64,000 nucleotides of DNA from Candidatus Binataceae bacterium. GTDB taxonomy: Bacteria > Desulfobacterota > Binatia > Binatales > Binataceae. The translations under genes were made by a program, and so were the position numbers. Position 1 is the stretch's first letter. Every line of letters begins with the position of its first letter. The notes under the pieces were generated by a model that saw only the letters and a list, made by a program, of their open reading frames with translations, was not told the DNA's origin and did not search any database. Location: positions 31,233 to 95,232 of the forward strand of contig CAVWAA010000003.1 of NCBI GenBank assembly GCA_963752805.1, in the 5' to 3' direction. This document shows positions 1 through 64,000 of this stretch, piece by piece.

Positions 1-108
1 ATGCCGCATTAAAGGCCGATTAGAGCGCACCGTCAACTAACGCGAGGTTCCCGTTTTATAAATTTTGAGGATGTCCTGGCTATGGCGCAGTCCGCGAAAG
101 CACGGCCG

Positions 109-1407
109 TTATGACAAATATCGATAGGCGAATTGCTCAATCGCTCGCCGGAGCGGCTCGGGTAGGTGCCTCCAGACATCGGTCAGGACGCGGCGTTTAG
201 GCGAGAGCACCTCGCTACTTGATGGGTAATGCGGCGCGATCGGAAAGAAGGCATATGGCAGGGGGCTCGAGTGGCCTCCAAGGCCACGTTTGAAACGATT
301 GAGGCCAGAGTTCCGGATATCGCTGCGGCCCAGATCCAAGCACCGAAATTTTCCTGCCCAGTGTTCGACTAACGACCAGGTCAGCAGATGACCTGCCCCT
401 GCAGTCTCATCGGAGTCACGCGCACTCCACTTGTAATGCAGCGTGTCTCCCTGGCCGAGCAAGAATACGGCGGCAACGTCGTGTTCCTGATGCGATGCCA
501 ACCAAACGTCAATTCTGTCATCGAAAAGTTGCCGTACGATATTAAAAAAGCGAAACGGCTGACATGGCAATCCTAAGCGTCGGCGTGACCGCTTGTGGAG
601 CCGGTAGAATCGCCCAACCATCTCCGGCGAGCTGCCATGGTCGATCCGAAAGGTAGATCTGCGGGCTTTGACTAGGTTGCGGCGGAAATTTGTTTCCAAC
701 CCGCGATAGAGTCCTGCTACCGAACCCGAGGTATCCAATTCCCATGAAAGAAAGTGGTCCGCGCTTTGCCATTCAGGCGGTGCACTAATGCCTCGGATCT
801 CAAATCGGTCATGGCCGAAGCACTCACTCAAACGACCGAGCAAGCTGGCCTCGGCATCCGCTTCCACCGCTAGCGGCGGGCAAGCATCTGAAAATGGTAA
901 CGATACCCACCACCGTGCAAAAGGCCGCCGCACCCGAGCAAGCAGCACGCCGGCGTCGGCAACCCCGCCCCGCTCGATAATTGCCGCTCGAAAAGCAAAA
1001 CCGTAGGTGAGGCGCAGCGCTTCAATCCATTGTTCCGAGTGATAGAGAGTGGCCTGCGGGCTCAAACGAGTGAGAGCACGCCATTGCGCGTGAACGTACT
1101 CAAGAGGCTCAAACTTGATGGTCGGTGGCTTCGCGCACGCTGAGGAATGGTTCGGCGCACGCTTGTGACGCTGCTCGAGAAAATACTCCTTGCCCCCATG
1201 ATAACAAACGCTCGTGGCCGTCCTCGACGAACCAGCAACCTTGTGCAACAGCGCCCCTCCGTTCGGGCTGAATGGTCGCGGTAAAACAAATCGGCGACTC
1301 GCCGGAGCGTAGCGGCAAACTTTATGCCGTCCATGATTTCTCTGAAATTCCACAAACGCCATGACATTCCGCCCAGCATTCCTAGCCAGCCAGAGTACTG
1401 GGCACAC
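109..1407 (-). CDS. GNAT/FemAB-like acetyltransferase (CelD/BcsL-type); true start probably downstream of 1407
   Basis: Motifs ATLYHSEQW, SLPFSD, FRRNLVKARR, LDLGRS...GLNRFKRGLG; the N-terminal ~90 aa of the ORF look non-coding. Confidence 0.75.
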   Translation of the reverse strand: MCPVLWLARNAGRNVMAFVEFQRNHGRHKVCRYAPASRRFVLPRPFSPNGGALLHKVAGSSRTATSVCYHGGKEYFLEQRHKRAPNHSSACAKPPTIKFEPLEYVHAQWRALTRLSPQATLYHSEQWIEALRLTYGFAFRAAIIERGGVADAGVLLARVRRPFARWWVSLPFSDACPPLAVEADAEASLLGRLSECFGHDRFEIRGISAPPEWQSADHFLSWELDTSGSVAGLYRGLETNFRRNLVKARRSTFRIDHGSSPEMVGRFYRLHKRSRRRLGLPCQPFRFFNIVRQLFDDRIDVWLASHQEHDVAAVFLLGQGDTLHYKWSARDSDETAGAGHLLTWSLVEHWAGKFRCLDLGRSDIRNSGLNRFKRGLGGHSSPLPYAFFPIAPHYPSSSEVLSPKRRVLTDVWRHLPEPLRRAIEQFAYRYLS

Positions 1408-1509
1408 AAATTGAGCCAGCGTTAATTACACGTTCCAGCGAGCTTTGCCCGCATCGGCCTCAATCAAAGCCATGTAACCAAAAACTGAATAGCTGCTCGC
1501 GAGTGCGGC

Positions 1510-2061
1510 TCAACCACGTTCTTTCAACGCGGCAAGGACCTCTTGCGCGTGACCATTGACCTTTACTTTAGGAAAGACCCGCCGCACGGTGCCGTCTTGT
1601 GCGATTATAAAAGTACTGCGTTCGATGCCCATGAATTCGCGGCCGTAGAGCAACTTCCGCTTGTAGACCCCATAGGCCCTGGTTACCTGGTTGCCAGGAT
1701 CGCTTAAGAGGGGGAAGGTGAGTCCGTGCTTTTCGATGAACTTTTGATGGGATGCGGGGGTATCGGCGCTCACGCCTACGACCTGAGCCCCCGCGGCTTG
1801 TAACTGTTTAAGGTTGTCGCGGAAGCTGCACGCCTCGGTAGTGCATCCAGGCGTCATGTCCTTCGGATAGAAGTAAAGCACTACGTCCCCGCGCTGTCTC
1901 AGAGCTCGCAACGAAACGGGTTTGTCATCCTGATCAGGCAGGGTAAAGTCGGGCGCTCTCGCGCCCTCTAAGTCTGATGGGCCAGCTTCGCTGCCGGGCG
2001 GCATGCGCGTCTTTGAGCTGGTGGATCTGGGCCTGACGGGCGGTTGCGAGGTTCGAGCCAT
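1510..2061 (-). CDS. bcp: Thioredoxin-dependent thiol peroxidase (BCP/PrxQ)
   Basis: APDFTLPDQD, VLYFYPKDMTPGCTTEACSFRD, ERSTFII; start set at the ATG at 2061 after a purine-rich RBS. Confidence 0.92.
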   Translation of the reverse strand: MARTSQPPVRPRSTSSKTRMPPGSEAGPSDLEGARAPDFTLPDQDDKPVSLRALRQRGDVVLYFYPKDMTPGCTTEACSFRDNLKQLQAAGAQVVGVSADTPASHQKFIEKHGLTFPLLSDPGNQVTRAYGVYKRKLLYGREFMGIERSTFIIAQDGTVRRVFPKVKVNGHAQEVLAALKERG

Positions 2062-2198
2062 TACTCTTCTCCCATGCTTGTTGATAGCGAAGCGTCGCAT
2101 CTGCGGCGATTGGGCGGCATTACCACATTCAACCGGCAAGAGGGTCCCGCGATTCGAGCCTAAAAAGGTTCATCACTGCTGTTTTCGCTGTCTCGCAG

Positions 2199-2227
2199 TT
2201 GACGAAATTACTATCAGGTTCTAGACT
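2199..2227 (+). promoter_or_regulatory. Putative sigma70 promoter for thrB
   Basis: TTGACG-N17-TAGACT ending 34 nt upstream of the ATG at 2262. Confidence 0.5.
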
Positions 2228-2261
2228 TGCGACGGGCAAGGCGCCACCTAGCTTAAATTTC

Positions 2262-3296
2262 ATGGCCGTTTATACCGAGCTCAAAAAAACTTTAATCGAC
2301 GAGCTCGCAGACGACTATAACCTAGGCCGCATCACCGCTGTTATTCCAATCCCCGAAGGCTCGGTCAACTCCAACTATCTAATCGAAACCGCCAAGGCGC
2401 GCCTTCTCCTGCGCATCGATGAAGCCAAAAGCGAAGGCGAGGTGAAGCGTGAAATCGATTTGCTTGCGTTCCTTCGCAAGCATTCGTTCCCTTGTCCTCA
2501 CCCACTGCAGGATCGCATGGGCCGCGTCTACCGAGAGTATGACGGCAAATGCCTGTCGCTTTTCCGCTATGTTGAAGGGCGTGTGCTGCCAGTTGCGCGC
2601 CTGCGCCCGGCGCAATTGGAAAACATAGGCCGTGCCCTCGGCGAACTGCACGTCATCGGAAAAGGCTATAAGAAGGGAATTGACAATCGATTCAGCTTCG
2701 AGCGAATCGCCGATCTCTATGTCGCCGTGCGCGGGCGCCTGCCCAATTACTTTCGCAAAGTCACCCGCACCCTGGAAGACGAAATCGAATACCTTACTCG
2801 CTATCTCGAGGGCAAGTTACCCAAAGGCATCATTCATGGCGATTTATTCGCCGATAACCTGCTGTTCCGCGGCGAAAAACTGACGGCGATGCTCGATTTC
2901 GAGGCCGCTTGCCGTGGCAAGTTCATCTTCGATATCGCCACCTCGGTTAATGCGCTGTGTTTCGTCGAGGGGGGCTACTCACTCGACCGCTTCCGCTATT
3001 TGCTGCGGGGCTATGAATCCGTGCGGACGCTGTCGCTCGCCGAATGGGACGCGTTCCCCAACGAACTACGCTACTCCTCGCTTCGCTTTACGGTTACCCG
3101 GCTCCACGATTTTTTTCTGCGGCCGATCAACGGTTCGCAACGCGTCAACAAAGACTTTCATGAATTCTTTGACCGCCTGCGCGTGCTGCGCCGCGAACGG
3201 GAAGGCGGCATGGAAGCATTGCTGATGGCGATGGCAACCGGCTACGACTATCGCAAATACCAGAAAGTCAAAGCCCGCGAACGGCTCAAGGCGTGA
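2262..3296 (+). CDS. thrB: Homoserine kinase type II (APH/choline-kinase fold)
   Basis: MAVYT start, GSVNSNY, LPKGIIHGDLFADN, LDFEAAC. Confidence 0.85.
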   Translation: MAVYTELKKTLIDELADDYNLGRITAVIPIPEGSVNSNYLIETAKARLLLRIDEAKSEGEVKREIDLLAFLRKHSFPCPHPLQDRMGRVYREYDGKCLSLFRYVEGRVLPVARLRPAQLENIGRALGELHVIGKGYKKGIDNRFSFERIADLYVAVRGRLPNYFRKVTRTLEDEIEYLTRYLEGKLPKGIIHGDLFADNLLFRGEKLTAMLDFEAACRGKFIFDIATSVNALCFVEGGYSLDRFRYLLRGYESVRTLSLAEWDAFPNELRYSSLRFTVTRLHDFFLRPINGSQRVNKDFHEFFDRLRVLRREREGGMEALLMAMATGYDYRKYQKVKARERLKA

Positions 3297-3344
3297 GCAT
3301 TCGTCTGCACGCTCCTGATGAGTTGACGCGAGCTTCCAGCCATC

Positions 3345-4298
3345 ATGCGCCTCCGCACTATGGTTTGTGGTGCGGGTTTCGCCGAGGGACGCTTATTGAA
3401 TCCTATCTTGTCAAGTCTTGATAGCCGAACGCCTTCGCTCTGGCTCGAAATCGCGCCGCCGCGCGGTATCGCTGTCGAATCTCTGCTTCAAAAGCTGGCA
3501 ATCATTCGCAGCCACGCGATTGCAATCAATTTGGCTGACAACGCGCTTGGCAAGGTCAAGATGTCGGGCCTGGTGTTCGCCTCAATGATAAAAGCCCGCC
3601 TGGGAATGGCCATTGCTCTTAACGTCTCCTGTCGCGATCGCAATCGCTTCGCTCTCAAGTCGGATTTGCTCGGTGCTGGCGCTCTCGGCATCGAGGCGAT
3701 AGTGGCCCTGCGCGGCGATAAGCTGGCGAAGGATGGCAGTGCTGGCGCCCGGCCAGTCCATGACGTCGATACTTTCGGCCTGCTCCAAATCATCACAGAC
3801 CTCAATCGCGGCGATACCGGCGAAGGCAAAAGGATGCTGAAAACCCTGCCGAGGCTGCTGCTCGGCGTGGTGGGCAATCCCAACCGTCAGCCACTTGAGC
3901 CCGAGGTTGAGCTGTTACGGCGCAAAGCTGCGGCGGGCGCGCAATTCGTGGTGACACAGCCGGTCTTCGATCGAAAAACCGCCCTGACTTTTGCGGAGCA
4001 GGCGAATCGCTTAGGGCTTAGGGTCGTGCTTGGAATTCTGCCTCTCAAGCGCGAATCGATGGCTGATTATATGAGGACGAACATAAAAGATTTGAGCGGC
4101 GCCGTTCATCACTTTGCACGCTACACCGGACTTAATGACGATGATGCACGCCGAATGTCGCTTGAATGGAATCTTTCCCTGATGGACGGGCTAGCCCCCG
4201 ACGTGGCAGGCTTTAACATTATGAGCGGTGGAGGACCCTCACTTGCGATCGAACTCGCGCTCGAATGGAGCCGTCACGCCGGCGGAATCCGTCAGTGA
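3345..4298 (+). CDS. Methylenetetrahydrofolate reductase family protein
   Basis: [35 protein letters not shown]; start uncertain. Confidence 0.85.
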
Positions 4299-4887
4299 TA
4301 AGCGACGAACAAACGCTCGAGACCGCAGCTCGGCTGAAAATGCAGTGCGGTGCATCCTTCGCCATATCGGCGAAGATCCCGAGCGGGAAGGGCTGGCGCG
4401 GACACCCAGCCGGGTCGTGCAAGCCTACGAATACCTGACCAGCGGGTATAGGCAGAATCCCAAACAGGCCATCAACGGCGCGCTCTTCACCGAAGAGCAT
4501 TATCAGGAAATCATCCTTTGCCGGGACTTGGACTTCTATTCCCTGTGCGAACACCATCTGCTGCCATTTATCGGTAAGGCACATGTCGCGTATCTGCCGA
4601 ACCGCCATATCGTCGGATTATCAAAAATTGCCCGGCTGGTCGAAATTTACGCCCGGCGGTTACAAATTCAGGAACGCCTGACCACGCAGATTGCCCAAAC
4701 TATCATGGACGAAATCAAGCCGCTCGGGGTCGCGGTCGTGCTCGAAGCGGAACATCTCTGCATGCGCATGAGAGGGGTCGAGAAGCAGAATTCGCACGTG
4801 ACAACGTCGGCGATGCTAGGGCGCTTCCGCACTCATCTTGAGACTCGCCAGGAATTTATGAACCTCTTGCGCAACGGCAAAAATTGA
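4228..4887 (+). CDS. folE: GTP cyclohydrolase I
   Basis: [45 protein letters not shown]. Confidence 0.95.
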
Positions 4888-4902
4888 CGTGGCTAAACCC
4901 CA

Positions 4903-5619
4903 GTGCCCCGCGATTCTTCCCCCCTTACCGCCGCCACCAATATCAGCCCGGATTGTCTTGGTGGACTTGCCAGGGCCGCGCTGCGATATGTCAAATCTGG
5001 CCAGATTATCGGCCTCGGCAGCGGTCGAGCCGCGAGTGCGTTTATTCGCGCCGTGGCCGAAGCCCGCCTTGATATCCGCGGTGTACCAACGTCGTCCGCC
5101 AGCGCCGAATTAGCCCGGTCCCTCAAAATCCAGCTTGTGGACCTGGATGCGGTTCGCCGACTCGATGCGGATTTCGACGGCGCCGATGAAGTCGATCCAC
5201 ACCTTGACATGGTGAAGGGCCGGGGAGGAGCGATGGTGAGGGAAAAGGTGGTCGCGGTCGCCTCACGCCGGCGAATTTTCCTGGTTGACGATGAAAAAAT
5301 CGTCAAACGACTTGGCGAACACGGCAATCTGCCGATCGAGGTCGTCCCCTTCGCCGCACCGCTGGTTTTGCGGGAAATCACCAAGTTGGGACTCAAACCT
5401 AAGGTGCGACTCGATGACGGGGGCCATCAATTTATCAGCGACAACGGCAACATGATCTTCGACTGCCGGGTATCGCCGATTCGGAGCCCCGCGCGCCTGG
5501 AAACCGATCTGCTCACCGTTCCGGGTGTGGTGGGCACAGGCCTTTTCCTGGGAATTGCCGATGTAGTACTGGTCATGTCTGGCGATGGAAAAATTACCAC
5601 CCTGCGCCGCTCTCATTGA
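4903..5619 (+). CDS. rpiA: Ribose-5-phosphate isomerase A
   Basis: GLGSG, DGADEVD, KGRGGA..REKVV, PGVVGTGLF. Confidence 0.95.
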   Translation: MPRDSSPLTAATNISPDCLGGLARAALRYVKSGQIIGLGSGRAASAFIRAVAEARLDIRGVPTSSASAELARSLKIQLVDLDAVRRLDADFDGADEVDPHLDMVKGRGGAMVREKVVAVASRRRIFLVDDEKIVKRLGEHGNLPIEVVPFAAPLVLREITKLGLKPKVRLDDGGHQFISDNGNMIFDCRVSPIRSPARLETDLLTVPGVVGTGLFLGIADVVLVMSGDGKITTLRRSH

Positions 5620-5706
5620 ATGTCCCAATCAACCATGGCAAGCAAATGCCGCACGCACGGGGATCCTTGATGTGGAGCCGACGCGCACTGAATGAGAGGC
5701 TGGCTC

Positions 5707-6567
5707 ATGAAACTGGTTAGATATGCTGATAACGGCGGAACCTCGCTCGGGGTCGTGAAAAACGACGGGGTGATCGAGTTGGGCAAGCACTGGCCGGCGG
5801 TGCGCGACGACATGATCGCGCTAATCAAAATGTGGCCCGACATCGCATCCGCCTTGCCCATGCTGGTCGCCGATTCGGCTCCGGATGCGGCGCTCGCTGA
5901 CGTCCGCCTGCTTGCTCCGGTGGACCGTCCCGGAAAAATACTCGCGATTGGGCTCAATTATGCAGATCACATCAGGGAAACTGGCCAGCAAACTCCACCT
6001 CATCAGATCTGGTTCACCAAAGCAGTAACCTCCATCAACGCACCCTTCGATCCTGTCCAGCTGCCGGCTGCATCAGAGCAAGTCGATTATGAAGCTGAAC
6101 TGGTCGTAATTATCGGCCAGCGCTGCAAGCACATCGCCAAGGAGCGTGCGCCGGAAGTGATTTTTGGCTATTGCGCAGGTAATGACGTATCGGTTCGCGA
6201 CTGGCAGTTGCGGACCAGTCAATGGGTACTTGGTAAATCATTCGACACTCATGCTCCAATCGGTCCCTGGATAGTGACGCCGGACGAGATCGTCGATCCA
6301 CATGCGTTAAACATCCGATGTCTTGTAAATGGAGAACAGCGGCAAAACTCTAACACCAGGCATCTAATCTTCAACGTGTTTGATCAGATCGCGCATCTCA
6401 GCAACGCGATGACCCTGGAGCCGGGCGACGCGATTTTCACCGGCACGCCGGGTGGTGTCGGACTGGCGATGAATCCACCGCGATGGCTCAAAGCGGGCGA
6501 CAAGGTCCGGGTTGAAATTGATCGAATCGGCGCAATCGAAGCGGTGATGCGCGCCGAGGCCCTCTGA
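5707..6567 (+). CDS. Fumarylacetoacetate hydrolase family protein
   Basis: KILAIGLNYADH, DYEAEL, NDVSVRDWQ, GKSFDT, TGTPGGVG. Confidence 0.92.
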   Translation: MKLVRYADNGGTSLGVVKNDGVIELGKHWPAVRDDMIALIKMWPDIASALPMLVADSAPDAALADVRLLAPVDRPGKILAIGLNYADHIRETGQQTPPHQIWFTKAVTSINAPFDPVQLPAASEQVDYEAELVVIIGQRCKHIAKERAPEVIFGYCAGNDVSVRDWQLRTSQWVLGKSFDTHAPIGPWIVTPDEIVDPHALNIRCLVNGEQRQNSNTRHLIFNVFDQIAHLSNAMTLEPGDAIFTGTPGGVGLAMNPPRWLKAGDKVRVEIDRIGAIEAVMRAEAL

Positions 6568-6769
6568 AGCTGTGACGACGCGGACTCAAACGCACGTTCG
6601 CTGACCGCCAGATGGTGGACAGCCTCGCCAGGCACCCCGCCAGAGCGAGTTCAAGATAGGTCCGACTCCAATTGCTTTTAATGCGGCTCGCGACGAAGCT
6701 GGAGGATTCTAGAACCGATGTTAGTCCCAGCCGCGGGCTCCGAACTGCGCGGAGAGGCAATTTAGCGCG

Positions 6770-7582
6770 ATGAAACAAGACTTAGACACGGTTTTCTTTG
6801 ACTCACCGCGCCCCCGCGTGATGGCGCATCGTGGCGCCAGCGGTGAATACCCCGAGAATACGATGCCGGCGTTCCGCGCCGCGGTGGAGGCGGGGGCTGA
6901 TTATATTGAGCTCGACGTCCATTGCACTTGCGACGGCGAAGTCGTGGTTGTTCATGACGACCGGTTGTCGCGAATCGCCTCTGACAATCGCCTCGTCGGG
7001 GAGATGACGATGGCGGAGCTTGAGGCGGTCGATGCTGCCTTTAATTTTTCTCCCGATGGCGCCGGTTGGCCTTTCCGCAGCCTGGGAATTCGCGTGCCTA
7101 GACTCGCTGAGGTGCTAGAGTTATGTGCCGGGCTGCGATTCGTAATCGAGTTTAAACCGCACGATTCGGTAATTGCCGACGCCACGCTTGAAGTCGTCCG
7201 ACGGGCTGGAATGGGCCGGCGGGTGCTGTTCGCGAGTGAACATCTTCCGCCGATCGCACGTGTCAGGACGCTGGCGCCACAAATCCCGACCAATCTCACG
7301 GCCACCGAAATCTTCGCATTCATGCAATCTTTACAGCCAGGAGCCCCGCCCTATGCGGCGGCCGGTGATGCGTTGCAAATTCCGCCTGAGCATCGCGGAA
7401 TGCCGCTCGCGACACCGGAAGTGGTCGCCGCTGCGCATCGGAATGGGCTCGAAGTTCACGTCTGGACGATCAACGACCAGGCAAAAATGGAAGAAATGCT
7501 ATCGCTGGGCGTCAACGGCATCATTACCGACTATCCCACCCGGCTGCTGACCCTGCTCCATTCACGGCAGCAGGGAGAATAA
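6770..7582 (+). CDS. Glycerophosphodiester phosphodiesterase
   Basis: AHRGASGEYPENT, IELDVH, VVHD, WTIND, GIITDYP. Confidence 0.92.
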   Translation: MKQDLDTVFFDSPRPRVMAHRGASGEYPENTMPAFRAAVEAGADYIELDVHCTCDGEVVVVHDDRLSRIASDNRLVGEMTMAELEAVDAAFNFSPDGAGWPFRSLGIRVPRLAEVLELCAGLRFVIEFKPHDSVIADATLEVVRRAGMGRRVLFASEHLPPIARVRTLAPQIPTNLTATEIFAFMQSLQPGAPPYAAAGDALQIPPEHRGMPLATPEVVAAAHRNGLEVHVWTINDQAKMEEMLSLGVNGIITDYPTRLLTLLHSRQQGE

Positions 7583-7620
7583 AGGCAGGAGGGGGAAGGA
7601 AGCAGAGGGAGAGTATTCGA

Positions 7621-8637
7621 ATGAAACTCGATATCGGCATCTCAACCCGGGATTTGAGTGAAGTGCCGGCCGAAGCCAAACGGGCTGAACAACTTGGCTT
7701 CGACGCGCTGTGGTCGATGGAAGCAGGCAACGACGCCTTGCTGCCTCTTGCACTCGCCGCAGAGCATACCCGGCGAATCAAGCTCGGGCCTTCGGTCGCG
7801 ATTGCCTTTCCCCGCAGCCCGATGGCGATGGCGTACACGGCGTGGGATTTGGCCGCACTTTCCAAGGGACGTTTCATTCTGGGACTCGGCACTCAGGTCA
7901 AAGGCCATATTGAGCGGCGCTACGGGGTCAAATGGGAAGCGCCGGTGGCGAAGTTGCGCGAATACGTGTTGGCATTGAAGGCAATATTCAAGTGCTGGGT
8001 GGAAGGGGGCAAGAAGCTCGCGTTTCAAGGCAAATACTACAATTTTTCGCTGATGACCCCGTTCTTCGCGCCGCGGCCCCATAATCATCCGATTCCGATT
8101 TACATTGCAGGCGTCAATGAGCACATTTTGCGGCTCGCTGGTGAGCATTGCGACGGACTCCATGCGCATCCTTTCACCTCGGCGAAATACCTGCGCGAAT
8201 TCCTGATCCCTCATGTGGAGGAAGGTCTCGTCAAATCCGGCCGCACACGCAAAGACTTCACAGTCTTTACTACCGCCTTCGTAATTCTCGGGCGCAACCA
8301 GGAGGAAATCGAACGAGCCAAGGCCGGGGTACGTCAGCAGATCTCGTTCTATGCCTCGACCCGCACATACAAGGTGGTGCTCGATACGCACGGATGGGGC
8401 GACATCGCTTACAAACTCAACGAGCTGGCGGCCAAGGGTGATTGGGGCTCAATGCCGAAGCTGATTACCGACGAAATGCTTGATGTGTACGCAGTCAGCG
8501 GCACCTATGATAACATTGCGGAAAAGATGCAGGAGCGTTTTGACGGCCTGCTCGACCGTGTAGCTTTTTATGTGCCGTACAAAGCGGCGTTCGACGACGA
8601 TGGCTGGAGCAAGCTCTGCAGGCGCTTCAACGGCTAA
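7621..8637 (+). CDS. LLM-class F420-dependent oxidoreductase (TIGR03617-like)
   Basis: AIAFPRSPM, GRFILGLGTQVKGHIERRY, SLMTPFF, FYASTRTY. Confidence 0.88.
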   Translation: MKLDIGISTRDLSEVPAEAKRAEQLGFDALWSMEAGNDALLPLALAAEHTRRIKLGPSVAIAFPRSPMAMAYTAWDLAALSKGRFILGLGTQVKGHIERRYGVKWEAPVAKLREYVLALKAIFKCWVEGGKKLAFQGKYYNFSLMTPFFAPRPHNHPIPIYIAGVNEHILRLAGEHCDGLHAHPFTSAKYLREFLIPHVEEGLVKSGRTRKDFTVFTTAFVILGRNQEEIERAKAGVRQQISFYASTRTYKVVLDTHGWGDIAYKLNELAAKGDWGSMPKLITDEMLDVYAVSGTYDNIAEKMQERFDGLLDRVAFYVPYKAAFDDDGWSKLCRRFNG

Positions 8638-8777
8638 TCGGGTGAACCGTCGCTGTTCTGGTCAGACCCATTCTCGATGCGGCGCGGATTCTCAAATCAA
8701 CCCTGGGCAGCTTTTCGCTTGATAACGACCGGCGCCCAAGGTGCCTGAGGCCGCGCTATCGGCTAGGCTAACCGCAG

Positions 8778-9621
8778 ATGGCCAGCCGTGTTCTATACGC
8801 AAGTTCACCGGATTGGGGCGTTAGGGGAGGGCGGCTGGATGAATTGGTCGCCAATCCGGATTTCCGAGTACTGAAAAAGACTTCGCGTACTTTGGCAGGA
8901 ATCGCGCAAGTTGACGGCGTCGAAGTCTTCGTCAAGCGCGTCGCGAGTGTCTCATGGGTAAAAGGTATTGTTGCTCGAGTTTGCGGTTCGAGAGCCAGAA
9001 GGACAGTCCAGGGCGCGGAAATCTTGCAGCGCACTGGTTTTTCGCATCCGAGGTTGATTGCGGCGTTTGAGCGATGTCAGTGCGGCTCGGTTCGGACCAG
9101 CTACGTTGTCGTCGAGTGTCTTCATCGACCGAAAATTCTAAGCCGCTTCGCGCTCGCCGACGGCCGCGATTTCCGCTGGCGCCGATGGCTTTCCGAACGC
9201 CTGGCACAGACGATTCGCAGCCTACATGATGCCGGTTGCTACACGCGCGATTTGCAGGAAACCAACCTGATGCTGGAAGCGCAGGGCGGCAGGCTGAAAA
9301 TTTATTTCACTGACCTTGAAGATTTCCGTCAGGTGCCTCGGGTTTCGCGGCGGCTCAGGATGCTTAACCTGATTCATCTCGATCGCAGTATTGGCCGCTT
9401 CGTCTCGCGCGCTCATCGGTTGCGGTTTCTTTACAATTACCTGGGCAGCAGACCGGGGAAAGTCGAAGCGCGGGCGCTGGTTGCACACCTGCAATCGGAT
9501 CCGTGAGCGAATCGAGCGGCGCAAACGACGGCAGCAGCGTACAAACGCGATCATCACACCGCCGCCGCACCGATCGCAAACCGTGAGGACTTCCGGGATT
9601 CCTCTTCTCCCAAGTCGCTGA
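8778..9621 (+). CDS. Lipopolysaccharide kinase (Kdo/WaaP/InaA) family; probable frameshift near 9495
   Basis: VFVKR, LHDAGCYTRDLQETN, TDLE, LRFLYNY; ORF stops at 9506 but a plausible helical C-terminus continues in another frame to 9621. Confidence 0.75.
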
Positions 9622-9647
9622 CCGGAAAATAGAATTAAGGAATACGC

Positions 9648-10373
9648 ATGGCGCTTCAGGCATTTAGGCGCGAATACACTCATCATACGGAGCGTATTCA
9701 TTCTGTCGGTGGTGGCAGCAGCCTCCGCGACGCGATGCTCGGGCTCAATGATGGGCTGGTGGCGGCATTTGCAGTCACCTCGGGGGTGGCGGGCGCCTTT
9801 AGCGCGAGCAAAATTGTTGTGATGGCGGGATTGGCAGAGATGCTGGGAGGAGCAGTGTCAATGGGACTGGCGGCGTTTGCGTCGACCCGCGCCCATCGGG
9901 AATTCTATCGCAGCGAAGAACAGCGCGAGCGCGACGAAATTAGAAGGTGGCCCGAGCACGAACGTGACGAAATTCGCAGTATCTATCGCGACAAGGGCTT
10001 CAGCGGACCGTTGCTCGACCAAATCGTTTTGCACATAACCGCCGACCCGACTCGATGGCGCAGCGTGATGATGCGAGAGGAACTGGGCTTCGGCGCCGAA
10101 GTGATGGAACCGCCGCTACGCTCGGCGTTGACGGTGGGCGGGACATATCTTATTGGCGCGGCTGTGCCGCTTCTGCCCTACTTGGCCGTCGAGCCGTCTT
10201 TCGGGATATTGATTTCGGCACTCGCCACCATCGTCGCACTGTTTGTGGTGGGTGCGGCCAAGACAGTGCTGACAGCGCGGCCCTGGTGGCGCAGCGGTCT
10301 TGAAAGCATGATGGTCGGCGCGGTTGCCGCGCTGGTCACCTACAGTGTCGGCCGAGCATTCGGGACGAGATGA
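9648..10373 (+). CDS. VIT1/CCC1 family Fe/Mn transporter
   Basis: LRDAMLGLNDGLV, GAVSMGL, MMREELG, multiple hydrophobic helices. Confidence 0.92.
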   Translation: MALQAFRREYTHHTERIHSVGGGSSLRDAMLGLNDGLVAAFAVTSGVAGAFSASKIVVMAGLAEMLGGAVSMGLAAFASTRAHREFYRSEEQRERDEIRRWPEHERDEIRSIYRDKGFSGPLLDQIVLHITADPTRWRSVMMREELGFGAEVMEPPLRSALTVGGTYLIGAAVPLLPYLAVEPSFGILISALATIVALFVVGAAKTVLTARPWWRSGLESMMVGAVAALVTYSVGRAFGTR

Positions 10374-10497
10374 CTAAGCCGGAGGGACCGTCCCGCGCAG
10401 GTGGACCAATTAGCGGAACGGGTCCGGCCTGTATAATCCCATCTTATCCGTGCATGCCGTAAGCGAAGCGCGAAAGGGGCCAAGCACCACGATCAGG

Positions 10498-11046
10498 TTA
10501 TAGCAAAGCACCGCGAAAGGGATCGTCGCGCTGAGGTGGATGCTGCAGCAAGTTGGCGGCCCATTTACGCGCCATCGTGAGTGCTTCTTCGGCTCGCTTG
10601 AACAGCCGTTCGCGATGCATCGTGCCCCAGACATAGACATCGACTGACGGTTCGTCAGCGAGGGTGACGTTGACCATCCAATCTTCGAGCTGCGGTCCAC
10701 AGATCAGCAGCCTGAGCAAACGCCCATGATCGAGTACTACGCCGCGCGCATTCTGTGGCAGCCGAAACTCTTCCTTGACGCGTTTCACTAACCGCGCAGG
10801 ATAGTGCTCCTCGGTCATTGGCACGTAAACCCAATCGCCGGGAGGAGGATTCGCCGCGCGCGCGATGCGCAGGTTGTTGTCCGTAAGATCTTCCTTGGCG
10901 CGCTCCTGCTCGTAGTCCTTGGCCACCGAGTAGAAAGTCATTGCAACCGGCAGTTGCGGCAGATCGCTTTCTGCTTTCGTCTGCTTGGGTTTTTTGATGT
11001 TGGTTTCCACCCACCAGCGATTATCAACATTGGGCTTCTGCGCCAT
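10498..11046 (-). CDS. Hypothetical protein
   Basis: Clean ORF with protein-like composition; no family recognised. Confidence 0.6.
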   Translation of the reverse strand: MAQKPNVDNRWWVETNIKKPKQTKAESDLPQLPVAMTFYSVAKDYEQERAKEDLTDNNLRIARAANPPPGDWVYVPMTEEHYPARLVKRVKEEFRLPQNARGVVLDHGRLLRLLICGPQLEDWMVNVTLADEPSVDVYVWGTMHRERLFKRAEEALTMARKWAANLLQHPPQRDDPFRGALL

Positions 11047-11061
11047 TTTTGCCAATTGCAG

Positions 11062-11595
11062 CTATGCGCACCTCTTCTGCCGTCCGGCGTTTCGATGAGC
11101 GTGAGGACTATATCGTGATGGGCACCGGCGGCGACGCGCACGAATTCGCGTCGAGCGCCGGCCTCGTAAACTTACCCTCTGCGCTCCCTGACGACAATTA
11201 GAAGAAGGTCTGGTACGCCGCAGAGAGCGCCTGAGACCTCGCACCATCCTTAAAGTAAAAGCCTCCGCTTTGCGTTCAGCGTCAGACCAGAACACGTAAT
11301 GGCCGAGTTCATGGTAAACCGTCTGCACCCACATCCGCTCGCTATTGTAAACGCGGCACCGTTTCCAGTTTTCGGGATGTACCAGGTGGATACGGCCGTC
11401 CTCGAAGGTCCTCCCCGCAGTTCGGCCCCAATCGATGTATTCGAACCACTGAATGTGTGGGCGTTTAACCCCATAAAAGCGGCAAAAATCCGAAATTGCT
11501 CGCCTGAACATCGATGGGCGATGTCCTTGAAAATATGACGCCAGTTGGCGGTCTATTTCACGACGCTGCGCGATCGGGGGAACCAGCATTCGCAC
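11062..11595 (-). CDS. Hypothetical protein with HExxH (zincin-like) motif and Arg-rich tail
   Basis: TVYHELGHY followed by ERKAEAF. Confidence 0.6.
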   Translation of the reverse strand: MRMLVPPIAQRREIDRQLASYFQGHRPSMFRRAISDFCRFYGVKRPHIQWFEYIDWGRTAGRTFEDGRIHLVHPENWKRCRVYNSERMWVQTVYHELGHYVFWSDAERKAEAFTLRMVRGLRRSLRRTRPSSNCRQGAQRVSLRGRRSTRIRARRRRCPSRYSPHAHRNAGRQKRCA

Positions 11596-11822
11596 CGGTC
11601 AAGTCTCCAAGCTTCAGATAATAGAAATTGTCTCGAACCGTCGTCGAAATCAATCACTCAAGAGACTTGTCCGGAAAGGAATTTCAATCGAAAATGCGGT
11701 TCGACGCCGCTGCGCTTTCAGCCAACCTTAATGACGTTGGGTAGAGAAGGTTGCATTAGAAGAGCTCAACGTATCATAAGCGCCGATTGGCGAGATTATT
11801 CGCATGAGTTTGAACAAGTTGA

Positions 11823-12272
11823 TTAGCTGCCCGCCGACACAGCCCTTGGGCGTGCCCGCGATCGCAACCGGTTGGCGCTCATATGATGTGTGCGGCTGAG
11901 TTCCTTGAGGCGTAATCGTCCCATCGGACGGCGGACCGAATTTGCCAGGCCCATTGTCAGACCATGCAGTCGTGAGCGCAGCACGTCCTGATCGATCTCC
12001 AGTGCGTCGCAAACGCTGTCGAAAGAAAAGGGGTAGTTAGTCCCCCGTGTGTTGATCCATTGCGCCGCTTCGGCAAAGACCCGGCGCTTACGTGCGCTCC
12101 CAACCCGCCGCCATCCCTGCAGGACATTAATCGCATCGACCAGCACAGCTAGCATCAAGCGCTGCTCGCTGGACAGGCCGACGCTGCCAAGCGCACCGAA
12201 ATACTGGGAAGGCAGAATCACATCCATTTGGGAAAGAGTATCCGTGGCATCGGATATCGCTCGCGCCTCCAT
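11823..12272 (-). CDS. Conserved hypothetical protein (ILPSQY/RLMLAVLxDAI/PFSFxxVC family)
   Basis: Recognisable motif series; purine-rich RBS upstream of the ATG. Confidence 0.65.
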   Translation of the reverse strand: MEARAISDATDTLSQMDVILPSQYFGALGSVGLSSEQRLMLAVLVDAINVLQGWRRVGSARKRRVFAEAAQWINTRGTNYPFSFDSVCDALEIDQDVLRSRLHGLTMGLANSVRRPMGRLRLKELSRTHHMSANRLRSRARPRAVSAGS

Positions 12273-12626
12273 TTATGTTGCCCCCTTTTCCTGGTTCAGA
12301 TTCGAGCCAGGTCCGGCACCCGAGAATTTCGCCTTAAGCGTGCCTGATTGATTTAAACCATAATAAAGCGCCTATAGCAAGTTATAAAGAGTCGATCAAA
12401 ACTTGCATAAGAGAATCTAATTATGTCCTCGCTTGCGCTACTATGGCAAAACGCGACCTAGTTAGTCGCCGCTTGAATTTCAGGGGTTTCCATTCCCTGA
12501 ACTTTAGGACAGCTTATTCGGGCAGGGCTACCCTGCTATAGTAGCTGCACGATCAAGTGCCCGGGCATGAGCCGCAAAGTGTGACAGGTAAAAGCGCCGG
12601 CTCGACGCGGGCAGAGAGCATCCCCA

Positions 12627-13772
12627 ATGGAGCAGATTCAGCGCATTACCCGAAAAATCCGAATTGGCAAAGTCGAGGTCGGCGGTGATGCGCCGATTGT
12701 AGTCCAGTCAATGTGCGCGACGCGCACGACGGATATCGACGCGACCGTCGCCCAAACGCGTCAATTGGCGCGAGCGGGAGCGGGCGTGGTTCGAATTGCT
12801 GTCGACAATGAGAGGGAAGTCGCGGCCTTAAAGGAAATTCGGCGCCAAACCAGCGGAATCACCTTGTCAGTCGATTTGCAGGAGAATTATCGGATTGCCG
12901 ACAAAGTCGCTCCGTTCGTTGATAAGATTCGTTACAACCCCGGCCATCTGCACCACATCGAAAAGGCCAAGCCGATTCCTCAAAAGGTGAAATGGCTCGT
13001 CGACATCGCACGTGAACACGATTTGGCCATTAGGATCGGGGTCAATTGCGGTTCTGTAGCGCCAGCCTTCATCGAGAAATATCCGAACGACCAGTTGGCA
13101 GCGCTGGTCGAATCAGCAGCCTATCACTGCGCGCTGATGGATGAGTTCGGGTTCAAGCGCTTCGCCGTCTCTCTAAAAGACTCTGATCCGGCCAAAGTGA
13201 CAGAAGCGAATCGCCAGTTTGCCCGTCGCCGACCCGACGTGCCGATCCATCTGGGCGTGACCGAGGCAGGCTTACCACCTGATGGCATTGTCAAGACCCG
13301 TATTGCCTTTGAAAAACTCCTGGCGCAAGGGATCGGAGACACGATTCGCGTATCACTCACACTGCCCAACGAGCGCAAACACGAGGAGGTGGCGGTCGGC
13401 CATCAGATTGTCAACGATATCGAGGCAGGGCGTTTCATCTCAGTGCCAGAGTTCGGTACTGGCCTCAATATCATCTCCTGCCCGTCGTGCTCGAGGGTCG
13501 AGAATGAGCGCTTCGTCGAATTGGCGCAGCAGGTGAAGGAAATTACGTCCTATGCGTCACGCCATCGTATTACGATTGCGGTGATGGGTTGCCGGGTAAA
13601 CGGTCCGGGCGAAACCGACGATGCCGACTTGGGTCTATGGTGCGGGCCAACGACGGTCAATCTAAAAAAGAGGGAGCGTAAACTCGGCAACTTCAAATAT
13701 GACGAAGTGTTGAGCCGTTTGAAACTCGAAGTTGACCGGTTGATAGCCGCTCGCACTGCCTCAACGGTGTGA
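12627..13772 (+). CDS. ispG: (E)-4-hydroxy-3-methylbut-2-enyl-diphosphate synthase
   Basis: [51 protein letters not shown]. Confidence 0.95.
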
Positions 13773-13779
13773 ACGAAGC

Positions 13780-14059
13780 GGGTTAGAAATTTCGTCGGCG
13801 CAATATCAGAGTAATGCCGCTTCGCTTCGGAAGAGGTCCGGAGCGCTCCAATGTAGAGAAAGGATCCCGCGAAAAAGGCGAGAAACCACGCGTAGCAGTC
13901 CATCGCGAAGACCTCAGGCAGCATATCGAAGATAGTCATTATTGCCGCCCCTGAACTGAAACCGAGCGGAAGATTAAGCCGATCGCGAAATCTAAGAGCA
14001 GTGATTCCTCCCAGCGCGGTGGATGCGAGCGTAAAAGAGGCGAGGGCCAGCAGCATCAT
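13780..14059 (-). pseudogene. Internally deleted ZIP (ZupT/GufA) metal transporter remnant
   Basis: N-terminal ZIP segment (STALGG, LGFSSG, FDMLPE) joined directly to a C-terminal ZIP segment (LAFFAGSFLYIGA); the middle is missing. Confidence 0.6.
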
Positions 14060-14128
14060 TAATGTGAGGTTAGGTATGATTCTGGCCAGATTGGCCTGGT
14101 CGCCCTTTTCGGTTGCCTGGGACTTATC

Positions 14129-14148
14129 GATAATGATAAATCATCATC
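14129..14148 (+). promoter_or_regulatory. Fur-box-like operator
   Basis: GATAATGATAAATCATCATC versus the classical Fur box GATAATGATAATCATTATC; lies between the divergent ZIP remnant and the Fur-family gene. Confidence 0.65.
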
Positions 14149-14224
14149 GCTAGGTCAATTCGGCACAGGGTAGAGGCCCTCTGCCGATGCGGGACGCACC
14201 AATTCGCACGAAGATGGAAGGCAA

Positions 14225-14749
14225 ATGATTGTCGGACCCAAATGTTTTTCCAATCATGCGATCGTGCGTGTTCCCAGTGCTACCAGGGAATCAAGATCTT
14301 TTCGCCGCAACACGCAGCAGCGCCGGGAAATCCGAGAGGTCTTCGAGCTTAGCGATCGCCCCCTCGCCGCCGATGAAGTGTTACAGCTTGCTCAGGAGAA
14401 AATCGCTAGGCTAGGTATCGCGACGGTCTATCGCACCATAAAGGCGCTGACCGACGAGGGATGGCTGGTGCCGGTCGAGGTGCCGGGAGCGTCGCCCCGT
14501 TACGAGTTGCGGGGGAAGGCTCATCACCATCATTTTCATTGCCTGAAGTGCCGGAGGCTATTTGAGCTCGTCGGTTGCGTTGAGCATCTGGGCAAAATGA
14601 TTCCCCAGACGTTCCAAGTAGTCGAACATGTCGTGCTCATATATGGCTTTTGTGCTGGCTGTCGGCGGGGGCGCAAGGTCCCGTCTCCTGCAGTTCGGTG
14701 GCCGTCTTCGAGGCGCAGGCAAGAAAGCGTTGAGCTTGCACGATGGTAG
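14225..14749 (+). CDS. Fur-family metalloregulator (Fur/Zur/Nur-like)
   Basis: TQQRREI, IATVYRTI, HHHHFHCLKC, YGFCAGC; start uncertain. Confidence 0.9.
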   Translation: MIVGPKCFSNHAIVRVPSATRESRSFRRNTQQRREIREVFELSDRPLAADEVLQLAQEKIARLGIATVYRTIKALTDEGWLVPVEVPGASPRYELRGKAHHHHFHCLKCRRLFELVGCVEHLGKMIPQTFQVVEHVVLIYGFCAGCRRGRKVPSPAVRWPSSRRRQESVELARW

Positions 14750-15075
14750 CTCGGTTTGAAAGACGCGGGCCGCTGGAACGGAGGGCGGCAAACGTTTTAG
14801 TCGCGATTTTACTGGTCGCACAGTGTCTGGCCGTTGCACACTTTCACCCGAGGCAAAGCACCTCGCTGCTATTCTTCGGACGCGCGCCAGTGTGGACAGC
14901 GGCCTGTGCGCGCTTTGCTTGTTCCACCAGTATTCACCTACGCTTTCGGCGGCGGCTCCATTTCCGTTTTCGCCTACCATGATTGACCATATTGATCTTT
15001 ATGCGGCACAATCATGGCCGCTCTATGCGTTCAATTCCTACCTCTCGGGTAGATCGCCTGCCCGCTTTGGCATAA
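14743..15075 (+). CDS. DUF2946-like small membrane protein / leader ORF (two apparent indels)
   Basis: Hydrophobic helix ending AHFH, then CALC (14907-14918) in a shifted frame, then GRSP; removing G15060 gives GRSPPALA-stop at 15073-15075. Confidence 0.6.
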
Positions 15076-15200
15076 GTCTCCTGTCTCATTTCCAGCAACG
15101 ATTCAGTTCGAAACAATTTGTCCAATGCGCCCAGAAGGGCGGGCGCGCTGTTCCGTGCAGTTATCAGCGTGGGACAATTGTCGAATGCAGAGGAACGTCT

Positions 15201-17619
15201 ATGACCCGGAGGTTGATGTCTTTAGGGCTTTGCGCCCTCCAGCTTTTGCTAATCATGCCGGCGAGCGCGGCCCCGGCAAATACCGCTTCGCAGCGGGTGG
15301 GCGGGACCATTAACGACGCTCTAGGGCGGCCGGTCGATAGAGCCGAATTGATCATTCAAACTCAAGACGGACATATCATTGCTCGCGCGAGGAGCGACCG
15401 CAGCGGTCACTTCGAATTTGCAGCTATTCGGCCGGGAACATATGCCATAGTTGCTAACAAAACAGGCTTTGCTACTGCGACGTCCATCGTGACGGTGACT
15501 ACCAGCGGCGCCAAACCGGTGGATATCTCGATGGAGGCGCAGGCCGCACTCAATATGCAGGTTGTTGCCAAGCGGCTCGACGTCGCGCGCAACGGGCTGA
15601 GTCCTGAAACCGGCAGTAGCGTCTATCGGTTCAGCGAAAAGGCAATCCAGGAGTTGCCGCAGGGCACTAACACGCAGATGAGCAACGTGTTGCTGCAGGC
15701 ACCCGGGGTTGCTCAGGACTCGTATGGAGGCCTTCACATTCGAGGCGAGCACGCCGAGATCCAGTACCGGGTGAACGGTATAGAGCTGCCCGAAGGGATT
15801 AGCGCCGGATTTTCGCAAACCTTGAGCCCTCGCTTCGCCCAGAGTATCTCGCTTCTGGAAGGAGCGCTGCCCGCCCAGTATGGCTATCACACCGCCGGGG
15901 TGGTTCAGATCCAAACTAAGAGCGGTGAAAGCCTGAGTGGCGGCAATGTCGAAATGTATGGCGGCCAACGCGGCACCCTGCAGCCGAGCTTCGAGTTGGG
16001 TGGGGCGAACGGAAACTTGAGCTATTATACGACTGGCTACTATCTGCAGAATAACCGCGGCCTGGAACCGCCGACGCCCGGCCCCGAAGCGACTCATGAC
16101 TTCGCCACCATCGGTAATGACTTCGGCTATCTGTCATATTTTTTGAACCCCACGACCCGAATCAGTCTGCTCGGCGGCTTTAATCTTTCCAATTTCGAAA
16201 TCCCGGCAAATCCAGGTCAAGCCCGGCGTTCAATCTGCGGGAGTGCCTTCTCCCTCGGCAACTGCCGGCGCTCAATCCTGCTGGTGCCTAATTTCCTCGC
16301 AGACATCCGCGAGACGCAACTTGAGCAGAATTATTATGGCGTTCTCGCTTTGCAAGGGCTCGTGGGCAAGAACCTCGACTATCAGATTGCCGCCTTTAGC
16401 CGATATTCCACTCTGTCATTCCATCCTGATCAGGCTGGCGATTTGATCTACAACGGCGTTGCTTCGCGGGTTTTCCGCGGCGACTGGGCCAACGGGCTTC
16501 AGGGCGACTTCGCCGATCGAGCCTTGGCAACACATACGATTCGCGCCGGCTATTATTTCCAGGGCGAGCGCGCCGAGATTGACAATCACGCGTTGGTCTT
16601 TCCTGGAGGGCCAGGCGTACAGACCAGTGATGAACCCGAAGCTATAGTGGACAATACCGCTTTAACCGCCTGGCTCTATGGGCTTTACCTGCAGGACGAA
16701 TGGAAACCGATTTCCAAATTGACCATAAATTATGGTGTGCGCTTCGATCTTTATGACGGCTTAACTCGCGCGGATCAGGCCAGCCCTCGGGTCGGCGCGG
16801 TCTATCAGATTTTCGAAAAAACCGCCCTGCATGCGGCCTACGCGCGTTATTTCACCCCGCCGCCGCTGGAGTCGGTATCGGGAGAGAGCGTCTTTAGATT
16901 TGTGGGCACGACCAACGAACCCGCCGTGCGGACCAACTCCAACATCGCGCCCGAGCGGGCCCATTATTTCGACGCGGGAATCACGCAGAATTTCCATACG
17001 GGCTTAAGGTGGATCTCGACAGTTACTATAAGAAATCGCGCGATCTGATCGACGAGGGTCAGTTCGGGCCAACCCTGATCTTTACTCCTTTTAACTACGA
17101 CAAAGGCCGTCAGTACGGTGTCGAGTTTACGACTTCGCTCACTCGCGAAAATCTAACTGCCTATACCAACTTCGCTTACTCTGTCGCGCAAGGCATAAAC
17201 ACGTTTCGGATCAATTCCTATTTGCCGCAGATGAGTTGGCCTTTACCAGAACTCACTACATATTCCTTGATCACGATCAGACTTTCACTGCCTCCTGGGG
17301 AGTTGCTTACAACTTTGACGGGTTTTTGTTCACACTGGATGGCTTTTATGGCAGCGGCTTGCGTACGGGCTTTGCCAACACCGGCAACCAGCCCTTCTAT
17401 ATTCAGTTTGACGCAGGCGTCGCGAAAAAGTTGATGGTTCCCAAGATAGGACACATCGAGGGACGGGTCGCGGCCGTAAATCTCGGGGATTGGATCTATC
17501 AGCTTCGTAGTGGCTCAGGCGTTGGTGTGTTTGCGCCCCAATACGGACCGCGTCGCGCCGTCGAAGGTGGTCTCAAATGGTTTTTCCCGTGGTCTACAGC
17601 GAGCGCGCTGACACAATGA
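15201..17619 (+). CDS. TonB-dependent outer-membrane receptor with N-terminal carboxypeptidase-regulatory-like domain (frameshifts near 17000 and 17220)
   Basis: Signal peptide, GGTINDALGRPV, plug LLQAPGV..HIRGEH..YRVNG, YLQDEW, INYGVRFD, SPRVG; continues across three frames. Confidence 0.88.
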
Positions 17620-17691
17620 TCACCATTAGGGGCGGCTCCCGGGCCGTTTTCTTCACGTCAGCACAAGGACTAAGGCGAGGATTTTCGTAGT

Positions 17692-18369
17692 ATGCAGGAA
17701 TTAGCTGGAGCATGGGCTGCGCTCAGGTTCGGCGGCGCGATGGTCTATCCGCTGCTGCTGCTGGGAGCGCTCGCCCTGATCATCATCGTTGACCGCGCGG
17801 TGGTCTACAGAGGGATGCTGCGCTTGCCCCGAAATCTGCTGGATTTGGTTGAAACTTTCGAATTTTCATGGAGCGAATTGGAAGCCGAACTTCTGACACT
17901 GTCGGCCGGCAATGCTTATCGGCGCTTCCTGGGAGTGATCGCCGCAAATCGGACGAAGCCGGCCTGGTGGGTGGAATCGCGCGCCGGCGACGAAGCTGGA
18001 AATATCGAAAAAACCTTGGGCCGCGGGCTCTGGTTGCTCGAAACGGTGGTAACAGGTGCACCGTTGATGGGACTCCTGGGCACAATTACCGGGATGATGC
18101 AGTCGTTCAAGGTGATCGGAGCCTCCAGTCTGGTCGCTCCCACTCAAGTCACCGCCGGCGTAGCCCAGGCGTTGATCGCAACGGCGCTCGGACTGCTGAT
18201 CGCGATCTTTGCCTTGTTTGGATTCAACTTCTTTGCCCGAATGCAATCGCATGCGGTCGACCAAATGGAGCGGCTCGGCTCGCGTTTGGTAGATCATATC
18301 CGGCTGGATCAAGAGACTGTGGCCGAAAGCCCGGCGCGAATCACTGCGGCCGCCGGCGGGACGAGATAA
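17692..18369 (+). CDS. exbB: MotA/TolQ/ExbB proton channel
   Basis: APLMGLLGTITGMM, GVAQALIATALGL. Confidence 0.9.
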   Translation: MQELAGAWAALRFGGAMVYPLLLLGALALIIIVDRAVVYRGMLRLPRNLLDLVETFEFSWSELEAELLTLSAGNAYRRFLGVIAANRTKPAWWVESRAGDEAGNIEKTLGRGLWLLETVVTGAPLMGLLGTITGMMQSFKVIGASSLVAPTQVTAGVAQALIATALGLLIAIFALFGFNFFARMQSHAVDQMERLGSRLVDHIRLDQETVAESPARITAAAGGTR

Positions 18370-18370
18370 C

Positions 18371-18772
18371 ATGAAACTTCGCCGGGGACGAGCTTATCGG
18401 CGCGGCCGCATCGAAATCATTCCGATGATTGATGTGATGTTCTTCCTGCTGGTGACTTTCATGCTCGCGTCGCTGTCGATGCAGACTCTAAACTCCATCA
18501 CGGTCAATCTGCCTCAAGGCGATGCACCCAATCTGGAGCACAAGGAGCCGGTAACCCTGACGATCACCAGGGACAGCAAGATTTTTCTGGACAAAACACC
18601 GACCACGTTGGCGACCATGGCGTTCGCGTTGAAGGCGATGCTGACCGAACACGATCCTGGAGTCGTCGTCAACGCCGACAATGCGGCGCCCGAGGGAATC
18701 GTCGTCGAGGCGATGTTGCAGGCTCGGCGGGCGGGGGTCAACCATTTCCTGATCGCAGTTAAGCGCGAATGA
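18371..18772 (+). CDS. exbD: Biopolymer transport protein ExbD
   Basis: IEIIPMIDVMFFLLVTFM, VNLP, VNAD. Confidence 0.92.
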   Translation: MKLRRGRAYRRGRIEIIPMIDVMFFLLVTFMLASLSMQTLNSITVNLPQGDAPNLEHKEPVTLTITRDSKIFLDKTPTTLATMAFALKAMLTEHDPGVVVNADNAAPEGIVVEAMLQARRAGVNHFLIAVKRE

Positions 18773-18785
18773 TTCGACGGCGCGG

Positions 18786-19511
18786 ATGACTCCGACGTAT
18801 CACATCGATGATCCGCGGCTGCGATTAGCCTGGGTCATCCCGTTTTCACTCATCCTATGGGCGGCCTTTCTGACGTTATTTGCATTATTGCTGGAAAGAA
18901 CCGCGCCGCCACCGCCGGAGCTGGCGCCGGCAGAAGTGCGAATCGTCGAATTGCCTCCAGGTTTACAAGGCGGTGCAAAGGTTCCACATCCTGCGGCCGC
19001 GCCTCCAAAACCCAAGGTGGAAGCGCCGAAGCCCAAGCCGCATATCAAAACCAGAAGAGCCGTGAGGGCGCATCCGGCAAAGTCAAAAGCACCCACGGCG
19101 CCGCTGCTCCCGCCCTCTGCTTCAGGAACGGCAAAAGAACCAACCGAGGTTGCTCCACCAGCCGGGTCTCCGTCTGCCAGCACTGAAGCTCCAAGTGCCG
19201 GAGCCGGGCAAGGTGCGGGAAGCGGCGCCGGAATTGGCAGTGATAGTAGCGGCGCACGAGCAATCTATGCACCGAAACCTGTCATCCCGGACAGTTTGCG
19301 TGAAGAAGCGTTCCAGACCGTAGCGGTCGCCAGGTTCAAGGTCACTTACGACGGTCAAGTACGCGTCACGCTGATAACCCCTACCGAGAGCCCTCAACTC
19401 AATGAGCTAGTGCTCGAGACGCTCAAGCAGTGGCGTTTCTTCCCGGCGATGAAATCCGGCGTCGCGATTGATTCGCAATTTGACTTGCGAATTCCAATCT
19501 CGGTGCAGTAA
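18786..19511 (+). CDS. tonB: Energy transducer TonB
   Basis: N-terminal TM helix, Pro/Lys-rich linker, C-terminal TonB domain (LKQWRFFPA). Confidence 0.88.
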   Translation: MTPTYHIDDPRLRLAWVIPFSLILWAAFLTLFALLLERTAPPPPELAPAEVRIVELPPGLQGGAKVPHPAAAPPKPKVEAPKPKPHIKTRRAVRAHPAKSKAPTAPLLPPSASGTAKEPTEVAPPAGSPSASTEAPSAGAGQGAGSGAGIGSDSSGARAIYAPKPVIPDSLREEAFQTVAVARFKVTYDGQVRVTLITPTESPQLNELVLETLKQWRFFPAMKSGVAIDSQFDLRIPISVQ

Positions 19512-19542
19512 TGCGCTAAAAGCGTACCCTCTTTCAAATCGA

Positions 19543-19893
19543 TCAGCCCAACGCTTTGCGGAGCTGGTCCCGGTCGAAGCCGGCGATTAGTTTGCGTCCG
19601 ATGACAGTCAATGGCCGCTTGATCAGGTTCGGTTCCTGCGCCATCAGCTTAAGCGCCTGCTCGGGCGTAAGTGTCTTGCCCTTCAAATTCAGCGTCTTAA
19701 AGGCGGGACTCTTCGGATTAATGTAATCGCGTGGGTCGGCCGCTTTGAACAGGTCTTTCAGTTCGGCTTCGTTGAGCGGCTGCTTGGCATAGTCCCGCTC
19801 GTCCAGTTCAACCGCCAATTCGTTACGCAAGAAACTTCTCGCATTACGGCATGTGGTTCAGGTGGATTTCCAGAGGAAACGCGCCTTCTTCAT
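19543..19893 (-). CDS. ArsC/Spx/YffB-family protein with in-frame UGA (putative selenocysteine, UxxC)
   Basis: ATG at 19893 reads MKKARFLWKST-TGA-TTCRNARSFL, in frame with the 19543-19830 ORF (ERDY..PL, EPNLIKRPL, IAGFD). Confidence 0.8.
19825..19844 (-). promoter_or_regulatory. Candidate bacterial SECIS hairpin
   Basis: mRNA AUGCGAGA-AGUU-UCUUGCGU: 8-bp stem with two GU pairs and a 4-nt loop with G in second position, 21 nt after the UGA. Confidence 0.6.
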
Positions 19894-20001
19894 TTTTTCA
19901 CCCACCGGTCAAGTGCCAAGACCTTCTGCTGCAGCCAGCCGAACCTGCGCTGAACTTGAATGAGTCGGCACGCCTTCAACGCGAAACTAACGCTGCCTCA
20001 T

Positions 20002-20667
20002 TTACTCGATGCTCGTATCCGGTAACGCTGCTCCCTTCGAGGCCGACGGACGGTTATAGCTACCGGGATTGTTGGCCCCAGCGTAGGGAGCCGGTCGCGG
20101 GCCACCGGCCGCGCCGACTCCAGGTGTGCGGACCGGACCTGCCCCGTTATCAATTGGATTAGTTGTGGGCGGAGTGTCAGCCCCCTGCCTTATCGTCGAT
20201 AAAGATGCACCCGGTGTGCTCGGTGTACCGTTTGACGATGGCAAGCTATTTCCGGCGGGTGAAGCCGGTGTTTGTCCGGTCTCACTTGGGCCACTGAAGT
20301 ATATGGGTTTCTCTCCCGTCATCATCTCAGGAGTCAGTACGTAATCGCCACCCAGCGAACTGCGCCAGATGCTGTCGGCTACCTGCTTGTTGCCGCCGGT
20401 GAGAGCATAGCCGGCTCCACCTGCGATGCCGCCCAGGATTCCATAGACGAGTTTGGCAGGAACGTAGACCAGGTTGCCTACGACCGCACCCGCCCCGGTA
20501 CCGACACCTTTCCAATTGACGCTCCCATCTGACGGCTGGGCAACCTGCGGTGCATCGGGAGACGACGGCTGCGATGAACTGCCGCTGCCCTGAGCCCAGG
20601 CGCTGGTTGTCAAACAAAACACCGTAATCGAGAGCGTCCGCACCAGCCAAGTCATCGTTCTCATCAT
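20002..20667 (-). CDS. Secreted/membrane hypothetical protein with Gly-rich helix and Pro/Ser-rich tail
   Basis: GGAGGAGG RBS, signal peptide ending SAWA, NLVYVPAKLVYGILGG segment. Confidence 0.7.
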   Translation of the reverse strand: MMRTMTWLVRTLSITVFCLTTSAWAQGSGSSSQPSSPDAPQVAQPSDGSVNWKGVGTGAGAVVGNLVYVPAKLVYGILGGIAGGAGYALTGGNKQVADSIWRSSLGGDYVLTPEMMTGEKPIYFSGPSETGQTPASPAGNSLPSSNGTPSTPGASLSTIRQGADTPPTTNPIDNGAGPVRTPGVGAAGGPRPAPYAGANNPGSYNRPSASKGAALPDTSIE

Positions 20668-20756
20668 ACCTCCTCCATCCTCCACCAAATCGCGCTGACT
20701 TCCAGCGCGCTGTTTAGACTTGTTTGTTGCCTCCGAAAACGTACCCAAGAAAGCTG

Positions 20757-21500
20757 CTATTCGACTTTGACCACAACCTCGCGCGGCAACAGTTCAATCA
20801 AATGATCAAACGCACATTCGACATATTTGCGATCCTTCGATTCAAGCGTAAGCTTGACACGATATTCGGGATTGCCAATGCGTGGGTAGGAGCCGAGCAG
20901 CACCGCCGGATACGTCCGAAGACAAGCATTGAGATATTCGGCGATGGTGCCTTCACCGGCGCTGGTATAGATCGTCCGGATGTAATATGGGTCGGTAGCA
21001 AAGCGGCCCAGCAAGGCCACCAACTTGGCCTCAAAGATTTGCGGAATACCCGGCAGAATGTAGACGTTTTCGAACTGCACCGTGGGGAAGCGCAGATCAC
21101 CGGCGGCATTCAGCACCGCGCCCTCTGGTACTTCGGCCATCTTCAGCCCGGTTGCCAAGCGCTCATTGAAGTGTAAACGAATCGCGCTCTCCAGTTCGGG
21201 ATGCATAACGATCGGCCGGCCGAACGCGAGTGCGACCGCCGCCATCGTTATGTCATCATGAGTTGGACCGACTCCGCCCGAAGTGATGACGAATTCGAAG
21301 CTGCGAGCGCAGTTAATAACCTCGTCCGCTATTGGCTGAAGTTCATCCGGAACCACGGCGATGCGCTTGAGTGCCACACCAATTTTGCGCAGTTCGCGTG
21401 CCGCGAAATAGGAATTGGTGTCATGCACTTTGCCGGACAGGATTTCGTTCCCCACTACCACCATCCCGCAATCGCGCTCCTGCTTGGCGGCGATCTCCAT
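20757..21500 (-). CDS. Molybdopterin-binding/CinA N-terminal-like protein
   Basis: VGNEILSGKVHDTN, TSGGVGPTHDDIT, LPGIP, GSYP. Confidence 0.88.
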   Translation of the reverse strand: MEIAAKQERDCGMVVVGNEILSGKVHDTNSYFAARELRKIGVALKRIAVVPDELQPIADEVINCARSFEFVITSGGVGPTHDDITMAAVALAFGRPIVMHPELESAIRLHFNERLATGLKMAEVPEGAVLNAAGDLRFPTVQFENVYILPGIPQIFEAKLVALLGRFATDPYYIRTIYTSAGEGTIAEYLNACLRTYPAVLLGSYPRIGNPEYRVKLTLESKDRKYVECAFDHLIELLPREVVVKVE

Positions 21501-21581
21501 TTTTGCGATTCTACAGCAGCCGCGCTTTGAAGCCCAGCGCTCGAACTCCTAGGCTTCCGCCATCACTCAGGTGTTCAAAAA

Positions 21582-22721
21582 TTAGCTCTCGGCCTGGTCG
21601 ATATCGGCTGCCTGGTCCTTCAGGAATTCCTTCAAGCGGCGTTTCAGTCGTGATTCGATTTGGCGGACGCGTTCGCGGCTGATGCCGAAACGGGCGCCGA
21701 CTTCCTGCAAGGTCGGAGGCTCTTCCGCGAGCAGACGAGTGCGAAAGATCTCAAGTTCCTTATCCTTGAGAGTGGCGGCGAACTGCTCGACTTTATCGTG
21801 GGCGAAATTGCGCCACTCTTCACGAGCGGCCGTCTCTTCGGGATTCCACTCTGAATCTGGGATGGCGTCGCCTAGTCGGGTGCCGTCCTCAGGACCAGCA
21901 GGAGCATCTAGCGACACTTCGCTTTGCGCCATCCGCTCCTGCATCTCGCGCACCTCGCTTTCCTTCACCCCCATCCGCTGGGCCAATAATTTCGGCTGCG
22001 CCGTGAACCCTTCAGCTTCGAGCCGCTCGCTCTCTTTGCGAAGGTTGAAGAAGAGCTTACGCTGGGCCTGAGTAGTGCCGATTTTAACCAGCCGCCAGTT
22101 GTTAATTAGATAACGGTAGATATAAGCACGCACCCACCAAACCGCATACGATGGAAAGCGAATCCCGCGATAGGGATCGAAGTTCTTCACCGCTTCCATC
22201 AGGCCGACATTGCCTTCCTGGATAAGATCCAGCAGATTGCGGGACGCTCGTGCAAACTCATTGGCGATCTTTACCACCAGGCGCAGGTTGGCAGTGACCA
22301 GCCGATAAGCGTCTTCCGGATTGCGGTACTTGTGATAACGGCGGGCAATTTCGCTTTCATCTTCCCGGCTGAGAACCGGAAATCGGCGCAGTTCTGCGAG
22401 GTAGCGGCTGAGCGGATCAACCGGAACGAGTTGCCCGCCCGCGGCCGCTTCACCGCCCGCCTGCTCGCCGTCTTCAGAGTTGGGCAATGGACTTTCTGCC
22501 GCGGCTGCGCTGAAGTCTTTGTTCCGCTCGATCAAGCTATCGGCCGGCTCAACCTCGACGGGTTCTTCCGTCGCCGACGGCTCATTGCCGGCCACGATCT
22601 CGACTTCGATTGGCTCGCCTTCAGATAGTTGTGGACCTTGTGCAATGGGACGCCTGGGCTTGCCACCGGGTTTCGGGTGGTTGCTACGCCGAACGCGGCC
22701 AGATTTACGAGGCACTGACAA
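21582..22721 (-). CDS. rpoH: RNA polymerase sigma factor, sigma-32 type
   Basis: LVTANLRLVVKIA, DLIQEGNVGLM, RpoH box VKIGTTQAQRKLFFNLR, ISRERVRQIE. Confidence 0.85.
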   Translation of the reverse strand: MSVPRKSGRVRRSNHPKPGGKPRRPIAQGPQLSEGEPIEVEIVAGNEPSATEEPVEVEPADSLIERNKDFSAAAAESPLPNSEDGEQAGGEAAAGGQLVPVDPLSRYLAELRRFPVLSREDESEIARRYHKYRNPEDAYRLVTANLRLVVKIANEFARASRNLLDLIQEGNVGLMEAVKNFDPYRGIRFPSYAVWWVRAYIYRYLINNWRLVKIGTTQAQRKLFFNLRKESERLEAEGFTAQPKLLAQRMGVKESEVREMQERMAQSEVSLDAPAGPEDGTRLGDAIPDSEWNPEETAAREEWRNFAHDKVEQFAATLKDKELEIFRTRLLAEEPPTLQEVGARFGISRERVRQIESRLKRRLKEFLKDQAADIDQAES

Positions 22722-22898
22722 ATGATTGCGCGGCCCTAACGTCGTTGTGATCGAGAATAGTTAGCGTGCGACTATGCAGTTTGTTCCATCCGGGCCATTA
22801 GCGCTCAACCGATCACGCCCTATACCCGAGAGCTTTCTCGCCGCGGACGAGAACCACTGAGGAACCGGCATCACCAGTCAACACCGGCACCGGCCCGC

Positions 22899-23096
22899 TC
22901 AGTCCTCTCCCGGTTCGACCAGTGTAACTTTGCCGGCGGCGATCTCGCGCAAGGCCGTTACAACTTCCTTGTTATCGGATTCGACCAAAGGACGCGCCCC
23001 CTTTAGAAGTTGTTTGGCACGGCGTGCCGCACCCAAAACCAGCTCGAAACGATTCGGAATGACTTCGAGGCAATCTTCGACAGTAATTCGCGCCAT
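22899..23096 (-). CDS. rpoZ: RNA polymerase omega subunit
   Basis: [37 protein letters not shown]. Confidence 0.96.
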
Positions 23097-23105
23097 TATG
23101 ATATG

Positions 23106-23134
23106 ATTTTCCGGCTATATTCGGACCGTGTCAA
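23106..23134 (-). promoter_or_regulatory. Putative sigma70 promoter of rpoZ
   Basis: TTGACA-N17-GAAAAT ending 9 nt before the ATG. Confidence 0.45.
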
Positions 23135-23170
23135 CGCGGCGTTCGCGACGCGGCGTGCCAAATGGAGACA

Positions 23171-23953
23171 TCACGTTTGCGCTGGCAGACCGGCTTGCGA
23201 CCATTGCGCGAACGAGCCGTCGAACAGGCGAACGTCAGCGCCCAATTTGTTCAGCGCCAGGTAGCCCAGAGCGGCGCGCGGTCCGCTGCGGCAGTAGACG
23301 ACCACTTGGTTACTAAGGTCTACGCCGGCAGCATCTGCTATCAGTGCCAGATCTTCAACCGGCTTGAGCATACGTTCCGGCGGCAATCCGAGGTCACGCC
23401 AGGCGATATTTACTGCCCCCGGAATATGGCCCGCTCTGTCCTCGCCTATCGTCGTTGCGCCGGTATATTCTTCGCGGCTGCGGAAATCGACGAATGTAAT
23501 GCCGTGCGCATCGCGAACATCGTCGAGGGTCGCTCGCACGGAGGGGTTTAACCGTCCAGTGAAAGTCTTCCTCGGCTGCGCCACTGGCTTATATAACACC
23601 TCGTGGCCGCTGGCTTTCCACGCCTCGAAGAAGCCGTCCAGAATACAGACATCGGCGCGGCCGAGATATTCCAAAATCCACGCCAGCATTGCCGCGTTCT
23701 GTCCCTCCGGCGAATCATAGACAATTGCGATCGAGTCGTCGCCCAGACCTCCGTTTCCGATCAAGTCAGCCAACGATTGCGGCCCGAGCAGCCGTCCCTC
23801 GGGACCGAAAGCCTGGTAGGCTGGAATGTTGATAGCGCCAGGCAGATGACCCGACAGATACTTCATCGGTCGGCGTGCATCGACCAGCAGAAACTCGCGC
23901 TGCCCCAAATGCTCTACAACCCAATCAATCGACACGAGCTTTGCCATCGGCAA
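23171..23953 (-). CDS. Tandem-domain rhodanese/sulfurtransferase
   Basis: GHLPGA, LDGF, GHIPGAVN, YCRSGPRA, FDGSFAQW. Confidence 0.92.
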   Translation of the reverse strand: MPMAKLVSIDWVVEHLGQREFLLVDARRPMKYLSGHLPGAINIPAYQAFGPEGRLLGPQSLADLIGNGGLGDDSIAIVYDSPEGQNAAMLAWILEYLGRADVCILDGFFEAWKASGHEVLYKPVAQPRKTFTGRLNPSVRATLDDVRDAHGITFVDFRSREEYTGATTIGEDRAGHIPGAVNIAWRDLGLPPERMLKPVEDLALIADAAGVDLSNQVVVYCRSGPRAALGYLALNKLGADVRLFDGSFAQWSQAGLPAQT

Positions 23954-23971
23954 TAACGGCAGTGTCCGCGA

Positions 23972-24505
23972 TCACACCTTCTCGAATTCAGTAATTATCT
24001 GCGTTGGACGCGCGACGGTCTGCGTTACGGGCGAGCCGTCTACCGCCGCCTGCCAGATTTCGCGCAGGATTTTTTCGTCCGCATCAGCTCGCACAAAGCA
24101 TTTGGCCTTAATCGAGGGATAACCGGGATTACCCGAAGGGCTGTGACCCGCCCATTTCAGGATATTTTCAAAATTGCCTTCCAGCGCAATTTCGAGGTCA
24201 TGGATCTTAACCCCGCGCCTGGTCGCATTGAGAACATAACCGACCGTGAGACAGCTGCCGACTGCCGACAACAACTGCTCGTGGGCGCTGGCCGCGGAAT
24301 CTGCCGCGTCAAGTCCTTCAGGTTCATCCAATTCAACCGCGTGCTTACGCATGTAGGCCTTGGCTTTAAAGCCACCTTGCCATACCACGCGCGATTTCCA
24401 CGGTCCGGTGACCGCCCCCAGAAATTCCTTGTCGTCGCGCATCGAGTTCATAATCGAATTAATCTTCTCGACGCGCAGTCCGTTAAGAACTTTTTCTTCC
24501 GCCAT
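23972..24505 (-). CDS. OsmC-family protein (GSCL...SPV type)
   Basis: LDEPEGL, LLSAVGSCLTVGY, PGY, SPVTQTV. Confidence 0.85.
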   Translation of the reverse strand: MAEEKVLNGLRVEKINSIMNSMRDDKEFLGAVTGPWKSRVVWQGGFKAKAYMRKHAVELDEPEGLDAADSAASAHEQLLSAVGSCLTVGYVLNATRRGVKIHDLEIALEGNFENILKWAGHSPSGNPGYPSIKAKCFVRADADEKILREIWQAAVDGSPVTQTVARPTQIITEFEKV

Positions 24506-24599
24506 GGAGGTATCCTCGGTGTGTTCGCTTGATGATGATTAAAGCTGCGAGCGAGAGTAAAAGTCTGAGGCTCTTTCGCCGGTCTTTCATCGCCTCTTC

Positions 24600-25768
24600 T
24601 CAGGCGTAGTCGCGCCGTAAGATCTCTGCCGCCTCCGCGATCGCCTGTAATTTGCGGTAGGCAGTCTCAGCATTGTTTACACATCGTTCGGCGAACGTGC
24701 CAAAGCCACAATCAGGGTTAAGATAGATTTTCTCAGGGTCGAAGTACCTGAGCACCTCCCTGACCCGCTCGACAATCTGGACCGGTGTTTCCACCTGGTC
24801 GGTGCGCGGATTAGCTACGCCCAGGCCGAGTTCCTTCTCGTTGCGATATTCTCGAAATACGTCAACTTCGCCTGCCCGCGGCGTCGCCATTTCGAGTACA
24901 AGTTGGCTGACGTTCATCCGCATCAGCCATGGCAGCAGCGGTCCGTAATTACCGGAGAGAAGCACGTCTTCCTTGCGGCTCCAATTGCCACGACAGACAT
25001 GCACACCAAATTTGACGCCGCCGATTCCCTCGACGGTTTCGTTGACCAGCCGCACCGCGAATTCGAGTTCGTCGGCCGGGTCAGAGCGGGAGCCGAGCGC
25101 CGCGCACATGAAGGTCTGTTCGGCCTCGTCGCCATAGACCACCTGCGAAAGAGAGGGTTCGTCGAGTTGGATAAAATCAACCCCGGCGCGTTTGAGCGCC
25201 TCACATTCGCGCCTGAGGATCCGCACAATATCGCGGGCCAGAGCCTCGCGCGTGGGGTAGGCCTGGTCCGAGAGGCCCTCGAACCAGCTTGAGCGTGTGA
25301 GCAGATAGGGTCCGGGAATCGGCACCTTGGTCTGATGGGTGGTGTGAGCCTTGAGGAATTTGGCTTCTTCGACCGCTATTCCAGCCTCATTCTCACGGAC
25401 CTTGCCGACCGCGATCGGACTCTTGATGGCGAAGGCGGGAACGTCGAGCGCGCGGAGGATTTCCTCGAAGCCTGCGCGATCTTTCATGTAGTCCAGCATT
25501 TCGCTCAGCTTCATCAGGCGCATCCCGGACAATTTGTCGACCACGAACGAATAGAAATTGTCGCGGCGCATCTCGCCGTCACTGACGATATCGACCCCGG
25601 CATCCTCCTGATACTTGATCGCCGTGAGCACCGCGTCGTCAGCAATACGGTTGAACTCCTCGGCGGAGATTTCACCCGCCTGGCGGCGGCGCAACGCGTG
25701 CACCAGCCATTCAGGACGTGTCCAGGAGCCAACTACGGTTACCGGAAAAGCTTATCTTGCGGCATCAT
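24600..25768 (-). CDS. Cobalamin-independent methionine synthase II (MetE C-terminal-like) protein; 1-nt deletion near 25745
   Basis: TVVGSWTRPEWL, QEDAGVDIVSDGEMRR, IQLDEP, HVCRGN, NPDCGF; the span is 1169 nt, one short of a whole number of codons. Confidence 0.88.
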
Positions 25769-25900
25769 GAGTGTCCTCGCGGCTTGCGCCGTTCATAGTG
25801 TGGCAAGCGGCTAGCCGCTCACGCAAGCAGCGCTTTTGGTCCTGTTTCACCTGCACCGCTTGTGCTCTTTGACCTGGCTTTTACGTTCGGCGGGCCTGGT

Positions 25901-27349
25901 TCAGCTCGCCGCCGATAATGGTTTTGCGATATGTTCCAGGCTCATCCCTTCGGCTGCAATGCCGAACCACAGTTCAACCCCTGCGGCGCAGAGCATCAGG
26001 CCGGCAGCAATAAGATAACCGAGATAGAGCGCCCCTCGCGAGCCGGTATCGATCAGGAAGCCGAAAAACCACGGCGCGAAGATCCCACCGACAGCGGTTC
26101 CCGCAGAATAGAAGATCGCGATTGCGAGGGCGCGAATTTCGAGCGGAAAAATCTCGCTCACGGTCAAATAGGCTGAACTCGCGGCTGATGACGCGAAGAA
26201 AAACATTAACGACCATAGCGCGGTCTGCGTGGCTGCGCTCAGTGCGTCGCGTTGAAAGAGATAGCCCGTCACGATCAGGATCAACGCCGCGATCGTGAAG
26301 GTGGAGGCGATCATCGGGCGCCGGCCGACGGTGTCGAAGAAATGACCCAGGCTGATCGGGCCCAGGAAATTCGCCAACGCAAACGGCATCAGATAAAGTC
26401 CCGTGATACCGGCCGGAACCTTGTAGTAGCGATTCAACACCAGTGCATACGTGAAGAAGATGGCGTTGTAGAGAAACGCCTGCGCCGCCATCAGCGTCAG
26501 GCCCAGTATGCTGCGGTTGCGATACTCCGCCACCAGCGGCCGTAGGATCACCTCCAGGCCAAAGCGGTGGCGCACGATGATCCTCAGCGGCTCGCCTAAA
26601 TCGGAATCGGTGAGCGGCTTTCCAGCAGCACCGAGTTCTTCTTCGAATTCACGTACAATCTTTTCGGCCTCATTGCGCCGGCCGTGAGTGAAGAGCCAGC
26701 GTGGACTCTCGGGAATAAAGCGGCGAAGATATAGAATCACCATTCCGATAACCGCGCCGACCCCGAAGCCAAGGCGCCATCCGATATTAACTGCGAATAT
26801 TTTCGGATCCAGAATTACCGCGGTCGAAGCTGCACCGGCGAACGCGCCCAGCCAAAAACTGCCGTTGATCATCAAATCGATGCGCCCGCGAAAGCGCGCC
26901 GGGATCAGTTCATCGATCGCAGAGTTCACTGCCGAGTATTCGCCGCCAATCCCGGCGCCCGTCAGAAAGCGAAAGGCGGCGAAGCTTGCGAGATTCCACG
27001 AAACGGCGGTAAGTCCGACCCCAATCAGGTAAGTCGAGAGGCTGACAAAGAAAAAAGTACGGCGCCCGAAGCGATCGGTCAGATGCCCGAAGATCAACGC
27101 GCCGACCACAGCTCCGGTCAGGTAGGCTGAACTGATCGAGCCGATTTGGGCTGCGCTGAAACCAAGTACGTCGCCGCGTTGCAAGACCGCGCTGATGGCG
27201 CCCATCAGTGTGACTTCCAGTCCGTCCAGGATCCAGGTAATGCCGAGGCCGACCACCAGTAACCAGTGGAAGCGGCTCCATGGCAGCCGGTCGAGCCGCG
27301 CAGGGATCATCGTTTCGAAAGTTTCGGGAGTGTCGGCGGCTGAAGGCAT
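25901..27349 (-). CDS. MFS transporter (sugar/metabolite family)
   Basis: RLDRLPWSRFH, LTDRFGRR, GIGGEY, PESPRWL, SEIFPLEIRA. Confidence 0.92.
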   Translation of the reverse strand: MPSAADTPETFETMIPARLDRLPWSRFHWLLVVGLGITWILDGLEVTLMGAISAVLQRGDVLGFSAAQIGSISSAYLTGAVVGALIFGHLTDRFGRRTFFFVSLSTYLIGVGLTAVSWNLASFAAFRFLTGAGIGGEYSAVNSAIDELIPARFRGRIDLMINGSFWLGAFAGAASTAVILDPKIFAVNIGWRLGFGVGAVIGMVILYLRRFIPESPRWLFTHGRRNEAEKIVREFEEELGAAGKPLTDSDLGEPLRIIVRHRFGLEVILRPLVAEYRNRSILGLTLMAAQAFLYNAIFFTYALVLNRYYKVPAGITGLYLMPFALANFLGPISLGHFFDTVGRRPMIASTFTIAALILIVTGYLFQRDALSAATQTALWSLMFFFASSAASSAYLTVSEIFPLEIRALAIAIFYSAGTAVGGIFAPWFFGFLIDTGSRGALYLGYLIAAGLMLCAAGVELWFGIAAEGMSLEHIAKPLSAAS

Positions 27350-27433
27350 CAGGGTGATGGGTCGGGATAGCTGTTCTGTCCGGTGCAAATTACGCTGTGC
27401 ACGGCCGCTGTGTCCACCCGATCAACTCATCGG

Positions 27434-27688
27434 CTACTTCAACGACAAGGCCTTGGAAACTTTGGCGAGGAGTTCGTTGAGCTTTGCGACGATGTCTTGA
27501 GCGGGAGATTTTCCGCGGCCATCAAGCTCCACCTTCAGGCGCAGCCTGAGGTCTAGAGGCCGCGCCGCGTTTCTGAGTTCTGCGAGCTGTTCGGCGAAAG
27601 TCTTGAACACATCGGACTGGGGCGGAGGAGGTAGTGGCGGCGATAGTGCCTTGGGAACGCGGCGCGTAATGTTTTGCGCCGCCACATA
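27434..27688 (-). pseudogene. C-terminal remnant resembling DUF499-type AAA ATPases
   Basis: FAEQLAELRNAA..LRLRLKVELDG..IVAKLNELLAKVS; the 5' side is cut at a Tn3-type end. Confidence 0.4.
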
Positions 27689-27778
27689 GGGGTGACCTCA
27701 AGAAAGGGGCCATTACATACGCTAAAGGCCGCCGACCGTCAATCAGGCAGTTCATTGGACCCAGAGGCGTCGGTCGCG
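27689..27778 (+). repeat. Tn3-family terminal segment, copy 1 (38-39 bp IR plus subterminal sequence)
   Basis: GGGGTGACCTCAAGAAAGGGGCCATTACATACGCTAAAG resembles Tn21-type IRs (GGGG..CCTCAGAAA..ACGCTAAG); 90-bp direct repeat of 38367-38456. Confidence 0.8.
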
Positions 27779-27986
27779 TCGAGGAATATGCATCGCTTTT
27801 ATGCCATGCAACGTGGTAACTGGGTGACACACCCCGCCCGGGGCAAGGCTGCCAATCTGGCACGGAGTGTGATTAAAAATGCTGAGCACCGTTGATCGGC
27901 CACTCCGCAGCGCGCTCTAAGAGCGCCGAGCTCCTTCCGCCGTCCGCGCAGGGGTTGTGGTTTTAACCGGGGCCACAGGAGACACG

Positions 27987-30900
27987 ATGCGCTGTGCGTC
28001 CTGCAACCACGATAACCCCGATGACGCCTCGTTCTGCGAAGAATGCGGAGCGAAGCTGGAGTTGGTTTGTCCAGCGTGCAAAGCATCGGTGAGTCCGGGG
28101 GCGCGATTTTGCAAGAAATGTGGGACTGCAATTGGCCCCACAAAAGCCGCTGCCTCCACGACCGTTGCTTCGCCTAAATCGCAAATCCTAGTCGCCGCCG
28201 ATGGCGCGGGGTCCGGAGCAATCGACGGCGAACGCAAGACGGTGACGGCGCTGTTCGCTGATATCAAGGGCTCGACTGAGTTGATGGAGGACCTCGATCC
28301 TGAAGAGGCGCGCGCGATTATCGACCCGGCGCTGAAGCTGATGATCGAGGCGGTGCGCCGCTACGACGGATACGTGGTGCAATCGACCGGTGACGGCATC
28401 TTCGCCTTGTTCGTCGCGCCGGTGGCGCACGAGGACCATCCGCAACGGGCGTTATATGCGGCTCTCAGGCTGCAGGAGGAGCTGAAACGATATTCGGCAA
28501 AAGTGGTAGCAGACGGCAGCACTCCGATTCAGGGCCGCGTCGGAATCAACACCGGGGAAGTCGTGGTCCGCTCAATTCAGACGGGCGCGGGTCAAGTCGA
28601 ATACACGCCGATCGGACACACCACCAATCTGGCCTCGCGGATGCAGACCGCGGCGCCGGTCGGTTCAATCGCGGTCAGTGAGAATACCCGCAAGCTGTGC
28701 GAGGGCTATTTCATCCTTAAGCCACTCGGTCCCACCAGAGTCAAAGGCGTCGGCGAGCAGGTCAACGTTTACGAGGTGACCGGGCTGGGGCCGCTGCGGA
28801 CGCGGTTGCAACGCGCGGCCGGGCGTGGCCTGACCAAGTTCGTCGGACGTGAGCGCGAGATGGATGCGCTTAAGCATGCCGCCGATCAGGCAAAGTCGGG
28901 GCGCGGGCAAATCGTGGCGGCGATGGCCGAGCCGGGGGTGGGCAAGTCGCGGCTGTACTTCGAGTTCAAGGCCAAGAATCAATCGGGCTGGATAGTGCTG
29001 GAGACGGTTTCGGTTTCGCACGGCAAGGCCAGCGCTTATCTGCCGGTGCTCGATCTTTTGCACGGCTATTTCAAAATCGCGAGTGGGGACGATGAACGCA
29101 CCCGCCGCGAGAAGGTTGCCGGCAGGATCGCGATCCTCGATCGCAGTCTGGAAGATACGCTGCCGTACCTGTTCAGCTTGCTTGGCATTGTCGAGAGCAA
29201 CGACCCCTTGGCGCAGATGGACGGGCAATTGAAGAAGCGGCGGACGCTGGAGGCGATCAAGCGCATCCTGCTGCGCGAGTCGCTCAATCAGCCGCTGATG
29301 GTGCTCTTCGAGGACTTGCACTGGATCGATGAGGCGACCCAGGAATTCCTGAACCTGCTGGCCGACTCGCTTGGCACCGCGAAGCTTTTGCTGCTGGTCA
29401 ACTATCGTCCGGAATACTCACATAAGTGGAGTAGCAAGACTTACTACACGCAATTGCGGCTCGACCCGCTGGGCAAGGAAAGTGCCGGGGAAATGCTCTT
29501 GGCGCTGTTGGGCGACGGCAAGGATTTGATTCCGCTCAAGCAATTGATCATCGACAAGACCGAAGGCAACCCGTTCTTCATGGAAGAGACGGTGCAGGTG
29601 CTGTTCGACGAGGGTGCGCTGGTGCGCGACGGGGCGGCGGCGAAGCTGACGAAGCCGGCCAATGCGCTCAAGATTCCGCCGACAGTGCAAGGGATTCTCG
29701 CCGCGCGCATCGACCGCCTGCCCGCCGATGCCAAGGAGCTGCTGCAAACGCTGGCCGTCATTGGCCGTGAATTCCCAATCTCGCTGATTGGAGCGGTGGT
29801 GACGAAATCCGATGACGAACTCGACCGCCTGCTGAATGACCTGCAACTGGGCGAGTTCATCTACGAGCAGCCGGCAGTGGCCAACACCGAATATATCTTC
29901 AAGCATGCACTGACGCAGGAGGTCGCCTACAACTCGCTGCTGACTGAGCGGCGCAAGCTCGCTGCATGAGGGCGCGGGGATGGCGGCCGAATCGCTGTTC
30001 GCTACGAGTCTTGCACGATCACTACGATGACCTCGCGCACCACTACGGCCGCAGCGGCAACACGCCGAAGGCGGTGAACTACCTGCAGCTGGCCGCGCAG
30101 CAGGCAATGAATCGTTCAGCCTATGTGGAAGCCGAGGGTCAGCTCGTCGCCGCTCTTGAGTTGCTCCGGACGCTACCTGGTGATCCGGAGCGGGCTCGAA
30201 CCGAGCTTGCATTGCTGGTTAGTCAGGCCCGCTGCCGGACTTACATTGGCAGTTCTTCGGCAACTGTCGAAAAGATCCTAAAGCGGGCGCTGCGAAGTCT
30301 CCGAAAAGGTTGGCGACGACGTCAGCCGTTTCGAAATTGTGCGCTCGCTCGCGTTCGCATATCGGCTCCGAGGAGACAACGAGCAGAAAATCGCGCACGC
30401 TCCTTGAGGAACTTCAGGGAATCGCGATACAGGGCAGCCGACCCCGAATTGGTCGCTCGTGCGTGGTGCGAGCTCGCAGTCGCGTCCACGTTCGATGGGA
30501 ACTTCATCGCGGCCTTAGAGGAGTTCGATTGGGTTTCCAAGCTTCCGGTTGGGACCACGCCGTTTGAGGCAATAAGTTTTTGTACGACTAATAGCTGGGC
30601 GTTGTGGTTTTTGGGCTATCCGGAGCGCGCCAAGGCCACTAACAGAAAATTGCTGGCTCTCGGCCGCGAAGTAACGGCCTCCATTTGGTGACCTGGCTTT
30701 GTCCCTGACCTTTTCTGCTTTCCTCAACCTGCTGCTCAGAGATGCCGAGACTGCCGCCTGGTACTCCGACGAAGCCGTCAGGCTGGGCCACGAACATGGT
30801 TTGATGGGCATTCCGGCCGCCTTCAACCACGGTCGGGCCCTGGCGCAGTTGGGACAGATCGAAGAAGGGCTCTCGGAAATGCTGCGATGGCGGACTTACA

Positions 30901-31325
30901 TGAAGACCACTGGGGCCGACACTGCATGGTTCACGTCTGTCGGGGTCGCGGAAGCTTATTTGGCCGCCGGCCGCCCACGGGAGGGACTCGAGGCGGTGAG
31001 TGAGGGACTCGAACTGGTACAGCGCACCGGCACCAGGATATTTGAAGCCGAAATGCGAAGGCTCAAAGGCGAGCTTCTATTGATGGGCGACAAACGTACG
31101 GAAGCGGAAGCCGCTCGATGCTTTGGTGATGCAATCGAAGTCGCGCGCCGGCAAAGCGCAAAATCGCTTGAGCTGCGCGCTACGATGAGCCTCGCGCGGC
31201 TGCTCGACAAGCAGGGCCGTCGCAACGAAGCGCGCACGATACTCAGCGAAATCTACGGCTGGTTCACCGAAGGCTTCGACACCCCCGACCTCAAAGAGGC
31301 GAAGGCGCTCCTGGAACAGTTGTAA
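27987..31325 (+). CDS. Double zinc ribbon + class III adenylate/guanylate cyclase + AAA ATPase + TPR protein (several frameshifts after 29960)
   Basis: Four CxxC, ERKTVTALFADIKGST, GDGI, GEVVV, EPGVGKSRL, FEDLHWID, FKHALTQEVAY, WFTEGFDTPDL. Confidence 0.88.
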
Positions 31326-31545
31326 GGCAGCGCCTGCTTAGCTCCGTTGTTGTCGATCTTGGGCCGTCCGTCTTCGGCGCAGCGCGTCAGGGCGACCCAG
31401 TTGCGCAGCGCGTAGCCGATGGCTGCACCGAGCGGCCTCTTCGGTAACGCCGGCCGCCTGCTGCTCCCCTGCAGATGCGCTTGTAGTTTCGCCAGGATCG
31501 GCCGCGCCTGCACCTGCTCCTGCCGCAGCCGCTGTCGTGCGGGAG
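31326..31545 (-). mobile_element. IS66 transposase (TnpC) fragment
   Basis: LPKRPLGAAIGYALRNWVALTR..EDGR..IDNN. Confidence 0.8.
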
Positions 31546-31866
31546 CCTTTCAAACGGAGGAACTGTCCCAGACCGTTCTGATAAAACCTATCCGGGCTAA
31601 AACCAGGCAGGGTTACCTGCCTTAGGGTACTTTATATAACACTGAGCTAAAATGCCCAAATTGGCCTTAAACCTAGCGAAGGCTCAAATTCCGGCTGCCC
31701 GGGCACGGATGTAATTGTCGGCTATTAATCCCGCAATTGAATAATCTCCGTTCTTTCTTCGCTTAGATGAACGATTGCACTCAGATTTATTAACACCAAC
31801 ATATGATTGCATGCATTTAAATTCCCGTGTAATAGTGAATGTCATCGTCGAATAGGAGTCAACAGC

Positions 31867-34083
31867 GTGGAAGCTCCCCAAGAGATCGTCGATAACAGAG
31901 TTTCGATTAGGTACTATCTTTCAGTATTACGCAAAAAAGCCGGACTGACTCAGGCCCAGGTCGCCGAACGGATGACGGTCAGTCCCGCGCGTGTATCTCG
32001 CCTCGAGGCGGACGATCAGGAAGTTGGCTCTGAGGAGCTTCAGGCTTTCTTAACAGCACTTCGGTCTCCCGATGCAGATGCTTTCAAAGGATACCTGAAC
32101 GAGACTTGGCGGGAGCTGGAGCGCCCGGCCTTTGATCATCCCGATCTTTCGGTTCTGCGTCTCGCGGAACAGACCCTTCGGGAACTCGTGGATTTTTACA
32201 ATGACCCAACTCTGAAACACGTTTTCAAGAAGCAGGTAGAAGCCTACGAAAAAGAACTCCGAAGATACGCTAGATACCTCACGCCTCGAGAGCATCTCGT
32301 CGCGATGATCGGCAGTATTGGAGTCGGGAAGACAACGGCGATCTGCAGCATGACCGGACTTCAGCTGCGCGCGAAAGATCCTAAGTCGGCGGAACCGGCT
32401 TTAGAAGTGGGCGGCGGGGGGATAACCATTTGCGAAATGCACCTTAAACGCGGCCCTCAGTACGGGCTAATAGTCGAACCGCTGAGAGACGACCACGTAA
32501 GAGCATATGTTGCGGATTTCTGTGAATACATAACAAAGCTCACAAACGGGCTGCCGTCTGACGATGAGAGGGACACTCTCGACTCATTGGGGCTGTCTAA
32601 GGAAATCGTCCGCGCCATTCGAAACATGGCTAAATTAACAACAAAGAGGAAGAGCGATCCTGATCCTGCAAAAGAGCTGGCGACACGTGTTGGCAACATA
32701 AAGGAGATGATTGTTGAAGTCCTCGCCAGGATGGAACTGCACCGTCGAGATCGCCACGACACTTGGTATTCGCCTGACCTCGTCAAAGAACCGCTTCAGT
32801 GGCTGCATGAAACATTTTTGGCAGTAAACAATGGGCGCCACCCGGAATTTCCACTTCCACGTCGTATCGACATCATTGTTCCGGGGCCAATACTAGGTAC
32901 CGAACAGTTCAATGTGAGAATTGTCGATACAAAAGGCGTTGATCAGACTGCAGAGCGCGCCGATTTAGAGCAACACTTTGACGATCCGCAAACGGTTGTG
33001 ATTCTCTGCTCCCGCTTCAATGACGCGCCGGAACATTTGACCCAAGAGCTACTTCGGCGGGCGCGCGAGGCGCGGGTTCCGAATCTTACGCAAAAAGCAG
33101 GAATCCTAGTACTCCCGCGACCGGACGAAGCGCTCGCGATGAAGTATGACGATGGAACCCGAATCGATAGCGACGAAGAGGGATACGACCTAAAACGCGA
33201 TCAGATCGAGATGCGCCTGAGGCAATGGGGAGCAGATTCGATGGGTTCCGCATTCTTCAACGCACTTCTAGACGATCCTTTCAGAGCTCGGTCGTTCATT
33301 ATCGAACGAATCAGTGGATTGCGCTCTGTCTATAGGACTCGTATCGGCGAGCTCGTGGAAACGGTGCGGGAGTTGATTGAGCATCACGGCGATCTACAAG
33401 TCCAAGCGATCATTCAGGATGCAGCTAAGCGACTGAGAACCTGGCTCGCCAACAATCGTCAACTGGATCCGATTCCGATCGATACACACGTTCCATTACT
33501 TCTTGCTATTCAGCGCTCTCATCCGAGCACGATACGCGCGACTGTCCGACGCAAAGGTGCGTGGCATAACCTTGACTACTCTCACCACCTGGGCTTTGGT
33601 GCTCGAACGGTCGCAGCAAACTCCGTCGGCAAGCGCGTAGAAGGATTTCAAGCAATCGCCAACAACATCGTCCAAGACCCAGAGATGTCGCACGCGCATA
33701 ACTTCGCCCGCGAAACTGGAAAACTTCTGGAATCCGCCACCGACGCATTCTTAAAAAAAATTCAGATTCTGGGTCAGTCGGCCTACGACACTGATCTACA
33801 GGGCGATGCAAACTTCTGGCAGGACTGCATGGATGATTGGGGTTCTGGTTACAGACCACGGATCTCCGACCGCAATCGAAACTGGTTTACCGACGCCACA
33901 CACCAGCAGCCAGCCAATCTGATCGAACAAGTGATCAGAGACGGATGGGCGGACATCACGTCAGACATTGAAAAGACTCTACCCGTCAGTGCGCGCGACC
34001 GAGATAACATCGCGGAGGCGGCATCACCCCCGGCCGGCCCTCGGCTCGTGGGAGCCGCTGCCGACGGGGCCTGCTCTGGTTGA
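31867..34083 (+). CDS. XRE-HTH fused to dynamin-like/TRAFAC GTPase
   Basis: LRKKAGLTQAQVAERM..ARVSRLE; G1 GSIGVGKTT; G2-like GITICE; G3 VDTKG; long helical C-terminus; AGGAG RBS before GTG. Confidence 0.75.
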   Translation: MEAPQEIVDNRVSIRYYLSVLRKKAGLTQAQVAERMTVSPARVSRLEADDQEVGSEELQAFLTALRSPDADAFKGYLNETWRELERPAFDHPDLSVLRLAEQTLRELVDFYNDPTLKHVFKKQVEAYEKELRRYARYLTPREHLVAMIGSIGVGKTTAICSMTGLQLRAKDPKSAEPALEVGGGGITICEMHLKRGPQYGLIVEPLRDDHVRAYVADFCEYITKLTNGLPSDDERDTLDSLGLSKEIVRAIRNMAKLTTKRKSDPDPAKELATRVGNIKEMIVEVLARMELHRRDRHDTWYSPDLVKEPLQWLHETFLAVNNGRHPEFPLPRRIDIIVPGPILGTEQFNVRIVDTKGVDQTAERADLEQHFDDPQTVVILCSRFNDAPEHLTQELLRRAREARVPNLTQKAGILVLPRPDEALAMKYDDGTRIDSDEEGYDLKRDQIEMRLRQWGADSMGSAFFNALLDDPFRARSFIIERISGLRSVYRTRIGELVETVRELIEHHGDLQVQAIIQDAAKRLRTWLANNRQLDPIPIDTHVPLLLAIQRSHPSTIRATVRRKGAWHNLDYSHHLGFGARTVAANSVGKRVEGFQAIANNIVQDPEMSHAHNFARETGKLLESATDAFLKKIQILGQSAYDTDLQGDANFWQDCMDDWGSGYRPRISDRNRNWFTDATHQQPANLIEQVIRDGWADITSDIEKTLPVSARDRDNIAEAASPPAGPRLVGAAADGACSG

Positions 34084-34177
34084 CTACTGGCGCGGCCCGT
34101 TAGGAAAGGCAGAGCGGCTGATTCTGGACACGCTGGCTGCTTACCGTCAAACCAGGTGCGGTGACTGGGAGGAACAT

Positions 34178-35284
34178 TTGCCGACGAGCTGCATATATAC
34201 TGCTCCGCCCGGACTCTGTGACGGACGTGCTCGCTTGAACAGGGAGCACCCTCTGCCACGCGGTTTGGGGAATTTTTGCGGTCAGGAGCTACTGAAAGAA
34301 AAGATCTGCGTGAACTGCAATAGGTGCAATGGGCTCGACGATCAATTATTGCATCTTGGTCCTGTAGCTCTCCTGCGCAGACTTACGGGGATTGAGGGAG
34401 GGCGCAGAGACATTTTCTATAAGTCGTCCTATGGCCATGACCCGCTCGTTGTCACTGGAGCTGCGACGCCCGAAGAAAAGCCCGTCAGACTGGAAGTCCA
34501 ACAGGGTAACGAGGGTCTCCCTTTGAGGCATATAAACTTTCGGAATAGTAGTGGCGAAACGCGGGTGCTCCCTTTGCCCCGAGAACTCAATTCGATTGAA
34601 CGTCTGCAAGAGTATCTGTCGCGCTCGGATCTTCGGGATTTTCGACCAGTTGAGTTTTATCCAGATTCAAACGATCCCGACGACTTTCAGAGGATCGCAG
34701 ACCTCTGTCAACAGTCGTACGGGCGGCGCTTCGACAAAGTACGTGTTGACACCGGTGGTGTTATAAATGCCGCTACGCAGTTTGCTCCTCCTAGTGCGTA
34801 CAGGAGGGCCATCGCGAAGATCGCTTTCCATTTCTTCTTGAAGGTATTCCCTGAAGCTACTGGATTCGAAATTGAGTTCAATGAGATTAAACGCCTGATC
34901 ATTCGGGGCGGAAATCCTCTACAATTCGTTCTAGAACGGCGGGGGAAAATACCACACTCGCTACACTCTCTCGGCCCATGGGCTCATATATTGTACGCGG
35001 ATTGGGGCATGGATTTTTTAGTGACGCGAGTTCAGTTATTCGCTGGCTTCATTCTTCCTACCTCAGGCGTTGGCCTGTCCTGGGATAGTCATCTAGATGG
35101 CACGATTGTCACAACTGATACGGCGTGCAATCCATTAACTTGGGTAGTTCACTTGGGCAGGAACCCCATTCCAAAGAGTAGTCTTGGAACACGCGCTACG
35201 GCCTTTGTCGCGATGAGGGGCCTTCGGGACTTCGATGGTCGAGCGTTCGACATCTCGGGGTGGCCCGACGTCAGAAATTGTTAA
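34178..35284 (+). CDS. HNH endonuclease (HNH_5-like) with C-terminal extension
   Basis: CIY..C..REHPLPRGLG..ICVNCN, RAIAKIAF; GGAGG RBS before TTG at 34178. Confidence 0.75.
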   Translation: MPTSCIYTAPPGLCDGRARLNREHPLPRGLGNFCGQELLKEKICVNCNRCNGLDDQLLHLGPVALLRRLTGIEGGRRDIFYKSSYGHDPLVVTGAATPEEKPVRLEVQQGNEGLPLRHINFRNSSGETRVLPLPRELNSIERLQEYLSRSDLRDFRPVEFYPDSNDPDDFQRIADLCQQSYGRRFDKVRVDTGGVINAATQFAPPSAYRRAIAKIAFHFFLKVFPEATGFEIEFNEIKRLIIRGGNPLQFVLERRGKIPHSLHSLGPWAHILYADWGMDFLVTRVQLFAGFILPTSGVGLSWDSHLDGTIVTTDTACNPLTWVVHLGRNPIPKSSLGTRATAFVAMRGLRDFDGRAFDISGWPDVRNC

Positions 35285-35369
35285 TACCGCCCGGCGCCGG
35301 GCGCGAGAAATGGTCGTTCTATCGGCGGAAGCGGGATCTTACATATTCCTATGATGGCGGCGTTCACCT

Positions 35370-37074
35370 ATGGCGCTGAAGCACGCAAAAAGTGGGGTAG
35401 TAGTCAACACGTATGTAACGAATGAAGAGCTCGTCGGCAGCCGCTCAAGCCTCGAGGAGTTCAGGCGGGAGCTCTCTCAATTCCCAAGCGCCACGCTACT
35501 CCGCATTTGCAGTGCTCTGAACATTCTCCTCTTCGGCTGGTCCCGCTATCTCGACAAAAATGTGCATGACAGACTGGTCGCGACCCTATGTCCGACCGCG
35601 TTTCGAGCCATAAAAGATGAGCCAACACGGGGGCTCATCCACCGGCAGCAACTGCTGTTAATCGCTAAGGAGGCGGTGAGAATCGGGTCGGATGCGGTGT
35701 CTCCACCCGCTGTTACTCCCGATCTGACCCGCCTGTTTACCATGGCAAATGATCAGTTTGCGGGTCCCGAGCCTCACACCGATAAAGAAGCAAAGGATCC
35801 AATCAGGCTGGTATCACAGTTCCTGGTCGTGTCGGAATTGCAATTTCCCGGCGGAGCAGCTCAGGTCTTCCGACCGTATATCACGCTGAGCAAACTAAAG
35901 GAGTTGGCGCCCAGGGATGGCCGACAATTCGATATTTCCAAGATGTTTGAAGCGACGGTAGGATTACTGCCTGAAATCTACTTTCCTCTTGTCTTCGGCT
36001 GTATGACAAAATACCAGCCGCTCAACGCAGAGCACTTCTTTCGCTCGCCGAAGGACTTCGCGCTGCATATCGACTGGTTTAACCAGACGCGTTTGGATGG
36101 TGAAACGCTAAATCGATTTTTCAGGGACGTGTCCGCCGACTACGCCGAATTCAAGCAAATCCTCACAAGATTAGATCGAGGGGTCTCCGATTTTTCTGTT
36201 TTTCGCGAGCGGCCCATGGTACGACTCGGAGACCTCTTGTATCCCGTAGACTTCGGATTTCTGGCCGCGAAAGCGGAAACCGCGTTCTTTTGGCGGGCTC
36301 ATAATGCCCTCCTGCCTAAAGAACGCGACCAGTTTCACAGCTTCTGGGGGGAGATCTTCGAACACTACATGCATAGGCTGCTGGAGCGGTCGGTTGATGG
36401 GGAGATTAACCGGTACTATAAATCGCCAAAGTATCGCGACCGACAGAACGAAGAAGCTTGGGATGGAGTAATGATCTGCCAGGGCCATGTCGCTGTGGTA
36501 ATGGAATTTAAGGGGTCAGTGTTTACTGCCAACGCGAAATATGGCGGCGACCTGGAGGCACTCAAAGATGAGATCGACAAAAAGCTAATCGGTCAAAAGG
36601 GGCGGCGACCGGAAAGGCGTGAGGCAACTGGCGTATGGGATCTCGAACGTCTTCCGGCAGGGGCACTCTTTGCAGGACATAGACATTTCCTCAATCACCA
36701 AGGTGTATCCTCTGATCATTACGCGCGACGAGATCGGCAGCACCTTCTATCTGACCAGTTATTTGAATGAAGCATTCAACGAGGCGCTGGATCGAGGAAA
36801 GACCGAGGTGACAGTGACACCGGTCTTCTGCATGTCTATTGATCATTTGGAGGCCTTCGCCGGCGCTTTATCAAAAGTGGCATTGAGCGATATTCTTCAC
36901 GCACGATATCGGCAGGACCGAAAACTCCAAATGCCCTTCTTGCTGCCAAATAATGAAGCCCTTGCGCGCGTGCAGTACGGCTTTTCTCCGACCGTCGATG
37001 AAGCTACGGGGGAATTGACTTCTTATGCGCGTCAGCTCTTTGAGATGCCGTCTGAACCTTCGGATCGTCGCTAG
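35370..37074 (+). CDS. Hypothetical protein with C-terminal PD-(D/E)xK/NERD-like nuclease motif; frameshift near 36600
   Basis: WGEIFEHY, EAWDGVMI..VVMEFKG, then GVRQL in the shifted frame continuing to 37074. Confidence 0.6.
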
Positions 37075-37794
37075 CTCGCTAGGAGTGAAAACTCTGCTTT
37101 TCCGGTCTGCGGTATTGGGTCGCTGGCTGACGCATCAACGGTCGTGTGTCGGCTCTGGGGAACAATCGAGCGCAACCGCGAAACGTCGGGCGTTGCCGGA
37201 TGGCAAGCGCACATTTTCCCCCTTTTCATAGACGATAAGAGTGCATCGTCTATGAAAAATGGGAGGCGGTGGTCAGATGTTGATAGAACGTGTCCAAGGA
37301 TGAAACGACAACGAATTGGCTGGCGCGACAGTAGGGCGGGGCGGTAGCACAAAATCCGTTTGGTCAGCAGCATTGAGTTCGCCGATCCACTCGCGTAAAA
37401 GAACACGGGATCGAAAGAACATCTCGCAGAAAGCAAATAGAGGATGCGAGGGTGCTCCTTCGATCCGAAAGACATGAGTCCGCAGCGTAGCATCCTGAAC
37501 TCTTCCCCGTTGCAAACTTTGGTCGAATCTGGACTTCCGATCATGCCCGCAATAGACGTTGATTGCCAAGTCGAGGTGCTCGGTATGAACTAGACGGAAC
37601 GGAGTACCGACGGGATCACGTGTGTGCAGATGGTGCATCGCGCGACCATCATTCCATTTCTGTCGTCAGGGCGGGGCAGTGCCTCTAACATCATGCACAA
37701 ATTGCCGTCGTTCCGACGCGTCGCGTACACTTCGAGACGACGAATACGGCGCATCCTATAATCCCAATACTAAAGCGGGTCGGCGTTCCAGTCC

Positions 37795-38366
37795 TTATCT
37801 TCTTGCGTGAGCATCGGGACACCAGAGCGACCTCGGCACAAATCCACCGGAATCGGATTTCACGGCGATCCTCGCGCGCTCTTTGGTATCCTCGGAAACG
37901 TTCGCATGGCTTCCGTACTTCGATCGGATCTCGACCGCTTCCTCGAGCCACTTTCCGCAATTCGCCCGCCCGTCATGAGACAACCAATCGTATATTTTGC
38001 AAACGGCGCTGAGCCGCGTTCCGTTGGGAAGTGTAAAGAGTTCGAAGGGATTTCGCCCGTGGGCATCGGTTTTGCGGTCGTGGTCGAGCATATTGTGGAT
38101 CCGGATACCGACGAGTCCATTGCCCCGGTTCCAGCTCTCGACGATCTCGTACCGGGCCCATTCGCGGTCCGCCGTTTCCTCTCCGATAAGCACCGCGGTG
38201 ACGCTCGTGTTTTTGAGCTGGTGGTTAATCCAGCGCTTGATCGCGTCTTCGCCCTGCCTCTTGATCGATTCCCATTCAACGCCATCGATGAATCCGTATT
38301 CGTCTTCGCTGGCGATGACGTTGCTGTTGCGGACCTGGCCGGCCAGCCAAGCGTCGCGTTCGTAAT
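37795..38366 (-). pseudogene. TIR-domain protein (ThsB/DUF1863-like), N-terminus replaced by a transposon end
   Basis: HYERDAW..QVRNS, WESIKRQG..IKRWI..QLKNTSVTAVLIG..T..R.W..YEI..S..RGNGLVGI.IH. Confidence 0.8.
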
Positions 38367-38456
38367 GGAGTGACCTCAAGAAAGGGGCCATTACGTACGC
38401 TAAAGGCCGCCGACCGTCAATCAGGCAGTTCATTGGACCCAGAGGCGTCGGTCGCG
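38367..38456 (+). repeat. Tn3-family terminal segment, copy 2
   Basis: 88 of 90 nt identical to 27689-27778; followed by cupin, resolvase and tnpA. Confidence 0.8.
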
Positions 38457-38514
38457 AACGTCCGCTTCAGTGGTCGGCAACGCGACTGATCGACGAATGA
38501 AAATGGCCCACTAT

Positions 38515-38997
38515 TCAGAATGGTGAGCCATCCTTGCGGACAACCTGCAGCCGACCATCCGGCACCTGAACAATCTGGACGTCGTCGTCAGGGTAGGTCA
38601 CAACGTCGCCGGCGGTGCGGTCGCCTATCTCCAGGTACACGACCGTGGTATCGCTTCTATTGCGCAGATGGTGGGCATTGCCGCTTCCCGCCTTAAAGCC
38701 AGCGCACATGCCCGGACGCAGCGGGGTCTCACCGGCATTCGTCACTAAGACGGGTGTGCCTTCAAGAATGTAAAGAAATTCATCCTGATGTGAATGGGAA
38801 TGACGTGGCGCCGAGATGCTCCCTGGTGGAACGCATGTCAAGTTCACGCCAAAGTTCGTCAGACCGAATTCGTTTCCGAGAGGATGCCTGGTCCGACCCT
38901 TCATGAGTGAAGCGAGGGGCTCGGGGAATGTCAACATAGGTACCCGTGCGGGAGCGGATACTGCCTCGATGGCCGCAGCTGAGAAATCATTAGGCAT
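38515..38997 (-). CDS. Cupin domain protein
   Basis: GLTNFGVN, HSHSHQDEFLYILEG, AGFKAG..NAHHL.N, YPDDD. Confidence 0.88.
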   Translation of the reverse strand: MPNDFSAAAIEAVSAPARVPMLTFPEPLASLMKGRTRHPLGNEFGLTNFGVNLTCVPPGSISAPRHSHSHQDEFLYILEGTPVLVTNAGETPLRPGMCAGFKAGSGNAHHLRNRSDTTVVYLEIGDRTAGDVVTYPDDDVQIVQVPDGRLQVVRKDGSPF

Positions 38998-39185
38998 CGT
39001 TACTCCCAAGCCGATTGGCTGTGCAAAGTCCAAATATTTCCAGACTCACTTCGATCCAGTACGTTTGGCTGTCAGGTTTTGGCCGATTGTATAATTGAAT
39101 GACCGGTAACAGAGACCATTGCAGACATCGCAGACGCTCGCAGGGCCGGGGTTAGTCCAACCAACCGAGCAATCATCATGGTTAG

Positions 39186-39788
39186 TCATGCGGCGCGGTC
39201 CCGTTTCACAATGTCGAGAACGGTATTCTTGCTGAGTCCGAGTCGGTGGCTGATTTCTCGATACGACTGTCCTTCGCTGACCAGCTTCAGCACTTTGGGC
39301 GCGAAACGGTCTGCCTTGATGCGCTGACCGGGACGACGACCGAATACGACGCCACGTTTCCGCGCCGCCGTTATCCCCGATCGCACACGCTCGCGTAAGA
39401 GATCTCGCTCAAATTCGGCGAGCGCGGCCATCAGCGAGGCAATTAACTTGCCCTGCGCGCTGCGCAGATCGAACTGCAAGCCGGTTTGGGCAACCAGTGA
39501 AACCTCCCACGCCTGCAGGTCCTGCAGAGTGTGGAAAAGATCGAGCATCGAGCGACCCCAGCGCGTGAGCTCTGTCACGAGGATGACATCGATCTTGCGA
39601 GCTTGGGCCAGGGCCAGGACTTGCTTCCGTTCAGCCCGATCGTCTTTGGCGCCGGAAGCGGTTTCTTTCCACACGCCGGCGATCTTGTAGCCGGCCTTCT
39701 TGGCGAAGGCGCGCAGATCTCGCTCCTGGCGGGCGCAGGTCTGGTCGGCGGTGGATACCCGACAGTAGAGCGCGGCGGACTGTCCCAA
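39186..39788 (-). CDS. Serine recombinase/resolvase
   Basis: YCRVSTADQ, LTRWGRS, AEFERDLLRER..G, GRRPG, C-terminal HTH; TTG start. Confidence 0.92.
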   Translation of the reverse strand: MGQSAALYCRVSTADQTCARQERDLRAFAKKAGYKIAGVWKETASGAKDDRAERKQVLALAQARKIDVILVTELTRWGRSMLDLFHTLQDLQAWEVSLVAQTGLQFDLRSAQGKLIASLMAALAEFERDLLRERVRSGITAARKRGVVFGRRPGQRIKADRFAPKVLKLVSEGQSYREISHRLGLSKNTVLDIVKRDRAA

Positions 39789-39886
39789 TTGAACCCTCTC
39801 GGAGCGGCGATCGTGAAAGCCGCGGATTCTGCGGTCTTCCTGTGGCAAAGTGTCACTCTGTTCAAAGTGTACTTCAATTGGGACAG
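39780..39886. promoter_or_regulatory. Probable res site with perfect 14-bp inverted repeat
   Basis: CTGTCCCAATTGAA (39780-39793) and TTCAATTGGGACAG (39873-39886) between the divergent resolvase and transposase. Confidence 0.55.
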
Positions 39887-39910
39887 CCGAGCCATCCGGG
39901 AGGGACTCCG

Positions 39911-41636
39911 ATGCCGCGACGCGAACTGCTGACGCCGACTGAACGAGTGCAACTGTTCGCCTTCCCGGAGGATGAGGGCGAGTTTATTCGGCTCGCGACG
40001 CTGGCGCGCGCGGATCTCACTTACATTCGTCAGCACCGCGGCGATCACAACCGGCTCGGTTTGGCCATTCAGATGGTCTACTTGCGCCATCCCAGTCGGG
40101 TCCTCCCGCAAAGTGAGGCGCCATACCCTCCGTTGCTCGGGATCGTCGCCGCCCAATTGAAGGTGACACCGGCCGCCTGGTCGCAGTACGCGAAGCGCGA
40201 TGAGACTCGGCGCGAGCACCTTCAGGAGCTACTCGACCGGTTCGAGCTGCGGCAGTTTGATCGCAGTTATTACCGGGAGATGATCGACTGGCTGATGCCT
40301 CTCGCCCTGCAGACGACCCAGGGGATGGTCCTCGCGCACGCGGTGGCGAACGAACTGCGCGCACGCCGTATCTTGTTGCCAACCGTCGCCCTGATCGAAA
40401 AGATGTGTGCGATCGCGCTCACCCGCGCCGAGCGGGAAGCATTCCGGCGCTTGACTTTGGGCCTCACCGACAAGCACCGCGCTGCCCTCGATGCCGTTTT
40501 GCTGGTGGGTCCTGGCAGAGTAGCAGCACGTTGTCCTGGTTCCGGCAGCCGCCGGGAGCGCCCAGCGCCAATTCCGTGCTCGCCCATTTGGCGCGCCTGC
40601 GGGCCGTGGGTGCGCTCGATTTACCGGCCGACCTCGGCCGTGACGTTCACCAAAATCGCCTGCTACGGCTCGCGCGCGAACGCGCCCAAACCGCCGTCTT
40701 CCAGTTGCAAGAATACGACCCGCTGCGTCGGTACGCGACACTGGTGGCTATCTTGTTGGACACGACGGCGACGCTCACGGACGAAACCCAGAATTGCACG
40801 ATCGATTGATTGGCACGTTCTTCAGCAAGGCGCGCAGCAAGTACGAGCGGGAATTTGCGGCCGACGGCCAGGCCTTGAACGATAAGGTGCGGCTCTATGC
40901 CAAGATCGGGTCGGCATTGATTGTCTCGAAGGCTGCGCAGACCGATCCCTTTGCCTCGATTGAGGCGATAATTCCCTGGGAGCAGTTCACGGCGTCCGTC
41001 GCGCAAGCCGAGAAACTTTCCCGCGATATGAGGCCTTCGATCCGTTGGCCTTGCTGACTGATTACTTCCCGACGCTGCGTAAATACGCGCCAGCGTTCCT
41101 CGATGCGTTCCAATTCCGCGGGGCGCCAATCGCGAAACCCTTGCTGAATGCCATAGATTTGCTGCGAACGATGAGTCAGACCAGCGTGCGCAAAGTGCCG
41201 GCCGATGCTCCACTGGGGTTCGTGCCGCCGCACTGGGCGCGCAGTGTCGGCGCCGGCGGCGACATCGACCGTCGTTTCTACGAGACTTTGCGCGCTGAGT
41301 GAGCTCAAGAATCGTCTACGTGCCGGCGACTTATATGTCGTCGGCAGCCGCCAGTTCCAGGACTTCGAGGATTACCTGCTGCCGACCATGGTATTTCGCT
41401 CGATGCGCAGCGCCGATCGCTTAGGCCTCGATGTGCCCACCACCGCCGATGAGTATCTCTGGGATCGCCTCACGCTGTTACGGGAGGCACTTGAGGATAC
41501 AAATCGGCTGGCCGGTGCTGACGAATTGCCGGATGCCCGCATCAACGACAAGGGCTTGAAGATCTCCCCGCTCGAGGACGACACGCCTCCCGAGGCGAAG
41601 CTCTTGAAATCTCAGACCTACGGTTTGTTACCGCCG
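39911..41636 (+). pseudogene. tnpA: Tn3-family transposase, frameshifted and lacking the DDE domain
   Basis: MPRRELLT..ER, RGDHNRLGLAIQ, YAKRDETRREH, HQNRLLRLARE, LKNRLRAGDLYVVGSRQF; stops at YGLLP. Confidence 0.9.
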
Positions 41637-41639
41637 ATC

Positions 41640-41890
41640 TCTTGCTCGAGCGCGACGCTGCTGTGGAGCGCTGGCTACGCGAGGAAGTCGTGGCGGACCA
41701 CCAGGAATACCTAGCCGACCCCACTAAAGACGTGCCGGCCGACGCGGTGCTTAAAAGCATTCAAGTCGCGGCGCGGCGCACGCAAACCCGAGTGATCTTT
41801 CGTGGAGGTCATCTTCACGCCGCTCGCTGAACGCCACATCGACACCCTCCCACCCAGTACATCATCACCCACGCCAGCGAACCCAAGCTA
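41640..41890 (+). pseudogene. ParD-like antitoxin C-terminus and ParE/RelE toxin N-terminus remnants
   Basis: RDAAVERWLREEVV...ADP followed by VIFTPLAERHIDTL. Confidence 0.55.
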
Positions 41891-41983
41891 AATCGGCCCG
41901 ATGCAGGTCGCCGCAGTAACGCGGATCCAGTCGCCATAGTCGAATCCTCATGGCCTGTTATTATACTCTGGTTTGGGTCACTG

Positions 41984-42376
41984 GTGGTGGAGGAATCACA
42001 ACACTTTGATCGCTCCGCTCTGCAAGCCCTCGTTGCGGCCGCTTGGGAGGAGTTCGACGGAGAGATCCTGCTGCTGGTCCGCGATGGCAGCAAGATGAGG
42101 CTGGGCGCATCTGAGAGCGGCGGACTCAATGCGCGAGTGATCCTATCAGAATGCCTGAGACGTCTGAATCAATTGGAAGAGCAACCTCTCGATACGACAA
42201 CTCGAGCATTTGTCCGCGTTGTGTCGGAAGACCTGAAGAATGATCAGGTGGTGTTGTTGATTGTGCGCGGGCAGGGCGACATTCGACTGGCATCCGGTGC
42301 CGGAGCCCATGGGAAAGTGCGCGACATGCTAGATGATGCTCTGCAATCCATAGGCGGTGAACGCCAGCGGCGGTAG
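41984..42376 (+). CDS. Hypothetical protein
   Basis: 130-aa ORF with two similar halves (ILLLVRDG..MRLGAS / VVLLIVRGQ..IRLAS). Confidence 0.5.
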   Translation: MVEESQHFDRSALQALVAAAWEEFDGEILLLVRDGSKMRLGASESGGLNARVILSECLRRLNQLEEQPLDTTTRAFVRVVSEDLKNDQVVLLIVRGQGDIRLASGAGAHGKVRDMLDDALQSIGGERQRR

Positions 42377-42659
42377 TTGATCCAAAGCATACTCGAACCG
42401 AATTGCGCTGCAGGTTGGCCGAATAAAAGCCGATAGACCCATCAACTCGGCCCCGACCCGCTAGAGAGGCTGGTTAATAACGCAACAACATCTCCCGCCC
42501 AGCCCCTTGATTTTTTCGCGGGCGCAATCGTTATCCAGACGGAAAGAAATTTTACCGATGCCCGGCGCTTCCAACTCCTCTTGCGTTCGACGATACGCTC
42601 TTCTCCGATCGGATCTGTCCAAAAAGCCTGCCACGAGTCGGAGATGCCATCCGAACAAC

Positions 42660-42775
42660 ACTGCGGCGCTGACTCTGGGCGAGCACAACGAAATTGTTCT
42701 GCGCGACTATCTGGGATATTTCAGCGGATCGGGTCTCTCAAAAGCGTGGGCGTGCTCCATCACGGTGAGCGGTAA
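42660..42775 (+). pseudogene. CaiB/BaiF CoA-transferase C-terminal remnant
   Basis: TLGEHNEIVLRDYLGY. Confidence 0.4.
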
Positions 42776-42853
42776 GGCACGATTTGACTCATGTTGTGGG
42801 GCAAGTTGGACAGCGGCAGAATACCGGAACCATTTAATTCGATTCCTGGAGAT

Positions 42854-43309
42854 ATGATGTTAAGAACAATTCAGGTAGAAAAACTGGCACTTGGCCTGTG
42901 CGTGGTTATTGTCTACACGCTGCTTCGGATTCCACAAGCTATGTCTGCTGCAAAAGTCACTACTCCTTCCGGACTGCAATACGTGGATCTCACCGTCGGT
43001 AACGGCGATGTTGCCAAAGCCGGCGATCAGGTGTCCGTTCACTACACCGGCTGGCTGCAAAACCCTGACGGAAGCAAGGGGCGGAAATTTGATTCCAGCA
43101 AAGACCGCGGCCAACCATTCCAATTTGCGCTTGGACAAGGTCAGGTCATCAAAGGTTGGGATGAAGGGGTACAGGGGATGAAGGTCGGCGGCGTGCGCGA
43201 GCTAATCATCCCGCCGGCGCTCGGTTATGGTCAGCGCGGTGCGGGCGGCGTGATTCCGCCGAACGCGACGCTGATTTTCGAAGTGGAGCTGCTCGGCGTC
43301 ACGCATTAG
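42854..43309 (+). CDS. FKBP-type peptidyl-prolyl isomerase with signal peptide
   Basis: [48 protein letters not shown]. Confidence 0.95.
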
Positions 43310-43403
43310 GTGACAATCATCCTGAGGCACCCAGGTTCCATAGGCACCGATAGACGTAGCGATGCGGCTCATGTGTGTCGTCTTGTTCTTTTCATTCTAT
43401 GGC

Positions 43404-44507
43404 TTAGAGTTCCAAAAACTCCTGCATCTGCTCTAATGCCTTGTCCAGCGCCAGACGAAAGGCGCTTCCGCGTGGCCGCGGACCAGCGAAGCCTAGCTCG
43501 TGCTGAAGCTGGCCATCAACCACCTTCAGATTGGCCCAACCCAACATTTGTTCGCCCCATAGCACAGGCATGGCGTAGTGGCCCATGAGGCGCTTGTAGG
43601 CCGGCACATACGCTTCCAGCTTGTATTCCCAGCCCCAGAACAACTGGAAACGCCGTCGGTCCCAGACCACGGGGTCGAAGGGCGCGAGGAAGCGCAGCCT
43701 GTCGGCGACCTGGTGGTGAGAGGCCATGGGGTTCTCGGCTCGCGGCCACAACCAAAGCATGCCGTCGACCTGAGCATGGGCGTAGCGGGATTTGGCGTCC
43801 TTCTGGACCTGCCGCACCTCGGCGGCTATGTGCGGCACTCCATAGCACAGCAGTCTGCACAGATAGCCCAGGCTGCCCGCAGGCAGGGGCGAGTAGAGCT
43901 GCACCACCGTGTCGAGCAATCGGCCGGCGCGCCCTAGCCGTGCCTCGGGGCTGTCGTCCTGCGGCGGATGCTCGACCGCTCGGTAGACCCGGGTGCCGAC
44001 CTCGCGCCGCGCCACACGCAGTAACCCACGATAGTGTAGGCCCTCCAGCAGATGGGCGCTGACATTCAGGTTGGCGCCCCAGCGCTTGATGTGGCCATGA
44101 TCGAAATGGGCCTGCACGTCCTTGGGGCAGGTGAGACCACGCTGGTGCACGAAGGCAAGCACCTCCTGGGCACGTGCCTGCATCTTGGCGTCCCAAGCAT
44201 CGCATGCGCGCGGCACCCCGCGTGGATGCAACAGGGCCAAGGTCTCGCGAGGCAGGAAACCGTAATTGAAGAAGAATGCCTCCTCGATCGGTAAGCGCGG
44301 GTAGAGGCGCTCCAGCTCGCCGGCGCGATAGTCCTTAACGCGGTACGCAAGGACCAAATCTTGGGCGCGAGCGGGTGCGCGCACCGGGTCGGCCTGGACG
44401 AAACCTAACCGCGCGATGGCCCGCGATAGGCTGGTCGGCTTGAAAAGGCTGCGTGCGATTGCATAGCGTCGCAGTTGATGGAGACTGGTGGATTTGAGAG
44501 GGCTCAC
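43404..44507 (-). CDS. YcaQ/AlkZ-family crosslink-repair DNA glycosylase (winged helix)
   Basis: LGFVQADP (QxD), APFDPVVWDRRR, Y.LEAYVP..KR..GHYAMP. Confidence 0.85.
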   Translation of the reverse strand: MSPLKSTSLHQLRRYAIARSLFKPTSLSRAIARLGFVQADPVRAPARAQDLVLAYRVKDYRAGELERLYPRLPIEEAFFFNYGFLPRETLALLHPRGVPRACDAWDAKMQARAQEVLAFVHQRGLTCPKDVQAHFDHGHIKRWGANLNVSAHLLEGLHYRGLLRVARREVGTRVYRAVEHPPQDDSPEARLGRAGRLLDTVVQLYSPLPAGSLGYLCRLLCYGVPHIAAEVRQVQKDAKSRYAHAQVDGMLWLWPRAENPMASHHQVADRLRFLAPFDPVVWDRRRFQLFWGWEYKLEAYVPAYKRLMGHYAMPVLWGEQMLGWANLKVVDGQLQHELGFAGPRPRGSAFRLALDKALEQMQEFLEL

Positions 44508-44585
44508 TCGTAGCGTCTCGCAGGGACGCAGATCATTATATCCTATTTATAAACCGCTCCAGTCTTACCGCCCTTTTTATCTCTC

Positions 44586-44701
44586 ATAACGAATAGGATT
44601 GTATCCGAAATGCTCAGTCTCCTAGCGGGCTAAGTGCACATAGCCAAACGCCACCGCATTAGCCACCGACTGAGCACTTCGGATACAATCCTATTCGTTA
44701 T
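44586..44701. repeat. 116-bp element with 34-bp terminal inverted repeats (MITE-like)
   Basis: 44586-44619 and 44668-44701 are reverse complements with one mismatch; 48-bp spacer. Confidence 0.8.
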
Positions 44702-44880
44702 CGACTTGCAAATGAGGGGTGGGTCCTCCTCCACTTCGTCGGTTCGCGGATTAGATAACTCGTAGCTTCCTCGTCTACGACGCTGGAACCTCAAGGCTTT
44801 AGTTAAATGCGCGGCAGAACTCGATCGCTCTGCCGCGCCGTCAGCCAGCGACATTCAACAACCGCTCTCTGCGGGCCGGC

Positions 44881-45261
44881 TCATTCAGGCGGCGCCTTTT
44901 CGCCGAAGTAACACGCTTCGATATTGTTACCATCGAAGTCGAGCACGAACGCGGCGTAGTAATCGTCGCCGTACTGGCGCCGAAACCCCGGCGGCCCATT
45001 ATCCTTCGCGCCGGCCTTGAGCGCCGCGGAATGGAACTGATGCACGGCCTCTTTGCTTGAGGCGCGCAGCGCGACATGAATCGGCTGCACCAGCTTCTTC
45101 TTTCTCACGATCCAAAAGCTGGTATGTCCGCCCTCGTAAAAGCCCGCCGCGTCGCTCGGGTACTCGCTGTGCAGCACATAGTCGAGCGGCTTCAGCGCTT
45201 CGAGATAAAGCTGCTTGGATTTTTTATAATCGCTGATTGGAACCGATACGTGTTCAATCAT
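44881..45261 (-). CDS. VOC/glyoxalase family protein
   Basis: IEHVSVPISD, HVAL.A, DNGPPG.R..Y, YYAAFVLD.DGNNIEA. Confidence 0.9.
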   Translation of the reverse strand: MIEHVSVPISDYKKSKQLYLEALKPLDYVLHSEYPSDAAGFYEGGHTSFWIVRKKKLVQPIHVALRASSKEAVHQFHSAALKAGAKDNGPPGFRRQYGDDYYAAFVLDFDGNNIEACYFGEKAPPE

Positions 45262-45463
45262 GCGCCCAACATAACGGTCGGCGGCGCGATTTCAAACTGC
45301 CATGCTCAGGCTCTTACCGTGCTGAATTACGGATGAGCCAGCCGCCCCGAGAGTCCAGCCGACTGCGCGCGCGGTCGGCTTGTCGCGCCAAACCGTTTGC
45401 ATGGTTCTTCGTGCAGCTGCGTGATGCGCCGCGCTCGATGGGCTGGCCCCCATCGGACGCCAG

Positions 45464-45820
45464 TTAGGCGCAGGCCCTGACTGCCAACATTCCGGCGACA
45501 AACACAGCGAGGGCTAAAAGCCAATGCACTCGTCGGGGTTGCGATGCCGTCACGAACGGCTGATTTGTGTGCACTGTCTCGGCGTGATGGCATTGCTTAC
45601 ACAGCGTAATCAAGTCGCCGACCGGAGTTGCCTTTATTTCCTTGTAGGTGTGGTATGACTTGTGGTGCGCCTCAAGCCAATTGCCCCGGCTTGGCGCGGC
45701 CCCGCAGCGCCGGCACCTGAAGCCGTCCCGCTTGAACGTGGCCCAGCGAATCCGCTTCCATTGCCGAGTAGTCAGATATCGGGAGTATTCCGGCCAGAAT
45801 ATTTCGTCCGGCACCCACAT
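45464..45820 (-). CDS. Small HNH endonuclease with C-terminal transmembrane helix
   Basis: Y..YL....W, RDGFRCRRCG, LEAHH..Y, DLITLCKQCH, hydrophobic tail. Confidence 0.75.
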   Translation of the reverse strand: MWVPDEIFWPEYSRYLTTRQWKRIRWATFKRDGFRCRRCGAAPSRGNWLEAHHKSYHTYKEIKATPVGDLITLCKQCHHAETVHTNQPFVTASQPRRVHWLLALAVFVAGMLAVRACA

Positions 45821-46141
45821 CAGGGCCTATTTAGTCACGAAGAAATTGGCTGCGCCATCGCCGTTGCTCGGGTGACGCTCAAGACTCCTCCTATCGCGAT
45901 AATGAATTATAACGTCCCTTGCCATGGGCCAGATTAGCCGGCGCCATCGAACGATTTTCCTCTAAAGCATTGGCATCAATGTGCGGATTGCATCATGACA
46001 CGCACTGCAAGGCATTGTGCGGAGCCCCGACTTGTTTTTGTCGGAAGAAACTGTGGCTGCGAACGCGGGAAAGTAGAAGCTCGGGCGATATACCGTAACT
46101 AAGCGAGCTTGGCAGTATCGAACGCCCCGCATTAGTCGGAC

Positions 46142-47329
46142 CTAGGTCTCGCCGAAGAAGCGCTTGCGCACGTCGTCGTCGCAGGGCAGCTCAGGGCCGC
46201 TGAAGAAGTGATCCGGGAAGCGGTCGGGTTCGGCCGCGAGGAGTGGAAGTGCATGCTCGCGCCGCTGATCGGCGCCAGAGCCACGCTGGAACAACAGGTC
46301 GAAGGCTCACTGGCCCACAGTTCTTTCTGCACTGAAGTACGCGTCGCGCGCGGAAGCATAGCCGCCTGCAGCGGCAGGCCAATCGTCCATAGAGAGGAGA
46401 TTCTCGGCGAGCACGCGCACATCGCGCAGTGTCAGGCTCAAGCCCTGTCCCCATGATGGATCACTGGCGCCGGCGGCATCACCGATCAGCACGAAACCGT
46501 TGCGATAAGCATGATCGACCCAGGTCTCGGTCATATCAAAACTCGCGAGAGGACCGGCGGGCCGCGTACCCGCGTATATTTCCGCCGGCATTCCTGCCTT
46601 GACGCACTCGTCGATGAAGCGAGTGGTGTCACGCTCTCCCTGCAACCGTTCCAGGTCCTTGCCATAGAAGAGGTAAGCGCGAGCACGGCCACCGTCCAGC
46701 GGTATCACCAACGCCCAGCGCACATCGAAAGGATTGAGCATGACGTGACTGGCGTCTTCTGCGACCGACAAATGTTCGAGCAGCACGCCTGCCCCCAGCA
46801 ACTTCTGCGAGCCGCGTTTCGTCGCAAAACCGGCCCACGATCGAGCGGCGGAATTCCGTCCATCAGCGCACACGACGAGTCGTGCGATAAGTTCGATGAC
46901 CCGCCCGCCCCGTTCGATGAAAACGCCGGGAGGGTCTCCCGCCCGCAGACCGCTCACTGTGGCGCCATGCCAGACTTCCGCTCCAGCATTGCGTGCGCTG
47001 CCGAGCACGGTCTCCTGCATCGCGGGATGGTAAAGTGTTAGGGTAGGCAGACACTGTGGCGTTGTCGTCCTGAAGTCGCGCAACGGCTGCATCACGTCAT
47101 TCCAACAAGGGATCACGTGCGCGTAATGCTCGACGAGCGGTTCGTACAAGCCGAGCTTCTGAGCTTCCGCGACGCCCCATGGCGCGATCCATTCACCACG
47201 CATGCGATCCTTGAACGTAGTCTCGCGCTCTACCACAAGCACGTGCACGCCGTTCTCCGCGAGCACCTTTGCGAGCGCCGCACCGCCCAGTCCGCCCCCG
47301 ACCGTGATCACATCATAGTTGACTTTCAT
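46142..47329 (-). pseudogene. FAD-dependent monooxygenase with internal TGA at 46307-46309
   Basis: VGGGLGG, ADGRNS, LIGDAAG..DP..GQG; the same frame continues past the TGA to RFFGET-stop. Confidence 0.8.
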
Positions 47330-48049
47330 CGCGAGCCCTCCTTTTGGCGGGCGTTGATTTACTTACCGCAGTCCCGAGCGGCAGCGCCAAAGGCTAAAAA
47401 TCAGATATAGTCACTCGGCTTAATCCTCAGCCCAGAGCTTAAGCACATCATGCCGGCTCAGTGGAATCTCCGAACCTTTAAAACGCTCCGTCCCGCAACT
47501 GGGTTTTGACTGAACGTAATTCACCAAGTTACAGTTGAATCGCGGCGAAGGAGGCGCACAGTTATGACAATACTTCACGCAGCGCGTTCCAATTTTGCCA
47601 TGAGCCTCGGCGCGCGATGATGCAAATGCCGAGATGCTGAGGCAGACATTGCGACAGGCGGGCGCCATCGTCGCAATCGACTGGACCAATAGAACCCGAA
47701 CGGGGCTGGGAAAATTTTCCCGGCCCCGTCTTTTTATCGGAAGCGGCATCCCGGATAGCCAGACATAAGGAGGTTATGTCCTAGTAAATGCGCCGGAATG
47801 TGGTAGGGTCCAGGCGATTTGGTCGTCATTCGATACACGGCGGGGCAGGGGACAGCTTGCGGAAGCTCCGGTCCTGTATTTCGGGGTCGTTCGCTCAGCG
47901 CACGCAAAATGAGACGCACCCAATTATCGGAGAGGATGACACCCCGGCCCGGCGCGCCCTTTTTAGTTATGTTGTGCTATTCGTCTAGGTGGTCGTTGCC
48001 CGTATTCTGAACGGAAAAATACGGCTATCTATTATAGGAGACGAATATC

Positions 48050-48225
48050 GCCGTTTCGATCATTCGGCACGTATGGCATGCTCCACCTCAGGGCATTTCT
48101 TGAAGCACTCTCGTCGATGCTCATGCCGCCGCTCAGGTAAGCGAGGATGGAGCCCATGGGCATCCCAAGTCCGCGCACGCACGGTTTACCGAAGCACTTC
48201 TCGGGGTCCGATCGTGGTGCGAGCG
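48050..48225 (-). pseudogene. DUF433 antitoxin-like remnant
   Basis: [29 protein letters not shown]. Confidence 0.6.
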
Positions 48226-48264
48226 AACTGGTGGTGTCGAATGTCCACAAACTTCGCCCAGTGT

Positions 48265-49086
48265 TCAAATTAGGCGCTTGGCGCTATCGACGCGGTTCGC
48301 AAGTAAACTTAGAAAGGCGATGTAATCGAGGGCAAGCTCCGCCGGTAGGTCTGCAAGCTTGTGCGCGGGCGGATTGCTAAGAGCCAACACTGCGCCTTCA
48401 AACAGGTGCATGATCCCCTCTTGTTCGTCTTCATCGGTACGGTCACGAAGAGCGTTAAATGCCAACGAGGGGATTTTCTTGAGAACACCTTCCGCATCAG
48501 ATCGGCTCCGTCAAGATCGTTTATCCCCAATCTATCCTTAACCAAATTCACCAGAGCTATCGATCCATCCAGTATCGCCTGTCGATAATGACCGTCGCGA
48601 TACAGTCCAGTGCAAGCATTCGCAATTAGCGGATGTAACCTAAGATTCTCAAAGGCGACGGTGGCTTGAGGCTCGGCGCGCATGATGAATTCCGCGCGCT
48701 TCTGGTCAAGCCTGTTGATTAGACCGTTCAGCATTGATTCAGTTTGCCGCAACTCTCTAATGAAGCGGGCTTGATTCACGTTGCGGAATGTTTCTAATCC
48801 CGACTGACGGGACACTGCGCGGCCCACGAGAATAGATCGAGTAATCTCTATATTCATCAAACTCCGGAGAATTTGGCCCGAATGTCTCAAGGATAGCAAC
48901 GCGGAGGTTGAACTGGATGTTGCGAACCCCCTCGTGATCGAACTGAACCGATTCTCTACGTATGGGCTCGTACTCCCAGAAGGCACCGTTGCAATTTTCT
49001 AATTGCCAAAGCAATTTCCTAGTTGAAGCAAACTGATTTATCTGCGTGAAGGCTTCAACTTCGGCGCGACTGCTTCGCTTCGGCAT
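48265..49086 (-). pseudogene. TIGR02391-family protein, frameshifted
   Basis: LHP.I......LY.DGHY..A, DG.DLM.KVFS, EQEG.MHLF.GA..A..NP.AH across three frames. Confidence 0.7.
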
Positions 49087-49189
49087 TCCGTTAAGCCTCC
49101 CGCGTGCGAAACATATCGCGTTGTCGTTCTTCTGCCGAGACGGGTCGGGCGGCGATGTGATTACTGATGCTCCCTAGCCCTAGCAGCGA

Positions 49190-49450
49190 GCGCTCCTTGG
49201 CGGCGGCCGATATTGCTCATCGCCTTGCCGTTCGCGCTCATCGCCATGCGGCTACGTCAAGCTCGATGACGAGCCGTGCATCGGGACAGAAGAAATCCGC
49301 GATGTAAGAACCAATCGTGTACCGCCGCCGGAACTTGGCACCATTCAAATGAAGAGCCCGCAGCCGCTGCCATAACCGGTGCTCAACCTCAGTTTGTCGC
49401 GCGCAGAGCCCGCGCGGTCGCGGGCGAGCACAGAGGGCTGGGCATCAGAC
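49190..49450 (-). pseudogene. DUF559 (Vsr-like endonuclease) remnant
   Basis: Manual translation TEVEHRLWQRLRALHLNGAKFRRRYTIGSYIADFFCPDARLVIELD. Confidence 0.7.
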
Positions 49451-49689
49451 TCAGCAATTCTTCACAGTCGTCCCTCACCCGCGCGCCGAAAAATGCCGCG
49501 CGACCTCTCCCGATATCAGGGAGAGGTAAAGAGGCGGGGATTCGTCGGTTCGAAAATTTCATGAGGTCGGCGGTTGAAGACATCCGCGTGATGGGTCGAG
49601 ACCGACTGTTCTGTCCGGGGCAAATTAAGATGTGCGCAGCCGGCGGTGTCGGCCCGGTCAAACTCAAGTGTGCACGTACCGGCGACTGC

Positions 49690-50538
49690 CTAGCTCTGCT
49701 CGCCAGCGTTTCGTTTGGGTAGAGCTTCCAGCGCGGCCGCGAGGGCGTTGAGCATGCGCACCACGTCGGCTGGTCCGCCGACGCGGTAACGGGCCGCGCT
49801 CCGGCGTGGCTCTCCGACCAGCACTGAGATCCCATCCGCGGCCAATTCGCTAAAGGCATCCTCGTCGGTGAGATCGTCGCCGAAGTAGACCGGCTCGAAC
49901 TCAGGTCCGACCCGCTGCCATAGAGTGCGCACTGCCGTCGCCTTAGTGGCTATTTTGGGGAGCGCCTCGAGCACCATCTTGCCATGGCGCGGCCGAAGCG
50001 AGCTCGTGCGTTCCATGATGAATTGTTCGAAGGAGTCGCGCACATAATGCGCAATTGGTCCGGCTGCCTGGCGATAGTGCAACGCCAGCGCGACACCTTT
50101 ATTCTCGACGATGAAGCCTGCGTTGGCTGGCAGGTTGTGGTCGAGCCACAAACGGGCATTTTCCAGATCCTCCCGACACTCCTTTATCCCACGCGCGACC
50201 TCGATCTTACCGGTCGTATCGAGCACTTGAAGACCGTGCACACCGGCCAACGCTATCCCCGGCGGTATCGACATCATCGCACGCAAATCTCTAACGGTGC
50301 GGCCGCTTATCAGCGCGGTGGTGACCCGCTCCCGATGCGCGGCAACGGCTCGCAGCGCTTCAACCGCACCGCCGACCGGCCGCGCCAGCCGCGGTTCTCT
50401 CGCAATTTCTGAAATTGTGCCGTCGTAATCGAGGCAGAGCAGAATTGGTTTCCGCTGCACTAAGTCGGGGAGTAGATTTTCGGGCAGCGGCGGTGGTCCT
50501 GGCTCAGACCCGAACAGCTTCCGTAGCACCTTCGGCAA
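49690..50538 (-). CDS. otsB: Trehalose-6-phosphate phosphatase
   Basis: LDYDGT, ISGR, ALHYR, GKMVLE, FGDDLTDEDAF. Confidence 0.93.
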   Translation of the reverse strand: MPKVLRKLFGSEPGPPPLPENLLPDLVQRKPILLCLDYDGTISEIAREPRLARPVGGAVEALRAVAAHRERVTTALISGRTVRDLRAMMSIPPGIALAGVHGLQVLDTTGKIEVARGIKECREDLENARLWLDHNLPANAGFIVENKGVALALHYRQAAGPIAHYVRDSFEQFIMERTSSLRPRHGKMVLEALPKIATKATAVRTLWQRVGPEFEPVYFGDDLTDEDAFSELAADGISVLVGEPRRSAARYRVGGPADVVRMLNALAAALEALPKRNAGEQS

Positions 50539-52003
50539 ATCCCGACTCCGGAGTCAGTTCGGTGAGAAAGTTCTCAGACCAACGCTCGAGGTTATTGGCT
50601 TGCACCTTATCGCGCATTGTCCGCATCCGCACTGACTTCTCGCCCGGATCCATTTCCACCGCTTGCCGCAGCCGTTCGGCTATTTCATCGGCATTATACG
50701 GATTCACCAGCAGCGCTTCAGTCAGCTCCTCGGCCGCGCCTGCGAATTCGCTCAAGATGAGCACTCCGTCGTCACCTACACGCGATGCAACGAATTCCTT
50801 GGCCACCAGGTTCATTCCGTCCCGCAACGGAGTCAGTAGCGCAACGTCGGCCGCGCGATAGTATGCGACCAATTCCTCCGCTCCGAACTGGGTGTATAGA
50901 TAGCGCAGTGGTACCCACCCTTCTGAGGAAAAGCGGCCCACGACATGTCCCACCAATTCGTCGAGCTCACGCTTGAGATTAGCGTAGTCGCTCACTTTGG
51001 TGCGCGACGGTACCGCAATTAACACCAGTGTGACCCGCCGATGCCACGAGGGATTTTGTTCCAGGAAACGCTCGAAGCCGAGCAAGCGCTCGAGAATCCC
51101 CTTGGTATAATCAAGCCGATCGACTCCCAGCACCATAATCTGGGTGCCCAGACTCCGGCGGATACGCTGGGCGCGTCCGGCAACGCGGGGCGAAGCCGCC
51201 AGGTTCGAAAAGAAGTCGGCCGGGATGCCAAGCGGAAACGGCGCCGCATGAACGCGCCGGCCGTCAACGCTGACTTCACCACGCTCATGAGAGACGTCGA
51301 GATGCAGGATGCGGGCACAGCAGTTCAGAAAATGCGTGGCATAGGACTGGGTATGGAACCCTATTACGTCCGCGCCCAGCATCCCGTATAGAAACTCCTC
51401 GCGCCAGGGCAGAATTCGCATCAACTGCTCCGGAGGAAAAGGCACATGCCAGAAAATTCCGATTGGCAGGTCACGACGATGCTGACGAACCAGGTGAGGT
51501 ACCAACGCGAGATGGAAATCCTGCACCCACAGCAGGTCACCGGCTGCCGCTTCATCACAGGCAATGCGCGCGAAGGCCTGATTAACGCGCACGTACCGGC
51601 TCCATTGTTGCGTTGAGAAATTGCACTTAGGCGTCATGAAGTGCATCAACGGCCATAATCCGCGATTGCACATGCCGTGGTAATAGTCAGAAATATCCTG
51701 TTCCCCGAGCGGTGCGAAGACGATTTTAAAACGCGGCTCGCCCGGCGGCATCAGTTTCGGAGCTGGGGTTTTTTGTCCACCCGACCACGCGATCCATAGC
51801 CCGCCGTTTCTTTCCAGCAGCCGTAAAAAAGTCGTGCCGACGCCCCCGACAGTCGGCTCCAGGCGCTCCTCGCGTGCTTCACGAATGATGCGAATAGGGG
51901 CGCGGTTCGACATTACGATCAGCCGCCGGCCGCGAGTGACGGTCATGCCGTTGCCGTTGCTATGGGGTTGCATTCGCGCCAAAGCTTCAATAGGTCCATT
52001 CAT
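50504..52003 (-). CDS. otsA: Trehalose-6-phosphate synthase
   Basis: SNRAP, LWPLMH, WVQDFHL, FWHVPFP, GVDRLDYTKG, RDGMNLVAKE, LSEFAGAA. Confidence 0.95.
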   Translation of the reverse strand: MNGPIEALARMQPHSNGNGMTVTRGRRLIVMSNRAPIRIIREAREERLEPTVGGVGTTFLRLLERNGGLWIAWSGGQKTPAPKLMPPGEPRFKIVFAPLGEQDISDYYHGMCNRGLWPLMHFMTPKCNFSTQQWSRYVRVNQAFARIACDEAAAGDLLWVQDFHLALVPHLVRQHRRDLPIGIFWHVPFPPEQLMRILPWREEFLYGMLGADVIGFHTQSYATHFLNCCARILHLDVSHERGEVSVDGRRVHAAPFPLGIPADFFSNLAASPRVAGRAQRIRRSLGTQIMVLGVDRLDYTKGILERLLGFERFLEQNPSWHRRVTLVLIAVPSRTKVSDYANLKRELDELVGHVVGRFSSEGWVPLRYLYTQFGAEELVAYYRAADVALLTPLRDGMNLVAKEFVASRVGDDGVLILSEFAGAAEELTEALLVNPYNADEIAERLRQAVEMDPGEKSVRMRTMRDKVQANNLERWSENFLTELTPESGFAEGATEAVRV

Positions 52004-52414
52004 GGCAACTAACCCCCGAGGGCTGAAGCTGTGATCCCCGCCGATGGCCTGTTGCCGCTGATCGAGGTCTATTCATGGAGACTCATCTATGCCGCTGAAG
52101 ATCGCCGCAAGTACTGGACCAACAAGACCGAACAAAGAATAACTCCTTGCGGCCAGTGTCAGCAAGAAAAATAACGTTCCAATTGTTACATACCGGTCAC
52201 GCAATATTGGCAGAATGCGCAACCCTACGCCGAAGCGGGGGAGATAAAGGTCGTTGTCACCGGTCAGCCACTGCTCACTTAAACTATTTATTTATTGATA
52301 TGACCGAAGTTGCTCCGCTCCGCTGGCTGCCGGTTGAGCCGTGTACTTTCTCTTTGTTAACAATTTGGATTGGTACTCGAACGCCGCCAGGGTTGCGCTT
52401 GACCATTCGCGCAT

Positions 52415-53209
52415 TCAGCCAAGGTTCGGTTTACGTTTCTCCATGAAAGCCGACACATACTCCTTGTGTTCAGGACTGGTGTAGCACTGCTCCAGCGCAA
52501 AGGCTTCGAACTCGAGCGCATTCTCCAGTGTTCCCATTATCCCGTTATGTATCGCACGGCGCGTCAGCGCGAGCGAAGTTGGCGAACCCTGGATAATCTC
52601 GCCGGCGATTTCGCGTGCGCGGCTTATCAACGTGTCTGCGGCAATGACGTGGGTCACCACACCCATCGCGAGGCATTCCTGCGCGGAGTAATGGCGTCCC
52701 GTCAGCAGCATTTCAGTAGCCCGTGCGACGCCCACCAGGCGCGGCAGGAAATACGACGACCCCAGTTCCGTCATCAGGCCAACGCGGGGGAAAATGAAGC
52801 CCATCCTGGCGCCCTCGGCCATAATTCTGATATCGCACGGTAGCGTCATCGTCGCGCCGACCCCGAGCGCAAAGCCGTTAATTGCCACCAGCGAGGGCTT
52901 GCTCATCGTGCGCATCAAATGCGGATAATCAGCCATCGCCTCGCGGCCTGCTGACGAATGGGGCTGGCCGCCCGTCTCTCGCGTGCGAATGTTGCGGTCG
53001 AAGGTGCTGATGTCGGCACCTGCGCAAAAAGCGCGTCCGGCGCCAGTCAGAATGACCACGCGGGCGTTTGGATCAGCATCCGACCGCCGCATCGCTTCAA
53101 CGATTTCATGGCCCATCTGCGGAGTATAGGCATTTAGCTTGGCTGCACGGTTCAAAGTGATCGTGGCGATTCCGTCCGCGACGTCATAGAGCAGTGTCTC
53201 GAATGACAT
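52415..53209 (-). CDS. Enoyl-CoA hydratase/isomerase family protein
   Basis: ITLNR..KLNA, AFCAGAD, AINGFALGVG, AFMEKRKP. Confidence 0.92.
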   Translation of the reverse strand: MSFETLLYDVADGIATITLNRAAKLNAYTPQMGHEIVEAMRRSDADPNARVVILTGAGRAFCAGADISTFDRNIRTRETGGQPHSSAGREAMADYPHLMRTMSKPSLVAINGFALGVGATMTLPCDIRIMAEGARMGFIFPRVGLMTELGSSYFLPRLVGVARATEMLLTGRHYSAQECLAMGVVTHVIAADTLISRAREIAGEIIQGSPTSLALTRRAIHNGIMGTLENALEFEAFALEQCYTSPEHKEYVSAFMEKRKPNLG

Positions 53210-53313
53210 GATCTGTGTTCCTATGCTTGGCAGCGCCGGCTCTATCTACCGCCTTGCTTCTGCGTGAGGCGCAACCGAAGGAGCTGCTGCGGAATTTTCA
53301 GGAAACTTGTCGG

Positions 53314-53421
53314 TCAGGCGCGTCTTTTTTTGCTGCCGCGCGCCTCACGCGTTCGGGCTTTGAGCCGTTTTTCCCGCCGTTTGCGCCGACGTTTGATTTC
53401 TTTTTGCCGTTCTGTTGCCAT
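53314..53421 (-). CDS. Small basic protein, 35 aa (DUF6800-like)
   Basis: MATERQKEIKRRRKRREKRLKARTREARGSKKRRA with GAGG RBS; below the ORF-track cutoff. Confidence 0.6.
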   Translation of the reverse strand: MATERQKEIKRRRKRREKRLKARTREARGSKKRRA

Positions 53422-53650
53422 CAGGCCTCTTACTCTCACGATAATGCCGAGTTAATGCCTCACGCCCGCATTTTAGGGGTGTACGCGCATCACCTCCAGC
53501 AGTCTGCGGCAATCATGCAACCGCGGCTCGAGGACCGCCCTTACAGGTTTTGCCCTCAGCGATTCATAAGCGATGAGTCCGATGGTATAGAGTTTAGGCT
53601 AAGTTGCACAGGCTAACCTGTGTCCATCACCATACTGAGAGGCTCGGTCA

Positions 53651-55390
53651 ATGGGCGCAAAGATAATTATCGAGAAAGATCTCGAAATCCCGATGCGCGA
53701 CGGATGCGTGCTGCGCGGCGACCTGTTTCGTCCTGACGGTCCCGAGAAGCTCCCCGTGCTGCTCACGCGCACGCCTTACGACAAGAAATTTCCACAAATT
53801 TCGTACAACATGCTCGATGCGATCAGAGCGGTGCAACGCGGCTACAATGTGATGATCGTGGATTGCCGCGGCCGCTTCGCCTCCGAGGGCGCCTTCACCT
53901 GCTTCGTCGACGAGGCGCGCGATGGCTACGACACCATCGAATGGGCTGCGCGCCAACCATGGGCTGACGGTCAGGTCGGCACCTTCGGCGCTTCGTACGT
54001 CGGCGTTACGCAATGGCTTGGCGCGACCCAAACGCCGCCGAGCCTTAAGGTGATGGTGCCATCAATCACGGCGAGCGATTATCACGACGGTTGGACCTAC
54101 CAGGGTGGAGCATTTTCATTATTTTTTAATGTGAGCTGGGTGATGACCTCGCTCGGTCTCGGGCGGCTAATGCGAGAGCGGGAGCAGAATTCTCAGGCGC
54201 GCAAGGAATTGGCTGCCGTGATGAACTCAATCGATACGATGCGCCAAACGACGGAACATCTGCCGCTGCGCGAATTCCCGCTGTTCCAGACTGGCGCGCC
54301 TTATTTCTTCGATTGGCTGGCGCATCCATACTATGACGACTACTGGCGCAAGCTCTGTATCGAGGAATCGTACAATAAGATCGACGTGCCGGCGCTGAAT
54401 GTCGGCGGATGGTACGATATTTTCCAGCGTGGCACGATTCGTAATTATACCGGCATGAAGGCTCACGGCGCCGGCGCCAAGGCGCGCCGGCCGCGACTGG
54501 TGATGGGCCCCTGGTATCATACCCTGCCGCTGGCAAGCCTGGTTGGACAGGTCGATATGGGCTTCCGCTCGAGTTACGTCTCGATCGATTACGACGGTAT
54601 GCAACTCGACTTCTTTGATTCCTGGCTCAAGAGCAAGCGTAGCAGCGCCGCTGACGATCCCGTCCGAATCTACGTCATGGGCGCCAACGACTGGCGCGAC
54701 GAGAAGGATTGGCCGCTGCCGGGCACCGAGTGGCGCCGTTATTACCTGCACAGCCGCGGGAATGCCAACAGCGCCTATGGCGACGGCGTACTTTCAACCC
54801 AGGCACCCGAGCATGAGCCGGCGGATTCGTTTCTCTACAACCCGTTACATCCGGTTCCCACCACCGGCGGCGGATTGTGCTGCTATCCGAACTCGCTGCA
54901 GGGCGGTGCCTTCGACCAGGCGATGATCGAGCATCGTGCTGACGTGCTGGTGTACTCAACACCGCCGCTGGCTGAGGAGGTCGAGGTGACCGGCCCGATC
55001 ACGCTGACGCTTTATGCTTCGTCATCGGCGACGGACACCGATTTCACCGCCAAGCTCGTCGACGTTACCGAATGCGGCTTCGCGCGCAATCTGACCGACG
55101 GTATTATCCGCGCGCGGATTCGCGAGTCGCAGTCGGAGCCCAAGCTGATGACGCCGGGTAAAATCTATGAATTCAATATCGACATGTGGTCTACCTCGAA
55201 TCTATTCAAGGCGGGACACCGGATTCGGCTCGAAGTGAGTTCGAGCAACTTCCCACGCTTCGACCGCAATCTAAATACGGGCCATGAGCTATTTGTTGAT
55301 TCGGAGATGCGCCCGGCGCTGCAGACCGTGATGCATGAACGGGGCTTCGCTTCTTTTTTAACGCTGCCGCTGATTCCAAAGAATCGATAG
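53651..55390 (+). CDS. CocE/NonD family hydrolase
   Basis: IPMRDG..L, RTPY, D.RGRFASEG, GASYVG, GGWYD, GPW.H, SSSNFPRFDRN. Confidence 0.93.
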   Translation: MGAKIIIEKDLEIPMRDGCVLRGDLFRPDGPEKLPVLLTRTPYDKKFPQISYNMLDAIRAVQRGYNVMIVDCRGRFASEGAFTCFVDEARDGYDTIEWAARQPWADGQVGTFGASYVGVTQWLGATQTPPSLKVMVPSITASDYHDGWTYQGGAFSLFFNVSWVMTSLGLGRLMREREQNSQARKELAAVMNSIDTMRQTTEHLPLREFPLFQTGAPYFFDWLAHPYYDDYWRKLCIEESYNKIDVPALNVGGWYDIFQRGTIRNYTGMKAHGAGAKARRPRLVMGPWYHTLPLASLVGQVDMGFRSSYVSIDYDGMQLDFFDSWLKSKRSSAADDPVRIYVMGANDWRDEKDWPLPGTEWRRYYLHSRGNANSAYGDGVLSTQAPEHEPADSFLYNPLHPVPTTGGGLCCYPNSLQGGAFDQAMIEHRADVLVYSTPPLAEEVEVTGPITLTLYASSSATDTDFTAKLVDVTECGFARNLTDGIIRARIRESQSEPKLMTPGKIYEFNIDMWSTSNLFKAGHRIRLEVSSSNFPRFDRNLNTGHELFVDSEMRPALQTVMHERGFASFLTLPLIPKNR

Positions 55391-55458
55391 CCAAGAGTGC
55401 TGGCGTGCAAAAACTGGTGCGCTCGTTAAGTCAGATACATGGCAGGAGAGTAAGCAAA

Positions 55459-58206
55459 ATGGCGCGGGTTCATCCGGAGGTTTATTTCTTTGGCGGCGGC
55501 ATAGCGGAAGGCCGCGCGAATATGCGCGATTTACTCGGCGGCAAAGGGGCTGGCTTGGCTGAAATGGCTGCGCTGAAACTGCCGGTGCCGCCCGGCTTCA
55601 CTATTTCAACCCACGTCTGCACTTATTTTTACGAACACAAGCACAAATATCCCAAGGGGCTCGATGCCGGCGTGGCCAAAAGCATCGCGCGAGTCGAGAA
55701 GGCACTCGGCCGCCGATTTGGTGACGAGCAAAATCCGCTGCTGGTCTCCGTGCGTTCCGGCGCCCGGGTATCGATGCCCGGGATGATGGACACGGTCCTC
55801 AACCTCGGCCTGACCGACGAGACGGTACAAGGGCTGGAAGGAGCCAGCGGCAACCCCCGGTTCGCGTGGGATTCTTACCGCCGCTTCTGTCAGATGTACG
55901 GCGATGTGGTACTCAAGCTCAAGCCGGAAAACAAGCAGGAGCGCGATCTGTTCGAGGAAAGAATCGAGCGCAAAAAAACGCAGCGTGGGGTCCGCGATGA
56001 CGTTGACCTCACTGTCGATGATCTCAAGGAGCTGGTGGCCGAATTTCGCGACCTGATCCGCGAGCGCACCGGCCGGGACTTGCCGCAAGATCCTGAGGAG
56101 CAATTGTGGGAAGCGATCGGCGCCGTCTTCGGCTCCTGGAATAATGAACGGGCGGTGACGTATCGCAAGTTGAACAATATTCCTGGCGAATGGGGCACCG
56201 CGGTGACAGTGCAGTCGATGGTGTTTGGCAATCTCGGTTCCGACTGCGCCACCGGTGTCGCCTTTACACGCAATCCGGCCACCGGCGAGCGCGGTATTTA
56301 CGGCGAATTCCTGCCTAATGCTCAGGGTGAAGACGTGGTTGCGGGCATCCGCACACCACGGCAGATAAGTCTGGCCGCGGGCCGGCGGTGGGCCGAGGCG
56401 AACAATATCGAAGAAGCCGACCGGGCGTCGCGCTTTTCAACCCTGGAGGAGAGTTTCTCCGCGGTTTACAAAGAACTGCTGAAGATCTCGCAGCGTCTCG
56501 AAAAGCATTTCCGGGACATGCAGGACATGGAATTTACCATCGAGCGCGGACGGTTGTTTATGTTGCAAACCCGCACTGGCAAGCGGACGGCAGAAGCCGC
56601 CGTGCGCGCGGCGGTCGACATGGCCGAGGAAAAGCTGCTCGACCGGCGCGCGGCGCTGATGCGGGTTGAACCGGCACAGCTCGAACAATTGCTTCATCCG
56701 CGGCTCGATCCGCAAGCACCGAAAGAAGTTATGGCTCGCGGGCTGCCGGCTTCGCCGGGAGCAGTCTTCGGCGAGGTCGTTTTCTCACCCGACGAAGCAG
56801 TGGTCGTGCACAACGCCGGCCGGCCCGTAATCCTCGTTCGGCATGAGACCTCGCCCGAAGATATTCATGGGATGCATGTGGCGGAGGGAATCCTGACCGC
56901 CCGTGGAGGCATGACCAGCCATGCCGCCGTAGTTGCGAGGGGGATGGGCAAGTGCTGTGTAGCTGGCTGCGGCGCCCTGGAGATCGATTATGCGCAGGGT
57001 GCGATGAAGATCGGCGACCGCGTCATCCACCGAGGCGAGTATATCACCCTCGATGGCGGAACCGGCGACGTGATTGCCGGGCGTGTTCCAACTGTCCCGC
57101 CGGAGGAATCGGACTATTTCCGCAAGTTCATGAAATGGGCTGACCAGGAACGCACGCTGGGTGTGCGCGCCAACGCTGACACGCCGGCCGACGCGAGACT
57201 CGCGCGCGAATATGGGGCGGAAGGAATCGGCTTGTGCCGCACTGAACATATGTTCTTCGCTCCAGAGCGGATCGAGGCGATGCGCGAGATGATCCTGGCG
57301 GAGAACCCCGAGCAGCGTGCACGGGCTTTGGAGAAAGTCGTGCCGATGCAACGCGCCGACTTCGTTGCCATCTTGCGCGAGATGGCTGGCATGCCGGTTA
57401 CCATACGGCTGCTCGATCCGCCTTTGCATGAGTTTCTGCCGCAGGATGACGACGAGATTGTGAAATTGGCCGAGAATATGGGTACTGATGCCGCGCGGCT
57501 CAGGCAAATCCGCGATCGTCTCGAGGAATTCAATCCAATGCTCGGCCATCGTGGCTCGCGGCTAGGGGTAAGTTTTCCGGAGATCTACCGCGCGCAGGCC
57601 CGCGCAATTCTGGAGGCCGCCAGCGAATTGCGGGCGCAAGGAGTGAAGGCGATTCCGGAAATCATGTTGCCGTTAATCGGCGAGCGCAAGGAATTCGAAC
57701 TGCTTGCTGCGGAAATACGGGAAGTTGCGCGCGAGGTTGCCAGCCGCGACAGCGGCCGGCTGCAGTACCATATTGGCACGATGATCGAAGTGCCGCGCGC
57801 CTGTATCGAAGCGGGAGAAATTGCCGCGGTGGCGGATTTCTTTTCATTCGGTACCAACGATTTGACCCAGATGACCTATGGCTTGTCGCGTGATGACTCA
57901 TCGAAATTCCTCGACGACTACCTGACGCGCGGGATCTACAAGAAAGATCCCTTCCAGGAACTCGACACCGAAGGCGTCGGCGGTCTGATGCGCATCGCGA
58001 TCGAGCGAGGCCGCAAGGCGAAAAAGAGACTAACAATTGGGATTTGCGGCGAGCATGGCGGCGATCCGGCAAGCGTCAGATTCTGCCATAGTCTTGGACT
58101 TGACTACGTGTCATGCTCGCCCTTCCGCCTGCCGATTGCGCGCTTGGCCGCGGCCCAGGCGGCGCTGGAGACTCGCAAATCCAAGCGCGAGTTCAAGGAC
58201 GTTTAG
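55459..58206 (+). CDS. ppdK: Pyruvate, phosphate dikinase
   Basis: LLGGKGAGLAEM, SVRSGA..SMPGMMDT, GGMTSHAAVVARG, GLCRTEHM, SFGTNDLTQ, GICGEHGG. Confidence 0.97.
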   Translation: MARVHPEVYFFGGGIAEGRANMRDLLGGKGAGLAEMAALKLPVPPGFTISTHVCTYFYEHKHKYPKGLDAGVAKSIARVEKALGRRFGDEQNPLLVSVRSGARVSMPGMMDTVLNLGLTDETVQGLEGASGNPRFAWDSYRRFCQMYGDVVLKLKPENKQERDLFEERIERKKTQRGVRDDVDLTVDDLKELVAEFRDLIRERTGRDLPQDPEEQLWEAIGAVFGSWNNERAVTYRKLNNIPGEWGTAVTVQSMVFGNLGSDCATGVAFTRNPATGERGIYGEFLPNAQGEDVVAGIRTPRQISLAAGRRWAEANNIEEADRASRFSTLEESFSAVYKELLKISQRLEKHFRDMQDMEFTIERGRLFMLQTRTGKRTAEAAVRAAVDMAEEKLLDRRAALMRVEPAQLEQLLHPRLDPQAPKEVMARGLPASPGAVFGEVVFSPDEAVVVHNAGRPVILVRHETSPEDIHGMHVAEGILTARGGMTSHAAVVARGMGKCCVAGCGALEIDYAQGAMKIGDRVIHRGEYITLDGGTGDVIAGRVPTVPPEESDYFRKFMKWADQERTLGVRANADTPADARLAREYGAEGIGLCRTEHMFFAPERIEAMREMILAENPEQRARALEKVVPMQRADFVAILREMAGMPVTIRLLDPPLHEFLPQDDDEIVKLAENMGTDAARLRQIRDRLEEFNPMLGHRGSRLGVSFPEIYRAQARAILEAASELRAQGVKAIPEIMLPLIGERKEFELLAAEIREVAREVASRDSGRLQYHIGTMIEVPRACIEAGEIAAVADFFSFGTNDLTQMTYGLSRDDSSKFLDDYLTRGIYKKDPFQELDTEGVGGLMRIAIERGRKAKKRLTIGICGEHGGDPASVRFCHSLGLDYVSCSPFRLPIARLAAAQAALETRKSKREFKDV
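57888..57927 (+). repeat. Direct repeat (att-like) copy inside ppdK
   Basis: 39 of 40 nt identical to 63961-64000. Confidence 0.8.
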
Positions 58207-58226
58207 GCTCGACCAATCCAATTTAA

Positions 58227-59904
58227 CCCGGATTTCCGTTATCTCAGTGAACTACCAATTTGATAAAATGCGCTAAACGCGCTGATGGGCGTGCGTTTGG
58301 ATGCGATTCGAAGCGGTGCGGAGGTGGAGAGGCGGTGGGTGAGAGACAAAATCGGCCGTTTCAGCTCTCGTTCAGTAGCTCGTTGAAGGTCGATTTCCAA
58401 GGCGCTCGGGTTACCTCCGACGGTGGTCTGATTCTGGTGCGCGAGCTGGATGAGCGTCTGGGCTTGAGCGTGCTCACAAAACGACATCTGATCGATTCGC
58501 GCCGCGGCAAGAACGTGCAGTTACCATTGTCAGATTTGCTGCGGCAGTCGGTCTACACCCGACTGGCAGGCTATGAGGACGTGAACGACGCTGAGCGGCT
58601 GTCCCAGGATCCGACCTTTCGGCTTATCGGCTCCAAGAAAATCCTGGAGCGCGGAGCGGCCTTAACCTCGCGTCTCCAATCATTCGAGACGGAAGTGCTG
58701 ACACAGGAGGAAAACCTTGCCGGGTTGGCCGCGCTCAATCGGGAGTTAGTCGCAAGGGTCGAAGCTAGCGATTCGCCTCGGCGCATCGTGCTCGATATGG
58801 ACAGCATTGAAGTCGCGGTCTATGGCCAGCAGGAGGAGAGCGCCTACAACGGCCATTTCGAGTCCACCTGTTACCATCCGCTGCTGCTGTTCAATCGTGA
58901 AGGCGACTGCCTCGCCGCCAAACTGCGGCCCGGCAAAGTCCATAGTGCTGGGGGCCTGGGAGGAATTGCTGCTGCCCGAGATTAAAACGCCAACAGGCGA
59001 TGGGCAAGGAGGTAGTCTTCCGGGCCGATGCGGCCTTTGCCAAGCCGGAGCTCTACGAGGCGTTGGAAGAACGCGACGTGAAGCACGCGATCCGCCTTCC
59101 GGCCAACGACATTCTGCAGCGGAATACTACGGAGTTGTGACCCGGCCAGTGGGACGGCCGAGCCACAAGCCGGTGGTCCGGTACAAGAGCTTTCTCTAAT
59201 AGGCAGCGAGTTGGAAGCAGGGGCGGCGCGTGGTGGCGAAGGTCGAGTTCCATTGCGGGGAGTTGTTTCCCCGCGTCGGATTTATCGTGACCAACTTGGC
59301 GCTCGACAACCGGGCGGTGGTGCGCTTCTACAACAAACGCGGGACGGCCGAACAATGGATAAAGGAGAGCAAGCAGACGGTCGCGATGACGCGGTCTTTC
59401 CTGTCGTCGCTTTCGCGCTAACGAGGTGCGGCTGTGGCTGAGCCTGATCGCTTATAACCTCGGGAATTTGTGGCGGCGGCTGGCGCTGCCCGCGCGGATC
59501 GGGAAGTGGTCGCTTACCAGCTTGCAGCAGCGGTTGGTGAAGACCGGTGGACGGCTCATCCAACATGCGCGCTACTACTGGTTGCTGCTGGCGGAGAGCC
59601 ATCTCACACGGCGGCTGTTCGCGGACATGCTGGCGAAGATCGCGATGCTGCCGTCGCCGGCGGGATAAAGTGAGCGCGAAGCGGAGCACATTTCGATGAC
59701 GACGCCGGGGACCCAGGGAGAAGTGTCGCCAGAATCGATGAAGAAAGCAGCATCTTCTGCCGTCGGGAGCCCGCTAGACGCGAAACCGGTCTCTCCCCGC
59801 ACTACTAGGAACACCGCGGACGAAGATTGGCTACAACCTTGCCCTGGAATACAGTTCGATCTATGGAAGGCCTTGGAATTGGAAAGTCAAAAAGGAAATC
59901 CCGG
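58227..59904 (+). mobile_element. IS1380-family insertion sequence with disrupted transposase
   Basis: TSDGGL, GYEDVND, LDMDS, YNGH...CYHPL, RADA.F, YNKRG.AEQWIKE; ends CCCGGATTTCC and GGAAATCCCGG; flanks TTTAA/TTTAG; 1678 bp. Confidence 0.9.
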
Positions 59905-59929
59905 TTTAGCTGACTCGTCGAGGTCCGCG

Positions 59930-60826
59930 ATGCGTATCTTTGTCACTGGCGCCACCGGATTTATCGGTTCTGCGATTGTTGAGCAGCTGGTCGGCGCGGG
60001 CCATCAGGTGATTGGACTCGCTCGCTCTGATGCGGCCGCCAAGTCTCTCGTCGCGGCAGGCGTGCAGGTGCATCGCGGGGATGTCGAAAATCTCGAAAGC
60101 CTGCGCAGCGGAGCGGCGATGTCGGACAGCGTGATCCACACCGCGTTTATCCACGACTTCTCGCAATACCAGGCGAACTGCGAGACGGATCGGCGCGCTA
60201 TCGAGGCGCTCGGCTCTGCGCTCGCCGGCTCGGACCGCCCGCTCATCGTCACCGGCGGAACGGGGATGCTCGCGCCGGGCCGCGCCGGCACCGAAGACGA
60301 CGCGCCGATTCCCAGCTCCGCCGGCGTCCCGCGCAGCGCGTCGGAAGAGGCGGCGATTTCGGTGACGGCCAAAGGCGTGCGCGCATCGGTAATACGCCTG
60401 CCGCCGTCGGTCCATGACATGATCAAGATGGGGCTGGTCACGATGCTGATCGCTCTCGCACGCGAGAAACGGATCTCGGCGTTCGTCGGCGATGGCACAA
60501 ATCGCTGGCCCGCGGTCCATCGCCTCGACGCGGCTCACGTCTTCACGCTGGCGCTGGAGAAGGGTACGGCAGGCGCTCGCTATCATGCGGTAGCCGAAGA
60601 GGGCGTGCCGCTCAAAGACATTGCCGAAGTTATCGGCCGTCGCTTGAACGTGCCGGTCGTCGCGCAATCGGCCGAAGAGGCCGCCGCACATTTCGGCTGG
60701 CTCGCGTTCTTCATGGGCGTCGATTCTCCCGCTTCAAGCGTGCAAACGCAGCAGCGCCTCGGATGGCGTCCAAGTCAGCCCGGGCTGCTCGCCGATCTGG
60801 AGCACGCGCGCGATCTTGAAATTTGA
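59930..60826 (+). CDS. Atypical SDR / NAD-dependent epimerase family oxidoreductase
   Basis: [39 protein letters not shown]. Confidence 0.92.
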
Positions 60827-61049
60827 ATGAAGCGCGCACTTGCCGCGCAAACACGCCGCAGGTGCGTTGCGATGAAATTCTCAGTGCCCCGCGTTCTGGA
60901 GCTTCTCGGGAGTGAAGAACGCGTTATCGACGGTGCTCATGTCGATATACCAGCATTCGCGCTCCTCCGAGTTCGGTCCCGGCAAATACACGACTGAGCT
61001 GTAGCCGGTCTGCAGGTCCCGATCGACGAGCCCAAGTTGGAATATCCGC

Positions 61050-61200
61050 ACTAAAAATGAAACCCGTCTTAATTCCGTTCGCGTTGCGCGCCTTGGCTTG
61101 TTCGACCATTTCTACGGAGATATCCACGCCTGCGACGTATTCTGCGAAGGCCAACCTGGTCAAAAGCTCGATTCCGATTTAATTATGTCGAAGTGGAGTG
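61050..61200 (-). pseudogene. Class I SAM methyltransferase fragment
   Basis: VAGVDISVEMVEQAKARNA only. Confidence 0.4.
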
Positions 61201-61295
61201 TTTCATCTATTGCGGCAAGTCCATCACGGTATGAGTTACAATGCCGCGAAGGAAATGTCTGCGGTTGGTCCTGTATGAATGAATCCCGGCCGCGC

Positions 61296-62255
61296 TCAGT
61301 CGCGCGATCGAGCTCGAGGACCAAGGAATCTGTCACCGTTATAATGTATGAGGTGCTCGGGAATTTCGGCGATCCAAACTTCCGTATCCCAGGCGATTTC
61401 GCTGATGTGTCTACGGAATTCTCTCATGTCCGGGAACGCCGAAACGTAGATTAGTCCGGCAGGACATTCCGCAAGGATCTGCTCCAGCTCCAGCGCGCGC
61501 TTGTGTGACATCGGGCCATGTGAAGTCACCGCTTCGACAAGAAAAATCCAGTTGCGTTTTTCATCGTAAATGATCACGTCTGGTAATTTGTCATGTTCCG
61601 TGACGGGGAAGCGGAGCCCGCTCAAAGTCTCACCGTGAATGTACAGGTTCTTTCGAGCGGTGTCGCCAAGATATAAAAGCTTTGGGTTTTCTGCAAAACG
61701 GGGTGCAAATTGCTCCACGATCGCCTTCTGAAGTTTGTTGTGTGCTCCGGGCGAAAGACTGATCAGCTTGCCGTCCGGAAAACGCACCGGGATGAGCCGT
61801 TTTGAGCGCGCTCTCGCGAATATCTCGATCAAGGCGGTTCGACGCGACAGGAATCGCGCTAGTTCCGGTTCCCACTCTTCCCTGCCAAAAGCTCTGATTG
61901 CATTTAGCGCCGCTTCGGAAACGGCGTAGTGTGTGCGCGGATCGTTGGTGGGTAGGTCTGGATCGAACGGGTTGAGATCGGTGACGCCGGCAAGTACGAG
62001 TTGATGAAGCACTTGGCGGCGCACCGTTTCGCGGGTGTTCGGGGCATAGCGGACTCTGTACTCCTTACGCATAAATTCCATCAGGCCCTTGCTTACCGTC
62101 CGGCCTTCGCGCGTCGCGTGCGTCCATGGATCCTCAACCCTGAGCCCGCACAAAGCGAGCAGAGTTAGCGCGGAAATGCGATTTTGCTGAGGTATCGGGA
62201 GGCCAAGCGCTTTAAGAATTGCTTGGGCTTCTGAGATCCTGGCTCGCGGCTTCAC
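61296..62255 (-). CDS. BsuBI/PstI-family type II restriction endonuclease
   Basis: YAPNTRETVRRQ.LHQ, LSPG.HN.L, FAPRF, HDKLPDV, EAVTSHGP, IAW.TEVW, H.IHYNGDRFLGP; GTG overlaps the MTase TGA. Confidence 0.92.
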   Translation of the reverse strand: MKPRARISEAQAILKALGLPIPQQNRISALTLLALCGLRVEDPWTHATREGRTVSKGLMEFMRKEYRVRYAPNTRETVRRQVLHQLVLAGVTDLNPFDPDLPTNDPRTHYAVSEAALNAIRAFGREEWEPELARFLSRRTALIEIFARARSKRLIPVRFPDGKLISLSPGAHNKLQKAIVEQFAPRFAENPKLLYLGDTARKNLYIHGETLSGLRFPVTEHDKLPDVIIYDEKRNWIFLVEAVTSHGPMSHKRALELEQILAECPAGLIYVSAFPDMREFRRHISEIAWDTEVWIAEIPEHLIHYNGDRFLGPRARSRD

Positions 62256-63832
62256 CGCACAATTCCGACGGTCTCGCCGACTATCTGCTCCAATGCGTCG
62301 CCGGGGCAATTCACAGTCTTTGCGCGACGCCCTAGAAGTCTGATTTTATCCAGGGGCGGGAGCGGCATGGCTCTTAGCTCGGTTGCGCTAACCTGGGTGT
62401 TTCCGCTCGATACTCTGAAATAAGTGTCGAGTATTTTGGCATTGAAAAGCGCCGCCAGTCCGAAGGCCTCTTCTTCGGCCAACTCACCGCCGGTTCGGTA
62501 AATATAGTTCAGGTGATTCTCGATCCCGAGCAATGAGCAGCAGACCAAACTCTTAAGCCACGGTGCTGCTACAAGCCGGCGTACCTCTTCTTTCGCGCTG
62601 AATCGGCGCAGCAGCACGTAATTCCGGTTGGGCAATAGTAAGGACTTTTTGGCAGCCTCGCGTCCGATGTATTGCGGCTTCCGCGTGCCGTTGGGAAAGG
62701 AAATCAGCATCGCGTGAACATGATTCATCCAAATGAGTGGAACGCGACTGCCAATAGGCACATCGGTTTTATGGAGAAACTGGGTCGCACGAAAGGGTAC
62801 CACGGGACCGGTTGAAATATTCATGCCGTATTGATGAAGAGACCCGGTCCACGAGTTGACGAGGCTCACGGCAGCTTCCCCCTCCTTCAGCGTAGGAAGT
62901 CTCAAAACTTTATCAGCCGAGCTCTTCGAGAGAGCCTGCTCGAGCGGCAAGACGCGGCCAGCCGGGGTATGGAGACCGGCACGTCCAGCGCTACTTGATA
63001 CGTATACTTTGAAGCGACTATCACGAGACTGCCAGCCATCGTCTCTAACTGCTTTGAATATAATGTTTTCCTGCAGTACCTCATCGCGGCCGAAAGCCTC
63101 TCTTCGAGAGCCGAACACATGAATCCTTGTGGGACGCATGCGCGCAAAGAATGTCTCGCGAAAAAGGCGGAAGTAAGGACCCGACGCGAAGCTCCGCGGG
63201 ACTATGAAAAGGAATTCTCCGCGCTCTCGCAGGAGCGCAGCTCCCGCGGCCATGAAGAGAGCGTAGATGTTCGGCTGGCCATGTACCACTGAGGTTGCCG
63301 CTTGGGCGCGGGGATCACATTTGGGAATCTTGAAGTATGGTGGATTCGCAATCACAACGTCGAACGCTGACGACGTTAGCGAATCAAACAAGTGGCGCGT
63401 CGTCCCGAGCAGGTGCGCATGGGTCAATACAAAATCGTTCTTCTCGACCGTTGCAATCACCCGAATGCGACGCCTTGATGCCCACCGCTTCAAATTGTCA
63501 ATAACCGCAGCCAGGGGCTCATGTAAATCGGGATCCGTTTCGTAGGCCGTCAACTCCGCGTTTTGAAGGCGGTTGCCGGCACTTGCCAAACGCTCCACAA
63601 CTGCGCAAAGCAGAGTCCCGGAACCAGCCGCCGGATCGAGAATACGCATCTCGGATTTGCCGCCGTGCACCTGTGCAGCCATAAATTCTGCAACATCGAC
63701 AGGAGTGAGATAGAGTCCGTTTGCCTTGCGCTCGTCAGCACTCTTACGCAAGACCACCTGGGCCCCGGCCCAGTCGGCGTAATAGGTCGGGCGATCATCC
63801 GAGCGAAAATGGCTCGATTCCGTGAACTCCAT
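62252..63832 (-). CDS. N6-adenine DNA methyltransferase (BsuBI/PstI, Eco57I-like)
   Basis: G.Y.TP, LDPAAGSG, NPPY, VLQEN, STGPVV.FR, RRFSAKEE.RR, ENHLN, GNTQV.ATEL; start uncertain. Confidence 0.92.
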   Translation of the reverse strand: MEFTESSHFRSDDRPTYYADWAGAQVVLRKSADERKANGLYLTPVDVAEFMAAQVHGGKSEMRILDPAAGSGTLLCAVVERLASAGNRLQNAELTAYETDPDLHEPLAAVIDNLKRWASRRRIRVIATVEKNDFVLTHAHLLGTTRHLFDSLTSSAFDVVIANPPYFKIPKCDPRAQAATSVVHGQPNIYALFMAAGAALLRERGEFLFIVPRSFASGPYFRLFRETFFARMRPTRIHVFGSRREAFGRDEVLQENIIFKAVRDDGWQSRDSRFKVYVSSSAGRAGLHTPAGRVLPLEQALSKSSADKVLRLPTLKEGEAAVSLVNSWTGSLHQYGMNISTGPVVPFRATQFLHKTDVPIGSRVPLIWMNHVHAMLISFPNGTRKPQYIGREAAKKSLLLPNRNYVLLRRFSAKEEVRRLVAAPWLKSLVCCSLLGIENHLNYIYRTGGELAEEEAFGLAALFNAKILDTYFRVSSGNTQVSATELRAMPLPPLDKIRLLGRRAKTVNCPGDALEQIVGETVGIVR

Positions 63833-63960
63833 AATCACCCATTTTTCAATATAGTCTTCATTGAACACCCATAATTTCGCTAGTTGTTCGCCTTTGTCAA
63901 GCTTCAATCATACCCGAAGTCGGGCAATTCGTTCGATTTATCCCCAAGCTGTCAAAGTCG

Positions 63961-64000
63961 GCGTGATGATTCATCGAAATTCCTCGACGACTACCTGACG
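63961..64000 (+). repeat. Second copy of ppdK 3' segment (att-like), running off the window end
   Basis: GCGTGATGATTCATCGAAATTCCTCGACGACTACCTGACG matches ppdK 57888-57927 with one mismatch. Confidence 0.8.

Follow-up and report, generated by a model that had tools for sequence, protein, structure and literature searches.

The minus strand of the window (the whole 64,000-nucleotide stretch of DNA analysed here) raises the question of whether an in-frame TGA stops translation or is read as selenocysteine (Sec), and of what protein a frame running across it would encode. From its ATG, the frame gives 11 codons (MKKARFLWKST), the TGA, and a continuation that begins TTCRNARSFL and ends at a second TGA, for a product of 116 residues with a UGA-encoded U12 (Table 1). 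The original prediction, made from the sequence alone, had described this recoded 116-aa frame as one that standard callers miss, and its start codon, TGA and flanking residues all lie at the positions it gave. The sole open reading frame (ORF) called here under translation table 11 is 95 aa long and starts at a TTG beyond the in-frame TGA, and Sec forms of the protein stand in databases as 95-aa truncations. We consider that the UGA is very probably read as selenocysteine in a real gene (probability about 0.93), and we infer Sec insertion itself from the comparisons described below.

Table 1. Features of the predicted selenoprotein gene and its upstream neighbours, with positions in the window.
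Feature	Position	Strand	Remarks
Predicted Spx/ArsC-fold selenoprotein CDS, 116 residues	19543..19893	-	ATG 19893-19891; predicted UGA-Sec codon 12; stop TGA 19545-19543
In-frame TGA, probably read as Sec (U12), first position of U-T-T-C	19858..19860	-	Sec/Cys pairing in orthologues
TGC, Cys15, putative resolving Cys of UxxC	19849..19851	-	Invariant in 20/20 aligned orthologues; aligns with Spx C13
SECIS-like hairpin	19821..19848	-	MFE structure, consensus of 15 Sec forms, codon choice
Upper stem of hairpin, 5' arm, AUGCGAGA	19844-19837	-	
Loop of hairpin, AGUU	19836-19833	-	
Upper stem of hairpin, 3' arm, UCUUGCGU	19832-19825	-	
TTG, false start of the 95-aa ORF, within the 3' arm of the hairpin	19828..19830	-	ORF 19543-19830; 95-aa database entries
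Gly/Ser/Pro-rich ORF	20002-20748	-	Upstream neighbour
MoCF_biosynth/FLAD1_M CinA-N-like gene	20757-21500	-	Upstream neighbour
RpoH-like sigma factor	21582-22721	-	NF005143, 271 bits vs cut-off 241
rpoZ	22899-23096	same strand as the selenoprotein gene	Upstream neighbour

A scan of 19350-20150 for promoters and terminators returned one sigma-70-like site, which overlaps the start codon, and one terminator-like site, which lies inside the CDS on the opposite strand; neither was used.

Protein family, fold and genomic neighbourhood

With U entered as C for all protein searches, the product matched the Pfam ArsC family (PF03960) at 60.7 bits, above the cut-off of 24. Its best NCBIfam model was Spx/MgsR (TIGR01617), which it matched at 71.7-71.8 bits, just under the cut-off of 75.05, and which 20 of 20 family members matched at E <= 1e-5. 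Cut-offs were not reached for the Spx model NF002459 (55 bits, cut-off 123), for NF009210 (34 bits, cut-off 159), for NF008107 (30.9 bits, cut-off 121), for the glutaredoxin-type ArsC model TIGR00014 (41.4 bits, cut-off 106.05) or for NF041106, the 'ArsC family (seleno)protein' model (27.2 bits, cut-off 85), which 3 of the 20 members matched at E <= 1e-5. When a profile of 20 orthologues was compared with solved structures, Spx proteins gave the strongest matches (3l78, E 2.7e-20; 1z3e, E 2.2e-18), and those to YffB (E 2.4e-12) and E. coli ArsC (E about 4e-9) were weaker.

The AlphaFold2 model built from the orthologue alignment (mean pLDDT 91.1) places residue 12 between a strand (3-8) and a helix (13-25), the classic position of CxxC in the thioredoxin fold. 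Spx 1z3e came first in a Foldseek search of this model (TM 0.86), and the values for YffB (0.85) and ArsC (0.80) were so close that the fold alone does not pick the subfamily. Judged by sequence, the product is an ArsC-superfamily thioredoxin-fold protein with the motif U12-T-T-C15, nearest the Spx/MgsR branch, and the ArsC/Spx assignment made at the outset agrees with both the PF03960 match and the choice of TIGR01617 as best NCBIfam model.

The gene neighbourhood was compared over 3-kb flanks at 80 loci, where the Gly/Ser/Pro-rich ORF recurred 79 times, the CinA-N-like gene 78 times, the RpoH-like sigma factor 53 times and rpoZ 36 times. The ExbB-ExbD-TonB genes downstream were conserved at one of the 80 loci. 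Six neighbours matched a Pfam family (ExbB, ExbD, TonB, CinA-N-like, RpoH-like sigma and rpoZ), and no ars gene was among them; a seventh neighbour is without a family match. The distant Sec homologue in G034, a genome of another family, lacks this arrangement around it.

Because the nearest solved relatives are Spx proteins by sequence as well as by fold, the product might be a true Spx-type regulator, a reading compatible with Sec insertion, whose regulon would perhaps be tied to the RpoH-like sigma factor, the product of the second gene upstream. The C10 and C13 residues of Spx form its redox switch, and R60 and R92 are basic residues near DNA, according to the account excerpted from PMC2801614; U12, C15 and R93 of our protein align with C10, C13 and R92, and K61 aligns with R60. 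These alignments, the ranking of TIGR01617 and the same-strand rpoZ and RpoH-like genes favour a regulator, but the residue that the same account calls absolutely required for contact with alpha-CTD, G52, aligns with a nearly invariant Asp53, in a register made slightly uncertain by a neighbouring indel of two residues (residues 51 and 52 are both Ala in the window protein). Moreover, the protein stops at residue 116, whereas Spx chains run to 131-132 aa, and nothing in it corresponds to Spx residues about 116-131; its scores with TIGR01617 and NF002459 stay under the cut-offs, and YffB and ArsC fit the fold almost equally. We gave the rpoH/rpoZ synteny little weight as evidence of function, since it is found only within Binataceae and is absent at G034.

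In comparison with the Firmicutes Spx/MgsR proteins (1z3e and 3l78), therefore, the CxxC position and the equivalents of R/K60 and R92 are shared, whereas the Binataceae protein has Sec for Cys10, Asp at the G52 equivalent, no C-terminal tail and scores below curated cut-offs, and comes from a Gram-negative-type phylum. YffB (PA3664, 1rw1) and other short ArsC-family reductases share its length class (114-120 aa) and its fold, but the sequence match to YffB is weaker than that to Spx and NF008107 falls short. YffB presumably has a single Cys rather than CxxC. On these sequence features we file the protein as a putative Spx/MgsR-like ArsC-fold selenoprotein; an RNAP-binding role would be a minority possibility, and we regard a true Spx-type regulator as unlikely.

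The Pfam match and the 'arsenate reductase-like' labels of the Jgi source would also fit a glutaredoxin-coupled arsenate reductase (ArsC proper) with Sec in place of the catalytic Cys12, and a UxxS arsenate-reductase selenoprotein family does exist in the lists excerpted from PMC2398784 and PMC13188914. The motif here is UxxC, however, whereas the ArsC-type selenoprotein is listed as UxxS in the former source. Together with the TIGR00014 score, the far stronger profile match to Spx than to ArsC structures and the lack of an ars gene among the six family-matched neighbours, this makes ArsC proper very unlikely.

Pairing of the UGA with Cys in orthologues

A six-frame search of 41 related genomes yielded 21 full-length orthologues of 115-119 aa, 15 with exactly one in-frame TGA and six with none. 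The 15 Sec orthologues read WKST-U-TTCR and the six Cys orthologues (one of them from the unpublished genome G019) read WKST-C-(S/T)TCR, so that the N-terminal residues are conserved across the TGA. The wider sample of 80 public loci, with titles that are nearly all Candidatus Binataceae, Candidatus Binatus or 'delta proteobacterium' MAGs, has TGA at codon 12 in 54 loci and TGC or TGT in 26. Homologues with either codon had been proposed as a check, and both kinds were found; the UGA does sit at the first Cys of CxxC, as predicted, and relatives conserve both the TGA and the codons upstream of it.

These upstream codons vary in the manner of coding sequence. Over the nine codons before the UGA, site variability at positions 1, 2 and 3 was 0.138, 0.062 and 0.294 in the 54 Sec forms, and the matching codons of the Cys forms followed the same pattern (0.137, 0.107 and 0.342); a 5'UTR control had a variability of 0.58-0.63 without phase. 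A global reassignment of UGA is absent, as seven of the 21 orthologues, the gene in the window included, use TGA as their terminal stop.

The state of codon 12 has changed repeatedly within this one bacterial family. Parsimony gives nine Sec/Cys changes on a tree of 79 rows that is poorly resolved, and the well-supported branches force at least two.

A hairpin specific to the Sec forms

The original prediction also placed a hairpin with its loop 21 nt after the UGA. This spacing is exact (AGUU begins 22 nt after the UGA), and the hairpin proved to be specific to Sec forms. In the minimum free energy (MFE) fold, a lower stem of three pairs (CGU/ACG) continues the upper stem (Table 1) across a 1x1 A/A internal loop. 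The fold alone is moderately unusual (MFE -21.1 kcal/mol, z = -2.62, equalled by 4 of 200 shuffles), and it is the comparative evidence, not the single-sequence fold, that sets the hairpin above chance.

RNAalifold placed the consensus hairpin of the 15 Sec forms on the same columns and found no such hairpin in the six Cys forms. Of the cells that the consensus structure pairs, the Sec forms pair 86 of 90; the Cys forms pair 25 of 36, and pair 25-34 is broken in all six of them. The energy of the 24-nt hairpin averaged -10.2 kcal/mol over 52 Sec forms (range -14.2 to -9.0) and -6.75 kcal/mol over 26 Cys forms (range -10.3 to -1.2), so that certain Cys forms retain a fairly stable hairpin. Some Sec lineages carry a variant stem, GCGCGGG/CCUGCGC, with pairing kept. 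Covariation is modest, with a double change at one of six pairs in a fixed-register ungapped alignment, which cannot score the stems that are shifted by one base in some lineages. The need to encode the conserved peptide NARSFLR also limits how far much of the stem can vary.

The clearest RNA-level signal is the choice of codons for this peptide. Arg19 is encoded by AGA, which makes up 3.4% of Arg codons in the genome, in 46 of 54 Sec forms and 5 of 26 Cys forms; Leu22 by TTG (16% of Leu codons) in 46 of 54 and 6 of 26; and Ala18 by GCA (15% of Ala codons) in 45 of 54 and 6 of 26. The same peptide thus has rare codons in Sec-encoding genes only. The legend of Figure 7 in PMC2398784 mentions the conserved guanosine of the apical loop. 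The hairpin here lies immediately 3' of the UGA and has a G early in its apical loop, as bacterial SECIS elements do.

Sec machinery and a second TGA-containing gene

Decoding of the UGA would require Sec machinery, which the original prediction implied for this organism and which we sought as selA, selB, selC and selD. That expectation was borne out in part. The home MAG, which consists of 34 contigs and is 69.9% complete, contains an intact selA (526 bits, 494 aa, N-terminal domain present). In the same 69.9%-complete MAG, the best match to the selB model (190.9 bits, cut-off 242) covers positions 2-303 of 581, no selD match reaches the cut-off, and none of the 32 tRNAs given by ARAGORN is for Sec. 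A match to RF01852 in this MAG (50.3 bits) corresponds to tRNA-Ser(TGA) according to ARAGORN and was not taken as tRNA-Sec.

The remaining components were deduced from relatives. All of selA, selB and selD are present in each of the three genomes of the same genus. Of 24 genomes of the same bacterial family, all have selA and selD, the latter mostly with one TGA of its own, and 23 have selB. A tRNA-Sec with anticodon TCA was present in four of the five genomes checked (G001, G002, G007 and G009), and the fifth, G003, gave a match at the level of tRNA-Ser only. It is likely that selB, selD and tRNA-Sec are missing from the home MAG through its incompleteness, and we treat their absence as weak evidence. 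Since the genomes with Cys forms carry Sec machinery too, Sec and Cys interchange inside a Sec-using lineage.

The home MAG has a second TGA-containing gene, SelW/Rdx-like with a CxxU motif and a hairpin after the UGA. Formate dehydrogenase did not serve as a further Sec marker in the home genome, where matches to TIGR01553 are far below the cut-off and without an in-frame TGA.

Could the TGA nevertheless be a genuine stop, with the upstream codons an untranslated leader and the product either a 95-aa protein from the TTG or the remnant of a decaying pseudogene? Calling under table 11 yields exactly that 95-aa ORF, many database entries have the same length, and the home MAG gave no selB, selD or tRNA-Sec. 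However, 54 Sec forms preserve the UxxC motif and the 11 codons ahead of the UGA, with variation concentrated at third positions, and these codons align residue for residue with the full-length Cys forms. A 95-aa product would, according to the structural model, be without strand 1, the active-site motif and part of helix 1, and its TTG lies within an arm of the hairpin. The TGA also persists in 54 species-level genomes. We consider a genuine stop highly improbable and retain the reading of the UGA as Sec.

A sequencing or assembly error is a negligible prospect: a single base separates TGA from TGC or TGT and relatives include Cys forms, but TGA occurs at codon 12 in 54 of 80 independent assemblies, is coupled to the Sec-specific hairpin codons, and stands, rather than TGC or TGT, in the contigs from two DNA runs and two RNA libraries, all four independent, with no difference at 19815-19902 among those listed. 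The RNA-library contigs (X5 and X7) come from relatives that are 90-99% alike, and neither transcription of the gene nor its ends or level can be read from them.

Proposed mechanism and role

If the UGA is not read as a stop during translation, the hairpin, which starts 11 nt downstream, would act as a bacterial SECIS element. It would recruit SelB-GTP-Sec-tRNA(Sec), presumably by binding SelB, while the ribosome stands at the UGA, and Sec would be inserted. Sec12 would then cap the N-terminus of helix 1, where CxxC proteins have their attacking Cys, and would most likely form a reversible selenenylsulfide with Cys15. We infer these steps from what is established about bacterial Sec decoding and about CxxC in the thioredoxin fold. 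By analogy, a protein in which such a selenenylsulfide forms would most likely be a selenol/thiol redox switch or an oxidoreductase.

A more far-reaching model, which we think quite improbable, is that of a Sec-containing Spx-type sensor, in which a U12-C15 switch would be combined with RNAP binding and a stress regulon would be tuned with the RpoH-like sigma factor. If true, this would be a selenoprotein acting as a transcription regulator, and its switch chemistry would have been retuned repeatedly, Sec/Cys changes numbering at least two and up to about nine in one family.

Relation to known selenoproteins

The statement that ArsC-like selenoproteins had been predicted before is supported by listings since 2006-2008 in the excerpts of PMC1794560 and PMC2398784 cited here. 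The first describes 'ArsC-like' selenoproteins in Desulfotalea psychrophila and a 'distant ArsC homolog' in Desulfuromonas acetoxidans, and the second, by Zhang & Gladyshev, a UxxC selenoprotein named 'Arsenate reductase 2' (cd03032) in marine metagenomes. Compared by description in these excerpts, the families of Zhang & Gladyshev ('Arsenate reductase 2' and 'ArsC-like') share with the Binataceae clade the ArsC-superfamily thioredoxin fold, Sec as the first residue of UxxC, Cys homologues and a SECIS hairpin directly after the UGA; all are computational predictions only, and theirs come from marine metagenomes, Desulfotalea and Desulfuromonas, whereas the Binataceae clade is from soil. Among the matches listed in the selenocysteine and selenoprotein literature, Spx is not mentioned. 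With regard to the model named above, we take cd03032 to be a Spx-like CDD model.

Reviews list, in the tables excerpted from PMC9312934 and PMC13188914, an 'arsenate reductase' with UxxS and an 'arsenate reductase-like protein' with UxxC (NF041106). The NF041106 family (ArsC_rel_Se_1) shares with our protein the UxxC ArsC-family architecture and the length (107-position profile), but the Binataceae protein reaches 27.2 bits where 85 are required. This low score, and the matching of only 3 of 20 members, indicate that the Binataceae clade is a different lineage that NF041106 does not annotate. The gene at this locus is real and very probably encodes a true selenoprotein, of a kind already known and in a Binataceae clade outside NF041106.

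The same gap is visible in a collection of 5.8 billion proteins. Sec forms appear there as 95-aa entries that cover 80-81% of the query and are named 'hypothetical protein' or 'arsenate reductase-like glutaredoxin family protein', and Cys forms appear as entries of 115-117 aa named 'ArsC/Spx/MgsR family protein' or 'Spx/MgsR family transcriptional regulator'.

Significance

The finding is mainly a correction of annotation, as 95-aa fragments without the active site are recorded throughout Binataceae, a common family in soil metagenomes. NF041106 misses the Binataceae clade, and a dedicated family model would mend many records. The set of known selenoprotein kinds is unchanged, UxxC ArsC-like proteins having been on record in the two sources cited above. 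For the family itself, the 54 Sec and 26 Cys loci make up a natural series of Sec/Cys interchange in one bacterial family, with the SECIS element decaying after Sec loss, and this series would be useful for studying how a SECIS element is kept up inside a coding sequence.

Genomic context of the selenoprotein gene

In 79 of the 80 public orthologous loci, the selenoprotein gene is immediately preceded by the Gly/Ser/Pro-rich ORF, which is encoded on the same strand. The product of this ORF gave no match when compared with Pfam and NCBIfam. The RpoH-like sigma factor carries an N-terminal extension of approximately 100 residues ahead of region 1.2. Elsewhere in the window, the TonB-dependent-receptor-like frame is divided among three ORFs that overlap one another (14823-17048, 17009-17434, and 17236-17619), which suggests frameshifts or assembly errors.

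Features discussed in this section
Feature	Location	Strand	Evidence
TonB-dependent-receptor-like reading frame	window 14823-17619	+	ORF list
Gly/Ser/Pro-rich ORF, 248 aa	window 20002-20748	-	no family match
RpoH-like sigma factor	window 21582-22721	-	NF005143, 271 bits
Orthologue in G011 (L041/L045)	G011:C9:314606-314945
SelW/Rdx-like gene	L142 (G000:C19), about 1054-1251	-	PF10262, 53.9 bits

Irregular and unusual orthologous loci

The orthologue in the related genome G011 was matched as two overlapping pieces without the TGA; it resembles either a Cys form with a frameshift or the result of an assembly error. Among the 80 loci, one Sec form (64% identical; L122, DASQHV010000127.1) belongs to a MAG whose title names Candidatus Acidiferrales instead of Binataceae, which could reflect mis-binning or transfer. 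Two nearly identical Sec-form copies (L112 and L113) are located on two contigs of one MAG (CAVZFW01), representing either a duplication or redundant contigs.

Other TGA-containing genes

The home MAG (G000) contains a second gene with an internal TGA, the SelW/Rdx-like gene, whose protein has the motif C-E-V-U and in which a 9-bp hairpin is located 3' of the UGA. A single in-frame TGA was also found at the selD loci of the majority of related genomes (e.g., L052-L055), while selD of the minority has none; judging from these sequences, the TGA-carrying selD genes of the relatives would encode a Sec-containing SelD.
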